64,000 nt of DNA from positions 28,393 through 92,392 of IMG/VR virus record IMGVR_UViG_3300034418_009484. The stretch is one strand, 5' to 3'. The position numbers and the translations under genes were made by a program. This document shows positions 1 to 64,000 of the stretch, piece by piece. A model generated the notes under the pieces. That model did not search any database. It was not told the DNA's origin and saw nothing but the letters and a program-made list of their open reading frames with translations. The number at the start of each line of letters is the position of its first letter. The first letter of the stretch is position 1. The DNA is from a virus.

Positions 1-385
1 ATGTTTTGAATTTGAAAAATCCATTGTTAGGCAGAAATCCGTTATGCTTTTCAGCATACTCTTGTTCATCTTTTCTTTGCTCTTTTTGAGCATCGGATAG
101 ATGATCCCACCTAATTTTTGGATAAACAAAGTTATTATCTTCTGTAGTGCTATAAACAAGTTTAGCTTTACATCCAATATCTTGACAAACGACTTCAAGC
201 CATTTGCTTTTCTTTGCGGCTGTACGAACTACAAATTTTACATCCTTGCAGCCACACATTCCACATTTCGCAACTGAAAAAACTTCTTGAACTCTTGCAA
301 TTTGTTTGAAAAGTTCCGGCTCTGTATCAGCAGATACGTCGAACCATAAATTGTCAGATGCTTTTACTCTAGCAGTAATTGCCAT
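1..385 (-). CDS. Hypothetical Zn-ribbon protein (partial, runs off window start)
   Basis: ATG at 385 just after the stop of 388..1158; reads MAITARVKASDNLWFDV...CGMCGC...CQDIGC, open to position 1; not in the ORF track. Confidence 0.7.
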   Translation of the reverse strand, partial: MAITARVKASDNLWFDVSADTEPELFKQIARVQEVFSVAKCGMCGCKDVKFVVRTAAKKSKWLEVVCQDIGCKAKLVYSTTEDNNFVYPKIRWDHLSDAQKEQRKDEQEYAEKHNGFLPNNGFFKFKT

Positions 386-387
386 AA

Positions 388-1158
388 TTAAACTCCAAAT
401 TCTTCTTCCCAGTTATCGTTGTAACCAACAAATTCTTCGGGAGTTCCCTCTCGTTGAAAGCTGGACAACTTATTAATCATAAGACGACCTTCTAGATTTT
501 TAACCTCTCTGATTGATTCAACCTTATCTGAATTAGGATACGATCTAACAAATTTGATTAGATCAACATCATTTCTTTTGCACATTGTTTTAATTGCAAC
601 AATTTGTTGATCATTAATAGGCTCTTTAAGAGTTTTGTTATCATCGTCATCGCTATTAGCAAGCTCTTCTGCTGTTTGAACACGAATCTTTAATGCTCTT
701 CTTAAAGCTTTTCCTTCTGCTCTGGTACATGCTGTAGAGACTAAGTGTTGATTAAACGGAGATGGAAGTCTTTCTCCTACAACATCAACACATGCGCTAA
801 CAGTAATTAAATCATCTCCCATTTCCCATTTTGCAAGACCTTCTCTGGTATTATCATATTTTCTAATTCTTAAAGTATGTTTAGCAGAAGCTTTTCCAGA
901 AAATGCAAGTTTTGGTATTTCTAAAATTTCTGTATCAGATTCAACTATTTCTCCAAATACTTTTTCTGTCACTCTCCTGAGTCCGTCAGTCGTAGGAGCG
1001 CCACTAATTAATTCATGATTAGCTAATTGATCTAGAACATATTCAACCCATTTTGGATCTGTAGGCTTGGGTACTTTTGGTTCTTCTTTTATTTGAACTT
1101 CATCTTCAACAATTTCCTCAACCATTTCCTCTACCATATTCTTTTTAGACTTGCTCAT
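388..1158 (-). CDS. Putative single-strand annealing protein (Rad52/Sak/Erf-like)
   Basis: STACTRAEGKALRRALKI resembles the annealase AxTxAxxRAL helix; short C-terminal helical domain and acidic tail. Confidence 0.5.
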   Translation of the reverse strand: MSKSKKNMVEEMVEEIVEDEVQIKEEPKVPKPTDPKWVEYVLDQLANHELISGAPTTDGLRRVTEKVFGEIVESDTEILEIPKLAFSGKASAKHTLRIRKYDNTREGLAKWEMGDDLITVSACVDVVGERLPSPFNQHLVSTACTRAEGKALRRALKIRVQTAEELANSDDDDNKTLKEPINDQQIVAIKTMCKRNDVDLIKFVRSYPNSDKVESIREVKNLEGRLMINKLSSFQREGTPEEFVGYNDNWEEEFGV

Positions 1159-1949
1159 ATTTCAAAATACCTCTTTCCTTCTTCTGGGAATTGCTTTTCA
1201 ACTAAATCAATTATCTTTTGTAATTCGTTCAAGATATACCTATGGAATCTTTGAGAACCTCTTTTAACTAATTTTACTCTGACTAAAATCATTCCAGAAG
1301 ATAAAATCAATCCGTTTTTAGCTAAATCAGCAGCTTGTCTTTTTTTTAACTTTTCTTCACCATAAACTGGTTCAAAATGCATAGGTCCATCTACTTCGAT
1401 AGCCATACTTATATTTCTTATGTAAAGATCTATATGGAACTTTTCATTTTTTAATATATGTTCCTTATGCCTATCTACTCTATACCCTTTTGAAATTAGA
1501 TATTCAAACATCTCTTTTTCTAGTTTAGAGCCTGTTCTAGCGGCCTCTTGGATCGCCTGACCGCCTTTCTTTAAAAATTCGGCCTTTTCCTCGTCTGTTT
1601 TTTTATTCCAGCATTTTCTGGCAATTTCAGACCTGTATTCTAGTTCCGATTCATTCATCGAATCCCAAACTGCACCTTGACTTTCACTTATTTTAAATTT
1701 GGTTTCATCTGAATGTTTCTTTCCTTCTGTCGGATGCTTTGTTCTTCCTTCTTTTAATGCTATTTTTTGAGCCTCTGATTTATCTCTAGATTTTATTCCT
1801 AGTTTCTTAGCATCTCTTTTTACTTTGTTTGGATATGTTTCTAGCATTTTTGCTATCTCACTCCAACTTTTTTTATCTTCATGATAATGCTTTTCATAAT
1901 AAGCTTTTCTTATAGAAGAAAGATCAGTAAAAAATTTTTCTTTACTCAT
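1155..1949 (-). CDS. Free-standing homing-type endonuclease (HTH + NUMOD3 + Vsr/DUF559-like domain)
   Basis: SWSEIAKML HTH, GKKHSDETKFKISES NUMOD3 motif, HIDLYI..AIEVDGPMHF catalytic motif. Confidence 0.7.
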   Translation of the reverse strand: MSKEKFFTDLSSIRKAYYEKHYHEDKKSWSEIAKMLETYPNKVKRDAKKLGIKSRDKSEAQKIALKEGRTKHPTEGKKHSDETKFKISESQGAVWDSMNESELEYRSEIARKCWNKKTDEEKAEFLKKGGQAIQEAARTGSKLEKEMFEYLISKGYRVDRHKEHILKNEKFHIDLYIRNISMAIEVDGPMHFEPVYGEEKLKKRQAADLAKNGLILSSGMILVRVKLVKRGSQRFHRYILNELQKIIDLVEKQFPEEGKRYFEI

Positions 1950-2404
1950 TCTATCACCTTTAATAATTCATCTGGATTCCAATTGTATACTGTTCCAATT
2001 GTTGGTTTGAATAATTTTGTTAGGATTTCGCTATATGAAGAACTTTTTGATATAATATTCATTTCTTCATTAAAAAATATATTGCTTATTTGTTCATTGT
2101 TAAAATTTTCTAAATTCATCCATTCTAATTTGTTTAAATATAAATACTTCTTAAAAGCACATAAAGAATTTAAACAGCATTGAGAATTAAACAGTGAAGT
2201 AGCTATCAGGTGTCCTTTAAATGAAAATAAAGATTCCGCTTGAAGAACACTAAAATTAGCATGGCTAATTAATTTGCTATTTGAATTTTGGAACAAGAAT
2301 AGATAACACCTATTTGTTTTTGATAATTCATTTAAGCATTTTACTATATTATAAGAATCAACATTTTCTTCTAATGAGTTTACTATTACTCCTATTTCTT
2401 TCAT
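1946..2404 (-). CDS. Hypothetical protein, possible glycosyltransferase-fold fragment
   Basis: 152-aa ORF coupled to neighbours; Rossmann-like beta/alpha pattern. Confidence 0.4.
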   Translation of the reverse strand: MKEIGVIVNSLEENVDSYNIVKCLNELSKTNRCYLFLFQNSNSKLISHANFSVLQAESLFSFKGHLIATSLFNSQCCLNSLCAFKKYLYLNKLEWMNLENFNNEQISNIFFNEEMNIISKSSSYSEILTKLFKPTIGTVYNWNPDELLKVIE

Positions 2405-3180
2405 AATTTCATTTCCTCTATAATCATTTTAGCATAATCTTTATAAGTCTTAATATTTTTTTCAATTTTAAATTCTTGTGTTTTATTGACCACTTTTTTA
2501 CAGATGGAAAATAATTCTTGTGTATTATTCCACTGGTATTCTTTTTTCTCGTCTTTAATATTAAATGATATAGGTAATATTTCCGAAGATAGACATGTCA
2601 TATCCCATTCATCATTTAATGATATTATTGCTTTTGTAGATTTAAAAACATTGTTGTAATCCGCTTCGCCAATGTTGCCAATATAGTATGGTGAATTAAC
2701 TTTGTGTTTACCAATAATTTTTAAATTGAAGTTATCTCCTATTAGATTTAGAATATTATTTATATCCATACTTGTTTTTAACGTATTTGAAATAAATATA
2801 AAATCTGAATCAAATTTATTATCAAACTTTCCTTCATCTGTAATCATTACATCATTATGCAAGAAGGGCATAAAGTTTTCTTCTTTTTCATTAAATGCAT
2901 TTATTATGTAGTCAAATAAATGGTCAAATTTTGGATCAGTTGGCTTGTCTTTTATTAGGCATATCTTTATATTTGGATTTTCTGCTTTTACATAGTCTAT
3001 GTATATGTAATCTAAGCTAGAACTATCAACGAATATTAAATCTGGCTTAGATATTTCTATAAAGTCAAATATATTTTGTTTTCTTAAATTTACAAAAAAT
3101 GCTTCATTTATTAACTTTTCTATTGCTTGTGCAAATCCAATTATTTTTGGATTATCTGTAGCAGTAAAATATATTCTCAT
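2401..3180 (-). CDS. Divergent glycosyltransferase-like protein (GT-B/CgeB-like)
   Basis: KPDLIFVD, DFIFIS, NVFKSTKAIIS pattern of GT-B proteins. Confidence 0.45.
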   Translation of the reverse strand: MRIYFTATDNPKIIGFAQAIEKLINEAFFVNLRKQNIFDFIEISKPDLIFVDSSSLDYIYIDYVKAENPNIKICLIKDKPTDPKFDHLFDYIINAFNEKEENFMPFLHNDVMITDEGKFDNKFDSDFIFISNTLKTSMDINNILNLIGDNFNLKIIGKHKVNSPYYIGNIGEADYNNVFKSTKAIISLNDEWDMTCLSSEILPISFNIKDEKKEYQWNNTQELFSICKKVVNKTQEFKIEKNIKTYKDYAKMIIEEMKL

Positions 3181-3890
3181 ATTATTCCTTTTACTAATTC
3201 TATGTCTTTATAACTGTCAATATCAATTACCTTGGCGTTTTTATCATTAAAAACATTGATTGATCCACCGTAATTAATGATACTGTTTATAACTTCAAAA
3301 CCAAATAGGTTATAGTTATCTGGATTCCAACATATTTTTTTTAATAGTTTTAATTCGTATCCCTTAAAAAATGATATTTGCCCCCATTTAATTTCTAGGT
3401 CATACATCATATTTTCTACTGTAAGTCTGTTATTTATGGTACATCCCACTTCATTTTTTTTCATGATATTTTTTGACGCAACAATTCCAGAATGATTAAA
3501 TTTAATACATTCCAAACATTCGTTATTAAATATCAAGTCTCCATATATCACCAATACATTATTTTTTGAGGCTCTTAATCCTATTCCTATAGACCTTGCT
3601 ACGTTAGTAGAGTCATACGATTCATTTTCAATTTTAACAATACTATCTGGAGAATAATCCATTAATTCATCAGACTTAAATCCTGTTATTAATATTATGT
3701 TTGCTTCTGGAAAAAACTTTTTTATTTTTTCTAATTGTAAATCTAATATTGTTTTTTCTTTATAGACTTTTATTAAAGATTTTGCCCCATAGGATTTCAT
3801 CCTTTTGCCTAATCCGGCAGCGGGGATTATTATGTCTAATTCTGAAAAATTTAGATCTTGTTTTATATTTCTAGAGTATCGTCTTGACAT
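3177..3890 (-). CDS. Sugar/choline-phosphate nucleotidyltransferase (LicC/NTP_transf_3-like)
   Basis: IIIPAAGLGKRMKSYGAKSLI, YGDLIF, IDIDSYKD. Confidence 0.85.
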   Translation of the reverse strand: MSRRYSRNIKQDLNFSELDIIIPAAGLGKRMKSYGAKSLIKVYKEKTILDLQLEKIKKFFPEANIILITGFKSDELMDYSPDSIVKIENESYDSTNVARSIGIGLRASKNNVLVIYGDLIFNNECLECIKFNHSGIVASKNIMKKNEVGCTINNRLTVENMMYDLEIKWGQISFFKGYELKLLKKICWNPDNYNLFGFEVINSIINYGGSINVFNDKNAKVIDIDSYKDIELVKGII

Positions 3891-4251
3891 ATCTAAACAC
3901 AGGTTCTGATAAATGATCTATTAATTTACTACTTAAACTTGTTTGAATTTGTTTTATTATGTTAGGATTAAAAGGATTTACATTATTTGATTTTTTTAAA
4001 AAGTATGGGAATGAATCAATATATTGATTTTCTAACCTTTGAGTATAATATTCGTTAAATTCATTTTGCAATAAAACGTCTGTTGTTAGCATAACCTTAT
4101 TGTCATCATCCATAATTTTATTAACTATATCATAGTAAGAATTTTTGATAAAAACTCCATCCTTAATTATACATACTAATGTGTCATTTGGAATTTCTTC
4201 CCACTTAGAATTATTGTCTTGATCTAAATTGATTACTTTAAACTTGGACAT
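3871..4251 (-). CDS. Hypothetical protein
   Basis: 126-aa ORF overlapping both neighbours in the operon. Confidence 0.5.
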   Translation of the reverse strand: MSKFKVINLDQDNNSKWEEIPNDTLVCIIKDGVFIKNSYYDIVNKIMDDDNKVMLTTDVLLQNEFNEYYTQRLENQYIDSFPYFLKKSNNVNPFNPNIIKQIQTSLSSKLIDHLSEPVFRYVKTIL

Positions 4252-5063
4252 ATATCAGTCGCCTCAAAAATAAATTTACTAGCATCGGGTTCGTACTTTA
4301 ATATTTTATCTTCTAAATTAATTTTAAATGCATTCCCTCCATGCTTTTCATGAGCAACCTTACTAACAATCATTCCGTTTAAATTATCTACAGGATTTGC
4401 AAAACAAAGCTGTTTCATTTTAATTAAAATAGCATCATTCAAATCTTTACTAAAACTATCAGGAACACTAAAATTAGTATTGAATACAACATAAAATGGA
4501 TATGGATGTTTTTTACTTCCATCAAAAGTCACATCTACTAAATCCCTATCTGATAATTCATTATCGTATACGTTTTTCAAAGAATATTGATGAAAAGAAT
4601 ATGACTTTAATAACTCTAGTATCTGACTAGGTTTTATAGATTTTTCCCCATTTGATTCTATGTATGAGTTATACTGCTTGTTTATTACAGTGATTAATGA
4701 AGGTTTTATTTCTTGTGTATTTAATTGATTTAAGATTGATTTCAAATCTTGATATGTTGAATTTTTTTCTAAAAATAACATGACTTGATATGATACTTTT
4801 GTTTGCATCTCTACTATTTTTTTCCAATTTTTATTGGAATATTTTTTCATTAGTTCTTCGTGTCTATAAAATAGACATAGCCTACCATTGATTACTTTAT
4901 ACATATTTCCATCTGAATGGTTAAGCTCTAACACTTCTACGTCTGCATTTTCATAATCTTCTAATTTTTTTAAATCACATCCTATTTGTTTGTTTTCTTT
5001 TATTATAGAAAAAACACAATTTCTACAAGATGTGTGTACTTGATTTAATTCTACAGGTTCCAT
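4233..5063 (-). CDS. Hypothetical protein with N-terminal Cys cluster
   Basis: CRNC..GC..LC at the N-terminus; possible degenerate GT-A domain after it. Confidence 0.5.
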   Translation of the reverse strand: MEPVELNQVHTSCRNCVFSIIKENKQIGCDLKKLEDYENADVEVLELNHSDGNMYKVINGRLCLFYRHEELMKKYSNKNWKKIVEMQTKVSYQVMLFLEKNSTYQDLKSILNQLNTQEIKPSLITVINKQYNSYIESNGEKSIKPSQILELLKSYSFHQYSLKNVYDNELSDRDLVDVTFDGSKKHPYPFYVVFNTNFSVPDSFSKDLNDAILIKMKQLCFANPVDNLNGMIVSKVAHEKHGGNAFKINLEDKILKYEPDASKFIFEATDICPSLK

Positions 5064-5449
5064 TAGACTTTCCTTGTTGCTTCAATATTAAAAACTGAAT
5101 TGTTAACATTCATAAATTCTATCTTCCATCCTTTTTCTTCAAAAAAATTCTTTAGTTCTGCAACCGTATAGAAAGATTTTGTTTTTGAAAGATATTCATT
5201 TGAATAAGGATAATTTTCATGTAAAATTTTTACACAAACATCTAAAATATCAATTCCAGAAATCCTTATTTTGCCATTAATTCTTAATTTACTACAGACA
5301 ATATTCAAAAAATCTTTCTCTTCAAAACCTAATACATTATCTACATATATTTGAGTAAAAAATGAATCTGGAATATTCATTAATTCACTTGTAGTTATAT
5401 CATTATGATTTTCTTTGTTAGTGGTTATTCTTATATTATTTTCAATCAT
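5063..5449 (-). CDS. Truncated class I methyltransferase-like protein
   Basis: CSKLRINGKIRISG resembles the xxLKPGG motif; no SAM-binding motif I. Confidence 0.35.
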   Translation of the reverse strand: MIENNIRITTNKENHNDITTSELMNIPDSFFTQIYVDNVLGFEEKDFLNIVCSKLRINGKIRISGIDILDVCVKILHENYPYSNEYLSKTKSFYTVAELKNFFEEKGWKIEFMNVNNSVFNIEATRKV

Positions 5450-6408
5450 TAGTATCCTCTTATGTAATTTGTTTCAGAAGCATATCTAAAAATATTTTCC
5501 CATGATGTTTTAAATTTTTCTTGTCCGCAACAATAATTATCTACAAAATTTTCTGCGTTTTTTATTACATTCTTTTCAACTGCAAGATGATAAATAGCAT
5601 CACATGTCTGATGTGCTACTATTACTTTGGGCAGATCATTAGGCAGTCCTATTATAATCGCATTTTTTAAAAGATATTCTAAATCAAAACATTCTTCTTT
5701 TGTAAGATTAGGAATTATTACTGGTATTGATGATCTCATGCAGGTTAGTAGCAGATGGTCAATATTATTAAATAAATGCAGATAAACTTTTGCTTTGTTA
5801 ATATCTTTTGTAATAAATTCTTTATTTAATCCTATTCTTGATAAATAAATATCTGGTATTTTAGGATCTACAAAAATAGAAGAAGGATTTTTGACATCTA
5901 TTTTTTCTGGAATTAAATTAGGAATAATCATATTGATTGACTCTTGCCCATACATCCAAGAGTTCATAATTAATTCATTTGTATGAACATTAACTAATCC
6001 GTGTTTCTTTATAGATTCTTGTTTAGAAAATTCATTAGGTGTTCCAAATAATTTGCGACCTACTGATATGGAACTACAATCATCAATAGATATTAAGTTA
6101 ATATTTAATTGATTAGAAATTTTTCTTCCTATATCGTAAGACTCATTTCTTCTAAAGGTTAAAACTAAGTCTATAAATTTACATTTAAGATTATTAAGAT
6201 CTGTAATAAAATTCAAATTATATGGTTTTATTTGAGGATTAAACCATTGTGGACCTCCTTCTAAGCTTTTAAATAAATAAAAATTGTGATTTGAGTTATT
6301 ACATAGATTTTTAATATAATCATCTTCATATTGATTTATTATTAGTATATTTAATTTTCTTTCAATATTGTCAGCAATTGCATTTTCTATAATTTTTTCT
6401 ATATACAT
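5449..6408 (-). CDS. Divergent glycosyltransferase (GT-B-like)
   Basis: AKVYLH..LLTCMRSSIPVI resembles the GT4 EAMxxGxPVI region. Confidence 0.5.
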   Translation of the reverse strand: MYIEKIIENAIADNIERKLNILIINQYEDDYIKNLCNNSNHNFYLFKSLEGGPQWFNPQIKPYNLNFITDLNNLKCKFIDLVLTFRRNESYDIGRKISNQLNINLISIDDCSSISVGRKLFGTPNEFSKQESIKKHGLVNVHTNELIMNSWMYGQESINMIIPNLIPEKIDVKNPSSIFVDPKIPDIYLSRIGLNKEFITKDINKAKVYLHLFNNIDHLLLTCMRSSIPVIIPNLTKEECFDLEYLLKNAIIIGLPNDLPKVIVAHQTCDAIYHLAVEKNVIKNAENFVDNYCCGQEKFKTSWENIFRYASETNYIRGY

Positions 6409-7457
6409 ATTAGTTGTTTAGCCTTATCAATAAATGACTTATGAATTTCCTGTGAATAATCAGACACTAATGATTTATTTTCTTTTATTCTATATCCATC
6501 AAATGCCATTTTCATTTTATTGCTTAAATCAGCAGATGAAGGTATCGTGTAATAGTTTTTATGTTTATAAAAATTGCTTTTAGTGCTACCCACAGAAATT
6601 TCATAATGTGATTTAATCTGGTAGTCATAGTTATTCAATAGTTTTACATTATCTAAGCATAAGCAAATTTTATTTTGATAAATAGATTTCAAAAAATTTA
6701 TATCTGGCTTTGCATTAAAATTAACATGTATGTAAAAGTCTGAAAATTTATGGGACCAGTCTATTTCATCTTCGGAATTGGCAATTGCTACCGTTGGATA
6801 AAGTTCTTTAGATGAATATAAATTCATTTTTTCTTTAAATTCATTTATAAAATTTAGCAGATTTTTATCTGATGAATATAGAATTAAGGCAACATCATCT
6901 AATGATGTAAATGTAGAGTAGTAGGCTGATAGTATTTGATTTATTCCGCTCTTAGAATTTGTTGAAACTTCTGCATAGAATGTTTTTTTATTTCCTAAAC
7001 TAATGTCTATTTTTTTATCTTTAATAGACGAAAGATTAACTGGATATGTATCAAAATTAAATATCTCTGTTTTTACTCCAGACTTTTTTAAAATTTCCTT
7101 TTCATGTTCTGAAAATACTACGATAGTATCGAATAGATTTAAATTTGAAACCCATCCTACATAGCTAATATCATGTTCAATAGAAGTCACCACTATATTT
7201 TTTTTGAATTTTCCATGATAGACTAAATTGTTTGGTATTCCATGCTGTATTAATATTTCAGGTTTTGAAACTTTTCTTTTTTCAAATTCAAATATTTCTC
7301 CATTGATTACAGAGTCAATAGATTGATTATACCATATATTTCTAGATGAAAGATTATTTTTATCTTCAATACAAAAAGCCAAGTTGTCTAATAAAGCCTT
7401 GCTTATTTTACCCCACGAATCAGTTTGTCTATAGGGTCCAATATATAAAATGCTCAT
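6399..7457 (-). CDS. Glycosyltransferase family 4-like protein
   Basis: ILYIGPY..SWG, FDTIVVFSEH, KSGINQILSAY typical of GT4. Confidence 0.6.
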   Translation of the reverse strand: MSILYIGPYRQTDSWGKISKALLDNLAFCIEDKNNLSSRNIWYNQSIDSVINGEIFEFEKRKVSKPEILIQHGIPNNLVYHGKFKKNIVVTSIEHDISYVGWVSNLNLFDTIVVFSEHEKEILKKSGVKTEIFNFDTYPVNLSSIKDKKIDISLGNKKTFYAEVSTNSKSGINQILSAYYSTFTSLDDVALILYSSDKNLLNFINEFKEKMNLYSSKELYPTVAIANSEDEIDWSHKFSDFYIHVNFNAKPDINFLKSIYQNKICLCLDNVKLLNNYDYQIKSHYEISVGSTKSNFYKHKNYYTIPSSADLSNKMKMAFDGYRIKENKSLVSDYSQEIHKSFIDKAKQLICI

Positions 7458-9067
7458 TTAACATCTCCAGAATTATTTGTCAATTTAAGTCTTAGCTGAT
7501 CTATATTAAATCTTTTTATAGCTTGATTTCTAAATTCTTTAAATACAGATTCTTGTGTAATTCTATCTAGAGTCTTATCAAAAATCCTTACTTCTAAATT
7601 TAATGATTTTATATATTGCATCATTTTATAATTGTAAAGATGATATTGGTCTTGCAATAACTCTGAAAATATCCATTCCATAAACTGAACATTATTTAAG
7701 TTTTTAGGATAATCACTTGGTATTTCTTTTATTAACTGTTTAAAATTCCAAGGTAGTTTTTTATTGTTTGTTAAATCAAACCATTTTTCCCATACCTTAG
7801 CTGTTTTATCCCAATCGTATTTTTCTACACATAATGATCTAGTTCTAAGTCTTTTTTGTTTTATTTTATCAGGACTTATTTTAACAAAGTCTTTCATTAT
7901 TTTTAATAGTCTTTCATTATTTGGTCCTGATCTATCAGCATTAGTTTCAATTTCCCTATAAAGATTTGGCGATATAGGAAATCCATCAGTACTTAATACT
8001 ATATCTTCCATAGCAGAATAATCTATAGAGGCTATAGGAACGCCACATGCAGCAGCTTCCACTTGAGGCATACCAAAACCTTCACAAATTGCATATTGAA
8101 TATATAGGTCCATTAGATTGTAAATATTAATTAAATCTTTATGTTCAATTCCATCAGAAACGCCTGGGAATACACAAGATTTATTTCCACATCTTTTACA
8201 AACTGTTATCGCGTCTTTATATATCGAACTAAAATAATGATTACATAACCTGCATTTATATGTACATAAAATTTTTGATCCTAATCCAAATTCTGTAATT
8301 AAATCTGAAAACTCCCATCCCATTTTTTCTGGATAGCTGGTATGTATATACAAGTATGATTTGTTAGAAATCTCTACGGGACTTGTTTTTAAAAACTCAT
8401 TAAATGTTTTCATTAGTTCAGGAAACATCTTACGTTTTTGGTTTCTCATTACTGTCCCAAAAATAATACTATCTTCTGGAAGACCAAAAGATTTTTTATG
8501 TTTTCCTTTATTAGGAATAATATCAAGTTCATTTTTATTAACTCCTGGGTAAGCACAATCTACAGGGATTATTCTTCCATTCGTTTGATTTTTAATAGTT
8601 TTTATTCCATATTCTGAATAGGCTAAAAGAGTATCGCATCTATTAAAAAGATTATAAATCCAATCGGTCTTTTGTGGTGCGCTATCTATTGTGGGCATCC
8701 ATACCCAATTAAAAAATGGTAGAAGTGCGCTATCTGATATATATGCATCCATCCAGGGGTCACGATATGTGGCAACTATATCTGGTTGAAATTGAACGCA
8801 AATTTCATCAAACTTTAAAACACCCCATTGAACCAATGGTTGTTTGTGATGCTCCGCATATTCTTTTTCATTATTCTCTGGTGCTACACCAACAACTTTC
8901 CATTTACAATCTTTAAATTCTGAAGTTCTTGCATAACATGCTAATTCTAATATTTCATATTTATTAGTTGCATGAAGTCTACTTATAACCTCTTTTGAAT
9001 ATGTCCCAAATCCAGAAGCTAGTTTGTGTGACTCTGTTAGAAAGAGTATTCTTTTTTTTCTATTCAT
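7454..9067 (-). CDS. Glycosyltransferase family 4 with inserted Zn ribbon
   Basis: SGFG, RNQKRK, EGFGMPQVEAAACGVP; insert CRLC-x14-CKRC. Confidence 0.85.
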   Translation of the reverse strand: MNRKKRILFLTESHKLASGFGTYSKEVISRLHATNKYEILELACYARTSEFKDCKWKVVGVAPENNEKEYAEHHKQPLVQWGVLKFDEICVQFQPDIVATYRDPWMDAYISDSALLPFFNWVWMPTIDSAPQKTDWIYNLFNRCDTLLAYSEYGIKTIKNQTNGRIIPVDCAYPGVNKNELDIIPNKGKHKKSFGLPEDSIIFGTVMRNQKRKMFPELMKTFNEFLKTSPVEISNKSYLYIHTSYPEKMGWEFSDLITEFGLGSKILCTYKCRLCNHYFSSIYKDAITVCKRCGNKSCVFPGVSDGIEHKDLINIYNLMDLYIQYAICEGFGMPQVEAAACGVPIASIDYSAMEDIVLSTDGFPISPNLYREIETNADRSGPNNERLLKIMKDFVKISPDKIKQKRLRTRSLCVEKYDWDKTAKVWEKWFDLTNNKKLPWNFKQLIKEIPSDYPKNLNNVQFMEWIFSELLQDQYHLYNYKMMQYIKSLNLEVRIFDKTLDRITQESVFKEFRNQAIKRFNIDQLRLKLTNNSGDVK

Positions 9068-9521
9068 TACAGTTTGCTTTTCTCAATTTTTTTACTAAGT
9101 TGTAAAATTTATTTTTTACAGAAGAAGAAGACTGATCTAAGATATTACAAATTTCTCTAAATTTATATCCTTCTACCCTTAAACTTAATATCAGTTTTTC
9201 ATCTCTTGTCATTTCATTAGTATAACATTCCCATAATTCATTATCAAGATTTCTTGAATAAAATTTATCAGAAACGTCTTGCAAAGATATATTTTTATGT
9301 TTATTATAATTCTTTATTTCTCTTATTATAGACCACCTGATTGGTCGCCAAGCATATGTAGATATGACATTTCCAGATTTTACATCATATTTTTTTAAAG
9401 CTTTCCATAAACCTATTCTTCCAGCATCCATATAATCTTGACGTTCTGTATAATTTTTAGGTTCAAAAGAATTTACAATCTTAGCTACCAAACCCATGTT
9501 TTCTTCTATTAATTCATCCAT
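9060..9521 (-). CDS. Short sigma-70 family sigma factor (regions 2 and 4)
   Basis: NMGLVAKIV, DYMDAGRIGLWKALKKYD, STYAW; EGYKFREIC HTH. Confidence 0.85.
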   Translation of the reverse strand: MDELIEENMGLVAKIVNSFEPKNYTERQDYMDAGRIGLWKALKKYDVKSGNVISTYAWRPIRWSIIREIKNYNKHKNISLQDVSDKFYSRNLDNELWECYTNEMTRDEKLILSLRVEGYKFREICNILDQSSSSVKNKFYNLVKKLRKANCNE

Positions 9522-9534
9522 TCATTTATCCTTA

Positions 9535-11157
9535 TTATATGCATTGATTCAATTTTTGTACACTTTTTAATAAAAAACTTCCTTTCTTTTTGTCTCTATT
9601 TCCTCTAAACAATAATATTTTTCCAATAGAAACCTTATCTTTTATTACTTTCCAATCTTCTGAAAAAACTGTGACACTATCTAAACAGCATGTATTATCA
9701 CTGATTTTTAGAAAAGCCATTACAGTGCCTTTATTTGGACCTCCTTTTATTTTCCATTCTCTAATATCTGTTACTTGTGCAGCAATAGCTATTGTTTTAC
9801 ATTCAAATCCTTTAATATATTCTCTGCAAGTACAATTAGCATCAATGATATCATATTCATCAATTTCTGAGCAAGTAAGCTCGATACCAAGAAGATCTCT
9901 TTCTTGTTTTGCTCTCCAAGACCATTTATCAATAAGTTCATATGGTGGAGACTCAAGACTTATAATAGAGCTTTTAATAAAATCTATATTTTTATCTGTC
10001 CATGCAGTTCTTCTTCTAATCTTAATATCATCAATAAGTCTTTCTAGTCCCTCTTTAAAAGTCTTAGACTTATCTTCTGATAAAAACTTCTTGTCTCTAT
10101 CTTTAATTTCTTTATAAATATTAAAGTCATAAAGCATCTTTGATCTATGTAGTCCATAACAATCAAAAACACCAGCTTTAATCATAGACTCAAATGAATT
10201 TGATTTAATAAATCTTCCAAGCCTCATTAAAAATTCTTCCCATTCCATTTCAGCTACATTAATATTATTAGTGGTAATGTAGCCGTGGAGTTGGTCGTAA
10301 ACGCTTTGCCCAACATTTTTTACATTAACGATTCCAAATGTTGGTTTATTATCAATCAATTTAAATTTAGCACTTAAATTCTTGATAGAAGGAGGAATAA
10401 TATCAATATCCATTATTCTAGCATTATTAACTAATTCGCTTATTTCATCAAACGGTTTTGGTTTACCGTCAGCATGTCTTAAATAAGAAGTAAAAAATGC
10501 TCTGGGAAAATGTGCTTTTGCATAAGCTGTTTGATATCCATTGTAAGCATAGCTAATACTATGACTTTTGTTGAATGAATATTTTTGCGATTTTTCAATC
10601 CAGCTAAAAATTTCCTCTGCTTCTTCCTCTGTAAACTTTCCTACCTCTTTTGCTCCTGTAAAAAACTCTTTCTTAACTTGAGCCATGAGGTCAACCTTTT
10701 TCTTACCAATAGCCTTTCTAAGATTGTCTGCTTGTTGCAAAGAGAATCCTGCAACTAGTTGTGCAATCTGCATAGCCTGTTCCTGATAAACCAGAATGCC
10801 ATATGTGCTTTTAAGAACAGGTTCTAGGTCGTTATGGAAATATTCAACAGGGTCTTTTTTAGATTTTCTATCAATATAATGCTGAGTTAATGATTTACCA
10901 TCAACAATAGCATCGCCGCACCCCGGCCTAATGATAGCAATAAGATCTGAAAGTTCTTCAATACTTCTTGGTTTTACTTCTTTAGCTTTGCTTTGTCCAA
11001 GTTGAGACTCAAGCTGAAAAACACCTTTTGTATTTCCTTCACATATCATATCCCATGTTCTATCACAGTCTAATGGCATATCTTCAATGTTAGGATTAAA
11101 TACAGGCAATCCCTTATCATTTTTTTCAAATTTACATCCACATGGGAATTCAATCAT
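9535..11157 (-). CDS. dnaE: DNA polymerase III alpha, C-terminal part (fingers, HhH, OB)
   Basis: GVFQLES, IIRPG, TYGILVYQEQAM, ADNLRKAIGKK, YSFNKSH, MAFLKISD. Confidence 0.95.
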   Translation of the reverse strand: MIEFPCGCKFEKNDKGLPVFNPNIEDMPLDCDRTWDMICEGNTKGVFQLESQLGQSKAKEVKPRSIEELSDLIAIIRPGCGDAIVDGKSLTQHYIDRKSKKDPVEYFHNDLEPVLKSTYGILVYQEQAMQIAQLVAGFSLQQADNLRKAIGKKKVDLMAQVKKEFFTGAKEVGKFTEEEAEEIFSWIEKSQKYSFNKSHSISYAYNGYQTAYAKAHFPRAFFTSYLRHADGKPKPFDEISELVNNARIMDIDIIPPSIKNLSAKFKLIDNKPTFGIVNVKNVGQSVYDQLHGYITTNNINVAEMEWEEFLMRLGRFIKSNSFESMIKAGVFDCYGLHRSKMLYDFNIYKEIKDRDKKFLSEDKSKTFKEGLERLIDDIKIRRRTAWTDKNIDFIKSSIISLESPPYELIDKWSWRAKQERDLLGIELTCSEIDEYDIIDANCTCREYIKGFECKTIAIAAQVTDIREWKIKGGPNKGTVMAFLKISDNTCCLDSVTVFSEDWKVIKDKVSIGKILLFRGNRDKKKGSFLLKSVQKLNQCI

Positions 11158-11843
11158 AATTCTATTCCAGAAAAACTATTTTTAAATTTGTCAACAGAAG
11201 ATTGTTTTCTATGAAATTTCATAAACCTAGTAATTATAGCAGCTTCTTCAAGAACGTCAACTAAGGCATCATGAGCCACTCCTGTAGCTTTCATGCCAAA
11301 AAACTTTCTCCAAGTATCCATCTTATAATCGAACGGTTCTTCAAGGTTTTCAAACCACCAGAACAAATTATCCATAGCATCTAGCTTAGTGACTTCTGAA
11401 AATGGCATTTTAATTTTATGTTTTTCACAAAGTCTTTTAGCTATGGGAATATCAAACCCTGTAATATTATACCCTGCGGGAATTGGTTGAGGGAACCATT
11501 GCCCAGGTTTTTTATCAACTGTATATTTTGAACACCATGTAGAAAAGTTTTTCCATGCGACTTTTTCTGTAACTCCTGTTTTCCATTTGTCTAATATTTC
11601 TTCAAAAGACACGCCATAGTTATCTGCGTGCCATTGAATTGTTTTTTCTCGCTCATCTGTTAAATATTCTTTTTTATTGATACCATCTGGTTTGATAACA
11701 ATATTAAATGATTGATCTTTTTTTACTTCTAAAGTTTCTGGATCAATAGGTACAGCGGCTAGTTGGACAGGATTACACGTTTCTCGGTCTGGAGAGTCCG
11801 TTTCAAAATCAAAACAAATAATCCATCTAGTATTTTTAGGCAT
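11154..11843 (-). CDS. DEDDh 3'-5' exonuclease (DnaQ/epsilon-like)
   Basis: FDFETD (ExoI), GYNITGFD (ExoII), HDALVD (ExoIII). Confidence 0.9.
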   Translation of the reverse strand: MPKNTRWIICFDFETDSPDRETCNPVQLAAVPIDPETLEVKKDQSFNIVIKPDGINKKEYLTDEREKTIQWHADNYGVSFEEILDKWKTGVTEKVAWKNFSTWCSKYTVDKKPGQWFPQPIPAGYNITGFDIPIAKRLCEKHKIKMPFSEVTKLDAMDNLFWWFENLEEPFDYKMDTWRKFFGMKATGVAHDALVDVLEEAAIITRFMKFHRKQSSVDKFKNSFSGIEL

Positions 11844-11871
11844 ATTTATTCTCCCTTTTATTTATATTCAT

Positions 11872-13749
11872 TTATTCTCCACTAACTATGTTTACAACAT
11901 CCATAACTTTATCTAACCCTCTAATTGCTAAACAGTCTAATTTTAAAAGTCCAACTTCCTCACAGCTTGGACCTTCAAAACCAGCCAACATTCCTTTTCC
12001 TTTATTATCTAAAACCATTGGGCAAGACTTGCTAATTGGATCATTAGAAACAACAATTCCAGCAGCGTGTTTTCCTGCAATAATTTTAGTATGCTCTATA
12101 CGAATAGCTTGCTCAAATATCTTTGCGAATCTCCCCTCTAGTTTATTATCCTTCCCTAAGTAGCACCAGTTCTTTAATTTATCTGGAGTATTTTCTAATG
12201 CCCAAATAATACTTGATGAATATCCATATTCTTCTTCGATATCTTGCAGTTCGTCTGAAACACTTGCTGGCTCAGGCAGACACTTTGTAATTGCCTTTTG
12301 TTCTTCAAAACTAATATTTCCTCTCGCCGCCATAGTTCTAGTTAATGCTGCCTTACCTTTTAATTTTTGGAATGTAATAATTTGGGCAACATTTTCTTCG
12401 CCATATTTATTTTTAATATATTCAATTGTTTCTTCTCTAGCGGCTTTAGGAATATCGAAGTCGATATCAGGCCAGGATATTTTACCAGGGGCATTTCTAC
12501 CCGCATTATAAAATCTTTCAAAGATTAGATTATATGGTATAGGATCTACCTGTGTGATACTCAAAAGATTAGAAACCATACATCCAGCAGCACTTCCTCT
12601 ACCGGGACCAGTTATATAACCCTTGCTTCTTACGAATTGAAGAATATCGTCTACAATTAAAAAATAGCTTGATAAACCGATAGATGTAAATATATCTAAT
12701 TCGTTATTAACTCTTGCTCCATATTCAGAAAATTCCTTAGATTTATTATCTATGTTTATCATCTTTTTTTTCCAACCATCTCTGCATAATTTTCTTAAAT
12801 ATTCTTCTGGATTCATATTGCCAGGACATTTAAATTCTGGAGGTTGTGGAGATTTTGTAATATCATAATCTTCACACATATCCAAAATAAGATTTGTATT
12901 TTGAAGTTCTTCGTCGGTATGAAATACTTTCATATCATCATAAGATGGTATATGATAATTATTAGACAAAAATGAAGTCTTCAAAACATTGCTTGCTGCA
13001 CCACTTTTTAATTCTCTTTGCACTTGGCTTATAGTCTTTTTTAGAGCAGTGCATAAGAGAACTCTTTGGTCCTCTGCGTCTTCTCTCCTGCAATAATGAG
13101 CATCAGGAGTTGCAACACAAGGTATATTAGTGATTTTAGAAATTTCCCTAAGAGCATTGGCTACTGTACCAGCAAATTTATTAATCTTTGAGTCGATCAA
13201 TTGAATTTCAATAAAGAAATTTCCTTTACCAAACATCAACTCTAAATCTTTAGCTTTTGCAACACCCTTTTTCATCCAGTCAGGATCTAGTCTTTCGCCT
13301 TCTGTTATTGCATTGGCTAATGTAGAGCCTAAGTGACCGCTAAATGAAACTAAGTTCTTTTGTGAAGCAACGCAAGCCAAGATATCAGTATCAATCCTTG
13401 GCTTATGATAAAAGTGTTCTTTTTTATTAGAGATAGAAACCAAGGATAATAGGTCGTTCCACCCCTTTGCATTTTTAGCTATAATAACTTGATGATTTAA
13501 TTTTCTGTTATCTTTAACTTTTTCAGTAACAAGACCATTGCAAATGTACATTTCACAACCCAACAATGGTTGAAAGCCTGATGATCTTAATTCATTTGAA
13601 AAATCAACAGCGCCGCTTACATTTCCATGATCCGTTAATGCACAAGAAGTAGAACCTATTTCTTCTATTCTATCTGATATTTCATTGCACTTGCTAAGTC
13701 CATCAAGTAGTGAGTACTCACTATGTACATGCAATGGGGTGTATTTCAT
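11872..13749 (-). CDS. dnaE: DNA polymerase III alpha, N-terminal part (PHP, palm, thumb)
   Basis: LHVHSEYSLLDG, LTDHG, GPGRGSAAG, FERF, PDIDFD, HAAG, GLLKLDCL. Confidence 0.95.
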   Translation of the reverse strand: MKYTPLHVHSEYSLLDGLSKCNEISDRIEEIGSTSCALTDHGNVSGAVDFSNELRSSGFQPLLGCEMYICNGLVTEKVKDNRKLNHQVIIAKNAKGWNDLLSLVSISNKKEHFYHKPRIDTDILACVASQKNLVSFSGHLGSTLANAITEGERLDPDWMKKGVAKAKDLELMFGKGNFFIEIQLIDSKINKFAGTVANALREISKITNIPCVATPDAHYCRREDAEDQRVLLCTALKKTISQVQRELKSGAASNVLKTSFLSNNYHIPSYDDMKVFHTDEELQNTNLILDMCEDYDITKSPQPPEFKCPGNMNPEEYLRKLCRDGWKKKMINIDNKSKEFSEYGARVNNELDIFTSIGLSSYFLIVDDILQFVRSKGYITGPGRGSAAGCMVSNLLSITQVDPIPYNLIFERFYNAGRNAPGKISWPDIDFDIPKAAREETIEYIKNKYGEENVAQIITFQKLKGKAALTRTMAARGNISFEEQKAITKCLPEPASVSDELQDIEEEYGYSSSIIWALENTPDKLKNWCYLGKDNKLEGRFAKIFEQAIRIEHTKIIAGKHAAGIVVSNDPISKSCPMVLDNKGKGMLAGFEGPSCEEVGLLKLDCLAIRGLDKVMDVVNIVSGE

Positions 13750-14212
13750 TTAATTCCTCTATCTTTATTTTGCAACAGTTAAACTTAATTTCCATACCAT
13801 TTGATTCATCAACTTCGCCTTTTTTCAGATTAATTGATTTCTTAAAATAGTCTTTTTTATCAATCCATCCAGCAATCCATGCTCTTTTTGGAACATCGTT
13901 AATAAATTGTACTCTGACAAAAATATACCTATCAAATTTTTGTCTAGAATTATAGCTTTTAACTATACATTCGTGATAAGGTTTTGGTTCAGTGTTAGTT
14001 ATATCTGTTTTTACTCTATAGGAATTTTCTTCACAGATTAAATGGTAATCTTTATTTTCTTTTTCTGAACATTCTAATATAGACTTAAGTATTTCTAATC
14101 CTATTAGATCTTTTATTGTAAAATAATCTACTGATGATTTTATTAATCCTTTTTCAAAAGCTTTTTGACAAGAATTTTTAATAATATCTTTTGTTATTTT
14201 TACTTCTAGCAT
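13721..14212 (-). CDS. Hypothetical protein, possibly a degenerate PD-(D/E)XK nuclease
   Basis: DY..VKT, DRYIFVRV, WIAGW pattern seen in phage nuclease-like proteins. Confidence 0.4.
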   Translation of the reverse strand: MLEVKITKDIIKNSCQKAFEKGLIKSSVDYFTIKDLIGLEILKSILECSEKENKDYHLICEENSYRVKTDITNTEPKPYHECIVKSYNSRQKFDRYIFVRVQFINDVPKRAWIAGWIDKKDYFKKSINLKKGEVDESNGMEIKFNCCKIKIEELNEIHPIACT

Positions 14213-15303
14213 TAGTCTTGAACCTTTCCCCCACCAGAACCATATCTTCCATGAGTATGATCTGGATGAATATAATTTTCAGTAACCCATTCAATTCCAT
14301 TCTTTTTAATCATATATCTAATTTGTTCACATTTTGTCATAATCTCACCATATTTTGTTCTTTGCCCTGGTCTTTTTTCTACAATAGGCAATACGTTTTT
14401 AGAATCTTCAAAGCTAGTCATTCCACAATGACATAAATATTTACAGAAAAATCCTTGCTTTGGATTTACTTCTGGAATAGTTTTTGGCTCTTTTGTATCT
14501 CTGATATATTCAAATCTTTTACGAATTATTTCTTCTGTTCTTTCTAAATCAGAATCTTGGTAATGCACCGTAAATGGACCTCCTTGATTGATAAAGTAGA
14601 TTGACATTAGAAATGTCTCAACATCTGGATACATATGTTTACAAGCATAATGATACAGTCTTAATTGAGGATTGTCAAACAGATTTTCTTGAGTATATTC
14701 TTTCCCTGTTGCCCAGTCTTTTCTTTGTCCAGTTTTCCAATCAATAACTTCATAGACACCATCACCTAAATCAGCTATTAAATCTATAGTCCCTTTTAGT
14801 GCTAAATTACCAGACAGTCCATGTTCTTCATAATTATACTTTGCCCAAGGTTTATCAATTTCAAAATCAAAGTGAGGCTCTGCATCAACAACATCTCTAT
14901 TTCTAGGATCAAACATTCCTTTTCTATACTTTAAGGCTTTCCATGCCCAACTAACGCAGTCTTCAAAGTCTTTATTTGTCCATGCTTTTTTACCAACATG
15001 ATAGTCAAATATTTTTATATAATGCTCATACACCCTAGCGCCAATACTGTTAAGGTATTCTGGATCATAATTGTCAGTAAATACTTCTCCGATATCCTCA
15101 TCATCAATTACTTTAATTCCTTCTTGAGATGCCTTTTTACATAGAGCGGTTATCTCTAGGATTTTGTGAGTAATTGTTCCTTTGTCTGCTTTCTTATTTC
15201 CATCTCCTCTTAAACCTAAAACATATTCTGTGTAAAATTGCATTTCACAAGTTCTATGAGAATTAAAAGAACTGCTTCTAAAATAAACTATAGGAATTCC
15301 CAT
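14212..15303 (-). CDS. PD-(D/E)XK exonuclease, Cas4/RecB/AddB-like
   Basis: GTITHKILE, GTIDLI, IDWKTG, QLRLY; N-terminal Cys plus C-terminal CKYLCHC (possible Fe-S staple). Confidence 0.85.
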   Translation of the reverse strand: MGIPIVYFRSSSFNSHRTCEMQFYTEYVLGLRGDGNKKADKGTITHKILEITALCKKASQEGIKVIDDEDIGEVFTDNYDPEYLNSIGARVYEHYIKIFDYHVGKKAWTNKDFEDCVSWAWKALKYRKGMFDPRNRDVVDAEPHFDFEIDKPWAKYNYEEHGLSGNLALKGTIDLIADLGDGVYEVIDWKTGQRKDWATGKEYTQENLFDNPQLRLYHYACKHMYPDVETFLMSIYFINQGGPFTVHYQDSDLERTEEIIRKRFEYIRDTKEPKTIPEVNPKQGFFCKYLCHCGMTSFEDSKNVLPIVEKRPGQRTKYGEIMTKCEQIRYMIKKNGIEWVTENYIHPDHTHGRYGSGGGKVQD

Positions 15304-15304
15304 A

Positions 15305-16132
15305 TTAAACTCCTAAGTCAGTTAGGTATTTACAATTTAATGAAGTTAACGCTCCATAAATAGCTTTGTTTTGTTCTGGAATATCCATTTTTGTATTGTC
15401 TATCACTTTACTACATAAGCTAAATTTAATCTTTTCGCTACTATGCTTGTCTTTTGATTTATAAATATCTCTTTTTAATCCAATAACAATACCAAGCTCA
15501 TCCTTTATCTTTTTAATTTCATTATCAAATCTTACATCTGAGATCAATGCTATTTTTGGATTATCTTCTTCTATTTTTTTCATTAAAGAATTAACCCATA
15601 TATCTTTATACATTTTACGCATTACATCCGTACCGAGGAATTGCATAAATTCGCGAGCGGTCATTGGACCTTCCCCTAATTTAATATTAAAATCTTCTGG
15701 ATTCTGAGTATACCCAGCAGCAACGCCACCTTGCCTCATTGACCATTCATGTGGAGTCATCACTCCCGGCATGTTTTCCCACAACAAATGTTCCTGTAGC
15801 TGATTCTTCTGCTCGTCTGTTCCATATACTTGAGAATGCTTAATTCCAAAAACATCTACACAGATTCTTTTAAGCTCTCCTGCCAAAGAATAAATTTTTA
15901 CATCATTAAAATTATTCATTACAGCAGCAACATTTACATCTGGTTGTCTAAATTCCATCCATTCTTTGTCATTGCTTTCTCCAAAAACATCTGAAACTTC
16001 TATAACACCCTTATCATTTAGCCTTGCCTTTTGACAAACGCCATTTTCTATCAATTTTAACATCAAGACAAAATTACAGCATGTGTCTTTTCCGCTTTGT
16101 TTTTTTCCTGCAAAACCAATTAATTGAGTCAT
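15305..16132 (-). CDS. Deoxynucleoside monophosphate kinase (T4 gp1-like)
   Basis: GFAGKKQSGKDT P-loop, TAREFMQFLGTD, ISDVRFDNE, HSSE. Confidence 0.85.
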   Translation of the reverse strand: MTQLIGFAGKKQSGKDTCCNFVLMLKLIENGVCQKARLNDKGVIEVSDVFGESNDKEWMEFRQPDVNVAAVMNNFNDVKIYSLAGELKRICVDVFGIKHSQVYGTDEQKNQLQEHLLWENMPGVMTPHEWSMRQGGVAAGYTQNPEDFNIKLGEGPMTAREFMQFLGTDVMRKMYKDIWVNSLMKKIEEDNPKIALISDVRFDNEIKKIKDELGIVIGLKRDIYKSKDKHSSEKIKFSLCSKVIDNTKMDIPEQNKAIYGALTSLNCKYLTDLGV

Positions 16133-17274
16133 TTATAAATCTCCTTTGCCTTATTAATCCAAGGTCTAATATCTTCGGTTATTTCGTTAGTATTCATTTC
16201 TCCAACATCCTGTTTATTTATATCTAAAGTATAAACACGATATGATTTTTCACATTGTTCTTTGATTTTTTGAGCAGCTTTTTGACCAGCTTCATTTTCA
16301 TCATTGTCCATTATAATTATAATCGACAATGCCCCAGATTCGTCTATTAATTGTTTTTGAGGATTGTTCAAAACTGTGCCAAACAGGGCTACAGAATTAT
16401 GTATGCCTGCTTCTTCTAGTCTCCAAACATTTCCTGGCGATTCAACTATAACAATTACTCCAGATTCTAATATATGATCTTTTGCTTTATAAAAGTTATA
16501 CAACGATTTCTCTTTTTGAAACCCTTTTGAATGCCTCCATTTTGGAAAATGATAGCATTGTTTATTTGGGTCATGATATGATTTACATTCTTTACATTGC
16601 TCAAAAATACTTCTAGCGGTAAATCCTACTATCATATCGCCATCGTCATCATAGATTGGAACAACGGCTCTGTTAAAAAATTCTTTACCATAAGTGTTAC
16701 AATTTCCAACGTCATAGTCATCTAATACCTCAATAGTATATCCTCTGTTAAGAAAATATTTTGAAGGTATTTCGACTCGCTTTCTATAAAACTCTTTATC
16801 AATAGTTCCACTTAATTTGTTTTTAGATAAAGTGTTTACAACCTTGCAAAATTCATGATTACCTACATTTAATGACTGTGATTTTATTTGTCCAAAATCT
16901 AACTTATATCTATTTAATAGAAATTCAACTGTTTCATTAAACCCAACAGTTTTGTCCCCTGGTACTTTCCAATTATATTGAACATTAGAAAGTGCGCCTC
17001 TTATCATACTAAGAAGAGAAGTTCCAAAATGTTTTTCGCAACCATGAGTTCTGCATTTAAAGTGGACCCTATAATCTGCATCGTAGTATAAATTTAATGC
17101 AGTTTTATTATCACCTCCATGTATAAAGCAATTTGAAAAAAATACTTTTTGACCTTTATGATATTCAGCTTCAAAATATTCGTAAATATCTTCAATATTA
17201 TCTAAAACTATATCAGTTAACTGATTTAATTTCCCTTGATCTTTATATTTAAAATGCGATATCTTCTTCATCAT
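16129..17274 (-). CDS. dnaG: DNA primase (CHC2 zinc domain + TOPRIM)
   Basis: CFIH..CRTHGC, RAVVPI..IVGFTAR, VESPG, MDND..GQKAA. Confidence 0.85.
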   Translation of the reverse strand: MMKKISHFKYKDQGKLNQLTDIVLDNIEDIYEYFEAEYHKGQKVFFSNCFIHGGDNKTALNLYYDADYRVHFKCRTHGCEKHFGTSLLSMIRGALSNVQYNWKVPGDKTVGFNETVEFLLNRYKLDFGQIKSQSLNVGNHEFCKVVNTLSKNKLSGTIDKEFYRKRVEIPSKYFLNRGYTIEVLDDYDVGNCNTYGKEFFNRAVVPIYDDDGDMIVGFTARSIFEQCKECKSYHDPNKQCYHFPKWRHSKGFQKEKSLYNFYKAKDHILESGVIVIVESPGNVWRLEEAGIHNSVALFGTVLNNPQKQLIDESGALSIIIIMDNDENEAGQKAAQKIKEQCEKSYRVYTLDINKQDVGEMNTNEITEDIRPWINKAKEIYK

Positions 17275-18700
17275 TTACTTCATCTTCGGTTCTACTATTG
17301 GCTAATTCTTGTGCGGTCGGACCTTCTATTAATTTAGCATAAGCTCCTTGCATCATTACATTAATATAATCGCCTCCAGACAAGCCTTCTCCATGTCTAG
17401 AAATAATTGGAACAAGTTTTCTATTACCATTAGATATTCCGTCTTGAGCTATTTCTTCGTCTGACTTTTCTTTATAAATAGTAAAATTAGAACATAGCCA
17501 CATAATCCTATCTGAACCACTTGCAGCATCTGTAGATTCCTTTGTAATACCGTCCCTATTCAATTGAATAAAAGAAAGGATAGGAATCTCGTATCTTAAA
17601 GCAAAGTTATGTAGAGAGGTCATCATGAACCCCAGAAGCTGAAATTCTTTTAGATCTGTCTTTGCTAGTTCGGATGCTTCCATAAGCTTCAGATAATCAT
17701 ATACAATAACACAATCATTTGCTTTACCTTCTGCATTCAAACCAACTGTTTTTGCCAGCCATCTTCTCATAATAGAGACTTGATCTTCAAATGCTCTGCC
17801 TCCAATATTTTTATGATAAAAGGGAATATTTTTTAGCTCTTTTGCTAATTCCAATATAGAATTCTTTTGGAATGGGTTATCTGCGAATTTTCCAGTCTCA
17901 ATTTCATTGATACTAGATTTAGCATGATTACTGAATGATGACATTGCACCGCCTCTATTCTGCTGATCTTTTTTAGTCATTTCAGTATCAAGATATAAAA
18001 CAGGAACACCTCGTTTAGCAATATCAAATCCCATATTTAAACCGATAAGACTTTTGCCAACTTTTGTCCTAGCTCCAATGACATTAACAGTCCCCTTCCT
18101 TAATCCGCCTCCAATAGCAAAATCATATTTATTAAAGCCTGTAGGAATACCAATCTGATCTACTCTATTTTCGGCTCTATCAATTAAATATTCATCTAAA
18201 TCTCCGAATAAAAGTTCTGGAGCATCGTCTTGATCGTTTAGCAAAGAAGTAAAATCAAAAATTGATTCTTCTGCCATACCAAGAATATGAGATATAGGTT
18301 CATCGCCTTTAATATGAAGATACTTTTCTTTAGTTTCTTCAAGTTGATCGTACATCATTCTAGCTATTTGAAGCTTTCTTATCTTTGCGCCAAACTTTCT
18401 TATGTTTTGAAACGCAACAGGAAACTTTAAAACAGCACCTAAATGAGATAGCTCATTATTATTCGTAAAGAATGTATCAAGACCTATTTCTTTAGCAGAA
18501 GAAAGAACAGACGCAACATCTATAACCCTTGTATCGTCTTGTTCTATTAGTCTTTTTACACACGAATAGATAACAGAATTAGAATCAACAGTGAATGTAT
18601 TTTCATTTATTATGTCTGCTACGTCATAGTAAGCTTCTGTGCCATATTTACACACACCAGCTAAAACTGCACGTTCCGCAGCAGGATCTGACAAAATCAT
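17249..18700 (-). CDS. dnaB: Replicative DNA helicase
   Basis: AERAVLAG, GIPTGF, ARTKVGKS Walker A, YDYL, QLNR, SRHG. Confidence 0.93.
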   Translation of the reverse strand: MILSDPAAERAVLAGVCKYGTEAYYDVADIINENTFTVDSNSVIYSCVKRLIEQDDTRVIDVASVLSSAKEIGLDTFFTNNNELSHLGAVLKFPVAFQNIRKFGAKIRKLQIARMMYDQLEETKEKYLHIKGDEPISHILGMAEESIFDFTSLLNDQDDAPELLFGDLDEYLIDRAENRVDQIGIPTGFNKYDFAIGGGLRKGTVNVIGARTKVGKSLIGLNMGFDIAKRGVPVLYLDTEMTKKDQQNRGGAMSSFSNHAKSSINEIETGKFADNPFQKNSILELAKELKNIPFYHKNIGGRAFEDQVSIMRRWLAKTVGLNAEGKANDCVIVYDYLKLMEASELAKTDLKEFQLLGFMMTSLHNFALRYEIPILSFIQLNRDGITKESTDAASGSDRIMWLCSNFTIYKEKSDEEIAQDGISNGNRKLVPIISRHGEGLSGGDYINVMMQGAYAKLIEGPTAQELANSRTEDEVNDEEDIAF

Positions 18701-18704
18701 TAAT

Positions 18705-19172
18705 TTATCTCCCTTGACAACAACAAGAATTGCATTTCCATCTTTCTACACTTCCCACTAGATTTCTAGAAACATTAAAATCTTTTAGGCATGTACTACA
18801 CCTTACATCTATAAGTGTACTTGGTCTTTTACCTTTTCGTTTAGGCTGGGTATTTTTTCTTGAAACTTCATCTTCTTTAGAGGCTTTTGCAAGTTCTTTT
18901 TGTTCTGTAGCGTCAAGACAAATATTTTTCATAAAATCTTCAAACTTGTTTTTTCTTTTACCTATTTTCATAGGTGTTTTTTTTGAATACTTATTTGGTT
19001 GGGCTGTTTGATTATTTTTAGATTTCTTCTTCTTTTTGTTATATCCTGAACCCCTCCTTTTTATTACATGTCTGTGTTGTTCTTCTTCTTTTTCTTCTTC
19101 TCCAATTAATTGTTTTAATTCTTCTTCACTTAATTTTTCTAATATTTTAGCAATTAATTCTTTTTTATTCAT
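18705..19172 (-). CDS. Basic hypothetical protein with C-terminal Zn ribbon
   Basis: CSTC..WKCNSC; Lys-rich. Confidence 0.6.
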   Translation of the reverse strand: MNKKELIAKILEKLSEEELKQLIGEEEKEEEQHRHVIKRRGSGYNKKKKKSKNNQTAQPNKYSKKTPMKIGKRKNKFEDFMKNICLDATEQKELAKASKEDEVSRKNTQPKRKGKRPSTLIDVRCSTCLKDFNVSRNLVGSVERWKCNSCCCQGR

Positions 19173-19654
19173 TTCATAGCCTTTGCCATTTGTAGATTCT
19201 TATAAAGATCACTCATGTTCTTAGCAGAAGATGCAAGATAAGTCAATCTATCTGCTCTTTGTTTAGCGTAATTTTTTAGCTTTAATAAATCATTTGCATA
19301 ATCATTATTTTTAACAGCTTGATTATATTGACTTTCCCAAGAGCCTCTGTATTGTAGTTCTTCACCAGCAATAGTTTTCTTTAGAAGGTTGTCTGCCCAG
19401 TTGACTCTTGACATTTCTCTATTAAAACATCTCTGGATATGAAACGAAAGACCACCAAGCATCAGTGCTGCTTCTCCACACTCTTGGATACTAAGCTTTT
19501 CTATTTGATTTCTGTCCATAGAGAGATATTTTTTAGCTTCGTCATCTATGGATTTTTCTGTAAACTTTGATAGACCTATTGATAATTCATACTCGTCTAG
19601 TATTTCATCAATCCTGTTCATCCTGCCTAGCGGTGATTTATCCGATTCAGCCAT
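19169..19654 (-). CDS. Helical/coiled-coil hypothetical protein (possible recombination mediator)
   Basis: Predicted all-helical; lies between recA and dnaB; function inferred from context only. Confidence 0.4.
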   Translation of the reverse strand: MAESDKSPLGRMNRIDEILDEYELSIGLSKFTEKSIDDEAKKYLSMDRNQIEKLSIQECGEAALMLGGLSFHIQRCFNREMSRVNWADNLLKKTIAGEELQYRGSWESQYNQAVKNNDYANDLLKLKNYAKQRADRLTYLASSAKNMSDLYKNLQMAKAMK

Positions 19655-20037
19655 TCCTCTTCCTTTTCATTGTAGGGTAGTTCTATGTATGTTATGTTGT
19701 TTAACTCACACCATTCTTTCTTATCTGCATCGTTCTTCCTTTGATTTATAAAATCTTGCGCAGAAACATGAAACATACTATTAAATTTATAATGCTGCTG
19801 ACCGTGAACTTCAACAGCAAGTTTTACCTTATTGATATAGAAGTCCAAGTATTGGGTCTTTCCCGGCCTTGCATTAATTGGAACTTCTTCTAAAATCTGA
19901 ATGGTGGGGAAAAGACCATACAATATCCTTCTGGCATTGATATGAAGTTGTGATCTTCTTCTGCTGTCAGAAGCACTAACTATATCACCCCTCAGTTTCC
20001 AGTTAGAAGTATTGCCATATAAATCTTTTACTTTCAT
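19627..20037 (-). CDS. DUF559/Vsr-like endonuclease
   Basis: YLDFYI..AVEVHGQQHY, DADKKEWC. Confidence 0.75.
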   Translation of the reverse strand: MKVKDLYGNTSNWKLRGDIVSASDSRRRSQLHINARRILYGLFPTIQILEEVPINARPGKTQYLDFYINKVKLAVEVHGQQHYKFNSMFHVSAQDFINQRKNDADKKEWCELNNITYIELPYNEKEEEWLNRINHR

Positions 20038-21026
20038 CCCATTCCAATCATTTCAAAAACCTGCTGCCTAAGATCATTATAGTAGGATGGGTTATCTTCT
20101 AGATAAGTGGCAAAGTTAGACATTCCTTGAACCTTTTCGCCATTAGGAAGAGTAATCCAAGTCTTACCTTCGACAACGCCAAAGTCTTTAGCTAGCTCTG
20201 CAAGCTCATATTCATTCCAGATACCATGCCCGTATTTAATAATACTTGTAACCTTTTGTCCCGGCGCACCAATCGCAGAGTTTTCAACAATCCAGTTAAC
20301 CTTCTGGCCTATTTGTGTTTCTCCCTGCATGAGAGGTTGTTTGTGAGTAGCCCATAGTTTCACATCTTGAGCATATTTAAGTGCATTGCCTGACTTCTCT
20401 ACTTTAGTTTTACCTGCGCCAAACTTCTGGATATTAGCCATAAGATGAGTGATACCAACAAGCGTCACTCTATTAATTGGAAGTACGTTTGCAAATCTTC
20501 TAGTAAACTTGCTTAGATAACGATTCATTGCAGCAACCTGTGTATCTGTAATATCTGCAACCAATTCTGCTTCTGCTGCTAGTGCAGAGAACGAATCAAT
20601 AACACATACAGCATGAGGTTCATTATGAATAATGTTATCAAAGATACCTAGATACTTTTCACCAGAAAGAATATTTCCCTTTGTAGAACCAACAATTTTG
20701 AATAATTCTGATGAATAATCAAGTCCTCTAATACCTTCTAGGTCACGCTTCTTGAGCCTACCTTCAACATTTCCATAATAGATATTTCTATCTTTTTTAT
20801 TTTCTGTTTTCACATTTTGTGCATTTTTACAAAACTGTAAAGCATGTACAGTCTTACCAATTTTTTCTGGACCTGTCATGATAAACAGGCATCCTTCTGG
20901 CACTCCCCCACCTAAAGCAATATCAATTTTAGGACTAACTGAAATAATAGGCGGTGGATTTTCAACTATGTGAGATGCATCAAGAAGAACATCGCCGTAT
21001 TCTTTAATAATATCTGTTTGTGTCAT
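20034..21026 (-). CDS. recA: RecA/UvsX-family recombinase
   Basis: IDIALGGGVP, GPEKIGKT Walker A, VIDSFSAL Walker B, SGNALKY. Confidence 0.88.
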   Translation of the reverse strand: MTQTDIIKEYGDVLLDASHIVENPPPIISVSPKIDIALGGGVPEGCLFIMTGPEKIGKTVHALQFCKNAQNVKTENKKDRNIYYGNVEGRLKKRDLEGIRGLDYSSELFKIVGSTKGNILSGEKYLGIFDNIIHNEPHAVCVIDSFSALAAEAELVADITDTQVAAMNRYLSKFTRRFANVLPINRVTLVGITHLMANIQKFGAGKTKVEKSGNALKYAQDVKLWATHKQPLMQGETQIGQKVNWIVENSAIGAPGQKVTSIIKYGHGIWNEYELAELAKDFGVVEGKTWITLPNGEKVQGMSNFATYLEDNPSYYNDLRQQVFEMIGMG

Positions 21027-21457
21027 TCAAGATCCTCTAGTTTTGAAATAATAGATTTTTTCTTATTGTTACTTTCGTATGTTTCTTTCTCTGAGAAATC
21101 ATACTCTATTTTCTTTGCAATCTCTCTAGCAATGTCTTCTTTTGCTTTATATTCCTTAATAACATTTTCAAGAAATGGGTTTCTTAAAGAATAAGTTCTC
21201 CACATTCTTTTGTCTTTTAATGCTGCTATTATAGAATGTTCTCCATATTTTTTCAATAACTTATTAGCTAAAGTTATTTGATATTTATAGAATTTACGCC
21301 ATTCATTCAACTCCCAAAATTTTATTGGGAGTTCTTTTTTATCAATTTTCGCTTTCTTTTCACAGATTACTTCTGTAATATATTGCGCGGCGTGTACAAA
21401 CTTTTCTGGAGAATATCTAGAAGGATATTTACTTTTTTTAGTTTGTTTTTTACTCAT
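21023..21457 (-). CDS. Hypothetical protein
   Basis: 144-aa coupled ORF. Confidence 0.6.
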   Translation of the reverse strand: MSKKQTKKSKYPSRYSPEKFVHAAQYITEVICEKKAKIDKKELPIKFWELNEWRKFYKYQITLANKLLKKYGEHSIIAALKDKRMWRTYSLRNPFLENVIKEYKAKEDIAREIAKKIEYDFSEKETYESNNKKKSIISKLEDLE

Positions 21458-21815
21458 CTTCTGAAATAGTATGAATGTTCTTTTTTACATCTTTAGACAA
21501 CCTGAGAGAACGCATTTCATCTGATCTTGCAGATTCGTTTGGAGTCATGATAGTGACACCTTTATTTTTTTTACCCTCAGTTTCATGAACAAAATGAGTA
21601 CTAGTTTTATCTGCTTTTGCAAATCTTTTTTCATTTACAGCAGCATCTTGTTCAACAGTATTATTTTCATAAGGATCAATATTATCAGAATATTTTTTTA
21701 CTGTTCTAGAATCTCTTTTTAAAAAGACAGAAATTTCTTCAACAGATTTTCCCTCCATTACCATTTTTTCAATACAGTAAATTTCAATATCAGAGATTTT
21801 ATTTCCTTTAGTCAT
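21450..21815 (-). CDS. HTH-containing hypothetical protein
   Basis: EGKSVEEISVFLKRDSRTVKKY HTH. Confidence 0.55.
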   Translation of the reverse strand: MTKGNKISDIEIYCIEKMVMEGKSVEEISVFLKRDSRTVKKYSDNIDPYENNTVEQDAAVNEKRFAKADKTSTHFVHETEGKKNKGVTIMTPNESARSDEMRSLRLSKDVKKNIHTISEDE

Positions 21816-22216
21816 ACCACTTCCCTTTCTGCGTTATTAAGCCAAGCCGAATTTTTAGTTTTTAAATAATTTCTGTATAGATCAAAAACTTTTTTACTAG
21901 TAGGTTTTAATACCCATTCAGGTTTTCCAGCATGTCTCATTTGAGATTTCTGCTTTCCTTCACTATACATACCGATAGGATCATAAAGTTTTCCGTACTT
22001 TCCTCTTTTAACATAGTAGGTTACTTTTTTACCTTGTACAAGTTCTGCCGCAAATACATTATGAAGCATAAAGATATCCATATCGTCGTCTTCTTCTAAT
22101 TCTAATAAAGGAAATCCTGATTCATCTTCTGTTTCATGCATACCCCAAAAGGTATATGCTTTAATAGCAATATCCTTACTTTTATTATTCTTCGCATTAA
22201 TCTTAAATTCACTCAT
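21812..22216 (-). CDS. Hypothetical protein
   Basis: 134-aa coupled ORF. Confidence 0.6.
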   Translation of the reverse strand: MSEFKINAKNNKSKDIAIKAYTFWGMHETEDESGFPLLELEEDDDMDIFMLHNVFAAELVQGKKVTYYVKRGKYGKLYDPIGMYSEGKQKSQMRHAGKPEWVLKPTSKKVFDLYRNYLKTKNSAWLNNAEREVV

Positions 22217-22593
22217 TTATTTTTCCTTTTATTATCAATTTCTGTTTTTGAAAGTCTTTCTGAATTTTCATATCCCCCCATAGTCATTCCTTCTGGAAGT
22301 TTTTCTTCAAGAGTATTTCTCTTTTTAGTTTTAAAATCTTCTCTCATTCCTTCAACAGTTTGTTTTCCAAGTTTCTTACATCTTTTGTCTGCTAGTTCTC
22401 CCAAGGTCGTTGCTTCATGCATTCCTTTAATGTAGTTTGGAGTTATGTTATCTGCTAAAAAATCTCTATGAATTTTCTTGCTTTTACAGGATGGGCATTT
22501 TGATTTTTTTAATTCCGATTCATATTCTTTTACATGAAAAAACCTTTCAAATGTCCTATCGCATTTATCGCACCTAAAACTATACTCTGGCAT
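22213..22593 (-). CDS. FmdB-family zinc-ribbon protein
   Basis: MPEYSFRCDKC..FE..CPSCKS. Confidence 0.8.
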   Translation of the reverse strand: MPEYSFRCDKCDRTFERFFHVKEYESELKKSKCPSCKSKKIHRDFLADNITPNYIKGMHEATTLGELADKRCKKLGKQTVEGMREDFKTKKRNTLEEKLPEGMTMGGYENSERLSKTEIDNKRKNK

Positions 22594-22859
22594 TATTCTT
22601 CCTCTTGTTTATTCAAAAAATATTTTTTTATATCTAAGCATTTTTTACAATAAATTTTTGCTGTTCTTATTTCAATTCCGTCTTTTGAAAGCTTTAGCCT
22701 AAAACCCTCTTGATCTTTCCTATATCTTCCTTCGACTTCTACATCAGGTATTATAACCGTGACTTTATCGCTATTTTTTAACATTCTATTACAATTATCA
22801 CATTTTTTATATTCGTACATGTTGTATCCATAAAAAAACGCGCCCTTTATTAACGTCAT
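22593..22859 (-). CDS. Small Zn-finger protein (likely start at MYEYK, ~22820)
   Basis: CDNC..YCKKC; the annotated 5' extension overlaps a terminator-like hairpin. Confidence 0.6.
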   Translation of the reverse strand: MTLIKGAFFYGYNMYEYKKCDNCNRMLKNSDKVTVIIPDVEVEGRYRKDQEGFRLKLSKDGIEIRTAKIYCKKCLDIKKYFLNKQEEE

Positions 22860-22891
22860 TTTACCTGAGCAAAAGAGAGGTTAGGCGCGTG
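22832..22891 (-). terminator. Extended hairpin with U-tract (intrinsic terminator)
   Basis: Minus strand ACGCGCC...GGCGCGT followed by TTTTTT. Confidence 0.6.
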
Positions 22892-22893
22892 TG

Positions 22894-23106
22894 TTATTTG
22901 TCTATGTAAATTGAAATATCTTTTTTAAATTTAATTGAGTATCCCTTTTTGCCCTCAGAAAATTCAATTGAATCTGCTATAGAAGAAACTATTGGAATAA
23001 TCTTATCTAAAGTTTCTCTTGACATATTAATGTTTTCTAAAACCTTTTCGACAATTAAATCTGAAATCCAAGAGTTTCCATATTCTTCTTTGTCTTTTTC
23101 ACTCAT
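22894..23106 (-). CDS. Hypothetical protein
   Basis: 70-aa ORF ending the cassette. Confidence 0.55.
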   Translation of the reverse strand: MSEKDKEEYGNSWISDLIVEKVLENINMSRETLDKIIPIVSSIADSIEFSEGKKGYSIKFKKDISIYIDK

Positions 23107-23398
23107 CTTTTCTCAATAAATGCCAAACTTCATCTAATTTTTCACATGCATTATCTAAACCTGATTTTTTACACAGTCTGTAAAACTCTTCCCACTCCTT
23201 AACCAAATCTAGTATAGAAGGATCTTCTACAACTGGTGGAGGGACAACAGGTTTTTCTCTCTTGGTAAAATTTTTAAATAAATCCACAACTTGTGATAAA
23301 AAAGGTTTTAATGAAGGTAGAACTAAAATAAGACCACCTCCAAGTAATAGCATTATTACGGGATCTATACCCCTTATGTAATTAATAATTTCATTCAT
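23099..23398 (-). CDS. Single-pass membrane protein with Pro linker
   Basis: PVIMLLLGGGLILVLP TM segment; PVVPPPVV linker; CKKSG..AC. Confidence 0.65.
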   Translation of the reverse strand: MNEIINYIRGIDPVIMLLLGGGLILVLPSLKPFLSQVVDLFKNFTKREKPVVPPPVVEDPSILDLVKEWEEFYRLCKKSGLDNACEKLDEVWHLLRKDE

Positions 23399-23586
23399 TA
23401 TTTTGTTTCTCTAACTGTGTCACCAACGATCCATGCTATAACGATACTAACAACACTAAGCAAATGTTCTGTATCCAATGTTACTCCAAAAACTTCTGAT
23501 CCTACGACAGCAACCAAACCTATAGCAGCAGCCCAGAATCTTCTTGATTTTAATAATGATAAAAACTTAGTCATTTTTTTCTCCAA
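23398..23586 (-). CDS. Holin-like two-TM protein
   Basis: LLKSRRFWAA motif typical of small phage holins, two hydrophobic helices, basic C-terminus, MEKKM possible dual start. Confidence 0.6.
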   Translation of the reverse strand: MEKKMTKFLSLLKSRRFWAAAIGLVAVVGSEVFGVTLDTEHLLSVVSIVIAWIVGDTVRETK

Positions 23587-23914
23587 TTTGTTCGTTAACT
23601 AACATAAAAATATCTTTTTTATTTGTTTTATTGAAACTGTCTTTCAAAGAATCAAGTAAATACTCTCTTTCTTTTTTTCCTTTTAAATTTTTTCTAACAG
23701 ATCTCCATAAAGCGAACCTTGTAATTGGCCCCATTTTATTCAAAGCAGACGATGTTGACTCGGTGGTTCCATATATTTTATATAAAAATTTAATTACCTG
23801 CATAACAATATTGGCTACAGTTATAATAGTCAAAATGTCTAATGAATAATTTTCTTTTTTTGCATTTGATGCAGCTTTTTTAGAAACTAAAAAGCAAAAA
23901 TCTTCTAAATTCAT
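23567..23914 (-). CDS. Hypothetical membrane-associated protein
   Basis: DILTIITVANIVMQVIKFLY hydrophobic helix. Confidence 0.55.
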   Translation of the reverse strand: MNLEDFCFLVSKKAASNAKKENYSLDILTIITVANIVMQVIKFLYKIYGTTESTSSALNKMGPITRFALWRSVRKNLKGKKEREYLLDSLKDSFNKTNKKDIFMLVNEQIGEKND

Positions 23915-23917
23915 TTT

Positions 23918-24691
23918 CTACCTTCCAAATAGCCTACTAAAAATACTTCTTCTTGGTCTAATACAATTGCCAGAAGGACATGAACCACTTTGGTTTTGAA
24001 TATAAACTGGTTCAGTATAAATCACTTGAGAATAACCACATTTAGGATTATGATTACAGTCTTGTCCTGACTCTACACATGGACATGGACTTCTATGCCC
24101 GTCTCCATGTATAACATAACCCTTACCCTCACATATACACTCTTCTACTGGATTTGGAGGTACAGGATCATCATCGTCATCATTATTATAATCTTTAATT
24201 GCCTTTAATGTTTTTTCTTTATATTCCTCAAACACTGAATCATACTCTGGAATATACATTTTCCATGCAAAACCGTAAAATAAATCCTTTAATTTTTTTC
24301 TTTCTTCATTCGTTATTGGTTCACTCTCATCTTGCTTTCCAACAACTTTAGACATAATACCAGAAGCGGTAATAGACCACTCAGGATATTTACCACTATT
24401 TTCACCTTTAAGAACCTCATCACCCAAATACTTTAAGTAGTACTGAAGTTGTAAGTTTGTTTTTATATCTAATTCATCATACTGTTGCCACATAGCATAA
24501 AACATACCTGAATATTCAGCAGAGTCTCTATTGTCTATTTCATATAAAGATGAAACCAAATCTACTATTTCTTCACTAGGTTTTTGTAATTTATCTGGCA
24601 TAGGATTCTCTTTTTCATAAAAGGATAGGAATATAGCTAATCCAATCAATAAGCATCCTAAAATTAATTTGAAATTTAAATTCATGACCAA
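23918..24691 (-). CDS. Membrane-anchored/exported protein with Cys-rich C-terminus
   Basis: N-terminal TM; DPVPPNP linker; CICEGKG..HGDG..CPC; CPSGNC..RR..RLF tail. Confidence 0.65.
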   Translation of the reverse strand: MVMNLNFKLILGCLLIGLAIFLSFYEKENPMPDKLQKPSEEIVDLVSSLYEIDNRDSAEYSGMFYAMWQQYDELDIKTNLQLQYYLKYLGDEVLKGENSGKYPEWSITASGIMSKVVGKQDESEPITNEERKKLKDLFYGFAWKMYIPEYDSVFEEYKEKTLKAIKDYNNDDDDDPVPPNPVEECICEGKGYVIHGDGHRSPCPCVESGQDCNHNPKCGYSQVIYTEPVYIQNQSGSCPSGNCIRPRRSIFSRLFGR

Positions 24692-25611
24692 TCTCCTAAG
24701 CCATAATCAGGAAGTTGTTTAGCAGGAAAACCGTTTACATCACTAAATACAAAAGACCCTCTAGCGTTTAAAATAGCCCTAGCATCTTTCTCTCTAACCC
24801 AAAAACTTCCGTCAGGTTGCCCATGTCTCTTAGGACCACCGTTCCATTTTCCCCAGCTATTTTGAATTAAAAATAAAGTTTCATCATATATTTCTCTAGT
24901 ATCATCACAGGCTATCCAGGCCATTGCGTGCGCCCAAGATCCTTTTCTAACAGATATTCCATTTTTATCCCTAGAAGATGAAAATCCTACCATGCTACAA
25001 CAAGATAGGGCATAACCGTTAGCTAAAGCATCTCTAGCTTCTTCTACTGTACTCACCAACGAAATTGTTTTAACCTGATGTTTTCTTGCCTCTGTCTTGT
25101 AAATTTCATTCGGAATTCTTTTTTTTGCTCCTAAAGATGAATTATAATTTGATAAATTAACTAATTCATAATCTTTTCTTATTAAGATGCCTCCTTGCTG
25201 ATTTACATATTTAGCAGCACCAGAACAGGTCATTCCTTGACCCATATGACTTCTAGATTGATATATAGCCTCTGTAGCACCCCTAGCAATAAAATTTTCT
25301 GCCTGACCTTTAATATCAATTTCTACAGCCCTTGTGACATCAATAGCATTGCGAGTTGCATGAGATACGCAATCTCCAGTTGTTTGCCTTTCTGCTGGAC
25401 CAAAACCCTTATCAAATTTTAGTAACGATTTGAAAGGAAGGCTTAGTTTGCCCTCACCAGAAGAATCTAAATCATAAGCAGCAGCCCCAAATAAAGGGGA
25501 ACTTAATTCTGCCAATAATTGCTTTGTTTCTTCTGGGTCGCATTCTGCACCAACAAAACCATGTTCATACGCATCTACTAATTCTTTAGTATTTTTAAAT
25601 TTAGAAACCAT
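24682..25611 (-). CDS. Papain-like cysteine peptidase (C1 family)
   Basis: QTTGDCVSHA (Gln/Cys), AHAMAW (His), IQNSWG (Asn), DGSFWV. Confidence 0.88.
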   Translation of the reverse strand: MVSKFKNTKELVDAYEHGFVGAECDPEETKQLLAELSSPLFGAAAYDLDSSGEGKLSLPFKSLLKFDKGFGPAERQTTGDCVSHATRNAIDVTRAVEIDIKGQAENFIARGATEAIYQSRSHMGQGMTCSGAAKYVNQQGGILIRKDYELVNLSNYNSSLGAKKRIPNEIYKTEARKHQVKTISLVSTVEEARDALANGYALSCCSMVGFSSSRDKNGISVRKGSWAHAMAWIACDDTREIYDETLFLIQNSWGKWNGGPKRHGQPDGSFWVREKDARAILNARGSFVFSDVNGFPAKQLPDYGLGDWS

Positions 25612-25626
25612 AATATTAATACCTAT

Positions 25627-28137
25627 CTAACATTTGGACCAACCACATTTTGTACAAGTAACACATCCTTCCTGCCTAATCAATGAGTCTTGTTCACATT
25701 CTGGACAATATCCCTCTTCCTCTGATCCATCTGGTATATATTTTTTTAATGCTCTTGCCATACTCTTTGCAAAAGAATTCATATCTCCTTTTACTTTCTC
25801 TAATTGTTGAACAATCATTTGAGTATCTGCACCGCTTCTAAGTGCTGTAGAAGTCATTCTTGTCAAAGCATCTTCTTCTTCACTACAAGTTTGATTTATC
25901 GGAGAAAGCTCAAGACCATCTTCTAAGATTGCTTTATAAACACCTTTTGGACGACCTAGTTTTATGATTTTTCCGGTTTTAATTTTTTTGTCGATAAATC
26001 CATTTTTACCAGCAAACACCTCATATACCTGACCTTCATATAGCCCAACAAGAACAAAGTATTCTTCACCTTTTACTTTTATATGATAAACATCACATTT
26101 TAGTTCTTTTGGTCTTTCCTCTGGGAGTTTTTCTTCTTTATTATCAATAGAAGAATTAGCAGAAAGAACAGCAGTCATTGTTCCTGCTCTATAGGTCGTA
26201 AATCCTTTTATTCCTTTTTTCCATGCCTTATTGTAAACTTCTTTAAAGTCTTCATATGGATAATCATTTGGTAGATTGATTGTTTTAGAAATAGCTGAAT
26301 CAACCCAATTAGCAAATATTGACATTGTATTAACATGAGAATCAACATCAAGATCCATAGTGCAAGACGCCCAATTAGCATCAGCAGACCATTTTTTATT
26401 CCTCCTTAAATAAGATACACCATAATCTTCTATCCATTCTTCTTTTAAAAGACCTCTTGTACGATCAAATTTCCACACTTTCCCTTCAAATTCTGTTGCA
26501 AGAAGATTCTCATCCCCTTCTTTTACCCATTTCCAATCAGTATGAGGACTTCCATTATATTTTTCTAAATCAAATTTTTTATTTTCCCAGTCAACATTTT
26601 TAGGACTTGCCAAGCCATCTGGAACCGTTGGTTGAATAGATGTTCTAAAATATCCATGCATAAATAGAGGTTCAAGACCACCGCTGACTAAGTTTGCATA
26701 ACAAGAACTATTGCCAGTCGGCTGAATAGAAGTAACGTGTGAGTTTCTTATTCCATATTTTTTTATTAGTCCAACCGTATCAACATTTAAATTTTTAATA
26801 AATTCGCCATCAAGATACTTATCTTTATCGAATAGGGGAAAAGCTCCTTTTTCTTTAGCTAAAAATGAAGAAGCTTTGTATGCTTCATTTGTAAAAAACC
26901 TCATAAGATTTTCTGTCATTTCTAAAGCTTTCTTGCTTCCATACTTTACCCTAGCCATCATCAATGCTGAACCATACCCCATAACACCAAGACCTATTCT
27001 TCTTTTATCAATCAGATTTTTCTTTTGAGATTTTAGAGGAACATTTGTTTTGTCATTAACATTATCCATAAATCTTATCGCAATATGTATACATCTTTCT
27101 AACTCATCATATTTCCAGTCTTTATTTTCTGGATCAATAAAATGAACTAAATTAATAGACCCTAACAAACAAACACCCCCGATGGGTAATACCTGTTCAC
27201 CACATGGGTTTGTAGCATTAATATTTTCACAATAATGAAGATTGTTCATCTTGTTCATATTGTCAATAAAAAGAACCCCCGGTTCATTTCTATTATATGT
27301 ATTATCCATAATTAGATTCCACAAATCTCTTGCAGAATCAAAGGTGTGGTAGGGAACGCATGGAGATTTATCGCTTTCGTCACTAGCCTCTGCCAGTTTT
27401 ACCCATTTTTTAAGATCTCCATCCCATTCTTTTTTATAAAGATTTGGGTAATCTTCATAGTTTGGAAACCATAAAAACCATGCTTGGTCTTTTTTAACAG
27501 CTTCCATAAAATCATCTGTACATAAAACAGACATATTAAATTTAGATAACCGTCCTGGCGTTCTTTTTGCTTCAATATATTCAATAATATCTGGATGCCA
27601 GCAACTCATAGTTACCATTTGCGCACCCTTTCTGATAAAATTCTTTTGGTCTTTTCTTGACTTTTTGCTTGATCCTGCTGTAATAATCTCTGATGATTTG
27701 TCCCATAACTCTAAGAACTTTACAGAACCGGGAGACTGGTTTGCAATTCCTCCAATATGTGAACCGCAAGGACGCATTACATCTGCACAAAATCCATAGC
27801 CTCCTTCGCTTTTTAAAATTTGTGCTTGTTTAGTTAGTGTAGAATAAATACCTTCGATAGAATCCAGATCAGTACCTTCAAAACCGTCAACAAAACAATT
27901 AATATAAGTCGTTCCCTTTAATCCAGTTCCAGCATTGCTTGTAATTCTTCCGCCTGGAACAAATTTAAAATCTTCTAATATCTCATAAAACCTTTCTTCA
28001 TATTTTTCTTTTTCTACTTCAACTGATGCTAAGTCTTTCGCAACTCTTCTCCAAGTGTCTTCAATATTTTTATCATCTCCAAATTTATATTTCTGATACC
28101 ATGTTTCTTCTGAAAATGAATTTGTAAATCTTGACAT
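25627..28137 (-). CDS. nrdJ: Class II (adenosylcobalamin-dependent) ribonucleotide reductase with C-terminal TSCPD/Zn-ribbon region
   Basis: PGGRI, NCF, EPGVLFID, TNPCGEQ, CLLGSINL, RRIGLG, QPTG, ISKTINLP, CPEC..CTKCGWSKC; no class I beta gene nearby. Confidence 0.92.
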   Translation of the reverse strand: MSRFTNSFSEETWYQKYKFGDDKNIEDTWRRVAKDLASVEVEKEKYEERFYEILEDFKFVPGGRITSNAGTGLKGTTYINCFVDGFEGTDLDSIEGIYSTLTKQAQILKSEGGYGFCADVMRPCGSHIGGIANQSPGSVKFLELWDKSSEIITAGSSKKSRKDQKNFIRKGAQMVTMSCWHPDIIEYIEAKRTPGRLSKFNMSVLCTDDFMEAVKKDQAWFLWFPNYEDYPNLYKKEWDGDLKKWVKLAEASDESDKSPCVPYHTFDSARDLWNLIMDNTYNRNEPGVLFIDNMNKMNNLHYCENINATNPCGEQVLPIGGVCLLGSINLVHFIDPENKDWKYDELERCIHIAIRFMDNVNDKTNVPLKSQKKNLIDKRRIGLGVMGYGSALMMARVKYGSKKALEMTENLMRFFTNEAYKASSFLAKEKGAFPLFDKDKYLDGEFIKNLNVDTVGLIKKYGIRNSHVTSIQPTGNSSCYANLVSGGLEPLFMHGYFRTSIQPTVPDGLASPKNVDWENKKFDLEKYNGSPHTDWKWVKEGDENLLATEFEGKVWKFDRTRGLLKEEWIEDYGVSYLRRNKKWSADANWASCTMDLDVDSHVNTMSIFANWVDSAISKTINLPNDYPYEDFKEVYNKAWKKGIKGFTTYRAGTMTAVLSANSSIDNKEEKLPEERPKELKCDVYHIKVKGEEYFVLVGLYEGQVYEVFAGKNGFIDKKIKTGKIIKLGRPKGVYKAILEDGLELSPINQTCSEEEDALTRMTSTALRSGADTQMIVQQLEKVKGDMNSFAKSMARALKKYIPDGSEEEGYCPECEQDSLIRQEGCVTCTKCGWSKC

Positions 28138-28160
28138 TAAAATCCTACTCCTATGTACAT

Positions 28161-28197
28161 AAAATTAAAGACCCATCTCGTTTTTGCGAAATGGGTC
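28161..28197 (-). terminator. Intrinsic terminator/attenuator directly upstream of nrdJ
   Basis: GACCCATTTCG-CAAAAA-CGAGATGGGTC-TTTAATTTT on the minus strand. Confidence 0.75.
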
Positions 28198-28379
28198 GTA
28201 ATTATTTTTTAAAAAGCAACACATGGGTTAACTAAATATACAAGTAATTTATAATTGTTTAATATTGAGTTAATAACTTTTAATAATTGTTTACTTCTAG
28301 TATTTAGCTTAATAATATTAGTCGAGATGTGTTGCTTTAACCTAATGTAAAAATTACAACTAAGCTTAATTTCTCGACC
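28161..28379 (-). ncRNA. Structured leader RNA (candidate riboswitch/attenuator)
   Basis: P1 28372-28379 with 28320-28327; 12-bp pseudoknot 28327-28338 with 28213-28224; further stems; starts 7 nt after TATAAT and ends in a terminator. Confidence 0.6.
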
Positions 28380-28385
28380 ATTATT

Positions 28386-28395
28386 ATTATACACC
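28386..28395 (-). promoter_or_regulatory. Putative promoter GGTGTATAAT (-10 box)
   Basis: Perfect TATAAT 6 nt before the first G of the leader RNA; GGTGTA core recurs at other gene boundaries. Confidence 0.6.
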
Positions 28396-28426
28396 TTGAA
28401 ATTTGTAATAGATTATTTAAATTTTA

Positions 28427-28639
28427 TTATCCGTATTTTTTTACGTTCTTATGAACGCAGTCACAATATGTTAAATTTTCAATTAATTTTTCATTCTTTT
28501 TAATTGTGCCATTTAAACTTGTATAGGTTTTATTTATTCCTCTACCTAGACATTTCTTACATTTAGAAGAAGCATACATATCTGCAACATCATAATCTAT
28601 TGTAGTTGTGTATGTAAAGCCTTTTGATTTATTTTTCAT
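28427..28639 (-). CDS. Small Zn-finger protein
   Basis: CKKCLGRG..YCDC; GGAG RBS. Confidence 0.65.
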   Translation of the reverse strand: MKNKSKGFTYTTTIDYDVADMYASSKCKKCLGRGINKTYTSLNGTIKKNEKLIENLTYCDCVHKNVKKYG

Positions 28640-28651
28640 TTATATCTCCAC

Positions 28652-28687
28652 AAAAAAAGCGAGGTGCAACATTTAATTGTACCTCGC
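28652..28687 (-). terminator. Intrinsic terminator
   Basis: GCGAGGTACAA-loop-TTGCACCTCGC-TTTTTTT on the minus strand. Confidence 0.85.
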
Positions 28688-28711
28688 GATTCGTTAAATT
28701 ATAAGAAAAAA

Positions 28712-29032
28712 CTATTTTTCTTTTTTACTACCAGTTACACTATTATTATTTGCTAATGTAGTTACAATGCTTGTCATAATATCAATTTTAGAATTCAAGT
28801 TTGATTCTAATCTATCAATTTTCTGTTCAATCTTGTTATCAAAAGTATCTAGTTTTCTCTCCATAACATCCAATCTACGATTAATTTCGGCATTAACCTT
28901 TTCTTCCAATACCGTCAATTGTTTATTATGAGATACCACTGTTTTTAATAACCATACTATTACAGGTAAAAAAACAAGAGCAGCAATTTCCAATAGTATT
29001 TTAATAGTATCTAAAAAGCTGTTATCTAGCAT
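28712..29032 (-). CDS. TM + coiled-coil protein
   Basis: IAALVFLPVIVWLL TM segment followed by heptad-like repeats. Confidence 0.65.
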   Translation of the reverse strand: MLDNSFLDTIKILLEIAALVFLPVIVWLLKTVVSHNKQLTVLEEKVNAEINRRLDVMERKLDTFDNKIEQKIDRLESNLNSKIDIMTSIVTTLANNNSVTGSKKEK

Positions 29033-29064
29033 AATATCTCCTGCTATTGCTATAAGAGAATTAA

Positions 29065-29658
29065 TTACCAGTTAGTTTTTGCTTTATATTCATCTTGAAC
29101 TGGGTCTGGGCTACCATCCCTATAGACTAATTCGCCTGGAATAGCCTGCGATGGATTAGCAGAGTTATCTGTTCCAGAGGTAGCGAGTGTTGCTGATGTA
29201 TCTCCAGTAAGTGAGATATCCCATCCGCCTGCATCGCCTACAGTAACAGCAGGACTAAATACTCCTGAGTATTCATTCCAACCACCTGTTCTAACAGCAG
29301 TCTTATAATAGTAAGTGCTAATATTTTGCATTTGATGAATAGAATCACTAGCATTAGCCGAATTTGAAGCGCCTGCAAGTAATACATTATTTGAAACGCC
29401 AGCAAGGTCGGTTGTTACTCTTACAATAACTTGATCTCCAGCATTAAAAGCACCACCAGCAAGTGGAGATTCAACATCTGAAAGACCAGAAACAACAGTA
29501 ATATAAGTTGATCGACCTAAATTTACTGCATCTGAAACAAATTTTGTATCTGTAACTGTACCAGCCGCTCTAATCGTTCCAACGTCATTGTTTCCGCTAG
29601 AAGGTAAACCATTAACCAACACATCATCTGCGCCAGTTGAAATATTCCAATTTGACAT
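29065..29658 (-). CDS. Hypothetical G/S/T/A-rich protein, possibly virion-associated
   Basis: Composition differs from neighbours (low Lys); likely start at MSNWN. Confidence 0.55.
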   Translation of the reverse strand: MSNWNISTGADDVLVNGLPSSGNNDVGTIRAAGTVTDTKFVSDAVNLGRSTYITVVSGLSDVESPLAGGAFNAGDQVIVRVTTDLAGVSNNVLLAGASNSANASDSIHQMQNISTYYYKTAVRTGGWNEYSGVFSPAVTVGDAGGWDISLTGDTSATLATSGTDNSANPSQAIPGELVYRDGSPDPVQDEYKAKTNW

Positions 29659-29720
29659 AATAAAACCCTTTATCAAATTGATTTTAAATTCCTAAAGATC
29701 CAACAAATAAAATCCTATCC

Positions 29721-30350
29721 TTAATTATAATTACACCAAAAGTCTATATTGTATATTCTAATACCAAATATATTACTTCTTTTTAAGATATTTACTTGTT
29801 GTTCATTCCAAAAATAACCATTAAAAATAGTATTAATATTAACTTTTTTTTCAATTATTTTGCAGTTTATTAAAGTATCTACGAATTGTTCATGATGATA
29901 ACCTATGGTTGGATAACAAAATTCAATTCCTAAATCGTTTAAATATTTTGCTGTTCCAACTATATCTTTACTAAGCCTATTGTCTATAAAAACTCTGAGA
30001 GTAGCATTATAATCTCTACAAATATTTATTGCTGATTTTATTTCTTTTTCTAACTCTTTATGCTTTGATTGAAAAAGATAATTATTCATAACATAGTCAA
30101 TTGATTTTACCCCTCCTTTTACAGCATTTAATACAGAATGATTTTTTGTTTTTGTTGATGAATATCCAGATGGATAATCAATAGGCACGGAACAAACAAC
30201 TGCTTCTGGTATAAAATTCTTAATTTCATGATACATATGTATAGGCAGACATACACCATTGACATTACTATCAATAGCTTTAAATACGAAAGAGAGTTCT
30301 TTGTTATAATCTTCTATGTTTTTATTATAAACACAATATTCAATATACAT
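29721..30350 (-). CDS. Deoxyribose-phosphate aldolase (DeoC)-like protein, apparently degenerate
   Basis: VCLP, PIDYPSG..TKTK, AVKGG..IDYVMN, LRVFID; the KTSTG Schiff-base Lys is not present (YPTIG). Confidence 0.65.
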   Translation of the reverse strand: MYIEYCVYNKNIEDYNKELSFVFKAIDSNVNGVCLPIHMYHEIKNFIPEAVVCSVPIDYPSGYSSTKTKNHSVLNAVKGGVKSIDYVMNNYLFQSKHKELEKEIKSAINICRDYNATLRVFIDNRLSKDIVGTAKYLNDLGIEFCYPTIGYHHEQFVDTLINCKIIEKKVNINTIFNGYFWNEQQVNILKRSNIFGIRIYNIDFWCNYN

Positions 30351-30958
30351 TATTTTACAATACCATCAATAAATCCATAATAAATAGCATCTTCTGGAGT
30401 CATATACCAGTCTCCATTATTCATCTTTCTTTTCAGATATGCTTTAGTTTTAGCTAAGTTATATCCTCTTTCTTTAAAGAACTGTCCCTTTTGAGATTTT
30501 TCTGAATAAATAGCTATCATTACTGACCCTAGATGTTTTTCAAAAGAGGCTAGATTTTGAGAACTTAGATAATGACCTCCTATGTCACTATTTCCCCAAT
30601 GAACCATAAACGCAGAATTTTTAGTTAAAAGTCTTTTGTTTGCAGCTTGCATTATTATAGTACCCATAGAACAAACCTGAGAATATCCTATAATCGTTGT
30701 TTTACACTTTGAATTTTTTATTGCATCATATATTCCCATTCCAGAATACCAGCACCCTCCAACAGTTTGCAAGTGTATTGTTATAGGCTCTTTGTTTTGA
30801 CCTTTAAGGAAATTTATATTCTTGACAAAGTTTTGAACCATTCTGTGGTCTACACCACCAGATTCTCCAGAATCATCGAATTCATTTATATAGATCTCCC
30901 TATTTTTTACATCTATTCCATAAAGATGCAGTTCGCTTACGGTATCTCTCTGATTCAT
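30350..30958 (-). CDS. clpP: ClpP-family serine protease
   Basis: TVGG, GIYDAI, CSMG (Ser), FMVH (His), DWYMTPEDAIYYGFIDGI (Asp). Confidence 0.88.
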   Translation of the reverse strand: MNQRDTVSELHLYGIDVKNREIYINEFDDSGESGGVDHRMVQNFVKNINFLKGQNKEPITIHLQTVGGCWYSGMGIYDAIKNSKCKTTIIGYSQVCSMGTIIMQAANKRLLTKNSAFMVHWGNSDIGGHYLSSQNLASFEKHLGSVMIAIYSEKSQKGQFFKERGYNLAKTKAYLKRKMNNGDWYMTPEDAIYYGFIDGIVK

Positions 30959-30969
30959 TATATCACCTA

Positions 30970-31428
30970 TTAGTTTGAAACAGAATCAATCAATGCCTTC
31001 TTTACTCCGTTCATTATTTCTCTATCTTCAAACATCATTCCAATCCCTAATCTAAATCTATAAGGCGTTAATATATCAATTGACTCTACACCTTTACAAT
31101 TTTCTATAATTTCATAATGTTTTTCTAATAATTTAAAATTACAATGTCCTACCCATAATTTAAAATGATTACTAGCCAAACTTTGTTCTGTTATAGGAAG
31201 TATCCCAAAAGGAGTCATTATTGTTTTATAAGGTTGCTCATAAAAATCTTCAATTAATTCTTCTTCTAAAAATTCTTCTTTAAATTCTTCAACAGTTTCC
31301 CTATATTTTTGTTTTACCTTTTCTGCTTCTTCATTATTATAAGCATCTACCCATGCTGACCAATAAATATCATAAGTATTAGGTTCTGGCAATGAAGAAA
31401 AATCGTTTTTTGCCATAACTGTCTCCAA
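30970..31428 (-). CDS. Hypothetical protein
   Basis: WVGHCNF..GVESIDILTPYRF; GGAG RBS suggests start at MAKND. Confidence 0.6.
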   Translation of the reverse strand: METVMAKNDFSSLPEPNTYDIYWSAWVDAYNNEEAEKVKQKYRETVEEFKEEFLEEELIEDFYEQPYKTIMTPFGILPITEQSLASNHFKLWVGHCNFKLLEKHYEIIENCKGVESIDILTPYRFRLGIGMMFEDREIMNGVKKALIDSVSN

Positions 31429-31472
31429 TTTTAAGTTAATAATAGTTATTACTAATGTAAATACACTAAATT

Positions 31473-31880
31473 TTACTTCATATCTTTAAAATTAAAAACC
31501 ATAGAAGCGTTAACAGCAACTTTATTTTTATCATTTCTAGATATATCATTTAGGTTTTCTAAACACAAAGCAATTTTTTGATTATAAATTAATCTCTCTT
31601 CATCATCGGAAGCCCATTCTTCAATAGAGTTTGAAATAAAAGAATTTAAATTGCCCTCGCTTATGTGCAATATAATAAAAGATAAAACTTCGGCAGATTT
31701 ATCAGAAAGGTCTTTTATATCAGACTCAACAAGAAAACTACCATCTTCTGCATCAAATTTTATTGATATTTGACCACTTTCATAAGAGCATTCTTCTTCT
31801 TGCTCTTCTTGTTCTTCTTGAACTATTTCTTTATTGTTAAAAAAAGATATGTTAAATATTTTATTAATAAAACTTTTCAT
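31473..31880 (-). CDS. Hypothetical acidic protein
   Basis: 135-aa ORF following guaC. Confidence 0.55.
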   Translation of the reverse strand: MKSFINKIFNISFFNNKEIVQEEQEEQEEECSYESGQISIKFDAEDGSFLVESDIKDLSDKSAEVLSFIILHISEGNLNSFISNSIEEWASDDEERLIYNQKIALCLENLNDISRNDKNKVAVNASMVFNFKDMK

Positions 31881-31882
31881 TT

Positions 31883-32950
31883 TTAAGTTGAACCATCAAA
31901 ATGAGTACGATTTACCATAACTGCTTTAGAGCATTTTGACAAATCTTTTAGCGATGTTGCTCCAAGGTAGGCGCAACAACTTCTAAGTCCACCACATATT
32001 TCATTCATTATATTTTTAACTGGTCCTTTATATGCAATTTTTTTAACCCTCCCCTCGCTTGCTTTATAATTAGCCATACCTCCATTATGTTTGTTCTGGG
32101 CTTTTTCTGAGGACATACCATAGAAAATCAAGCTTTTCTTTTCTAAGTTGGGCAAATATTCCCACTCACCTTCGCACTCGTCTGCTCCTGCCAGCATACC
32201 ACCAAGCATGACAAAATCTGAATTGGCAGCAAATGCCTTACAAACATCTGCCGGTATTCTACATCCTCCATCAGCACATATTAATCCCATTCTTTTCTCA
32301 TCGCTTTTCAATCCATGAGCGGCATGACTACACTCTATTATAGCAGACAATTGAGGATATCCGACACCAGTTTTTAGTCTAGTAGTACAGGCTGATCCTG
32401 GCCCAATCCCAACTTTAACAATATCAACACCTCCATGCAGAATTAATTCGGAAACCATCTCTGGAGTACAAACATTTCCAGCCATAATAATCGGCTTAGA
32501 ACCATAATCAAATGAATTCCTTACATCTGAACACCATTCAACAAATTTTTCTGTATATCCGTTCGCAATATCAATGCAGATATTTGGACACCATCCCAAC
32601 TTATAAACTACTTCATTAACTTTTACTAGATCTTCTTTTTTCATCCCTATGCTCATCCAAACATTTGAACAGCAATCAGAATATTCATAAAAAGAAAGTA
32701 TTTTTTCAGCAGTATAATGTTTATGTAAACAAGTTATTGCATTAAAATTCAACAATTCGGAACCCATTGAAAAAGTTCCAGTAGTATCCATATTGGCTGC
32801 CATGATTGGCAAACCATTCCATTCTTTGTTTGAATGAAAAAATTTATATGTTCTGTCAAGTTTTACATCTTTTCTGGATGCATTCGGACTTCTACTTGGA
32901 ACCAATAGAATATCATCAAAATCTAATTTTATATCGTTTGAAATTTTCAT
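31883..32950 (-). CDS. guaC: GMP reductase
   Basis: KLDFDDILL, ANMDTTGT, DIANGY, KVGIGPGSACTTRLKTGVGYPQLSA, FYGMSS, ASEGR. Confidence 0.93.
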   Translation of the reverse strand: MKISNDIKLDFDDILLVPSRSPNASRKDVKLDRTYKFFHSNKEWNGLPIMAANMDTTGTFSMGSELLNFNAITCLHKHYTAEKILSFYEYSDCCSNVWMSIGMKKEDLVKVNEVVYKLGWCPNICIDIANGYTEKFVEWCSDVRNSFDYGSKPIIMAGNVCTPEMVSELILHGGVDIVKVGIGPGSACTTRLKTGVGYPQLSAIIECSHAAHGLKSDEKRMGLICADGGCRIPADVCKAFAANSDFVMLGGMLAGADECEGEWEYLPNLEKKSLIFYGMSSEKAQNKHNGGMANYKASEGRVKKIAYKGPVKNIMNEICGGLRSCCAYLGATSLKDLSKCSKAVMVNRTHFDGST

Positions 32951-33504
32951 TATTGTCCAGAACTCCCAAATCCTTTTTTGCCTCTATCGCTATTAGAAAG
33001 CTCATCTACCTCGACTAAATGAATGTCTGGAACTCTTTGAAATAAAATTTGAGCTATTCTATCTCCTTTTTTTATTGTAACACTTGGATCGTTTTCATCA
33101 GCAAACAATTGTAATTGGTTATTTGTATTGTACAGACATACCATTATTTCGCCTCTATACCCAGAGTCAACAACTCCTGCTAGTACATCAAGACCCTTTT
33201 TTACAGAAAGTCCAGATCTAGGCCAAATCAAACCAACCCATTCGTCTGGTATTTGTAACGATATTCCAGTCTTAACTATTTTTCTTTGACCTCCAGCAAT
33301 AACAACATCTTCTGTTGAATACAAATCCCATCCAGCATCAGATAGATTTGATCTAGTTGGCATCTTAGATTCTTTTGATAATAATTTTGCCCTAACTTTT
33401 CTAGAAAATTCATTAGCACCACTATCTATTCTTTTTAATTTATTAAGCATTTTAATGCTTTCATTCAATTGTTTTAGTCTCGCGTCATTATCTGGATGAT
33501 TCAT
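32950..33504 (-). CDS. dut: Trimeric dUTPase
   Basis: AGWDL, PRSGLS, GVVDSGYRGEI, GDRIAQ, RGKKGFGSSG. Confidence 0.95.
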   Translation of the reverse strand: MNHPDNDARLKQLNESIKMLNKLKRIDSGANEFSRKVRAKLLSKESKMPTRSNLSDAGWDLYSTEDVVIAGGQRKIVKTGISLQIPDEWVGLIWPRSGLSVKKGLDVLAGVVDSGYRGEIMVCLYNTNNQLQLFADENDPSVTIKKGDRIAQILFQRVPDIHLVEVDELSNSDRGKKGFGSSGQ

Positions 33505-33507
33505 ATA

Positions 33508-34590
33508 TTATTCTCCAAAAATTATTTTTTTAACTTTATCGCTAGAATTTTTCCAAGACAATTCTTTGGAAGTTTCTATTCCATGTTGATTTACTTTAAA
33601 AGGGTTGTCTTTCCAAGAATTATACTCTGTTTTAAATGCATTAACTAATTGCTCATAAGAATTTCCTTCTAAGGATGCCCATGTTCCGTTATCTCCTATA
33701 AACCATTTTCCATCATAAATAGATTCTTCTTGTTCTATATCTATAAGATTACAATTTTGATTATTGCAAAATTCAGTATGAGCAGAATAATTCGTTGTAA
33801 TTATTTGTTTACCCATAGCCATCATTTCTAAAATTTCTAGATTCCAACCTTCTGATCTTGCTGGAAAAACACCACAATAAACATTAGATATTATATCAGC
33901 CAGTTCTTCTTGCCATTGTACCCTTGGTATTAATTTAATTCTATCTTCTCTATATTTAGATTCCCAATAGCCTTTTTCTTCTTGATTTAGAAATGGATTT
34001 TCTGTCATCATCCATAGTTCAACATCGTGGTTCATTGGAAAAGCATCTTTAAAAGCCCCGCATAAAACGTCATGACCTTTTCTTACTTCCCATTTACCGC
34101 AATTAAAGAAAATGCATTTAGAGGTATTTGGTTTATTTAATTGTTCATTGAAGATATTCCTATCAACACCGCAAGGAACAACATGCACATAAGAACCTAC
34201 ATATTTATCAACTATTTCTTTAGCCCATTTTGATGATACAATAATTTCATCCGCAGATTGCAAATGACTTCTTCTTCTATTATCAAATTTATTTACTTCA
34301 AAAAAAGGCCAAGCAACAAACTTTCCTTTTCCAATCCTATCTGCCAATTGATTTTCATGCCAGATTTTTAATGTTGGTAGAGTAGCGTCAAATAGGTCTT
34401 GCTTTTGTATTGAATCTTGCAGAAAAAACTTTTCACTATCTTGGATTAAGCATGGAGGTGAAACTTGATTAGCTATTGGAAACAATGTTGTATCAACATC
34501 TGGATCTGAATTTAGACTTTTCCATATATTGTATCCTACGACTCCATACCCTAAACTGTTTATAGGTGCATTTAAATTTAACTTATTCAT
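33508..34590 (-). CDS. Glycosyltransferase family 4
   Basis: LGYG, GKWEVRKGHD, SEGWNLEILEMMAMGK. Confidence 0.88.
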   Translation of the reverse strand: MNKLNLNAPINSLGYGVVGYNIWKSLNSDPDVDTTLFPIANQVSPPCLIQDSEKFFLQDSIQKQDLFDATLPTLKIWHENQLADRIGKGKFVAWPFFEVNKFDNRRRSHLQSADEIIVSSKWAKEIVDKYVGSYVHVVPCGVDRNIFNEQLNKPNTSKCIFFNCGKWEVRKGHDVLCGAFKDAFPMNHDVELWMMTENPFLNQEEKGYWESKYREDRIKLIPRVQWQEELADIISNVYCGVFPARSEGWNLEILEMMAMGKQIITTNYSAHTEFCNNQNCNLIDIEQEESIYDGKWFIGDNGTWASLEGNSYEQLVNAFKTEYNSWKDNPFKVNQHGIETSKELSWKNSSDKVKKIIFGE

Positions 34591-34644
34591 TTATTTCCTA
34601 ATAAAAAAAGATGCAATAAAAATTGCTATTGCTAATTCAATCAT
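34591..34644 (-). CDS. 17-aa hydrophobic peptide MIELAIAIFIASFFIRK
   Basis: GGAG RBS upstream; TAA abuts the ATG of the GT4 gene; not in the ORF track. Confidence 0.45.
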   Translation of the reverse strand: MIELAIAIFIASFFIRK

Positions 34645-34653
34645 AGTTGCTCC

Positions 34654-34688
34654 AAAAAAAAATCCATGTGAACATTAGCCCACATGGA
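34654..34688 (-). terminator. Intrinsic terminator
   Basis: TCCATGTGGGC-TAAT-GTTCACATGGA followed by a T-tract on the minus strand. Confidence 0.85.
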
Positions 34689-34717
34689 ATTATACTTTAG
34701 GATTCTGAATTATGGAC

Positions 34718-35125
34718 TTAATTTTTAAGCCATTCTTTCATAAAAGAAGCATTTTTTGAACCAATGAATCTTTTAATTTCGTTCCATCTTTTTAATTTCT
34801 CACTCCATGAATATTTAACAACTAAAGGAATAGTTGTTGGCTTTGAGTAGTCTATCCACATTTTAGTTGTTTTATCTTTTTTTTCAATATCTAAAATGTA
34901 GTATTTAATTTTTTCCGACTCTACATACTCTTTCATTTCTTGAGATTTCATAATATTTTTTAATTGCCTACATGGACCACACCAGTCTGCACTAAATTGA
35001 ATTACTATCTCTTTTTTAATATCTTTTGAGTTTACTGGTTGTTCAGCACAACCTTTTTTACAGTTATTCCCACCACAACATGCCATGATTAATATCCCTA
35101 GAATCATTAATTTTTTTTTGAACAT
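34718..35125 (-). CDS. Exported thioredoxin-like protein (possible lipoprotein)
   Basis: FSADWCGPC; N-terminal KKK-hydrophobic-MAC signal. Confidence 0.8.
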   Translation of the reverse strand: MFKKKLMILGILIMACCGGNNCKKGCAEQPVNSKDIKKEIVIQFSADWCGPCRQLKNIMKSQEMKEYVESEKIKYYILDIEKKDKTTKMWIDYSKPTTIPLVVKYSWSEKLKRWNEIKRFIGSKNASFMKEWLKN

Positions 35126-35126
35126 T

Positions 35127-35324
35127 TTACTTGCTCTTGTAAGGACAATGTTTACAATTATTATTACAACATTTTCCTCTTGACTTCAAGAACTTTTCCG
35201 TAAATACAACTTTATTATCTACTATGTAGTAGTCTATATTTTCAATAAGCTTTTTATTATCTTGGACCTTGTTGACCATTATAAAAATTAAATGTTTGAA
35301 CTTGAGGAATGTGATAAAAACCAT
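35127..35324 (-). CDS. DUF5522-like Cys-rich small protein (true start probably ~35276)
   Basis: DYYI..VVFTEKFLKSRGKCCNNNCKHCPY. Confidence 0.7.
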   Translation of the reverse strand: MVFITFLKFKHLIFIMVNKVQDNKKLIENIDYYIVDNKVVFTEKFLKSRGKCCNNNCKHCPYKSK

Positions 35325-35547
35325 AATTTATTCCCATTCTAACATGCCTTCTATATGGATCAACATATACAGGACCGACATTCAAAGATGTTCCTTGAGG
35401 CAACCAAACAACATAAGGTTGATAATAAACCCTGGGAGGATTATATCTGTAGTCATGGGGATGCTGATGATTTTGCCAAGGCCAATGAGCCTCTGCTGTA
35501 GCAGCAAATAATAAAACGCCTAATAAACCAATAATTAAATTTCTCAT
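35257..35547 (-). CDS. Small secreted protein
   Basis: Sec signal ending AEA; YQPYVVWLPQGTSLNV..RRHVR motif. Confidence 0.65.
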   Translation of the reverse strand: MRNLIIGLLGVLLFAATAEAHWPWQNHQHPHDYRYNPPRVYYQPYVVWLPQGTSLNVGPVYVDPYRRHVRMGINYGFYHIPQVQTFNFYNGQQGPR

Positions 35548-36773
35548 ACAATCTCCTTTAAAATGTTTTTAGAATCTTCCTTGACTATATCATGCGGACG
35601 ACCATCAACGCCAGTCCATCTTGTTTTCTTTTCCATATCTAAATGGTCAAATATTGTCCAGGCTAAATCCTCTGGTGTACAATGACCACTTTCTGCCTCA
35701 TCTGCATTTCCATTTGAAGCACCAATAGTTCTACCCATTTCGTAACTACCACAACTAATCATTAGTGGTGCAAGTTTTCCAAAATGATCTCTACCTTGGT
35801 TTTGATTTACTTTTGGAGTTCTTCCAAACTCAGAAGTCACGATAAGCATTACACGCTCGTACATACCTCTATGTTCTAATAAATCCATAACTTTACAAAG
35901 ATAGGCATCTAATTCTTTTTGTCTAGTTTCTAATGAAGCACCTATATTTTGATGCATGTCCCAGCCACCCATATTAAGCGTTACAAATTTAGAACCTGCT
36001 TCCAATAGACGGATCGCAGTTAAACAATCAGTTCCAAAACTTGTAGCCTTAAAACGGTCATAATGACTGTCTTCTTCTACTTTAAAAGCCTTTGAAGTAC
36101 TTCCTAATATAATATCAACAGACTGTTCTCTCAAATCTCTCCAATCTTTTGACATTTGTTGGTTTCTTCCAATAAATCCATTATCAATTACATTTAATGC
36201 ATGTAATCTTTTTCTAAAGTCATCACTCTTGCCAAGAAGTTGTAGGTCTTTTCTGCCTTCTCTGGTTGCGTCAAAACCCATATATTTACCACCCAACCAA
36301 GCGGCATCATCATGTTGTATTTCTCCCATTTTAATATATGTAGGCAGTCCATCATCTGTATTTGGACCATGATATTTTGCCATACAACTACCGTAACTGG
36401 GCCATTTTGAACTAGTACCAGCACCAAAATTAGCTTCTCCGGTTACTACCCAATGAACAGCAGATGCATGGTTCTGATCCCTATGACCGAACGCTCTAGG
36501 AATAGCTATTTTGTTGGTTCTGCTAGATAAATTCTCAAAAAGACCACCTAGCTCTATGCCTGCAACATTAGTTTTCCTAGCGCCTGTCACGCTTCTACGA
36601 TCAGCAGGAGCATATGGTATAGGATTAAAAGTTTCAATATGAGAAGCACCACCTCCGAGAAACAGGAATAGTACTGCGGGATCGTCTTTTTGTTTTTCTT
36701 CTGCATATGCTGCGCTTATGTTACCTACTAAAAAACCAGAAGTTCCACATTTAATAAAATCTCTTCTTTTCAT
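35544..36773 (-). CDS. DUF1501-family protein with Tat signal
   Basis: MKRRDFIK; LFLGGGASHIETF, GWDMH, SEFGRTPKVN..GRDH. Confidence 0.88.
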   Translation of the reverse strand: MKRRDFIKCGTSGFLVGNISAAYAEEKQKDDPAVLFLFLGGGASHIETFNPIPYAPADRRSVTGARKTNVAGIELGGLFENLSSRTNKIAIPRAFGHRDQNHASAVHWVVTGEANFGAGTSSKWPSYGSCMAKYHGPNTDDGLPTYIKMGEIQHDDAAWLGGKYMGFDATREGRKDLQLLGKSDDFRKRLHALNVIDNGFIGRNQQMSKDWRDLREQSVDIILGSTSKAFKVEEDSHYDRFKATSFGTDCLTAIRLLEAGSKFVTLNMGGWDMHQNIGASLETRQKELDAYLCKVMDLLEHRGMYERVMLIVTSEFGRTPKVNQNQGRDHFGKLAPLMISCGSYEMGRTIGASNGNADEAESGHCTPEDLAWTIFDHLDMEKKTRWTGVDGRPHDIVKEDSKNILKEIV

Positions 36774-37216
36774 CTAAACCATCTCCTTCTTATTGTCGTT
36801 CTTCTTTTTTTATTGTGGTCATCGTCATGTAGTTTTTGGAGTTGGTCAGTTGACAAAGTGTTTAAATACGATTTATCAAACTTATGATTAGCCCCAGCAA
36901 GGTGAGATATTAATGCCATTCTACTTTGTGCTTTATTCCAACTTCCGTTTACGTTCCACTTAGGATCGTAGTAACGGTTTTCATTGAGGTCGGTTTCGGC
37001 ATAGATGGTCGTGATTGCTTGCTCATCGCCCGCGAGAGTTTTCACCAATGTTTCACTGCAAACAGAGTCGGAATAATCAGACGCTTTAGCTAATTCCCAC
37101 TGGTCGCAAAACCACTGCTCGCTGAATTTGTATTCTTTTGATTCGCATTTTCTAGCTAAAGCAGCACCAAAGAAAGGTGCTGCTGCTAAAACCTTTATAA
37201 AATTTCTTCTTTCCAT
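36770..37216 (-). CDS. Tat-signal exported protein with His motif
   Basis: MERRNFIK; SHL..NH..LHDDDH; Arg-rich tail. Confidence 0.65.
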   Translation of the reverse strand: MERRNFIKVLAAAPFFGAALARKCESKEYKFSEQWFCDQWELAKASDYSDSVCSETLVKTLAGDEQAITTIYAETDLNENRYYDPKWNVNGSWNKAQSRMALISHLAGANHKFDKSYLNTLSTDQLQKLHDDDHNKKRRTTIRRRWFR

Positions 37217-37217
37217 A

Positions 37218-38165
37218 TCACCATGCCTTACAAGACCAATATCTTGCTTTCCATTTTGGACCGGGATTACTACAGTTATGTCTAGCTCTAAAGCTCTTTC
37301 TCCTTGCTGGATTGCTTTTCTTAATTTTCATATTTGGATCTCCAAATCGAACAAGAACAACATTTCCTTTTTCATTTTTAGTATAAACGGCACTTTTCTT
37401 AGGACCGCCGGGAGTTCTAAATGGTTTATTTAAAGTTACTTTTCGGCCTTGATACTCGGCAGCATAAGACTCATCAGCACTTTGCGACTTTACAAAATCG
37501 TAGACATTCTGAATATAAACTTCTGACTTAGAAATCATATCCTTAGTCCAATCTTCAAAATCAACACTCTCAAGATATTCTTCAATTTCCATGAGTTGCT
37601 TGTGCATCTTCATGAGTTGCTCACGTTGCATCTGACCTTCTTCGTATTCCGCAACTGTTTTTTTCAACAAAGATTGCGCTCGTTTCCAAGCCTCTGGATC
37701 AGGTCTATCTTTATCTCCCGGTTTTGCTGGGCGATATTTCTTACCTTCGCGTTCTTTCTTTTTACGGATATTTTCCCAAAGACCGGGACGATTTGCTGCG
37801 ATATCCCATTCTTCTACATCATCACCTTCGTACCCCTCATAATAATCTTCACTAGCAGGAGTAACAAAGTTATCTTCTGTAATTTCTTCTGCCCATCCCT
37901 CATTTGTGTAAAGTGCAATAGATATACAGCTTCCTTCTGCAAAATTAGCACCAGCCTCATATGCACATTCTAGCACATATTCAATTTCTGATTCTTGAAT
38001 TTCCCATTCGTATTCAGAAGCCATTTCTGAAAACTTTTTTGGACCTTCTATAGCAATCCCCTGCTTAATTGCTTGCTTCTTACCATTAGGACCAACAAAG
38101 CATTTTCCAGAATCTCCCCACTTCCATCCTGATTTATTATTTTCATTGCATTTTTTCAAAGGCAT
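37218..38165 (-). CDS. Modular basic/acidic phage protein (possible capsid-internal protein)
   Basis: Modules GWKWGDSGKC, PGLWENIRKK, VRFGDPNM..RRKSFRARHNC..YWSC resemble small domains of large-phage hypothetical proteins. Confidence 0.6.
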   Translation of the reverse strand: MPLKKCNENNKSGWKWGDSGKCFVGPNGKKQAIKQGIAIEGPKKFSEMASEYEWEIQESEIEYVLECAYEAGANFAEGSCISIALYTNEGWAEEITEDNFVTPASEDYYEGYEGDDVEEWDIAANRPGLWENIRKKKEREGKKYRPAKPGDKDRPDPEAWKRAQSLLKKTVAEYEEGQMQREQLMKMHKQLMEIEEYLESVDFEDWTKDMISKSEVYIQNVYDFVKSQSADESYAAEYQGRKVTLNKPFRTPGGPKKSAVYTKNEKGNVVLVRFGDPNMKIKKSNPARRKSFRARHNCSNPGPKWKARYWSCKAW

Positions 38166-38188
38166 TTTTAATCTCCAGTCATAATATA

Positions 38189-38225
38189 TAAAAAACCAAC
38201 AGTAATATATACACCACTGTTGGTT
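38189..38225 (-). terminator. Intrinsic terminator after ssb, with GGTGTATATA in the loop
   Basis: AACCAACAGT-GGTGTATATATT-ACTGTTGGTT-TTTT on the minus strand. Confidence 0.75.
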
Positions 38226-38255
38226 CTAAACAAATATCAAAATATATTAATCAAA

Positions 38256-38651
38256 TTAAAATGGAACTTCTTCCGAAGATTCTTCAGTACTGGCAACTCT
38301 TTGATTCTTAGATCCGCCACCATTTGATTTAGGCCCAAGATTAACTCTTTCTGCTACAACTCTCAGTTTTGATCTTTTAACGCCTTCATCTGTTTCCCAA
38401 GTGTCAAGCTGAAGCCTACCTTCTACCATAACAAAAGCACCTTTTGTAAGGTACTGAGCCAGAGATTCTGCTTGCTTACCCCACAGGGTAACATCAACAA
38501 AAGTTGGCTCTTCTTGTTTATTGCCATCTTTTGACCAGATTCTGTTTGAGCAAATGCCAACGTCTGCAACGGCTGTACCGTTTGGAGTGTAGCGAAGCTC
38601 AGTGTCTCTAGTTACTCTACCTGAACCAACCCATCTGTTAAGATCTGACAT
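38256..38651 (-). CDS. ssb: Single-stranded DNA-binding protein
   Basis: GRVTRDTELRYTPNG, WGKQAE, VEGRLQ, acidic EEVPF tail. Confidence 0.95.
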   Translation of the reverse strand: MSDLNRWVGSGRVTRDTELRYTPNGTAVADVGICSNRIWSKDGNKQEEPTFVDVTLWGKQAESLAQYLTKGAFVMVEGRLQLDTWETDEGVKRSKLRVVAERVNLGPKSNGGGSKNQRVASTEESSEEVPF

Positions 38652-38692
38652 AAAAATAAATCTCCTAAATAATAAAAATAAATAAAAATAAA

Positions 38693-38922
38693 TTAAACTA
38701 ATTCGCCTCGATATCGCAACGCTTTTCTTGCAAGGCGACGACCATAAGTAGTACCGTGATTTCTAACTAATTTTCTAAACTCTCCAGAAAACTCTGTAAA
38801 AGTAACTGAGTCAACAACTTCTCTTGTTGTTAATTCTCCAGAACTCCATCTTGAAATAGTTTTTAAAACACTATTGTTTGAGTCAAGAAGTAGGTTCCAA
38901 TCAACTGAGCTAGAATTTTTCA
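38693..38922 (-). CDS. Small hypothetical protein (start MKNSSS)
   Basis: AAAGGA RBS before the internal Met; the upstream extension overlaps 38943..39239. Confidence 0.6.
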
Positions 38923-38942
38923 TACAATTTCCTTTCTTAAAT

Positions 38943-39239
38943 TTATTTAGACTGAATAAACGGATTAACACTAATAGTTTCACTAACGCTTCCGTCTGCA
39001 TTTTCAATTCTACTTTCTAACTGCGGATTTATAGCAGATAAAGGAACTGAAGCTGGAGGTGAATTTAGAGCCGTATTCTGATTAGAAGTATTATTTTGTA
39101 AGGCATTAACGCATTCGTTAAAATGCGATCTAAGTTGTGCAACATATCTTTGCTGTTCTTCAAGATTATTTTCTGCTCTTTTAATTTCTTCTTGAAGATT
39201 ATTAGCATAAGAATTCGCCATTTCATTCATTGTAATCAT
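38943..39239 (-). CDS. Coiled-coil hypothetical protein
   Basis: N-terminal heptads, low-complexity C-terminus. Confidence 0.55.
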   Translation of the reverse strand: MITMNEMANSYANNLQEEIKRAENNLEEQQRYVAQLRSHFNECVNALQNNTSNQNTALNSPPASVPLSAINPQLESRIENADGSVSETISVNPFIQSK

Positions 39240-39244
39240 TTTAA

Positions 39245-39583
39245 TTATCCTTTATAAGCTCTGATTGATTTGATTTTACCCTGTTCGTTTATATTAAAAA
39301 TATCTACAACATTTAAAACTTCATCGTCTAATTCTAAAACAAATTCTATAAAAACAAGTTTGTTCCTGTATGCTGTATTTAAGATATGAATCTTTATTGT
39401 TTCAAAATTTGAAAACAATTCTTTGTTTGCTAAAATTACACTGTCTTTTCCTTTCGCCGTTATTTCCCAGTCTCTTAATTGTACTTCGTCATCATAAGCT
39501 TTTTCTAAATTTTTTAAATTTTTTGTACAAAAATCTGCCAAATAATTCTTAACTAAATCTATCCAAATCATATCAAACTCCAA
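39245..39583 (-). CDS. SnoaL/NTF2-like protein
   Basis: YDDEVQLRDWE..GK..VVDIF..GKIKSIRAYKG. Confidence 0.75.
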   Translation of the reverse strand: MEFDMIWIDLVKNYLADFCTKNLKNLEKAYDDEVQLRDWEITAKGKDSVILANKELFSNFETIKIHILNTAYRNKLVFIEFVLELDDEVLNVVDIFNINEQGKIKSIRAYKG

Positions 39584-40628
39584 TTCTAGGAATATGTTTT
39601 GTTTCTTCTAATAAAGTGTATGGAGATACAAATTTACAATATGTGGTTATATCATCCTGTACGATAGGTATTAAATCTTCACTTTTTTTTACAGTATTAT
39701 TAAATAAAGTTTTCATTAAAGCATATCCTGCTCTGTGCTTACATAAAAAGTATTTGCATTTACATTTTTCTTTAAAATATGAAGTTATAAAATTAATAAT
39801 ATCTCCATTGTAGTTTAAATCTATATCGTCTTTATAAATTTCACACTTTATTGAATTAACATAATAATAATAACTATCAAATTTATTTATATCTATAGGA
39901 GAAAAATATTTTTTCATAAGAACATGACTTTCTTTTTTATATACATTTCTACCAATTTTATTAATTAAATAATCTACACAAAATTTTATTTCTGGAGGGG
40001 TATTAGTTACATTCTGATGAATAATTTTATCCATTAAATCAGGGTCATCATAGAATGCGTAGGAATATCTTTTGTCCGATAAATAAGAATATATAATATT
40101 GTTATTTACGCCAAGCTCCTTTATTTTTTCAATTTGTAAATTAAAAAAATCGTAAATTTCACTTGTTTTTCCTGCAATAATATGATCGCCAGGATGATAC
40201 GGTAGATCATTTCTAAAAAAAGAACTAGAGCAAACTATCTTATTCTTTTCCTCAATTATTTTATCTATAAGAACATTATAACCTTTGTACATTGCGTTAC
40301 TTCTTAATTTAATTATGTAATCATAACTATTAAATTTTAAAGCATTAACAATTCCATTGTATGAAGAAACAGATTGTTTAACAAAATTATTATTATTAAA
40401 TAATAATGACTTATCTAAAATAGGTTTATTTAAAACAACTTTAATATTGTTATCATCTTTTAATCTTTTTAATTCATTAAAAAGTTTTTTATTATTCCAT
40501 AGGTCTTCATTCCATGTAGATATATAAATATCTTGTGGATCAATATAATCTTTTAGATTATTTATATTAGCATGTAATATATCAATATTATTGATACATG
40601 AACCTTGAATTATAACAGCTATTTTCAT
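39573..40628 (-). CDS. WavE-like polysaccharide synthesis protein
   Basis: VIIQG, ISTW, Q..S..GI, IKLRS, DHIIAG. Confidence 0.65.
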   Translation of the reverse strand: MKIAVIIQGSCINNIDILHANINNLKDYIDPQDIYISTWNEDLWNNKKLFNELKRLKDDNNIKVVLNKPILDKSLLFNNNNFVKQSVSSYNGIVNALKFNSYDYIIKLRSNAMYKGYNVLIDKIIEEKNKIVCSSSFFRNDLPYHPGDHIIAGKTSEIYDFFNLQIEKIKELGVNNNIIYSYLSDKRYSYAFYDDPDLMDKIIHQNVTNTPPEIKFCVDYLINKIGRNVYKKESHVLMKKYFSPIDINKFDSYYYYVNSIKCEIYKDDIDLNYNGDIINFITSYFKEKCKCKYFLCKHRAGYALMKTLFNNTVKKSEDLIPIVQDDITTYCKFVSPYTLLEETKHIPRIGV

Positions 40629-41995
40629 TTATGACTGTCCATAAAAATCTTCAGATCTTCTGGAGTGCCAAGACCCCACATGCTATTGCTTGCGATATTA
40701 GATATCTTAATTTTCTTATTGTCTTCAATCGCTTGATTAAATACAGGACAAACATAAAATTCATTATTAAATCTAATATCTTTAGAAATCATATCTTCTG
40801 CATATTTAACGTAGTCGGAGCCTTTTTTCCAATAATAAATCCCAACAGTTGCTATATCGCTAATAGGATCTTTTTCAGCTACTTCATTAACATACCCATC
40901 TTCTCCCAACTTCACAAAACTCCATTTCGGATGATGTGATTTAAAAGTTAATATACCAGCATCTATCTCATTGTCGCCTTGCATTGAATACATAAAATCA
41001 TGAGAGTCCCAGTCAACATATTGATCTGAGTTAGCCATTAAAAGTGGTTCATCGTTATCAATAAATTGTTTAGCTAGTAATGTAGTACATGCTGCTCCTT
41101 CTGTCACTCCATCAACTTCAACCACTTCACATTTTGGACAGATAGAACTTAGCATATTTTTTAAGTTGTATTTTTCTGAATGTGATTTCTGAACTATGAA
41201 TACATATTTGGCTTGGACATTTAAATTTTCTACTACCAATTCTATCATTGGTTTTCCGTTTACTTCAATGAGAGGTTTTGGAAAAGTATAACCAGCCTTT
41301 TCAAATCGTGATCCTGCGCCAGCCATAGGTATTAAAACATTCATTTTCCCACCATGCCATTTGTCTTTATTCACTTGTTCTTTCCTTTCTATTTTATCTA
41401 TATGTCTTAGAATTTGCTCCAAATAAACATCGTCTGTATTTCTAACAGCATGTAAATGCGCACCAGAATCAATAGCTGCTTTTCTACCTATTGGAGAATC
41501 TTCTATTATAAGAGTTTCTTTTGGTGATGCTCCTGCCTTAATCATACTTTGTAAGTATATCTCTGGACTAGGTTTTGAGAATTTTACATCTTCATTTGAA
41601 AAAATTTCATCAATAAATTCTATCAAATCATTCCTTATGAGCATCATTTTGATAGTGTTCTTTATTGAATTTGAACATACATGTACAGAGTAATTTCTCG
41701 ATTTTAATACTCTTATTATATTTCTCATATAAACATTTGGCATCATATAATCTATGACTTCCAAAGTTTTTTTCTGTTTTTCTTTCCATATCTTTTCATG
41801 AAGGCTATAGTCAATACCTAATATTTCAAGTTTCTTTTTTGTTGGCAATCCATCATATTTTGATAGATGGTCTTTTTTTGAAATCTTGTATTGTTCTCCA
41901 CAAATTTTTTCTAAGGCTAAATTTAATGCTTCAAAATGAATTTCTCTAGCATCAACAAGAACGCCGTCTAAATCAAATATAATGTGTTTAATCAT
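40625..41995 (-). CDS. HAD phosphatase-nucleotidyltransferase fusion
   Basis: FDLDGVLVD, KPSPEIY, IEDS; then LIPMAGAGSRF..PKPLI, TEGAACT, NSDQ, GLGTPEDL. Confidence 0.9.
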   Translation of the reverse strand: MIKHIIFDLDGVLVDAREIHFEALNLALEKICGEQYKISKKDHLSKYDGLPTKKKLEILGIDYSLHEKIWKEKQKKTLEVIDYMMPNVYMRNIIRVLKSRNYSVHVCSNSIKNTIKMMLIRNDLIEFIDEIFSNEDVKFSKPSPEIYLQSMIKAGASPKETLIIEDSPIGRKAAIDSGAHLHAVRNTDDVYLEQILRHIDKIERKEQVNKDKWHGGKMNVLIPMAGAGSRFEKAGYTFPKPLIEVNGKPMIELVVENLNVQAKYVFIVQKSHSEKYNLKNMLSSICPKCEVVEVDGVTEGAACTTLLAKQFIDNDEPLLMANSDQYVDWDSHDFMYSMQGDNEIDAGILTFKSHHPKWSFVKLGEDGYVNEVAEKDPISDIATVGIYYWKKGSDYVKYAEDMISKDIRFNNEFYVCPVFNQAIEDNKKIKISNIASNSMWGLGTPEDLKIFMDSHK

Positions 41996-42764
41996 CTAAC
42001 ATGTCCTTCATTGAAAAAATATTTCTATGCTCATGAAATTTACTTACATAAACTTTATTAGCATGGCCCCATCTAGCCATAAATGGAACCAAAAGATTAA
42101 TATCAATAACTTCAAAACATTTTGCAAAGTTTTCTTTTGTTATTTCCAACCCCATAGCTTTCATTATATTACAAGCAAGCATTGCTTCAGCAGTCCAACT
42201 TTCACTTGGGCGAAATCTTCTATAATTATAACAGTATTTATCAAAACCCTTTTGTGAATAATTATGTGCGTCATAAAAAATATTTTCATATGCAGTTTTA
42301 AAAAATTTGGTTTTACCACCAAAAATATGATCGCCCATATGGTAAGGTTGGGTTTTAAATTTGTCTACAAATATATTTCCAAACAAAACCTTATCTTTAT
42401 TTTCCATCATCTTATCAACAAATGGTTCTAAATTATAGTACTCATCTGATCTTACTTTGATGGTATATTCTGTTTGGACTTGCTCGATGCCAGTCTTTGT
42501 AGTTGATACAGCCCAAGCTATCGTACTTTTTTGAATAAGATTTTGCATCCTTTTATTACAGCAATAACAATTACCTTTATCACAAAGCTCATGAGAAACT
42601 ACTTTAACATAATTAGGTAGCTCGTTTAAACTTGGGTGATTCCAACTTGAGTAGACTATGTTGTTTGTAATTTTTCTATATTCTTCAATCTTATTCGCAC
42701 TATCTTCACTATACAAGCCTTGTATTACAATAGTAAGATCATCTTTCATATTCAAATCTCTCAA
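41988..42764 (-). CDS. WavE-like polysaccharide synthesis protein
   Basis: TIVIQG, YSSW, IKVRSDE, GDHIFGG. Confidence 0.65.
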   Translation of the reverse strand: MRDLNMKDDLTIVIQGLYSEDSANKIEEYRKITNNIVYSSWNHPSLNELPNYVKVVSHELCDKGNCYCCNKRMQNLIQKSTIAWAVSTTKTGIEQVQTEYTIKVRSDEYYNLEPFVDKMMENKDKVLFGNIFVDKFKTQPYHMGDHIFGGKTKFFKTAYENIFYDAHNYSQKGFDKYCYNYRRFRPSESWTAEAMLACNIMKAMGLEITKENFAKCFEVIDINLLVPFMARWGHANKVYVSKFHEHRNIFSMKDMLDD

Positions 42765-43383
42765 AGTCTTCTTTATAAAATTCTTGAATAGCCAACTTAG
42801 ATTCTACATTATAGTATTCAGAAAAATTAAGATGTTTGCTTGATCTTGGTTTTGCCTCTTTATGAGTTTCTTTTTGTCTGTTAACAAGAGATATTTTCTT
42901 TCCTATAAGTACTTCTGAAAGATCTTCCCACTCTTGATTTAAATTTTCAAACTTCCCTATATGGGTCATCTCGCAAATACTACTCTTACAAAAATCTGCT
43001 TGAGGTTTTAAGAAAATATCATCAACCCACTCTGTATTTTTAAAGTTACAACAGAAGTTCCTAAAGCTAGATACATCATCGCCTTGATCAAACTCATGGA
43101 ACAATGGCTTGTCAGTGTCAACCTTTTGAGAGTATTTTGTTACTCTATTTTTAGTAAACTCAAAGTAAAGAGAAACCATCCTGTCATAGGGGTTTCTTAC
43201 AAAGGTAAATCGAAAACAATCTTCTGCTGCTGCCTCTGGATGAACCTTCAAAGCATCTGCCAACGTCATGTGATGCTGGTCTGGCTCTGGAAGATTCTTG
43301 TTTTGCAGTAAGATATTCATTTGCGTACTTCCAGTTCTAGGTATGGAAATATGCAAGAAGTTTCTATCCTTATTAAATATCAT
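42739..43383 (-). CDS. Sulfotransferase family 2 protein
   Basis: ISIPRTGST PAPS loop, FTFVRNPYDRMVSLY, YKEDFERFEY. Confidence 0.85.
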   Translation of the reverse strand: MIFNKDRNFLHISIPRTGSTQMNILLQNKNLPEPDQHHMTLADALKVHPEAAAEDCFRFTFVRNPYDRMVSLYFEFTKNRVTKYSQKVDTDKPLFHEFDQGDDVSSFRNFCCNFKNTEWVDDIFLKPQADFCKSSICEMTHIGKFENLNQEWEDLSEVLIGKKISLVNRQKETHKEAKPRSSKHLNFSEYYNVESKLAIQEFYKEDFERFEYER

Positions 43384-44530
43384 GCCTGTATCCTTGATCT
43401 ATTGTCTTTTTCATTCTTGTCATATGCCTACCGCCTTCAAATTCTGATTCAAGGATCTTTGTAACGATGCTATTTATATCGTCTACATCCAAGAACATTG
43501 AAGGCAAAGAGAAGAAGTTGCAACAGTTATGTCTAACTGCGTACTCTGCTGTATACTCATTAAAAACTAAGGCTGATCTAATATGGTCATATTTATTTGC
43601 TAAAATATTAATCCCTTGCCCAGTCCTGCAAAACCCAAGTGCCATGCTACAAATACCATCTTCTATTGCCCTTGCTGCTTGAGATACATAATCATGGTAG
43701 TCACAGCTTCCATCGAAGAATGTACCAAAGTCAATTACCTTGCCATTGTAAGCCTCTTTGAACTGCTCTTTCAATTCAAAACCAGAATGATCTGAACACA
43801 AAGCAATCGGTTTCTCATCAAAGTGGCTACAAACATAATCAATAAAGAATCTTAGCTCCGCTGGAGTTCCAAGAACGTGCATAGCCTTGGTTTCTTCAAT
43901 GCCGATCTTCAAGCCATCATTAATCAAACGGTTGTAGACAGGGCAAATGTAGTATTCTCCATTAACCTTTTCTTCGTCGTCGATCATCTGATTACCATAC
44001 TTCACGAAGTCGTTACCGTTTTTAAAGTAGTAGACTCCTACCGCTGCATTGTTACTTATAACTTCTTTCTCGGCAGTTCTGGTTGCTAGACCATCTTCCA
44101 TCTTCACATAACTGTGGGCAGGAGAGTTTGCTTTGAATGTAAGCAACAAACCATCTAGTTCTGTATCAATAGTCTTAGGATCGAACTGTGGACCAAAGAA
44201 AACATCAGGAGTGTAGATAAGAAGAGGACTGTCATCAATATACTTTTCTGCAAGCAGACATGTACATAACGCGCCCTCGGTAACTCTATCAACAACAACG
44301 ATCTCAACGTTGCTTCCAAACTTTTCTCTTAGAACCTTATCAATTCCAAAGTTATAGATATGATCTTGCCTGACTATGAAAATCAAGTTATGATCTTGAT
44401 AATCTTTAATTGAATCAATTGCCCAATCAATAATGTGTTTATCTTTTGCCATAATCAAAGGTTTTGGCATCAAATATCCATCATCTAAAAATCTTTGGGC
44501 GCGACCTGCGATTGGTAATATAATGTTCAT
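43373..44530 (-). CDS. Nucleotidyltransferase-RpiB (ribose-5-phosphate isomerase B) fusion
   Basis: LPIAGRAQRF..PKPLI, LGTPAEL; then SDHSGFELKE, CRTGQG, RHNCCN, FEGGRH..R. Confidence 0.88.
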   Translation of the reverse strand: MNIILPIAGRAQRFLDDGYLMPKPLIMAKDKHIIDWAIDSIKDYQDHNLIFIVRQDHIYNFGIDKVLREKFGSNVEIVVVDRVTEGALCTCLLAEKYIDDSPLLIYTPDVFFGPQFDPKTIDTELDGLLLTFKANSPAHSYVKMEDGLATRTAEKEVISNNAAVGVYYFKNGNDFVKYGNQMIDDEEKVNGEYYICPVYNRLINDGLKIGIEETKAMHVLGTPAELRFFIDYVCSHFDEKPIALCSDHSGFELKEQFKEAYNGKVIDFGTFFDGSCDYHDYVSQAARAIEDGICSMALGFCRTGQGINILANKYDHIRSALVFNEYTAEYAVRHNCCNFFSLPSMFLDVDDINSIVTKILESEFEGGRHMTRMKKTIDQGYRHDI

Positions 44531-45234
44531 TTCTGTTCCTTAAATTCTTTGCTTAGACTTCTTTGAGATGCGATTATTGCATTTGATATTCCATTTATAT
44601 CGAAATTGAAATCGTAATTTTTCCCCATGTAGCCAATCACTTTTGCTGCGAACTTGTCACCAGCACCAAGAACATTTACATTGTCTACAAATTTTTCGAC
44701 CTCAAATACCTTCTCGGTTCCTTTAAAGTATACTTTAGTTTTCACAGGGGAATGGTAGATAAAAGCACCTTTCACCTGTTTTGCGATTTTTTCTGGACTG
44801 CCAATAAAATCTCCCTCGCCAGCGAATAGAATATCTATCTTATCCAAACACTCAAAGGGTATCGGTTCTGAATCACAAATATCTGCTGAGATAATTCCTT
44901 TGAAACTACTTAACTCTTTAATGAATGAGATTGTTTTCTTGACATTATGATTGATAGAATTTAAATATGCAACATGATGCCACTTAGCAGGAACGGGAAT
45001 GTCTGGCAAAGACGTTACAATCAAGTTTGGCTTTGATGCCCTTTCGCAAGCGTCTTTGTCAATAAGAATTAACGCTTCACCAATAGCACATGGTTGAACA
45101 CCAACAGATATAGAACTGTCAAAACTTCTTAGAGCTTCCCAGATATTTGCAATACCTCCAACTGTATTATACGATCCACGATTGGAAAAAACTTTATCAT
45201 AAGTTATATTTCCATATAATACTACATCTTTCAT
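44527..45234 (-). CDS. PfkB/ribokinase-family sugar kinase
   Basis: GN..YD, GGIAN, NVLGAGDKF. Confidence 0.75.
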   Translation of the reverse strand: MKDVVLYGNITYDKVFSNRGSYNTVGGIANIWEALRSFDSSISVGVQPCAIGEALILIDKDACERASKPNLIVTSLPDIPVPAKWHHVAYLNSINHNVKKTISFIKELSSFKGIISADICDSEPIPFECLDKIDILFAGEGDFIGSPEKIAKQVKGAFIYHSPVKTKVYFKGTEKVFEVEKFVDNVNVLGAGDKFAAKVIGYMGKNYDFNFDINGISNAIIASQRSLSKEFKEQK

Positions 45235-45923
45235 AGTGACTGCGCTCTCCTGCTATATCCGCTAAAGAAGGTATGTTTAGTCCAATCAAAATCAACATAT
45301 AAGAATTGTTTGTCTGACATCGTTTTAAAATGACTTTCCCACCAAGGATCTAAAAAAGCAACTGGTAAGTCCTCTTGATTTGCTTGATAGAACGAGACTT
45401 TAATTTTATGTCCATGAGCAATGAGTGCATTATTTGAATTTATAACACCATTAACTCGCGTGCTGCCGTTCCATTTTGACGTATCCCAAGCCTGTCTCAT
45501 TGTTTCAGTCTCAGAAAAAATGGTAATATCGTGAAGCATCTCACCTTCAAAAAATCCAATACCTCTTTTCTCTGCCATAGCCATTTTATCAAAGCATCTT
45601 TTAAAGATGTCTTTACAACACACAATCATGTCTGCTCTATTTTTAAATATGTGTGTAGCACCGATCTCTTTTGCTATTGCAATCCCTTCACTAACACATT
45701 GAGGATGACCTCTTCCAACCTCTGTGTTTATGATTCTATCGTGCCAAACTAAATGGTCTACATTTTCTACAGTGGAATCGTGAGGTCTTACTCCATGACC
45801 TGTTAATATTATTGCGGTATCTGGATAGTTGTGCTTATAATGAGAAACAACACGATCAACCAGATGTTGTTTATACTTCTGATTGTCTTGAATCCAAATA
45901 TGACTTAATAGAAACACGTTCAT
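45231..45923 (-). CDS. Hypothetical protein, possible glycosyltransferase
   Basis: GI..A..ATHIFKNRAD resembles the WavE/GT-A core; located in the glycan island. Confidence 0.45.
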   Translation of the reverse strand: MNVFLLSHIWIQDNQKYKQHLVDRVVSHYKHNYPDTAIILTGHGVRPHDSTVENVDHLVWHDRIINTEVGRGHPQCVSEGIAIAKEIGATHIFKNRADMIVCCKDIFKRCFDKMAMAEKRGIGFFEGEMLHDITIFSETETMRQAWDTSKWNGSTRVNGVINSNNALIAHGHKIKVSFYQANQEDLPVAFLDPWWESHFKTMSDKQFLYVDFDWTKHTFFSGYSRRAQSL

Positions 45924-46420
45924 GAGTGCCAGTCCTGTATATTAACTAGAGGGACAGGGGTTATAAGTTCCTTCTTAATGCATATATCATAAAGTTCTGC
46001 AACAACACCATCGCCTCCATGCCTATTGATAACCTCGGTGCATATCATTTTAAGGGTTTGCGGAGAGTTGTTTGGACAGAATTTATACTTGCAACCCTCC
46101 ATTATACCCTTATCAAAAAGATCATCTCCAACAAAAGCTGTATCTTCATAAGATGTACCAAACTTCTTCATAATCCAAGGAAGCTCTTTGATTTTGTCTC
46201 TTGAAATAACAAGAGGAATAGCTCTTTTATTAGCCATTCCTGTATTGAATCTATCACCAGACACAAGAACCACAGGTACATCAGATGCCATAAACCTACG
46301 GATCGCAGTAAAATCTAAGTCGCAATATCTCTTACTAATAACTTCATGGTCTTCATTGTAAGTTTTAGTACCATCTGTCATAACTCCATCAACGTCTAAT
46401 AACAGAAGTTTAATTGCCAT
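45920..46420 (-). CDS. KdsC/YrbI-like HAD phosphatase
   Basis: LDVDGVMTDG, VSG, FVGDDLFD, GGDGVVAE. Confidence 0.85.
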   Translation of the reverse strand: MAIKLLLLDVDGVMTDGTKTYNEDHEVISKRYCDLDFTAIRRFMASDVPVVLVSGDRFNTGMANKRAIPLVISRDKIKELPWIMKKFGTSYEDTAFVGDDLFDKGIMEGCKYKFCPNNSPQTLKMICTEVINRHGGDGVVAELYDICIKKELITPVPLVNIQDWHS

Positions 46421-47148
46421 TACCTTATTCCTCTAACATTCGGGTCAATTTCATATTCTTCAAGCATCTCCCTCATCTCTTTAGGATAGTCTGTGATGTT
46501 CCATTTACCTTTGACTATTGCGGTTGCTATATAAGGAAAAACGCAAGAGTCATAGTGGTACTTTCCACGCTTCTTATCCAAGAATTGGTCATATGTATAT
46601 AAACAATTATACCCGTTTTCTTTCGCGTATCCCTGACCAGATCCCTCTAATTGCCAAATATTTTTGTCTGGGTTCGCCTTCAGAACATTTATATAAGACT
46701 CTTTGTTCCATAAGGTAGGTTGAACAGCGAATAATAGATTAGCGGTTGTTGGAATAGTTTTTAAAAATCTGCTATTCTTATATGGTGCTTCTAAGAAATT
46801 GTCATCACACTTAATCAGCTTGATACAATCAATATCGTCTTCCATGATTGCTTCTACAGCTAGATTCATATATGTCTTACTTACTCCTTCATATAGGATC
46901 ATATCTTCATGAAGAAATAATAAATAATCAGTTGGTATCTGAGATACTGTTTCTACAAGCCTAGCCGTATAACATGCTGCATCTGTATACTTTAATACAT
47001 CATACCCTTCAAAGCTATCTTCTTGATCTAGAAGTAAAAACTTGTGGTCAAATTCATATTTGCAGTAACGCTTAAATCTGTCAAGACATGGGGCTAAACA
47101 ATCATAGTAGGAACTATGTGAGTAAATTGCTAATGACAGGTTATTCAT
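46420..47148 (-). CDS. Putative GT-A glycosyltransferase
   Basis: YLLFLHED, QPTLW, IWQLE, AIVKGKW. Confidence 0.55.
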   Translation of the reverse strand: MNNLSLAIYSHSSYYDCLAPCLDRFKRYCKYEFDHKFLLLDQEDSFEGYDVLKYTDAACYTARLVETVSQIPTDYLLFLHEDMILYEGVSKTYMNLAVEAIMEDDIDCIKLIKCDDNFLEAPYKNSRFLKTIPTTANLLFAVQPTLWNKESYINVLKANPDKNIWQLEGSGQGYAKENGYNCLYTYDQFLDKKRGKYHYDSCVFPYIATAIVKGKWNITDYPKEMREMLEEYEIDPNVRGIR

Positions 47149-47857
47149 ATGTACACTCCAAAGGAATTTTTCTTTCCCACAGCCCTTTCATTTCCATCCA
47201 CCATTTATAAAATACCACTGAATTGGAAAGATCGCCATCATTATTTGATATTTTTTTTGCATAATTATGAAAATCAGAATCTTTATAGAACACTCCAATT
47301 AGCTCAGACCAGATTGTTGTAAATGGTTGCATGATATTCTTATCGCCATAAAACCACATATCTGCTGGTCCTTGGTCAAACATTTCCCAGTCTGCCATAT
47401 AGATTCTTGCTGGTTTAATATTTGGATTGAATGTAATACACTGAACTGGAGTTCTGTTTGGATTTCTATTAATTCTACCCGTATCAAACCTAGCCTTTAT
47501 TATAATATCGTAATCATTATTATTCATGTAGCATAGATTAAACACTTTCTGGATAGAATAAAAATGGGAGATTACAGATTGAGGTGGTCTTGGAGACTTA
47601 TCTACAATGTCCTGTAGACCTCTTGCTTCTACGATTGAATTGAAATCAATTTGAGGCTCGAAAGAAAATGCAACTGGATCATACAGATTACAAATCTTTT
47701 CTCTTAGATGTGGTTCCCAGCTATGAATATAAACATCTGGCTTAACAGCCAACTCATCATAAACCCTTTTTACAAGATGATTATAACCATCTTCACCATG
47801 AGATTTTTTATCTGTAAGGGAATCAAAATACCCATGTAAACAAAGCGCAACTTTCAT
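47141..47857 (-). CDS. Hypothetical glycan-modifying protein
   Basis: MKVALCLHG, DVYIHSW, YDIIIKARFD, DMWFYG pattern common in viral glycan islands. Confidence 0.55.
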   Translation of the reverse strand: MKVALCLHGYFDSLTDKKSHGEDGYNHLVKRVYDELAVKPDVYIHSWEPHLREKICNLYDPVAFSFEPQIDFNSIVEARGLQDIVDKSPRPPQSVISHFYSIQKVFNLCYMNNNDYDIIIKARFDTGRINRNPNRTPVQCITFNPNIKPARIYMADWEMFDQGPADMWFYGDKNIMQPFTTIWSELIGVFYKDSDFHNYAKKISNNDGDLSNSVVFYKWWMEMKGLWERKIPLECTYE

Positions 47858-48570
47858 TATTTATATCCCTTTACAAAAGACCATGCTCTTCCTTCAAACT
47901 TAGAATCAGAATAAATATCTATGTCTTTATATCCTATCTCTTCTAAATCTTTTCTTAACTCTTCTGGATTATTACACCTACTATTCATTGGAAACTTGTA
48001 ATGATCTACATGATAATCTACCGCTGTTCCTAGATTTGAAACTGAGAAAGAAAACAAGCCTCCATCCTCTAGGTTATCGTACACGCTTTGGAATATCATT
48101 TTTCTTATTGTATGACTTGGAATATGCTCCAATACAACAGTTGTCATTATAAAATCATATTTAATCCTTGGTAATCTTTTACTTACAGATCTGATACTGC
48201 TGCCATCATTCTCCCAAGAATTTATTTTAGCACCATTAGCGTGCTTCTTTCTTTTTGCATACCTTTTTGCATACTCTGCATTTAATTTAGAGATGTCACA
48301 ACCATGTACATTACCCCACTCAGCTAGACTGCAAAGGTTTTTCATGTTTCTTCCGCAACCGCATCCGAAATCAAGAGCGTTCTTTCCTTTCCATTTTTCA
48401 GGATCAGACTTAACATCGCCAAGAAGGACATCCCAGTAATCTGGGTTTGGATCATGTTCTGAATGATTATCTACTGTCATTCCCTCATGATGTGTATTAA
48501 AAAATTCTTTTGCTTCTGCAACATAATCTTCAATAGTCATTTTAAAATCCCCAGTTATTATAGATTTCAT
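47857..48570 (-). CDS. Class I SAM-dependent methyltransferase
   Basis: ALDFGCGCGR, GCDIS, YDFI..VLEHI, LEDGG. Confidence 0.88.
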   Translation of the reverse strand: MKSIITGDFKMTIEDYVAEAKEFFNTHHEGMTVDNHSEHDPNPDYWDVLLGDVKSDPEKWKGKNALDFGCGCGRNMKNLCSLAEWGNVHGCDISKLNAEYAKRYAKRKKHANGAKINSWENDGSSIRSVSKRLPRIKYDFIMTTVVLEHIPSHTIRKMIFQSVYDNLEDGGLFSFSVSNLGTAVDYHVDHYKFPMNSRCNNPEELRKDLEEIGYKDIDIYSDSKFEGRAWSFVKGYK

Positions 48571-49153
48571 ATTGTGAACAGTCTGGGTAATCTTCGTTTG
48601 GCTGATCCTCTGCGTGTTTAGGATAAACAGAAAGCATCATCATTCCCCACGCTGCCAGTTCTGGTGTAATGTACGAATTGTATCCGAGGAATGGCAGAGC
48701 ATCTTCACTCATTGGAACACCCTCTGTTCTACCTGACCATCTTTTTTGTTTAAGTTTTTTATACAAAGATTTATCATCTGTTAAAATCATCCCACCTTTT
48801 CCTAGTTTCAATGGTTTTTTAATTCCAAATGATAAGCACATTAATGAACCAGAGATATACATGTCTGAAGTAAATCTTTTAGCTGAGTCATATATAGGCA
48901 ATCCTTCTAGCTTATAAAGACCAGTCCAATCATTCATATCATGATCAAACATTAATTTATGACCAGCTTGTAATATGGATTGAGGAACAGAAAGATATGT
49001 TCTTGAAGGTATCGTCACTTCTGTTGGATCAAACATTTCACATGCGATCCTGATTGCATTTGTGCAGTTATCACAAGAAACTGCATATTTAGCTCCTGTA
49101 TATTCAGCTACATTTTCTTCAAACATTCCAACGATTTTATGCGGCGGGTGCAT
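48542..49153 (-). CDS. DegT/DnrJ-family PLP sugar aminotransferase, compact form
   Basis: FEENVAEYTGAKYAVS..CTNAI, DSA, LSFGIKKPL, GGMILTDD. Confidence 0.8.
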   Translation of the reverse strand: MHPPHKIVGMFEENVAEYTGAKYAVSCDNCTNAIRIACEMFDPTEVTIPSRTYLSVPQSILQAGHKLMFDHDMNDWTGLYKLEGLPIYDSAKRFTSDMYISGSLMCLSFGIKKPLKLGKGGMILTDDKSLYKKLKQKRWSGRTEGVPMSEDALPFLGYNSYITPELAAWGMMMLSVYPKHAEDQPNEDYPDCSQYEIYNNWGF

Positions 49154-49824
49154 TACTTTCTCCTGAATACAAGTTCTTGGTGGGAATCTAAAGCACCTTT
49201 ATATGGAACTAGAATTTCATGCGTCTTGCAAATATGATCGACCAGTTCATGTCCTTGGTTTAATTTTACCAAGAAATTATGGATCTCCATAAAGATATAA
49301 TCTACCTCAGAAAGATCCTTGCCATAAAGGAAATCGTACTCACCACCTTCAATGTCTACCTTTAAGCAATTTATCGGACCAACCTTTTCAATGATTGATT
49401 CTAAACATACTGATTGAACTTCCTCGTCATACTCGGTAGGGTTCCAGCCATGTCCGCTTTCTTCGTATGCAAATCCAGTTACTCCAAAGTTTCCACAATC
49501 TTGATTGCCTGCTTTGTTATCATACATCCTAAGCACAAGTGTTTCGCCATCTGCCTTGCCTGCCGCTGCTCTAGTTATTTCAGCGTTACCTACTCCATAT
49601 TTCTCTATGTTTTGCTTACAGAGAAAAGCATTATTTTCAGAAGCCTCAACAGCATAAATTTTATCAAACAGTTTGTGATAGTTAATGATGAATCCTCCAA
49701 CATTTGCCCCAACATCCACACATGTTTTTGCGTGCTGAATATATCTCTGTACTTGATATGCTCTGGTGCTTGCCAGAATCTTTGCAAGCCAAGCGTCAGG
49801 ATTTTTTTGCATAGGAAGCGTCAT
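49153..49824 (-). CDS. FkbM-family methyltransferase
   Basis: VDVGANVG, AVEA, LKVDIEGGE, MEIH. Confidence 0.88.
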   Translation of the reverse strand: MTLPMQKNPDAWLAKILASTRAYQVQRYIQHAKTCVDVGANVGGFIINYHKLFDKIYAVEASENNAFLCKQNIEKYGVGNAEITRAAAGKADGETLVLRMYDNKAGNQDCGNFGVTGFAYEESGHGWNPTEYDEEVQSVCLESIIEKVGPINCLKVDIEGGEYDFLYGKDLSEVDYIFMEIHNFLVKLNQGHELVDHICKTHEILVPYKGALDSHQELVFRRK

Positions 49825-50192
49825 TCTATAATCTCCAATGGAATTTTTGCGGATTCAAATAGTCTTATACTCGAAATATTTTCAGCTAAAATCTGTGCAG
49901 TCGCATCTGGGTATAAATCCTTGATTGATTCTAGCATAAACTTACCAACCCCCTGACTTTGAAATTTTTTAGAAACTGCAATACGAATATCATTATCTAC
50001 CACCCCTACCCATCCCAAAGGTGATTCACCATCATGAGAAATGCATATAAAATAATTTTTAGACCATTTTTCCATAAATTTTTGGTGTTGTTCATCAGTA
50101 ATAATACTTTGACTAAAGAAAAATTCTCTGAATTGATTTCTTAATTTTAGAACAAAAGGCCAATATTTTTCTTCACATTTTACCATATACAT
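49821..50192 (-). CDS. GNAT N-acetyltransferase (PseH-like)
   Basis: LRN..F..I..EQH..F; FQSQGVGK; ENISSIRLFE. Confidence 0.8.
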   Translation of the reverse strand: MYMVKCEEKYWPFVLKLRNQFREFFFSQSIITDEQHQKFMEKWSKNYFICISHDGESPLGWVGVVDNDIRIAVSKKFQSQGVGKFMLESIKDLYPDATAQILAENISSIRLFESAKIPLEIIE

Positions 50193-50986
50193 ATTGGATA
50201 CGTTATCCTCCTAGAATTAATTTGATTCATATAATTTCTTCTGCTTCCAATTCCAGGCATAAATGGATTTAAACTTGAGCCAATATCCATATATGTATTT
50301 TCAGGATATTTGCTATAAAGTCTATGAATTGCCATATTACTAAGACTTGAAGCGGCGAACAAAAACAAATGATTTTTAATATCATTTTGTCCAACCCATT
50401 CTTCAATAGTATTAATTAAATCATAATCATTTACTATGCAATTTTTACCAATCCTAAAATCTTTTATAATATTAAATCCTAATTCTGAAAGCGAAGCATT
50501 TTTGTTAACTATCATTACAATTTTTTTTGTTTTAAATACAGGAGTCATTTCATTAATGAATCTAAAGTAGTTTGCATTTATCATAAGGTTAGACCAACTC
50601 AGATGCTCTTGGTCTATATCATCATACCCTTGCTTGATTAGATCCATCTGCCAATCAAAGTAATTCTGACCAATACAGCACCTACAGCTAATTCCTTTGA
50701 TGTAATTGTGCTGACGATGAACGAAGGAATCAACTAACTTCTGCCTATAAAACTCATGCTCATTAGGATCAAAGTGCTTATGGTCATCCTCCGCATAAGC
50801 CATCCTATGAACCTGTCCCTTTACCTTACAATGATCTGCTGCCATGACTATCTCTTGACCTTGCATCATAAATACTTCGCCGTCAGAGAATCTTGCAAAT
50901 GAAAAGTTTTCACCTTCAATAAGCATATTATTTATAGATGTGAAATCACCTTCAAAGGTTTTATTAGGAGGCATTGTTAGCGACAT
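50180..50986 (-). CDS. GT-D fold-like glycosyltransferase
   Basis: FSFARFSDGE and YMDIGS motifs. Confidence 0.6.
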   Translation of the reverse strand: MSLTMPPNKTFEGDFTSINNMLIEGENFSFARFSDGEVFMMQGQEIVMAADHCKVKGQVHRMAYAEDDHKHFDPNEHEFYRQKLVDSFVHRQHNYIKGISCRCCIGQNYFDWQMDLIKQGYDDIDQEHLSWSNLMINANYFRFINEMTPVFKTKKIVMIVNKNASLSELGFNIIKDFRIGKNCIVNDYDLINTIEEWVGQNDIKNHLFLFAASSLSNMAIHRLYSKYPENTYMDIGSSLNPFMPGIGSRRNYMNQINSRRITYPICIW

Positions 50987-51945
50987 AGTAATCTCTTTAC
51001 AACTTTCATATTTACTGAATAGTCTCTATCAACTCCATGTTCTTTGAAATCATCGACAAGCTCTTTGATTCCTGTCTCAAGCTGAGTTCTATGAATGATT
51101 CCTAAATCACGATACATTTTTTCTGAGTCTGTTCTCCAAGATCTTGCGTCATTAACATCTTCAACGATTACCTCAGTTCCATACATTTTTTCAAATATTT
51201 TAGCATATTCTAAAACCGTCATAGCTTCTTTAGAAATATTATATACCTGATTGAAAGATCTTTCGTCAAATAAAATATCCATAATAGCATTACTAATATC
51301 TTTTACATGCAATGATGGTCTACTTTGAGTTCCTCCATGAACAACTATTGGCTCATTGTTTGCAACTTTATCTGCAAAAATATTTAACATAAGATCAAGT
51401 CTTTGCCTTGGAGATCTGCCGTATAGTGTTGCAGGTCTTAATATCGTTATATCATACCCACCTCTTTTCATTAGATATTGTAGATAATGGTCTATTTCCA
51501 TTTTGATTACGGCATATTGAGTTATTGGTTCTGGATATGTATCTTCTCTTACTGGTTTTTCCTTTACTCCATATACACTTCCAGAAGAAACTTGTATAAG
51601 TCTTTTAATATATAGTCTTTCACAACTTTGAATTACATTCATGACCCCGTTGTAACTAACATCATGTGTAAATTTAGGATCTAAGTCTGAACTAATATCA
51701 TTTGATATACATGCTAAATTAATTACTGCATCAGAACCTATTAAATGATTATGAAGATTCTCTGAATCTCTTATGTCACATTCTATTAGATGTACTTTAC
51801 TTGCATCTTTAAATAATTTTAGATAATCTTCTCTGTTTTTCCAAAACCAAAAAGTATCTATTACTCTTACGTCGTATTGTTCTGATAATATAGGGCATAG
51901 TACAGACCCCACATATCCTGCGCCTCCAATTACAGTAATTGTCAT
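50977..51945 (-). CDS. NAD-dependent epimerase/dehydratase
   Basis: GGAGYVG, LACISND, SSGSVYG, YAVIK, RQRLDL. Confidence 0.9.
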   Translation of the reverse strand: MTITVIGGAGYVGSVLCPILSEQYDVRVIDTFWFWKNREDYLKLFKDASKVHLIECDIRDSENLHNHLIGSDAVINLACISNDISSDLDPKFTHDVSYNGVMNVIQSCERLYIKRLIQVSSGSVYGVKEKPVREDTYPEPITQYAVIKMEIDHYLQYLMKRGGYDITILRPATLYGRSPRQRLDLMLNIFADKVANNEPIVVHGGTQSRPSLHVKDISNAIMDILFDERSFNQVYNISKEAMTVLEYAKIFEKMYGTEVIVEDVNDARSWRTDSEKMYRDLGIIHRTQLETGIKELVDDFKEHGVDRDYSVNMKVVKRLLCR

Positions 51946-52955
51946 TTAATAATACCTTTCAATATATTCAATATTTTCTCACCAGATTTGCCATCACCAT
52001 ATGGGCATTCTAAACTATCTTCAATATTATAGTCTTTAAGCATATGGAATAGATCTGTCAATTCTCTTGGTCTTTTACATAGCCAAGAAAATTCTCCAAC
52101 TCCTTCTTGTCTTTCTGTTTTATTTCGGCACACAATACATGGCTTTCTAAAGAATGCAGACTCTTCTTGAATACCACCGCTATCTGTTATAACAAGTTTT
52201 GAGCTTTTAAGTATTTTTAATAAATAATGATGAGGAAGAGGATCTACTACTTCTACATGATTTAAAATATCTTTATATTTTAACACATTCGGGTTTGGAT
52301 GTATAGGCAAAACCCATTTAAATTCAGGATATTCCTCTGCTAACAAATCAATAGCTTTAAACCACTTACGGATTTGTTCATGGTTTTCTCTTCTATGTAA
52401 GGTACAGAGAATATGTATCTCTTCGTTTACTGGATGATTTACAAGGTTGTCTAGAGCAGTATTTCCAACTACATATATTTCTGAATTATGATGCTTGCCT
52501 TCATTAGTTAGATTTTTCATAGCGAATTTAGTTGGACAAAGATGAATGTCTGCCATTCCACTAACTGCCTGCCTGTTAAATTCTTCTGGATATGGCTGTT
52601 TATTATCCCAAGTTCTCAAACCTGCCTCTAGGTGAATTACTGGTATCTGTCTATGAAACGCTGCTAAAGCTACAGCAAAAACAGTTGTTGTATCACCCTG
52701 AACCATAACATGAGTAGCTCCATACATGTCAGAAGGAATCTGTTTTAGAATTGATGCAACGATAGAGTCAAGCCTCATGTCGCATATATCTTCTATTTCA
52801 AGTGTGATATGCGTAAACTCGCGTGCCACTTCATCTACTAGACTACTATGCTGTCCAGTAAATAATAGTTTATATGGAATTTTTCCTGCTATGGCTTGTA
52901 CCACAGGTTTGATTTTTATCCATTCTGGCCTGGTTCCAAAAGCTATTAATAGCAT
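51942..52955 (-). CDS. wecB: UDP-N-acetylglucosamine 2-epimerase
   Basis: FGTRPE, TGQH, QGDTTT, HLEAGLRT, PEEFNR, HRREN, DSGGIQEE, PYGDG. Confidence 0.93.
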   Translation of the reverse strand: MLLIAFGTRPEWIKIKPVVQAIAGKIPYKLLFTGQHSSLVDEVAREFTHITLEIEDICDMRLDSIVASILKQIPSDMYGATHVMVQGDTTTVFAVALAAFHRQIPVIHLEAGLRTWDNKQPYPEEFNRQAVSGMADIHLCPTKFAMKNLTNEGKHHNSEIYVVGNTALDNLVNHPVNEEIHILCTLHRRENHEQIRKWFKAIDLLAEEYPEFKWVLPIHPNPNVLKYKDILNHVEVVDPLPHHYLLKILKSSKLVITDSGGIQEESAFFRKPCIVCRNKTERQEGVGEFSWLCKRPRELTDLFHMLKDYNIEDSLECPYGDGKSGEKILNILKGIIK

Positions 52956-52980
52956 TAATTCACCTTTATGTGATATATAT

Positions 52981-53691
52981 TTATTTAAAATTAACCCAAT
53001 CTATCTTATACCAAAAAACATTTTCATATTCTGGATGTTTAAATTTTGAATTTATACGATACTTATTTGATTTAAGACAATCTTTTATAGGTTCACCATT
53101 ATCAAACTTTTTAATTAATTTTTCATAAAGTAAACTATTTTCAATAGTTTTAGTAGATGTTTTTAAAAAATGTCTATAGTAATCTCCATTTTCTCCTAAA
53201 TCAATACCAAATGCTTGTCTATAAATAAAATCAGCGATTTTAGAGTGTCTTACTTTATAAACAAAAAATGCATCCTCGTATCCATACGCTTCAAATTGAT
53301 TGCATAAACCATCTAATCTTTCAAATAACTTTGGTTTTATTGAAAAAAAATCATATCTCAATGGCAGGTTTGAATTAATTTTTTTTTCTTCTGTACCATA
53401 ATCGAAAACAAAAAATTTACATTCATTTTCAAAACAATTTAACAAATCAAAAAAATTAGGAACTCTATCTACAGGACAAAAAATAAAAGTATCTTTTTCA
53501 CTATATGGTTTTAATATATCAAAACCAGAATTTATCAGCCTAGAATAATTAAAATCTTTATCATTATCTTGTTCGATTATTGCGTACTCATAAGGTATGT
53601 TGTAATCTCTAAGTTTTCTTAAAAAAACAGGAAGTGTTAAATCAAGCTCTTCTTTTCTGTCTCTATACGGAACAATTATTTTATACATCAA
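52981..53691 (-). CDS. Glycosyltransferase family 7-like (beta-1,4-GalT-like)
   Basis: IVPYRDR, IEQ..FNYSRLINSGF, NQFEAYGYED. Confidence 0.75.
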   Translation of the reverse strand: MMYKIIVPYRDRKEELDLTLPVFLRKLRDYNIPYEYAIIEQDNDKDFNYSRLINSGFDILKPYSEKDTFIFCPVDRVPNFFDLLNCFENECKFFVFDYGTEEKKINSNLPLRYDFFSIKPKLFERLDGLCNQFEAYGYEDAFFVYKVRHSKIADFIYRQAFGIDLGENGDYYRHFLKTSTKTIENSLLYEKLIKKFDNGEPIKDCLKSNKYRINSKFKHPEYENVFWYKIDWVNFK

Positions 53692-54802
53692 AATATATCC
53701 TATATTTTAAACCTTTACTGTCTGATTTTTCAATTAATTCTTTGGAGAAATTCCAAGCCAATATTACGCAGTTTCCAAAATATTTTTTTGATTCTGATAA
53801 ATCTTTTATAGGATATTTACTGTATGGGCAATATAACCCCGTCTTATTTGGATTTTCATCAAATATATATTTTAGGCTTGAGTTGCAATATCCTAGAAAT
53901 GTCATACCTTTAGCAGCAGAACCGATACCATATTCTACATTGTCTTTTATGAATTTAGACCTTATTGTTTCACATTTTATTTTATATTGTTTGTAAAAAT
54001 CTTTATCAAAAAGACATTGTTCAAAGTCAAGCGGTTCAACACAAGATTCTTTTTTAGATATTTCAAAAAGATAGCTTTTCCCATGAATATCCTCTACAGA
54101 GATATTGTTGATATATAAACCATATCTTTTCAATAATTCTTTCATTGAATTTGTATTAAAGTAGGATATGTGTTCGTGGTATATGGTATCGAATTGACCA
54201 TGCTGGAACATTTTACATTGAGAAGTCTGTATAAGGATTACAGAATCTTCTTTCATATGGATTAAACAATTCTTTAGAAAACCATCTAGGTCTGACGTAT
54301 GCGCAAAAACATTTTGAGCTACGATAAGATCAAACTTTTTATTAAAAGTCGCGTGCTGCCAGTAATTATTGACTACTCCATGTTCAGATATTTTTGAAAC
54401 TATGTTCTCGGCGGGATCAACGCCATATGTTTTCCATCCATACTTCTTAAAGGCATCTAGTTGTGACCCGTCATTACATGCAATATCTAAAACTGTTTTT
54501 TTATCTGGAAATTTATCTGTAAACCTTTTAGCAAAACTATTAAAGAATTTTTTTAGAGTATTGCTAGTCCCACTAACATAACAATAATTTTTAAACAATA
54601 TGTCTGGATTAACAGCAACACTTAATTGTGAATGAAAACATTTTATACAAGTATTTAAAACCAATGGGTATTTATCCCACTCTTGACTTGGGCTAGACTT
54701 GTATTCGTTAGCTAGAGGTAGCTCGCCTAAGTTTAATGTTTCATTTAAATGGCTTGAATTGCAGCAAATGCAACGGTTTAATTTTTTCACTGAATTTTTC
54801 AT
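53681..54802 (-). CDS. NDP-sugar C-methyltransferase
   Basis: CICC..LPLAN..CIKC Zn domain, DIACNDG, FDTIYHEHISYF, SAAKG, LAWNF. Confidence 0.88.
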   Translation of the reverse strand: MKNSVKKLNRCICCNSSHLNETLNLGELPLANEYKSSPSQEWDKYPLVLNTCIKCFHSQLSVAVNPDILFKNYCYVSGTSNTLKKFFNSFAKRFTDKFPDKKTVLDIACNDGSQLDAFKKYGWKTYGVDPAENIVSKISEHGVVNNYWQHATFNKKFDLIVAQNVFAHTSDLDGFLKNCLIHMKEDSVILIQTSQCKMFQHGQFDTIYHEHISYFNTNSMKELLKRYGLYINNISVEDIHGKSYLFEISKKESCVEPLDFEQCLFDKDFYKQYKIKCETIRSKFIKDNVEYGIGSAAKGMTFLGYCNSSLKYIFDENPNKTGLYCPYSKYPIKDLSESKKYFGNCVILAWNFSKELIEKSDSKGLKYRIYFDV

Positions 54803-55439
54803 GATATTGATTATAGTATTTAAAATCTTTAGTATTTAAAAGTTTATTATATATAGATTCATCTATACATAAAGGTTCTTTATTTTCACTGACATTCTTT
54901 TTTAAATCTATTTTTTCTAATCCTCCTGCTGAAATATCCACTATAAAATCAAATTCTTTTATTAAATTAGGACTTATTAAAAAATCAGTTCCACATGAAT
55001 AATCAAGCCATTTAGATATACTTTCTGAATTTTTATATATGCCGTGATGGACTTTACACCATTTATCTTTATCTTTTTTTAAAGGTAAATTTCCCCAAAA
55101 GTAATTAAAAAAACTACATCTCAAATGTATAGGATTCCTAACTGTTACCAACAATGTATACCCATTTTTCTTAATTTTTTTTAAGATTTCTATACATTGT
55201 TCTTCACAATTATTATTATTATGATGGGATGTAATTCTGGAATAATTATTTTCAACTGGAAATAAATTTTCAGAACTTATTAATTTTGGTTGCTTTTCTT
55301 TTAAAATTTCTAAACATTTTTCATAATCATTAGCAAAATATATATTTCTATCTATATCTTCTATCTGTTCATGCAATACAGACTTTACCGTGGAGCCGCC
55401 TGTTTTTGGAATATGAAAATAAAATATTTTTTTAATCAT
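54741..55439 (-). CDS. Sulfotransferase-like protein
   Basis: FHIPKTGGST, VRNP..S..Y. Confidence 0.7.
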   Translation of the reverse strand: MIKKIFYFHIPKTGGSTVKSVLHEQIEDIDRNIYFANDYEKCLEILKEKQPKLISSENLFPVENNYSRITSHHNNNNCEEQCIEILKKIKKNGYTLLVTVRNPIHLRCSFFNYFWGNLPLKKDKDKWCKVHHGIYKNSESISKWLDYSCGTDFLISPNLIKEFDFIVDISAGGLEKIDLKKNVSENKEPLCIDESIYNKLLNTKDFKYYNQYHEKFSEKIKPLHLLQFKPFK

Positions 55440-56131
55440 TTATATGCTATAATATAATGTTTTATTACAGGAGAATACTCAATAACTCTATCACATCTAT
55501 TTACTAATTCTTTTATGCCGTGTGTATTAGGTGCAGAAAACCCTTCGTTAATCATTATTTCTGTTTTAATAAATTCTTTCGATGTTAATTTTCTTATGTT
55601 TTTGTTTTTTGTAACATAGTTAGTTTGGTCTTGATAAGCAATATCACCATTACCAATGTATATTTTTTTTACATTATCAAAATTTTTATTGAAACTTTTA
55701 ATGTATTTAAGGAACAATCTATCATCGCCGCTCCACCCCTCACACCTATTGTCTAACCCATTTGAAAAGCGAAAGACCGATCCTAATGTCGAAAAAAAAT
55801 CATACCCCTCGTTAATGTCTATAACGCTCTGGTTGCTTTTACTTTCTGTAAAAATTTTCATTTTGTCATTCGGATTACACTCTAGACAAGGCTGTTTAAA
55901 ATATATGTCTACAGGACTAAAAACAAACGTATCCTCATCTTTTGGATTAAGAATCCTAAAACCTGCGTTAATAGCCTTAGATAAAGAAAACAAATTACCA
56001 TCGTCCTCTTGTTCTACTATTGCAATCTCATAATTGTTAGTATAATAGTAATTTAAGAATGGAATATTATACAAAAGGTATAGTCTTAGACTAATTTCTC
56101 TATCTCTATACGGAACAACTATTTTTAACAC
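55436..56131 (-). CDS. Glycosyltransferase family 7-like (paralog of 52981..53691)
   Basis: VVPYRDR, VEQ..FS.SKAINAGF, GWSGDD. Confidence 0.7.
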   Translation of the reverse strand: MLKIVVPYRDREISLRLYLLYNIPFLNYYYTNNYEIAIVEQEDDGNLFSLSKAINAGFRILNPKDEDTFVFSPVDIYFKQPCLECNPNDKMKIFTESKSNQSVIDINEGYDFFSTLGSVFRFSNGLDNRCEGWSGDDRLFLKYIKSFNKNFDNVKKIYIGNGDIAYQDQTNYVTKNKNIRKLTSKEFIKTEIMINEGFSAPNTHGIKELVNRCDRVIEYSPVIKHYIIAYK

Positions 56132-57014
56132 TTAAAGCCTCTAAAATTGATTTAAAAGTTTCATGAAATTTAAAATCAAAAGTATCTTCAAACTTACTAC
56201 AGTCTAGCTTGAAATTGTAGGGAGAGTTCGATCTTTCATCTTCTAACTTATCAACAGATACGACAGGTTTATAAGTAAATAGTGAAACTTGTTTTGCAAT
56301 ATCATTCATATTTGTATTAAAAGAAGAAAGATTATATATCCCAGGATATTTTGGATTTTTTATAATTGATTCAACAGCCCTGCATAAATCTTTTATTCCT
56401 AATATTCCTCTACTTTTTTCTCTCCCACATAAAAATATTTCATTATTGTTTATAGCTGAATTATACATAGCGTTAATAACTGTATTTCTAATATTTTTAG
56501 AATATCCACATACGGTTCCGAATCTCAAGCCGTAATAATTAACATTAGAAAACTTTATAATATTATCTATTGTATTTTTTGCAAAATCATAAGCATTTAC
56601 TACGGAGGTAGTATCACATTCTTCTGAACACATTTCTCCATATGTGTTTCCGTAAACACTTGCACTACTAGCATAAATAAAGCATTGATCTTTTCTTAAT
56701 TTAAAAACTAGATCAATAAATTTTTTAATGTTATTATCAATAGAAGAAAAAGGATATTCAACACATTTCGCTACTGTAGAATGCCCTGCAAGCAATATAA
56801 CCGAATCAAACGATCTAATAAAATCTTTATCTAATTCTTCATAGTCAACAAGAATATTATTTTCATTTACATAATTTCCTCTCGCTTCTATATCGCAAGT
56901 TTCTACCTCATAAGTATCTTTTAAATGCTCATACAATACACTTCCAATATATCCAGTTCCACCAATTATTAAAACTTTTTTAGGTTTTTCTATTAACATA
57001 AGTTTTCCATCCAA
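56106..57014 (-). CDS. NAD-dependent epimerase/dehydratase
   Basis: GGTGYIG, ASSASVYG, YDFAK, LRFGTVCG. Confidence 0.88.
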   Translation of the reverse strand: MDGKLMLIEKPKKVLIIGGTGYIGSVLYEHLKDTYEVETCDIEARGNYVNENNILVDYEELDKDFIRSFDSVILLAGHSTVAKCVEYPFSSIDNNIKKFIDLVFKLRKDQCFIYASSASVYGNTYGEMCSEECDTTSVVNAYDFAKNTIDNIIKFSNVNYYGLRFGTVCGYSKNIRNTVINAMYNSAINNNEIFLCGREKSRGILGIKDLCRAVESIIKNPKYPGIYNLSSFNTNMNDIAKQVSLFTYKPVVSVDKLEDERSNSPYNFKLDCSKFEDTFDFKFHETFKSILEALSVKNSCSV

Positions 57015-57744
57015 GTCCTACAAGTCTTTGCACACATTCATTTCTTTCTTTGTAAAATTGTTTATGATTCCTCTGGGCAGAACTAGCAACCTCATCAACC
57101 CCTAGCTGTTGCCCATACAATGAACTCCAAAGGTCTTTATTATCAACGGGGTGCGAAGGAACATATGTTTTAATATTACCGTGTATTTGACACATCGCAG
57201 AGAAGTGCATATCTTCCCCATTTGCCCACATAGGCTTTTCCATCCACATATATTTAATGTAGCTAGAAGGGAAGAACCAAGCATGACCCACTAGATCAAC
57301 TTCAACTGTATTCTGATTGCCAGAAACCCATCCGTATCGCGTATTTGGTTGATAAGACGTTTCTTGATTCAGGCAGACTCCAACACCTCCGTAGATTCCA
57401 TTACACTCATTATAAGAGTCTAGACAGTTCTCAAACCATCTGGGGCCAGGAATAGTGTCATCATCGAAAATAGCAGTAAACTCTGTATCTACTAAACAAG
57501 CAGCAGCAAACCTTCCACAATACTTCCAGTTGTAATTAGATTCAATTACTCTTATTCCTGCTTGCTGTGCATAAAGATTAAATGAAGTCCAATCAAAATT
57601 GTTTTGATCTGGGTGATAATTTTTCCATACCCAAATTTCTTCTGGAGGAACTGTTTGGTTTATTAAAGCCTTTATTTGTGGTTGTAGATTTTGAGGCCGT
57701 CTATAACAATTAAGTATAGCTGTTATCATATAACCGTTTCCCAA
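56980..57744 (-). CDS. Glycosyltransferase family 2-like (GT-A)
   Basis: ITAILNCYRR, IFDDD DxD motif, GED. Confidence 0.75.
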   Translation of the reverse strand: MGNGYMITAILNCYRRPQNLQPQIKALINQTVPPEEIWVWKNYHPDQNNFDWTSFNLYAQQAGIRVIESNYNWKYCGRFAAACLVDTEFTAIFDDDTIPGPRWFENCLDSYNECNGIYGGVGVCLNQETSYQPNTRYGWVSGNQNTVEVDLVGHAWFFPSSYIKYMWMEKPMWANGEDMHFSAMCQIHGNIKTYVPSHPVDNKDLWSSLYGQQLGVDEVASSAQRNHKQFYKERNECVQRLVGLGWKTYVNRKT

Positions 57745-58583
57745 AAAAGTTGTGGAGAGTTCTTACATCTATTTTTTACTTCTTCTATACCATATTGTTT
57801 AATATCATGAACCGCTCCTATATTTTCAGAACAATTCAATTTTATTCCACAAAATGCTGCCTCTGCTATTGTTCTACAGAATGGCTCAAAACCTACTGGG
57901 TGATAGAAAAGCTCTGTATATTTGTTAAATAATTCTGGCATTTCTGAATGAGATTTTTTACCAATAAACTCTGCATTTTTGAACGAATGAATTATATCTT
58001 CAAACGACTGATGAGAAGTCCATCCTGCTATAACAAATTGTCTGGATGGATTGTTTATGATTTGTGAAAATAAATTTTGCGCACCTTTTAGGGTATGAAT
58101 GAACCCAGCGTACAAAGTTTTATCTTCACGCTCTAGATTATAATTGTGAAATCTAGAGTCATCAATAGGAGAGGGGACAATATCTATTTTATCAAAACTA
58201 ATTGGATAACTATATTGTCTTACATATTCTTCGTAATGATATTTAGATAAGAATATTCTTTTTTTAGCAGAACCATGTAGCATAACTCTTTGATCTGGAG
58301 ACAGATACGAACTAGAGTCATGTTCAAATTTTACATGATTTTTATGAGAAGTAATAAAATCCCATATACTTTTTACATCTGGTCTGGATAATATATTGTG
58401 CATATATCCAGTAACTATCATATCATATTGTTTATTTACAACTGCATCTAGAGGAGAGTTAAAAATAAAATGATCTATTTCATATCCTAAACTTTTGCCA
58501 AAGTTAATTATAAAATCATCTGTTCTCTGAGCGCCTCCAGAATTTTCATTTACTGAAAAATCTGACATCCACAATACATTCAT
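57726..58583 (-). CDS. Glycosyltransferase family 4
   Basis: GGAQ, LKG, EPFCRTIAEAAFCG. Confidence 0.82.
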   Translation of the reverse strand: MNVLWMSDFSVNENSGGAQRTDDFIINFGKSLGYEIDHFIFNSPLDAVVNKQYDMIVTGYMHNILSRPDVKSIWDFITSHKNHVKFEHDSSSYLSPDQRVMLHGSAKKRIFLSKYHYEEYVRQYSYPISFDKIDIVPSPIDDSRFHNYNLEREDKTLYAGFIHTLKGAQNLFSQIINNPSRQFVIAGWTSHQSFEDIIHSFKNAEFIGKKSHSEMPELFNKYTELFYHPVGFEPFCRTIAEAAFCGIKLNCSENIGAVHDIKQYGIEEVKNRCKNSPQLFWETVI

Positions 58584-58623
58584 TTATTTTTCCTAAAACT
58601 CGCGTGTCCTTTATATAACCAGA

Positions 58624-59121
58624 CTATGCACCTGTTACTCCAATTATTGAATAACTTATAGTGCATCCTGATGTACCAGCATTTGTAATTGATAAATCTT
58701 TATTGCTTCCATCAACATCAACACCAGAAATAACATCCCAATATTGAAAAACACCATAAGCCTTAACTCTTACATTGCCGCTCCCGCCATTGAAAATCTC
58801 TGTAAGGCCATTTCCTGTAGCTCTCACCAATACATCTGTACCAGTCTGAGTTGCTTCATTGTATATACCTATAGCTTTTACTTTTTGAAAATTTACGGTT
58901 GGATTTAAATCAAACAAAGGTTTTGGTAAAGCCTGCATATCTAAATAAACTTTTTCTCCAACCCCCAAATCTACCTGATTGTAAACACCATAGTCTGCCT
59001 GACCACTTCCAATTCCAGAATAAAGAATTTTAGTTGTATTTATAAAACTGCTCTCAGAAGCGTTTGTATCTCGTATCTGATAGCCTATTTTTGACGTTAA
59101 TGTTGAAGTTGTATTTGCCAT
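58624..59121 (-). CDS. Hypothetical beta-rich protein, possibly virion-associated
   Basis: G/T/S/N-rich, low Lys, starts MANTT. Confidence 0.5.
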   Translation of the reverse strand: MANTTSTLTSKIGYQIRDTNASESSFINTTKILYSGIGSGQADYGVYNQVDLGVGEKVYLDMQALPKPLFDLNPTVNFQKVKAIGIYNEATQTGTDVLVRATGNGLTEIFNGGSGNVRVKAYGVFQYWDVISGVDVDGSNKDLSITNAGTSGCTISYSIIGVTGA

Positions 59122-59579
59122 TATCTTCTACCTTTAAATTTTACTTTTTTTATTCTGTATGGTTCCCAATAAATTCCAGTATTTTTAGATTTTTTTGGCA
59201 ATCCCATATATAAGTATGAAAAACCTGCATTTTTGTTGGAAGCTCCGTTCACCTTCAATCCATTTTGATCTTTTCCAACTATTTTAAATACACCAGTATC
59301 TCCCATGCAAATTTTTTCACCGACTTTTAAATCTTCTGATTCTCTACTGCATACGAAATAAGGACCGCTGCCTTGTATAACTTTAATATATGATCCTATT
59401 TCGATATTTCTCCAATCTGTTATCTCATTTTTTATAGGAATATTTTTTGAAACAAAATCAGACAAGCAATATTTACACTTTCTGCTTCTGGCAGCATTAA
59501 CAGAATTGCATTTTTTACATAATTTTTGACCACGACTTAGTTTAATTTCCATTTTATCCCCAATCTTTAATTCTATCAC
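59121..59579 (-). CDS. Zn-ribbon protein
   Basis: CKKC..N..R..KCKYC. Confidence 0.6.
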   Translation of the reverse strand: MIELKIGDKMEIKLSRGQKLCKKCNSVNAARSRKCKYCLSDFVSKNIPIKNEITDWRNIEIGSYIKVIQGSGPYFVCSRESEDLKVGEKICMGDTGVFKIVGKDQNGLKVNGASNKNAGFSYLYMGLPKKSKNTGIYWEPYRIKKVKFKGRR

Positions 59580-59904
59580 AAATAAATTTTAACTGATCCC
59601 ATTCTCCTAATTCCATATAACTAACAAGTCCTACCTCAAAAGAGATAGGTTTTGGAAGTCTATAGAATTTTTCTATATTAAAAAAATAATCAAAATACTT
59701 TTGATAAAACTCGCGTGCAACAGCAGGCATCTGACTATTGTATACAATAATACCACTGTAATTTTGTAAAGTAATACAGAGAGGTGAGACATAGACAAGT
59801 CTTTCTGGAAGCTCTAAAGATTCTTGAAAAGCCAGAGATAAAGGGCATTTTCCTTTTTCTGGTTTTCCAAGTCTAATATGCTTCTTTGCTACTCTAATCA
59901 TCAT
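59554..59904 (-). CDS. Hypothetical protein
   Basis: V..KHI..G....CPLSLA motif seen in small phage proteins. Confidence 0.55.
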   Translation of the reverse strand: MMIRVAKKHIRLGKPEKGKCPLSLAFQESLELPERLVYVSPLCITLQNYSGIIVYNSQMPAVAREFYQKYFDYFFNIEKFYRLPKPISFEVGLVSYMELGEWDQLKFICDRIKDWG

Positions 59905-60031
59905 CTGTAGATTCTAGCACCGCAAGTCGGTTTACTTCATCAATTTCTATGATTTCATATTGACGACCATGTAACTCAACTATGTCTCCTATGTCCCAAG
60001 AATCCCTGATTTCAGCAACAACTACGCTCAT
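59894..60031 (-). CDS. 45-aa acidic protein
   Basis: ATGA overlap with the ruvB stop; MSVVVAEIRDSWDIGDIVELHGRQYEII...; fills the gap; not in the ORF track. Confidence 0.55.
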   Translation of the reverse strand: MSVVVAEIRDSWDIGDIVELHGRQYEIIEIDEVNRLAVLESTDDD

Positions 60032-60930
60032 AAAGCTATTCTCCCTTTAGACGACTTACAAATCAAATTCAACCTAAGCAAAAACGGTTCTATAACAGAC
60101 TCAATAGTTTCTTGGTCTATATTTAAAGCAGAAGAAATTGTTGATATTCCTACCGGCTTATTTACTTTCTTTAAGAATTTTAAATATCTTCTGTCATTTT
60201 CAGTTGATCCATCCATACCAATTCCTCTCATGGACAGAGAATCCCTCAGATCGCTCTGTGTGATCCATTCAAGGTCTTTCGCGATGCCGTAGTCTCTTAC
60301 CCATTCAAGCAAGGCATTTGCAATTCTAGGAGTTCCTCTGCTTGCTTTGGCTAGACTGATTATTGATTCATCACTTATGGGTATCGACATGTTTTTGCAA
60401 TTAGTTTTAATTATTTTTGCAATAGAAATATAGTCGTATAGCGAGAGACTAAATTTCAATTTAAACCTATCTCTAAAGGGTTGAGGCAGCTTTCCTGCCT
60501 CTGTAGTTGCACCAATCAATGTAAATTTTGGTAGGTCAATGGATAGTATTTCCTTTTCCCCTTTTTCATTTTCAGAAGGAATATCAAATCTAAAATCTTC
60601 CAAAATAGTATATAAGGATTCTGTAGTCTTTTTACTAAGTCTATGCACTTCGTCTATAAATAATACTTCGTTTTCCTTGATATTAGTTATAACAGGTAAT
60701 ATATCTTTGAATGTTTTTATATTACCTCCAAGTATTTGTTTTGTTTTAACTCCAAGCTCATTACCAATAGCTACGCTAAATGTAGTTTTACCCAAGCCAG
60801 GAGGTGCGTCAATCAAAACATGACCTAACGCATCTCTCCTAGTTTTTGCAGACTTTATAGCTATTGATAATGCTTCTTTAACTTTGTCTTGTCCAATAAT
60901 ATCATTAAAATACTTTGGTCTTGTCGTCAT
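60028..60930 (-). CDS. ruvB: Holliday junction branch-migration ATPase RuvB
   Basis: RPK.F..IIGQ, PPGLGKTT, FIDEVHRL, FTLIGATT, PFRDRF, RGTPRIAN, IEPFL, KGR. Confidence 0.93.
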   Translation of the reverse strand: MTTRPKYFNDIIGQDKVKEALSIAIKSAKTRRDALGHVLIDAPPGLGKTTFSVAIGNELGVKTKQILGGNIKTFKDILPVITNIKENEVLFIDEVHRLSKKTTESLYTILEDFRFDIPSENEKGEKEILSIDLPKFTLIGATTEAGKLPQPFRDRFKLKFSLSLYDYISIAKIIKTNCKNMSIPISDESIISLAKASRGTPRIANALLEWVRDYGIAKDLEWITQSDLRDSLSMRGIGMDGSTENDRRYLKFLKKVNKPVGISTISSALNIDQETIESVIEPFLLRLNLICKSSKGRIAL

Positions 60931-61252
60931 TTTTCCCTTTGTTTTGCAAAGCTAATAGTATTATTTCTTTTTTGGTCTTTCCTTTAATATCTATGGATTT
61001 TACCATAGATTTTGAATCTTCCTTAGTCCATCCTAAAGAAACCAGAGATGATATAGCCTGCTTGACATTATTATCTTTAACAGTATCTTTTTGTGAAACC
61101 AATGGTTCGATAATTAATTCTTCCCAGCAAGAATCACATTTATGATTAAATATCTCTTTAGGAATGTCCTGTAATTGAAATGTTAAAAAACAATTAGGGC
61201 ATTTGTAATTTATAATTACAGAATGTATTTTTGCCTTTAACCTTTTTCTCAT
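60905..61252 (-). CDS. Zn ribbon fused to RuvA C-terminal-like domain
   Basis: CPNC..CDSC, then QAISSLVSLGWTKEDS..II.LAL like RuvA domain III (AxxALxxLGY); overlaps the ruvB start. Confidence 0.65.
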   Translation of the reverse strand: MRKRLKAKIHSVIINYKCPNCFLTFQLQDIPKEIFNHKCDSCWEELIIEPLVSQKDTVKDNNVKQAISSLVSLGWTKEDSKSMVKSIDIKGKTKKEIILLALQNKGKNDDKTKVF

Positions 61253-61632
61253 TAATCGTCATCCCAAGACGAGATGCCTTCGTCTACAGGCTCAGGCTCA
61301 ACGACAGGCTCAGGCTCAACGACAGGCTCAGGCTCAACGACAGGCTCAGGCTCAACGACAGGCTCAGGCTCAACATTAAACATTCCTTCAACCTCAAGAT
61401 ATTTTCCAGAAAATACTACACCAGAGCATTCTTTCGCTTCTGCAACATACGATTCCTTGTCATATTCTCCGTAAACAACGTCAACTCTAATTTCTTTTCC
61501 TGCCGTAACTGGAATTTCCCATACCTTATCCTTATCTTCATTAAGAAGATTTATATTAAAATACGGACTTGCGATTAGCATGACATTTATATTCTTTTCA
61601 CGATCATCTTTTTTAACTGTTAGTTTATACAT
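61252..61632 (-). CDS. Hypothetical protein with EPEPVV repeats
   Basis: 126-aa ORF with acidic repeat tail. Confidence 0.65.
   Translation of the reverse strand: MYKLTVKKDDREKNINVMLIASPYFNINLLNEDKDKVWEIPVTAGKEIRVDVVYGEYDKESYVAEAKECSGVVFSGKYLEVEGMFNVEPEPVVEPEPVVEPEPVVEPEPVVEPEPVDEGISSWDDD
61286..61375. repeat. 18-bp tandem repeat x5 (acaggctcaggctcaacg)
   Basis: Five near-identical contiguous copies without spacers. Confidence 0.95.
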
Positions 61633-61901
61633 TAATTGTCTCCTTGATCTTTAAAATAGTTATTTTCATATAAGTCTAAATACACCTGATTTACTTGATT
61701 AGAGTCAACAAATATGTCATCTTCGTGCATTTCAAACCCTTTTTCTGAAACTCTGTAAGAACCATTTATCATAGCAGTATTAAATTTAAGATGAATAGCT
61801 AAGGCACAGGCAGTCAATGGGTCGTCAGCAATAGTTAAAAATTTTGCATCATCACCTATTTTCTTTTCAATTTGCCAATCTACAATATAATATTTTTTCA
61901 T
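61632..61901 (-). CDS. Hypothetical protein
   Basis: 89-aa coupled ORF. Confidence 0.55.
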   Translation of the reverse strand: MKKYYIVDWQIEKKIGDDAKFLTIADDPLTACALAIHLKFNTAMINGSYRVSEKGFEMHEDDIFVDSNQVNQVYLDLYENNYFKDQGDN

Positions 61902-62681
61902 CTAATTGTCTCCGTTATTTACAATTTCACGAAGTACATTTTTTGTATTCTTAATGCTCGATGAAACTATATTGGGAGATACATTTAATTTATTTGCAAC
62001 TATTCTGATTTTATTAGATTTATTAAGATGTTTTATCCAAGACATGAAAATATCTTTATCAGTTTTATCAACGATATTATCCTCAACTAAATTGATTATG
62101 TCTGCCAAACAACCTTTTATTTCTGCTTTTGTTTCTCTAAGAATTTTATTTTCATTAAAAGATAAAGATGTATAGTCCACTCTTTTTGTTTCCATAATTT
62201 CCATAAGAATTTTTATTCTCCTTTCTTTAAGTCCTGTCAGCTTGGATATTTCACTAATGTCATTTGAATCGACTCTTTTGATTTTGTTCATGTGACCAAC
62301 AGCATGTTTTGTAATATCATATCTAGTTTTTACATTATACTTTGAATCTTTAATCATGTCAATCAAATAATTGGTAACGTATCTAGTGGCTATTGTTGTG
62401 ATACTGGATTTGTTTATGTCCCAATTATCCACAGCTTTTATTAAAGCTAAGTTTCCCTGTTGAATAAAATCTTCTAAGTCAATATGCTTATTATTAAAGT
62501 GAAATTTATTTGCTATATTGTATACTAATGGTAAACATGAGTTTATAATTTCATTCCTAGATGAAATATCTCCACTTCTCATATCCTCATACAATTTAAC
62601 TTGATCTTCTTTTTCAAGAGCTATGTAAATTTCAGATATTTGTTTGTTATAAATCATTCTATCTCCCATTAATAGTGTCAA
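61902..62681 (-). CDS. Sigma-70 family sigma factor
   Basis: RNEIINSCLPLVYNIA, EDFIQQGNLALIKAVDNWD; region 3/4-like HTHs. Confidence 0.85.
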   Translation of the reverse strand: MTLLMGDRMIYNKQISEIYIALEKEDQVKLYEDMRSGDISSRNEIINSCLPLVYNIANKFHFNNKHIDLEDFIQQGNLALIKAVDNWDINKSSITTIATRYVTNYLIDMIKDSKYNVKTRYDITKHAVGHMNKIKRVDSNDISEISKLTGLKERRIKILMEIMETKRVDYTSLSFNENKILRETKAEIKGCLADIINLVEDNIVDKTDKDIFMSWIKHLNKSNKIRIVANKLNVSPNIVSSSIKNTKNVLREIVNNGDN

Positions 62682-63237
62682 ATCTTAAATCATTAATAAT
62701 ATCTTCCACACTCTTGCTTTGAGGCAAGGTTAGTCCTCTCCTTGTTTTTGTAGGATGAAATTCTCTATCTTTAGCTTCGGGATCAATCTGTGCATGTGTC
62801 TCCCTGTATATCTTAGAGCGAATTATTCTACGGATCTTATTATCATTATATTTTATCTCATAATATCCAGTTTTCCAGTTTTTTTTGGGTAGAAATTTAC
62901 TATCAACATAGTCGCCTCTGTATTCGCTTGCCCACATCCATTGTTTTTTTCTTTCTAAAGTCTCAAGGGTTTGTTCTATTTGCCTTCTTGTTGTTTCCCA
63001 TTTTTTTTCTCCTTCTTTTGTTTTTTTGTAGGCATCATCCATCATGATCCATTTTTCTACATGGAATTTGCAATCAACAGAGTGCCAGTCCCACAGTATA
63101 ATCTGGGACCATACTTGAACACCCCATTCGTTATGATAATGATTTACTTCGATCATGTCAAATGTATCGACGATTAAATTCTCATCACCTAATCTAAATA
63201 GAGATAAAAATAAAATCAATCCCATGAATAGATCCAT
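62659..63237 (-). CDS. Exported hypothetical protein
   Basis: N-terminal hydrophobic segment; D.IEVNH..Q.ILWDW, RETH.Q.DPE..DR motif. Confidence 0.6.
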   Translation of the reverse strand: MDLFMGLILFLSLFRLGDENLIVDTFDMIEVNHYHNEWGVQVWSQIILWDWHSVDCKFHVEKWIMMDDAYKKTKEGEKKWETTRRQIEQTLETLERKKQWMWASEYRGDYVDSKFLPKKNWKTGYYEIKYNDNKIRRIIRSKIYRETHAQIDPEAKDREFHPTKTRRGLTLPQSKSVEDIINDLRFDTINGR

Positions 63238-63380
63238 CTAGCAATTACCCCAGTAATAAATAAGTATAGGAATATTGAAGAAAATACTACAGACAAAACT
63301 ATACACAATCCTCCCCAATCTATCAACGGTTCTTGATATTTTGGTTTTTTATGCTTTGGAGGTTCGTATGGGTTCTTCAT
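63216..63380 (-). CDS. 54-aa NPYxxP membrane peptide
   Basis: ATGA overlap with the upstream gene; MKNPYEPP..WGGLCIVLSVVFSSIFLYLFITGVIARW; not in the ORF track. Confidence 0.55.
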   Translation of the reverse strand: MKNPYEPPKHKKPKYQEPLIDWGGLCIVLSVVFSSIFLYLFITGVIARWIYSWD

Positions 63381-63736
63381 AATCCCTGCACCACTTCCAT
63401 ATCAATTCCTAATTCTTGACAAACTAATTTACATCTAAGAATATACACTTTTTCTTTTGTTTTACTTTTTGTAAGTAAGATTACTTTTGGTTTCTTTCCT
63501 GTAAATATACCATACAGAACAGCCTGAGCCGGTGCTTCTTTCCACTTGGTCGCCCACTCGACTTCAATAGCATGAGTTTCATTTAAAATATCACAACGAC
63601 TTCCATCGTCCATAATCACTTCGGTTTCCCAACCATTCTTGTCTGCAATAATCGCAGAGTTCTCTACCTCACTAGAAAACTCATCACTCGCCTGTAGTGG
63701 GGTTAGTAGTATTAATAAAACTAATATTTTTAGCAT
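63377..63736 (-). CDS. Signal-peptide protein with PD-(D/E)XK-like fold
   Basis: MLKILVLLILLTPLQA signal; RCD..AIEVE..QA..Y. Confidence 0.6.
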   Translation of the reverse strand: MLKILVLLILLTPLQASDEFSSEVENSAIIADKNGWETEVIMDDGSRCDILNETHAIEVEWATKWKEAPAQAVLYGIFTGKKPKVILLTKSKTKEKVYILRCKLVCQELGIDMEVVQGL

Positions 63737-63739
63737 GGT

Positions 63740-63898
63740 TTAATTTTCCCGTATAATATTTAAAATGGTTATTGCCATAGATTTTAGTGCCGCCTGATCT
63801 GATGTTGCTGGGCATCTGACTATCTGTTTTCTACAGACATGCTCGATCTGTGCCAACTTCAAGGTTTTTTCTAATAGTACATCATCTTTGCTTTTCAT
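63740..63898 (-). CDS. 52-aa hypothetical protein
   Basis: GGAG RBS; MKSKDDVLLEKTLKLAQIEHVC...; not in the ORF track. Confidence 0.5.
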   Translation of the reverse strand: MKSKDDVLLEKTLKLAQIEHVCRKQIVRCPATSDQAALKSMAITILNIIREN

Positions 63899-64000
63899 TT
63901 GTCAACTCCATAAAATATCTACCATCTTTTAGTTCGCCCATAATACCGCCCCTAAACCCCCAATAACATTTAATATCTTCTTTGCTATAGATAGTAAAAG

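Follow-up and report, generated by a model that had tools for sequence, protein, structure and literature searches.

A candidate family of pseudoknotted leader RNAs upstream of phage ribonucleotide reductase genes

Introduction

How is a phage ribonucleotide reductase (RNR) gene controlled when a structured non-coding region ending in a terminator lies directly in front of it? RNR supplies DNA precursors and is among the commonest metabolic genes carried by phages, and to our knowledge the way in which phages regulate it is largely unknown. The question is raised by IMG/VR virus record IMGVR_UViG_3300034418_009484 (92 kb, estimated to be 59% complete, about 31% G+C). We analysed a stretch of 64,000 nucleotides of this record (positions 28,393 to 92,392), referred to here as the window, in which a 289-nt gap separates a 70-aa open reading frame (ORF; 28427–28639, minus strand) from an 836-aa gene (25627–28137, minus strand). 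The 836-aa product contains the Pfam RNR barrel, all-alpha and TSCPD domains and is therefore a class II reductase, NrdJ. NrdJ requires adenosylcobalamin, hence vitamin B12 is the obvious first guess for a signal. A sequence-only reading of the gap had proposed a promoter-proximal, pseudoknotted leader that ends in a terminator and acts as a new transcriptional switch. Here, we examine the structure of this leader, its copies in other phages, its linkage to RNR genes and the ways in which it might act.

Results

A pseudoknotted leader ends in a terminator immediately before nrdJ

The elements of the region in the window are as follows.

28386–28393, minus strand: −10-like box TGTATAAT (presumed promoter), with a presumed transcription start near G28379
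28372–28379, minus strand: 5′ strand of helix P1, GGUCGAGA, pairing with 28320–28327
28366–28371, minus strand: junction J1/2, with the divergent sequence AAUUAA in the window and the consensus AUAAAG in relatives
28340–28365, minus strand: hairpin P2, containing UGUAA/UUACA (from the fold); its closing pairs are the GUU of the conserved GUUAAAGC
28327–28338, minus strand: 5′ strand of the pseudoknot helix, AAAGCAACACAU, within the loop closed by P1 (inverted-repeat search)
28320–28327, minus strand: 3′ strand of P1, UCUCGACU, pairing with the P1 5′ strand
28230–28309, minus strand: P3, a long, AT-rich, variable hairpin with the outer stem AGCUAAAUA (28309–28301)/UAUUUAGUU (28238–28230), from the fold
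28213–28224, minus strand: 3′ strand of the pseudoknot helix, AUGUGUUGCUUU (inverted-repeat search, and pairing in relatives)
28198–28212, minus strand: linker made up of the remaining U-run (UU), an A-run and UUAC
28161–28197, minus strand: intrinsic terminator T2, with an 11-bp stem, a 6-nt loop and the tail UUUAAUUUU (terminator scan)
25627–28152, minus strand: ribosome binding site (RBS; AGGAG, 28152–28148) and nrdJ, with its ATG at 28137 (ORF list and Pfam)

The TATAAT hexamer (28391–28386, minus strand) is directly adjoined by a preceding TG, giving TGTATAAT. Since this TG abuts TATAAT without a spacer, the box is not a textbook TGnTATAAT extended −10 element. The hexamer, P1, the UGUAA/UUACA hairpin and the inner stem described in the sequence-only reading were each found in place, as was its perfect 12-bp pseudoknot helix, AAAGCAACACAU/AUGUGUUGCUUU, which an inverted-repeat search recovered independently. 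P1 closes a loop that contains the 5′ strand of this long-range helix, so that the two helices cross and form an H-type pseudoknot. The two share U28327, which ends the 12-bp helix and begins the 3′ strand of P1. Folding of the 220-nt RNA gave −48.6 kcal/mol compared with −29.2 ± 3.9 kcal/mol for dinucleotide shuffles (z = −4.96), and none of 200 shuffles folded as well.

At the 3′ end of the leader, the terminator scan recovered the expected 11-bp hairpin just before the nrdJ RBS. The T2 stem (28197–28170) has 6 GC pairs among its 11 bp, as an intrinsic (Rho-independent) terminator should. The nrdJ ATG follows 23 nt past the T2 tail and both RBS and ATG are within 32 nt of the terminator, a space that in the window is too short for another promoter. 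Therefore, nrdJ must be transcribed by read-through of T2. A promoter-proximal, pseudoknotted leader that ends in a terminator 5′ of nrdJ is thus well supported, and we also considered whether the region might be coding. This reading was rejected: a 61-aa ORF with a GTG start (28209–28394) differs from the closest relative by five separate 1-nt indels and has no conserved frame, and the median stop-free stretch in the leader is 31.5 codons.

Further upstream, at 28659–28687 (minus strand), a GC-rich hairpin (of the type GCGAGGUGCAA.. / ..UUGUACCUCGC) followed by T7 lies directly 5′ of the RBS of the 70-aa ORF. Terminators immediately 5′ of genes therefore recur in this phage.

Leader copies precede RNR genes of several families

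Copies of the leader were gathered from the loci of NrdJ relatives, then by core-pattern scans and then by covariance-model (CM) searches. The scan pattern consisted of the conserved core GTTAAAGCRRCAC, a gap and GTGTYGC, and was run on viral, metagenome and prokaryote sequences. The CM was built from the 5′ domain and recovered more divergent copies 5′ of other RNR genes. In total, 56 non-identical copies from viral (IMG/VR) and metagenome contigs were analysed. All 56 lie on the coding strand, 30–500 nt 5′ of an RNR large-subunit gene and co-oriented with it. The RNR genes behind the leader belong to at least three families and comprise the NrdJ of the window, an 827-aa NrdJ-like protein, an ATP-cone NrdA and one more type, whose nearest annotated phage relatives are named ribonucleoside-triphosphate reductases. 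Such a consistent association with the genes of one pathway is what is expected of a riboswitch. In each of five phage records, including a complete 130.8-kb genome, there was exactly one copy.

Among NrdJ relatives at 68–91% identity, most loci have the same arrangement 5′ of nrdJ. The leader is missing in about half of related RNR loci and is therefore dispensable. In leaderless NrdJ relatives (71–78% identity; L009–L013, L033 and L034, at ∼2550–3000), a dCMP-deaminase-like gene reaches the nrdJ RBS, and gain or loss of the leader between close relatives has therefore involved the whole element.

A blastn search of the region against 50,697 phage records gave no match, and the nearest cultured-phage RNRs are <56% identical. 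The exact-core pattern was matched six times in 185,579 prokaryote genomes, each time in coding-like DNA without promoter box, P1 or terminator, and only one of these matches reached even a partial CM score (19.5 bits). We count the six as chance matches; at this stringency, therefore, neither a host nor a prophage copy is indicated.

In many copies, a small, very basic protein (68–123 aa) is encoded between the leader and the RNR gene (L105:2128–2337 (minus strand), L136:2092–2394, L023:2757–2993, L114:6801–7091, L149:132–386 (minus strand) and others). These proteins share the core FE.x.V.RD..G.PTGKKK, followed by a Lys/Arg-rich tail, and matched no Pfam or PHROG family. They could be RNA-binding partners of the leader. 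As an obligatory partner, the protein is ruled out by the absence of its ORF from the 92-kb record of the window; among nrdJ-type copies, the ORF is present in L023 only.

Two further features of these loci were observed. A gene for a PhoH-like ATPase (GPAGTGKTHLA ... RPVVEAGE.IGFLPG) lies 3′ of the RNR gene, ∼2.7–2.9 kb past the leader, in L114, L136 and L152. Some RNR genes are 300–350 aa longer than their relatives, or match over 3.4 kb (L031:3001–6390, L140 (1177 aa) and L022:14–3484), probably due to inteins or other insertions.

Covariation supports P1, the base of P2 and the pseudoknot

Covariation in homologous leaders was the test that the sequence-only reading had named for its structure, and it was found for P1, the P2 base and the pseudoknot. 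P1 has ∼20 different sequences in the relatives, all of which pair when helices are taken sequence by sequence (e.g. GGUCGAGA/UCUCGACU, GGCUGGAG/CUCCGGUC, GUGGGGCA/UGCUCCGC and AGACUAAAG/CUUUAGUCU). MAFFT alone left the P1 strands out of register, and the P1 statistics are taken from these per-sequence helices and from the CM alignment. In the CM alignment, which is fitted to the model and biased towards structure, all 8 pairs of P1 had changes on both sides, double-changed cells numbered 124 compared with 48.9 ± 8.1 in shuffles (0/500), and 75.7% of cells paired compared with at most 46% with slid partners; the per-sequence helices are free of that bias.

At the base of P2, ARCG pairs with the CGUU of CGUUAAAGC, and the two sides are jointly altered to AGCG/CGCU or AACA/UGUU. 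The pseudoknot helix AAAGCGRCAC/GUGYCGCUUU preserves 8–10 of its 10 pairs in 56/56 copies. For the pseudoknot and the P2 base together, 93.5% of cells pair in the MAFFT alignment (at most 46.6% when slid), with 27 double-changed cells compared with 3.7 ± 3.0 in shuffles (0/500). Compensatory changes in the pseudoknot include AGAGC/GCUCU and GCA/UGC, in addition to G-U to G-C shifts and one U-G. The GCA/UGC variant is shared by nrdJ phages (the window and L006) and L214, an nrdA phage of the ATP-cone type. Owing to the abundance of G-U pairs, the structure is strand-specific: it belongs to the coding strand, and hence to RNA. An inverted repeat acting at the DNA level (origin or operator) was rejected, as these G-U pairs would be mismatches on the other strand.

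Outside the helices, relatives show almost no variation in the junction strands AUAAAG and UUAAAG.... In the AUAAAGA of J1/2, A, G and A are conserved at ≥90% in the alignments, and junctions and pseudoknot together hold ∼35 nearly invariant nucleotides. The hairpins around this core vary. The upper part of P2 ranges from 0 to ∼70 nt, being reduced to a 4-bp stub in L155 and carrying a ∼70-nt insertion in L140. P3 (∼100 nt) is AT-rich and variable in both sequence and length; it has one double change, C-G to U-A, between the window and its closest relative L006, and it is absent in L189, where the pseudoknot strands are 33 nt apart. Covarying helices and invariant junctions in a structured 5′-leader domain are features of riboswitches.

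These patterns also bear on whether the leader could be a constitutive 5′ structure without a sensor, which would protect the RNR mRNA from decay while its terminators fix a low level of read-through. The position of P1, at or beside the presumed +1 in all copies, agrees with such a role, as do terminators that look constitutive. However, the nearly invariant nucleotides of the junctions and pseudoknot far exceed the needs of a protective hairpin, and the presence of optional P2 and P3 elements around a fixed core suggests a specific binding surface. We consider purely constitutive protection quite improbable.

A promoter-like box lies at a conserved distance from P1

The exact 8-mer TGTATAAT is present in 32/56 copies. 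All but one of the remaining copies have TGTAnnnn, mostly with TAnnnT kept. From the end of the box to P1 there are 4–10 nt in 54/56 copies; given this conserved distance, P1 begins at or beside the presumed +1.

Some copies have a palindrome, AAAAGTTG-N4-CAACTTTT, ∼25–50 nt 5′ of the box (L008, L096 (∼3625–3650), L007, L087 and L016), with its centre ∼40 nt before the presumed start; in L152 and L167 its sequence is AAAGTG..CACTTT. This palindrome, which is not in the window copy, might serve a dimeric factor as an operator, or it might weakly terminate the gene upstream.

Terminators are widespread and show no conserved competition with P1

Termination signals are found at two places in the leader. 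A U-run follows the 3′ strand of the pseudoknot, with ≥5 U in the next 8 nt in 27/56 copies. A second hairpin terminator with a U-run, corresponding to T2, is present in ∼44/56 copies including the window (scan plus manual cases), and in copies that have it the order U-run, A-run, UYAC recurs. In L085, L105, L106, L135, L145, L195, L256, L241 and L242, the pseudoknot strand followed by 5–7 U is the sole terminator-like signal found before the gene, and in several lineages this terminator, formed by the pseudoknot helix and U-run, is 20–50 nt 5′ of the start codon. In these copies, the pseudoknot helix is predicted to double as the terminator stem. L155 (1070–1110) has neither U-run nor second terminator; the end of its pseudoknot 3′ strand, GCUUCC, is complementary to a later GGAGGC, and this copy may have a different (translational?) expression platform.

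The sequence-only reading had placed the switch in P1, whose 5′ strand was to pair with the left arm of the terminator, and its 3′ strand with the right arm, in competition with P1 itself. In the window, the required complementarity is present: GGUCG matches CGACC, GGUCG...AAUUA can pair with UAAUUACGACC, and the window's own P1/terminator duplex is among the best 7% when compared with the terminators of other copies. This did not extend to the 42 copies with a separate terminator. For the P1 5′ strand and the left arm, pairing within a copy (−5.95 kcal/mol) was no better than pairing across copies (−6.00 kcal/mol), and for the P1 3′ strand and the right arm it was again no better than in mismatched copies (−6.04 own compared with −6.56 cross). 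The median rank of the own P1/terminator duplex was 0.57, with 2/42 in the best 10%. In contrast, the positive control, P1 5′ against P1 3′, paired truly (−12.7 own compared with −7.1 cross; 30/42 in the best 10%). Competition between P1 and the terminator arms is also impossible in copies that lack T2, and we give it almost no credence. Accordingly, the leader and the terminator of the originally proposed transcriptional switch stand, but its P1/terminator-arm antiterminator does not.

A second candidate antiterminator, in which the 3′ pseudoknot strand and the A-run pair with CGAC/AAGC at the base of T2, was rejected: between the 3′ pseudoknot strand and the left arm of T2, local pairing was weak, at −1 to −6 kcal/mol, and did not exceed that of shuffles (mean z −0.5). 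Among the pairings compared across copies, no conserved alternative that disrupts T2 was found.

With no switching structure found, the leader could instead be a stand-alone small RNA gene (∼190–260 nt), complete with promoter and terminator. The RNA would be trans-acting, with targets such as host nucleotide metabolism, another RNA or a protein, and read-through into RNR would be incidental. A promoter-like box at a fixed distance, a paired 5′ end and a strong 3′ terminator would make a compact, stable RNA. Riboswitches seldom have a box co-conserved at a fixed distance, a feature that would also suit a self-contained small RNA gene. However, the strict position and orientation before RNR genes of at least three unrelated families are hard to explain in this way. 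In addition, several lineages have as their only terminator the pseudoknot helix and U-run close to the start codon, and in the window a separate promoter for the RNR gene would not fit. An independent small RNA is improbable in our judgement, although a serious rival.

The terminators also invite comparison with antitermination RNAs, such as lambda nut with N, HK022 put and the Bacillus EAR element, the last of which also has a pseudoknot. These RNAs head long operons; nut and put, which are phage elements, are present in two copies per genome. By analogy, the folded pseudoknot, acting either by itself or together with a factor from phage or host, would render the polymerase that made it resistant to the terminators that follow, via a protein or directly on RNA polymerase, and RNR would be expressed only from the leader promoter and only with the factor present. 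The layout is shared: a promoter, a structured RNA from +1, one or two terminators, and then the genes. Tandem terminators and the lack of detectable hairpin competition fit an action on polymerase, and the pseudoknot sequence is conserved beyond the needs of pairing, as expected of a recognition surface. The small, very basic ORF directly downstream in many copies could encode the RNA-binding partner. Against this, the record of the window lacks the ORF, as do all nrdJ-type copies other than L023, and phages of very different size and gene content would all need the same factor. Unlike nut, put and EAR, the leader is single-copy (five phage records), is specific to RNR rather than heading early or late operons, and matched no Rfam antitermination family, which sets it apart from this class. 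Antitermination of this kind is, on these grounds, an unlikely explanation but a serious rival.

The leader matches no described RNA family

Comparison of the whole window with Rfam 15 (4227 models, which include pseudoknot riboswitches, EAR and small ribozymes) using cmscan at gathering thresholds gave 0 matches. At E ≤ 10, cmscan of 28050–28500 returned no cobalamin, purine or 2′-deoxyguanosine (2′-dG) model. The best permissive overlap was between the terminator hairpin and the PyrG leader model, at 26 bits compared with a threshold of 65. The view that the leader has no cobalamin-riboswitch character was borne out, with no Rfam cobalamin model matched in either the strict or the permissive search. 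Cobalamin riboswitches upstream of nrd operons do resemble it as RNA leaders linked to RNR genes. In contrast to them, the leader has a conserved core of ∼35 nt, which is too small, and it is likewise found 5′ of ATP-cone RNR genes of class I type, which do not depend on B12.

H-type pseudoknots are also used by riboswitches such as SAM-II, preQ1-II, fluoride and similar. Like these, the leader has the 3′ strand of the pseudoknot beside an expression signal, a hairpin enclosed by one of the pseudoknot loops and junction strands, conserved and rich in purines, that might lie along the groove of a helix. It differs in its much longer helix (10–12 bp), in the ∼100-nt spacer hairpin in loop 3 and in having no sequence or model match to them.

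No description of an RNR-linked phage RNA motif was found in the literature searched, which yielded only the known 2′-dG and B12 cases and unrelated phage riboswitches. The 2′-dG riboswitches of Mesoplasma florum are purine-riboswitch variants 5′ of RNR genes (PMC5435998). They and the leader are alike in being cis-acting (in the case of the leader, by prediction), in preceding an RNR gene and in ending in an intrinsic terminator, and they may share the logic of RNR control by a nucleotide-related signal. However, the 2′-dG riboswitch is a purine-type aptamer with a three-way junction, whereas the leader is a phage H-type pseudoknot with unrelated conserved sequence, its supported structure consisting of P1, P2 and a crossing long-range helix. 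Fremin et al. 2023 (PMC10690425) reported anonymous candidate structured RNAs from IMG/VR, with models averaging 67 nt. Its candidates share with the leader an intergenic IMG/VR source and the use of covariation and position upstream of genes as evidence. The text of the article mentions no RNR-linked motif, and a fragment of the leader may still be in its supplementary tables, undescribed. In conclusion, judged from sequence, the leader is a new RNA family relative to Rfam and the literature searched, with its own fold, conserved sequence and phage-RNR specificity, whereas its mode of action would be of a familiar kind, that of a riboswitch-like leader with a terminator.

Discussion

Taken together, we lean towards the view that the leader represents a new RNA family of phages and acts on RNR transcription in cis. 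Regulation of RNR in cis, considered separately, is probable, and a riboswitch is a real possibility at somewhat less than even chance; we regard the leader as a strong candidate for a control element of a new, riboswitch-like kind.

We propose that the leader acts as follows. Transcription would start ∼7 nt past the TGTATAAT box, used as promoter, and the first ∼60 nt would fold as P1 and P2, with the conserved junction strands AUAAAG and (G)UUAAAGCGRCAC between them. The variable spacer hairpin of ∼100 nt would come next, after which GUGYCGCUUU would pair with the second junction strand and close the H-type pseudoknot. The polymerase would then meet the U-run after this helix and, in most phages including that of the window, a canonical terminator immediately 5′ of the RBS. 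As the leader and its terminators stand before the gene, RNR would be transcribed only by read-through, and the state of the 5′ domain would set how much polymerase terminates. In the most economical reading, the availability of the AAAGCGRCAC junction strand would decide termination at the pseudoknot U-run, and perhaps beyond. Whatever occupies the P1/P2 junction during transcription of the spacer would control this availability, and the long spacer would give the sensor time before the termination decision. Termination by default, with the signal turning expression on, is the direction that we favour.

The signal is most likely a bound small molecule, and possibly a protein. Since the leader is single-copy and gene-specific across unrelated RNR families, a small-molecule signal in common is favoured over a protein that very different phages would have to share. 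More specifically, a new riboswitch class with the leader as its aptamer might sense an NDP/NTP substrate, a dNTP product or a deoxynucleoside, a proposal that we regard as doubtful.

Two observations count against cis-acting control by the leader as proposed here, namely that no conserved pairing was found to open T2 and that relatives can dispense with the leader. The GC-rich pseudoknot helix of 10–12 bp should form without ligand, and ligand control is not obvious from thermodynamics. Tandem terminators, moreover, are equally compatible with processive antitermination and with a riboswitch.

A supported pseudoknot, 56 natural variants, a clear gene linkage and termination before RNR as a read-out are now available. 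With a defined RNA, its variants and a simple read-out, the question is directly testable in vitro. If nucleotide sensing is true, uncultured aquatic phages would tune RNR transcription to the nucleotide pool of the host, and NrdR would be the protein equivalent of the leader; should a dNTP be the ligand, the leader would be the first natural dNTP-sensing RNA. More generally, binding of a small molecule would define a riboswitch class specific to phages and nucleotide reduction, and dependence on polymerase or a protein would define a new gene-specific antitermination device. Either way, the leader would be a compact regulatory part from uncultured viruses that is missing in current RNA family libraries.
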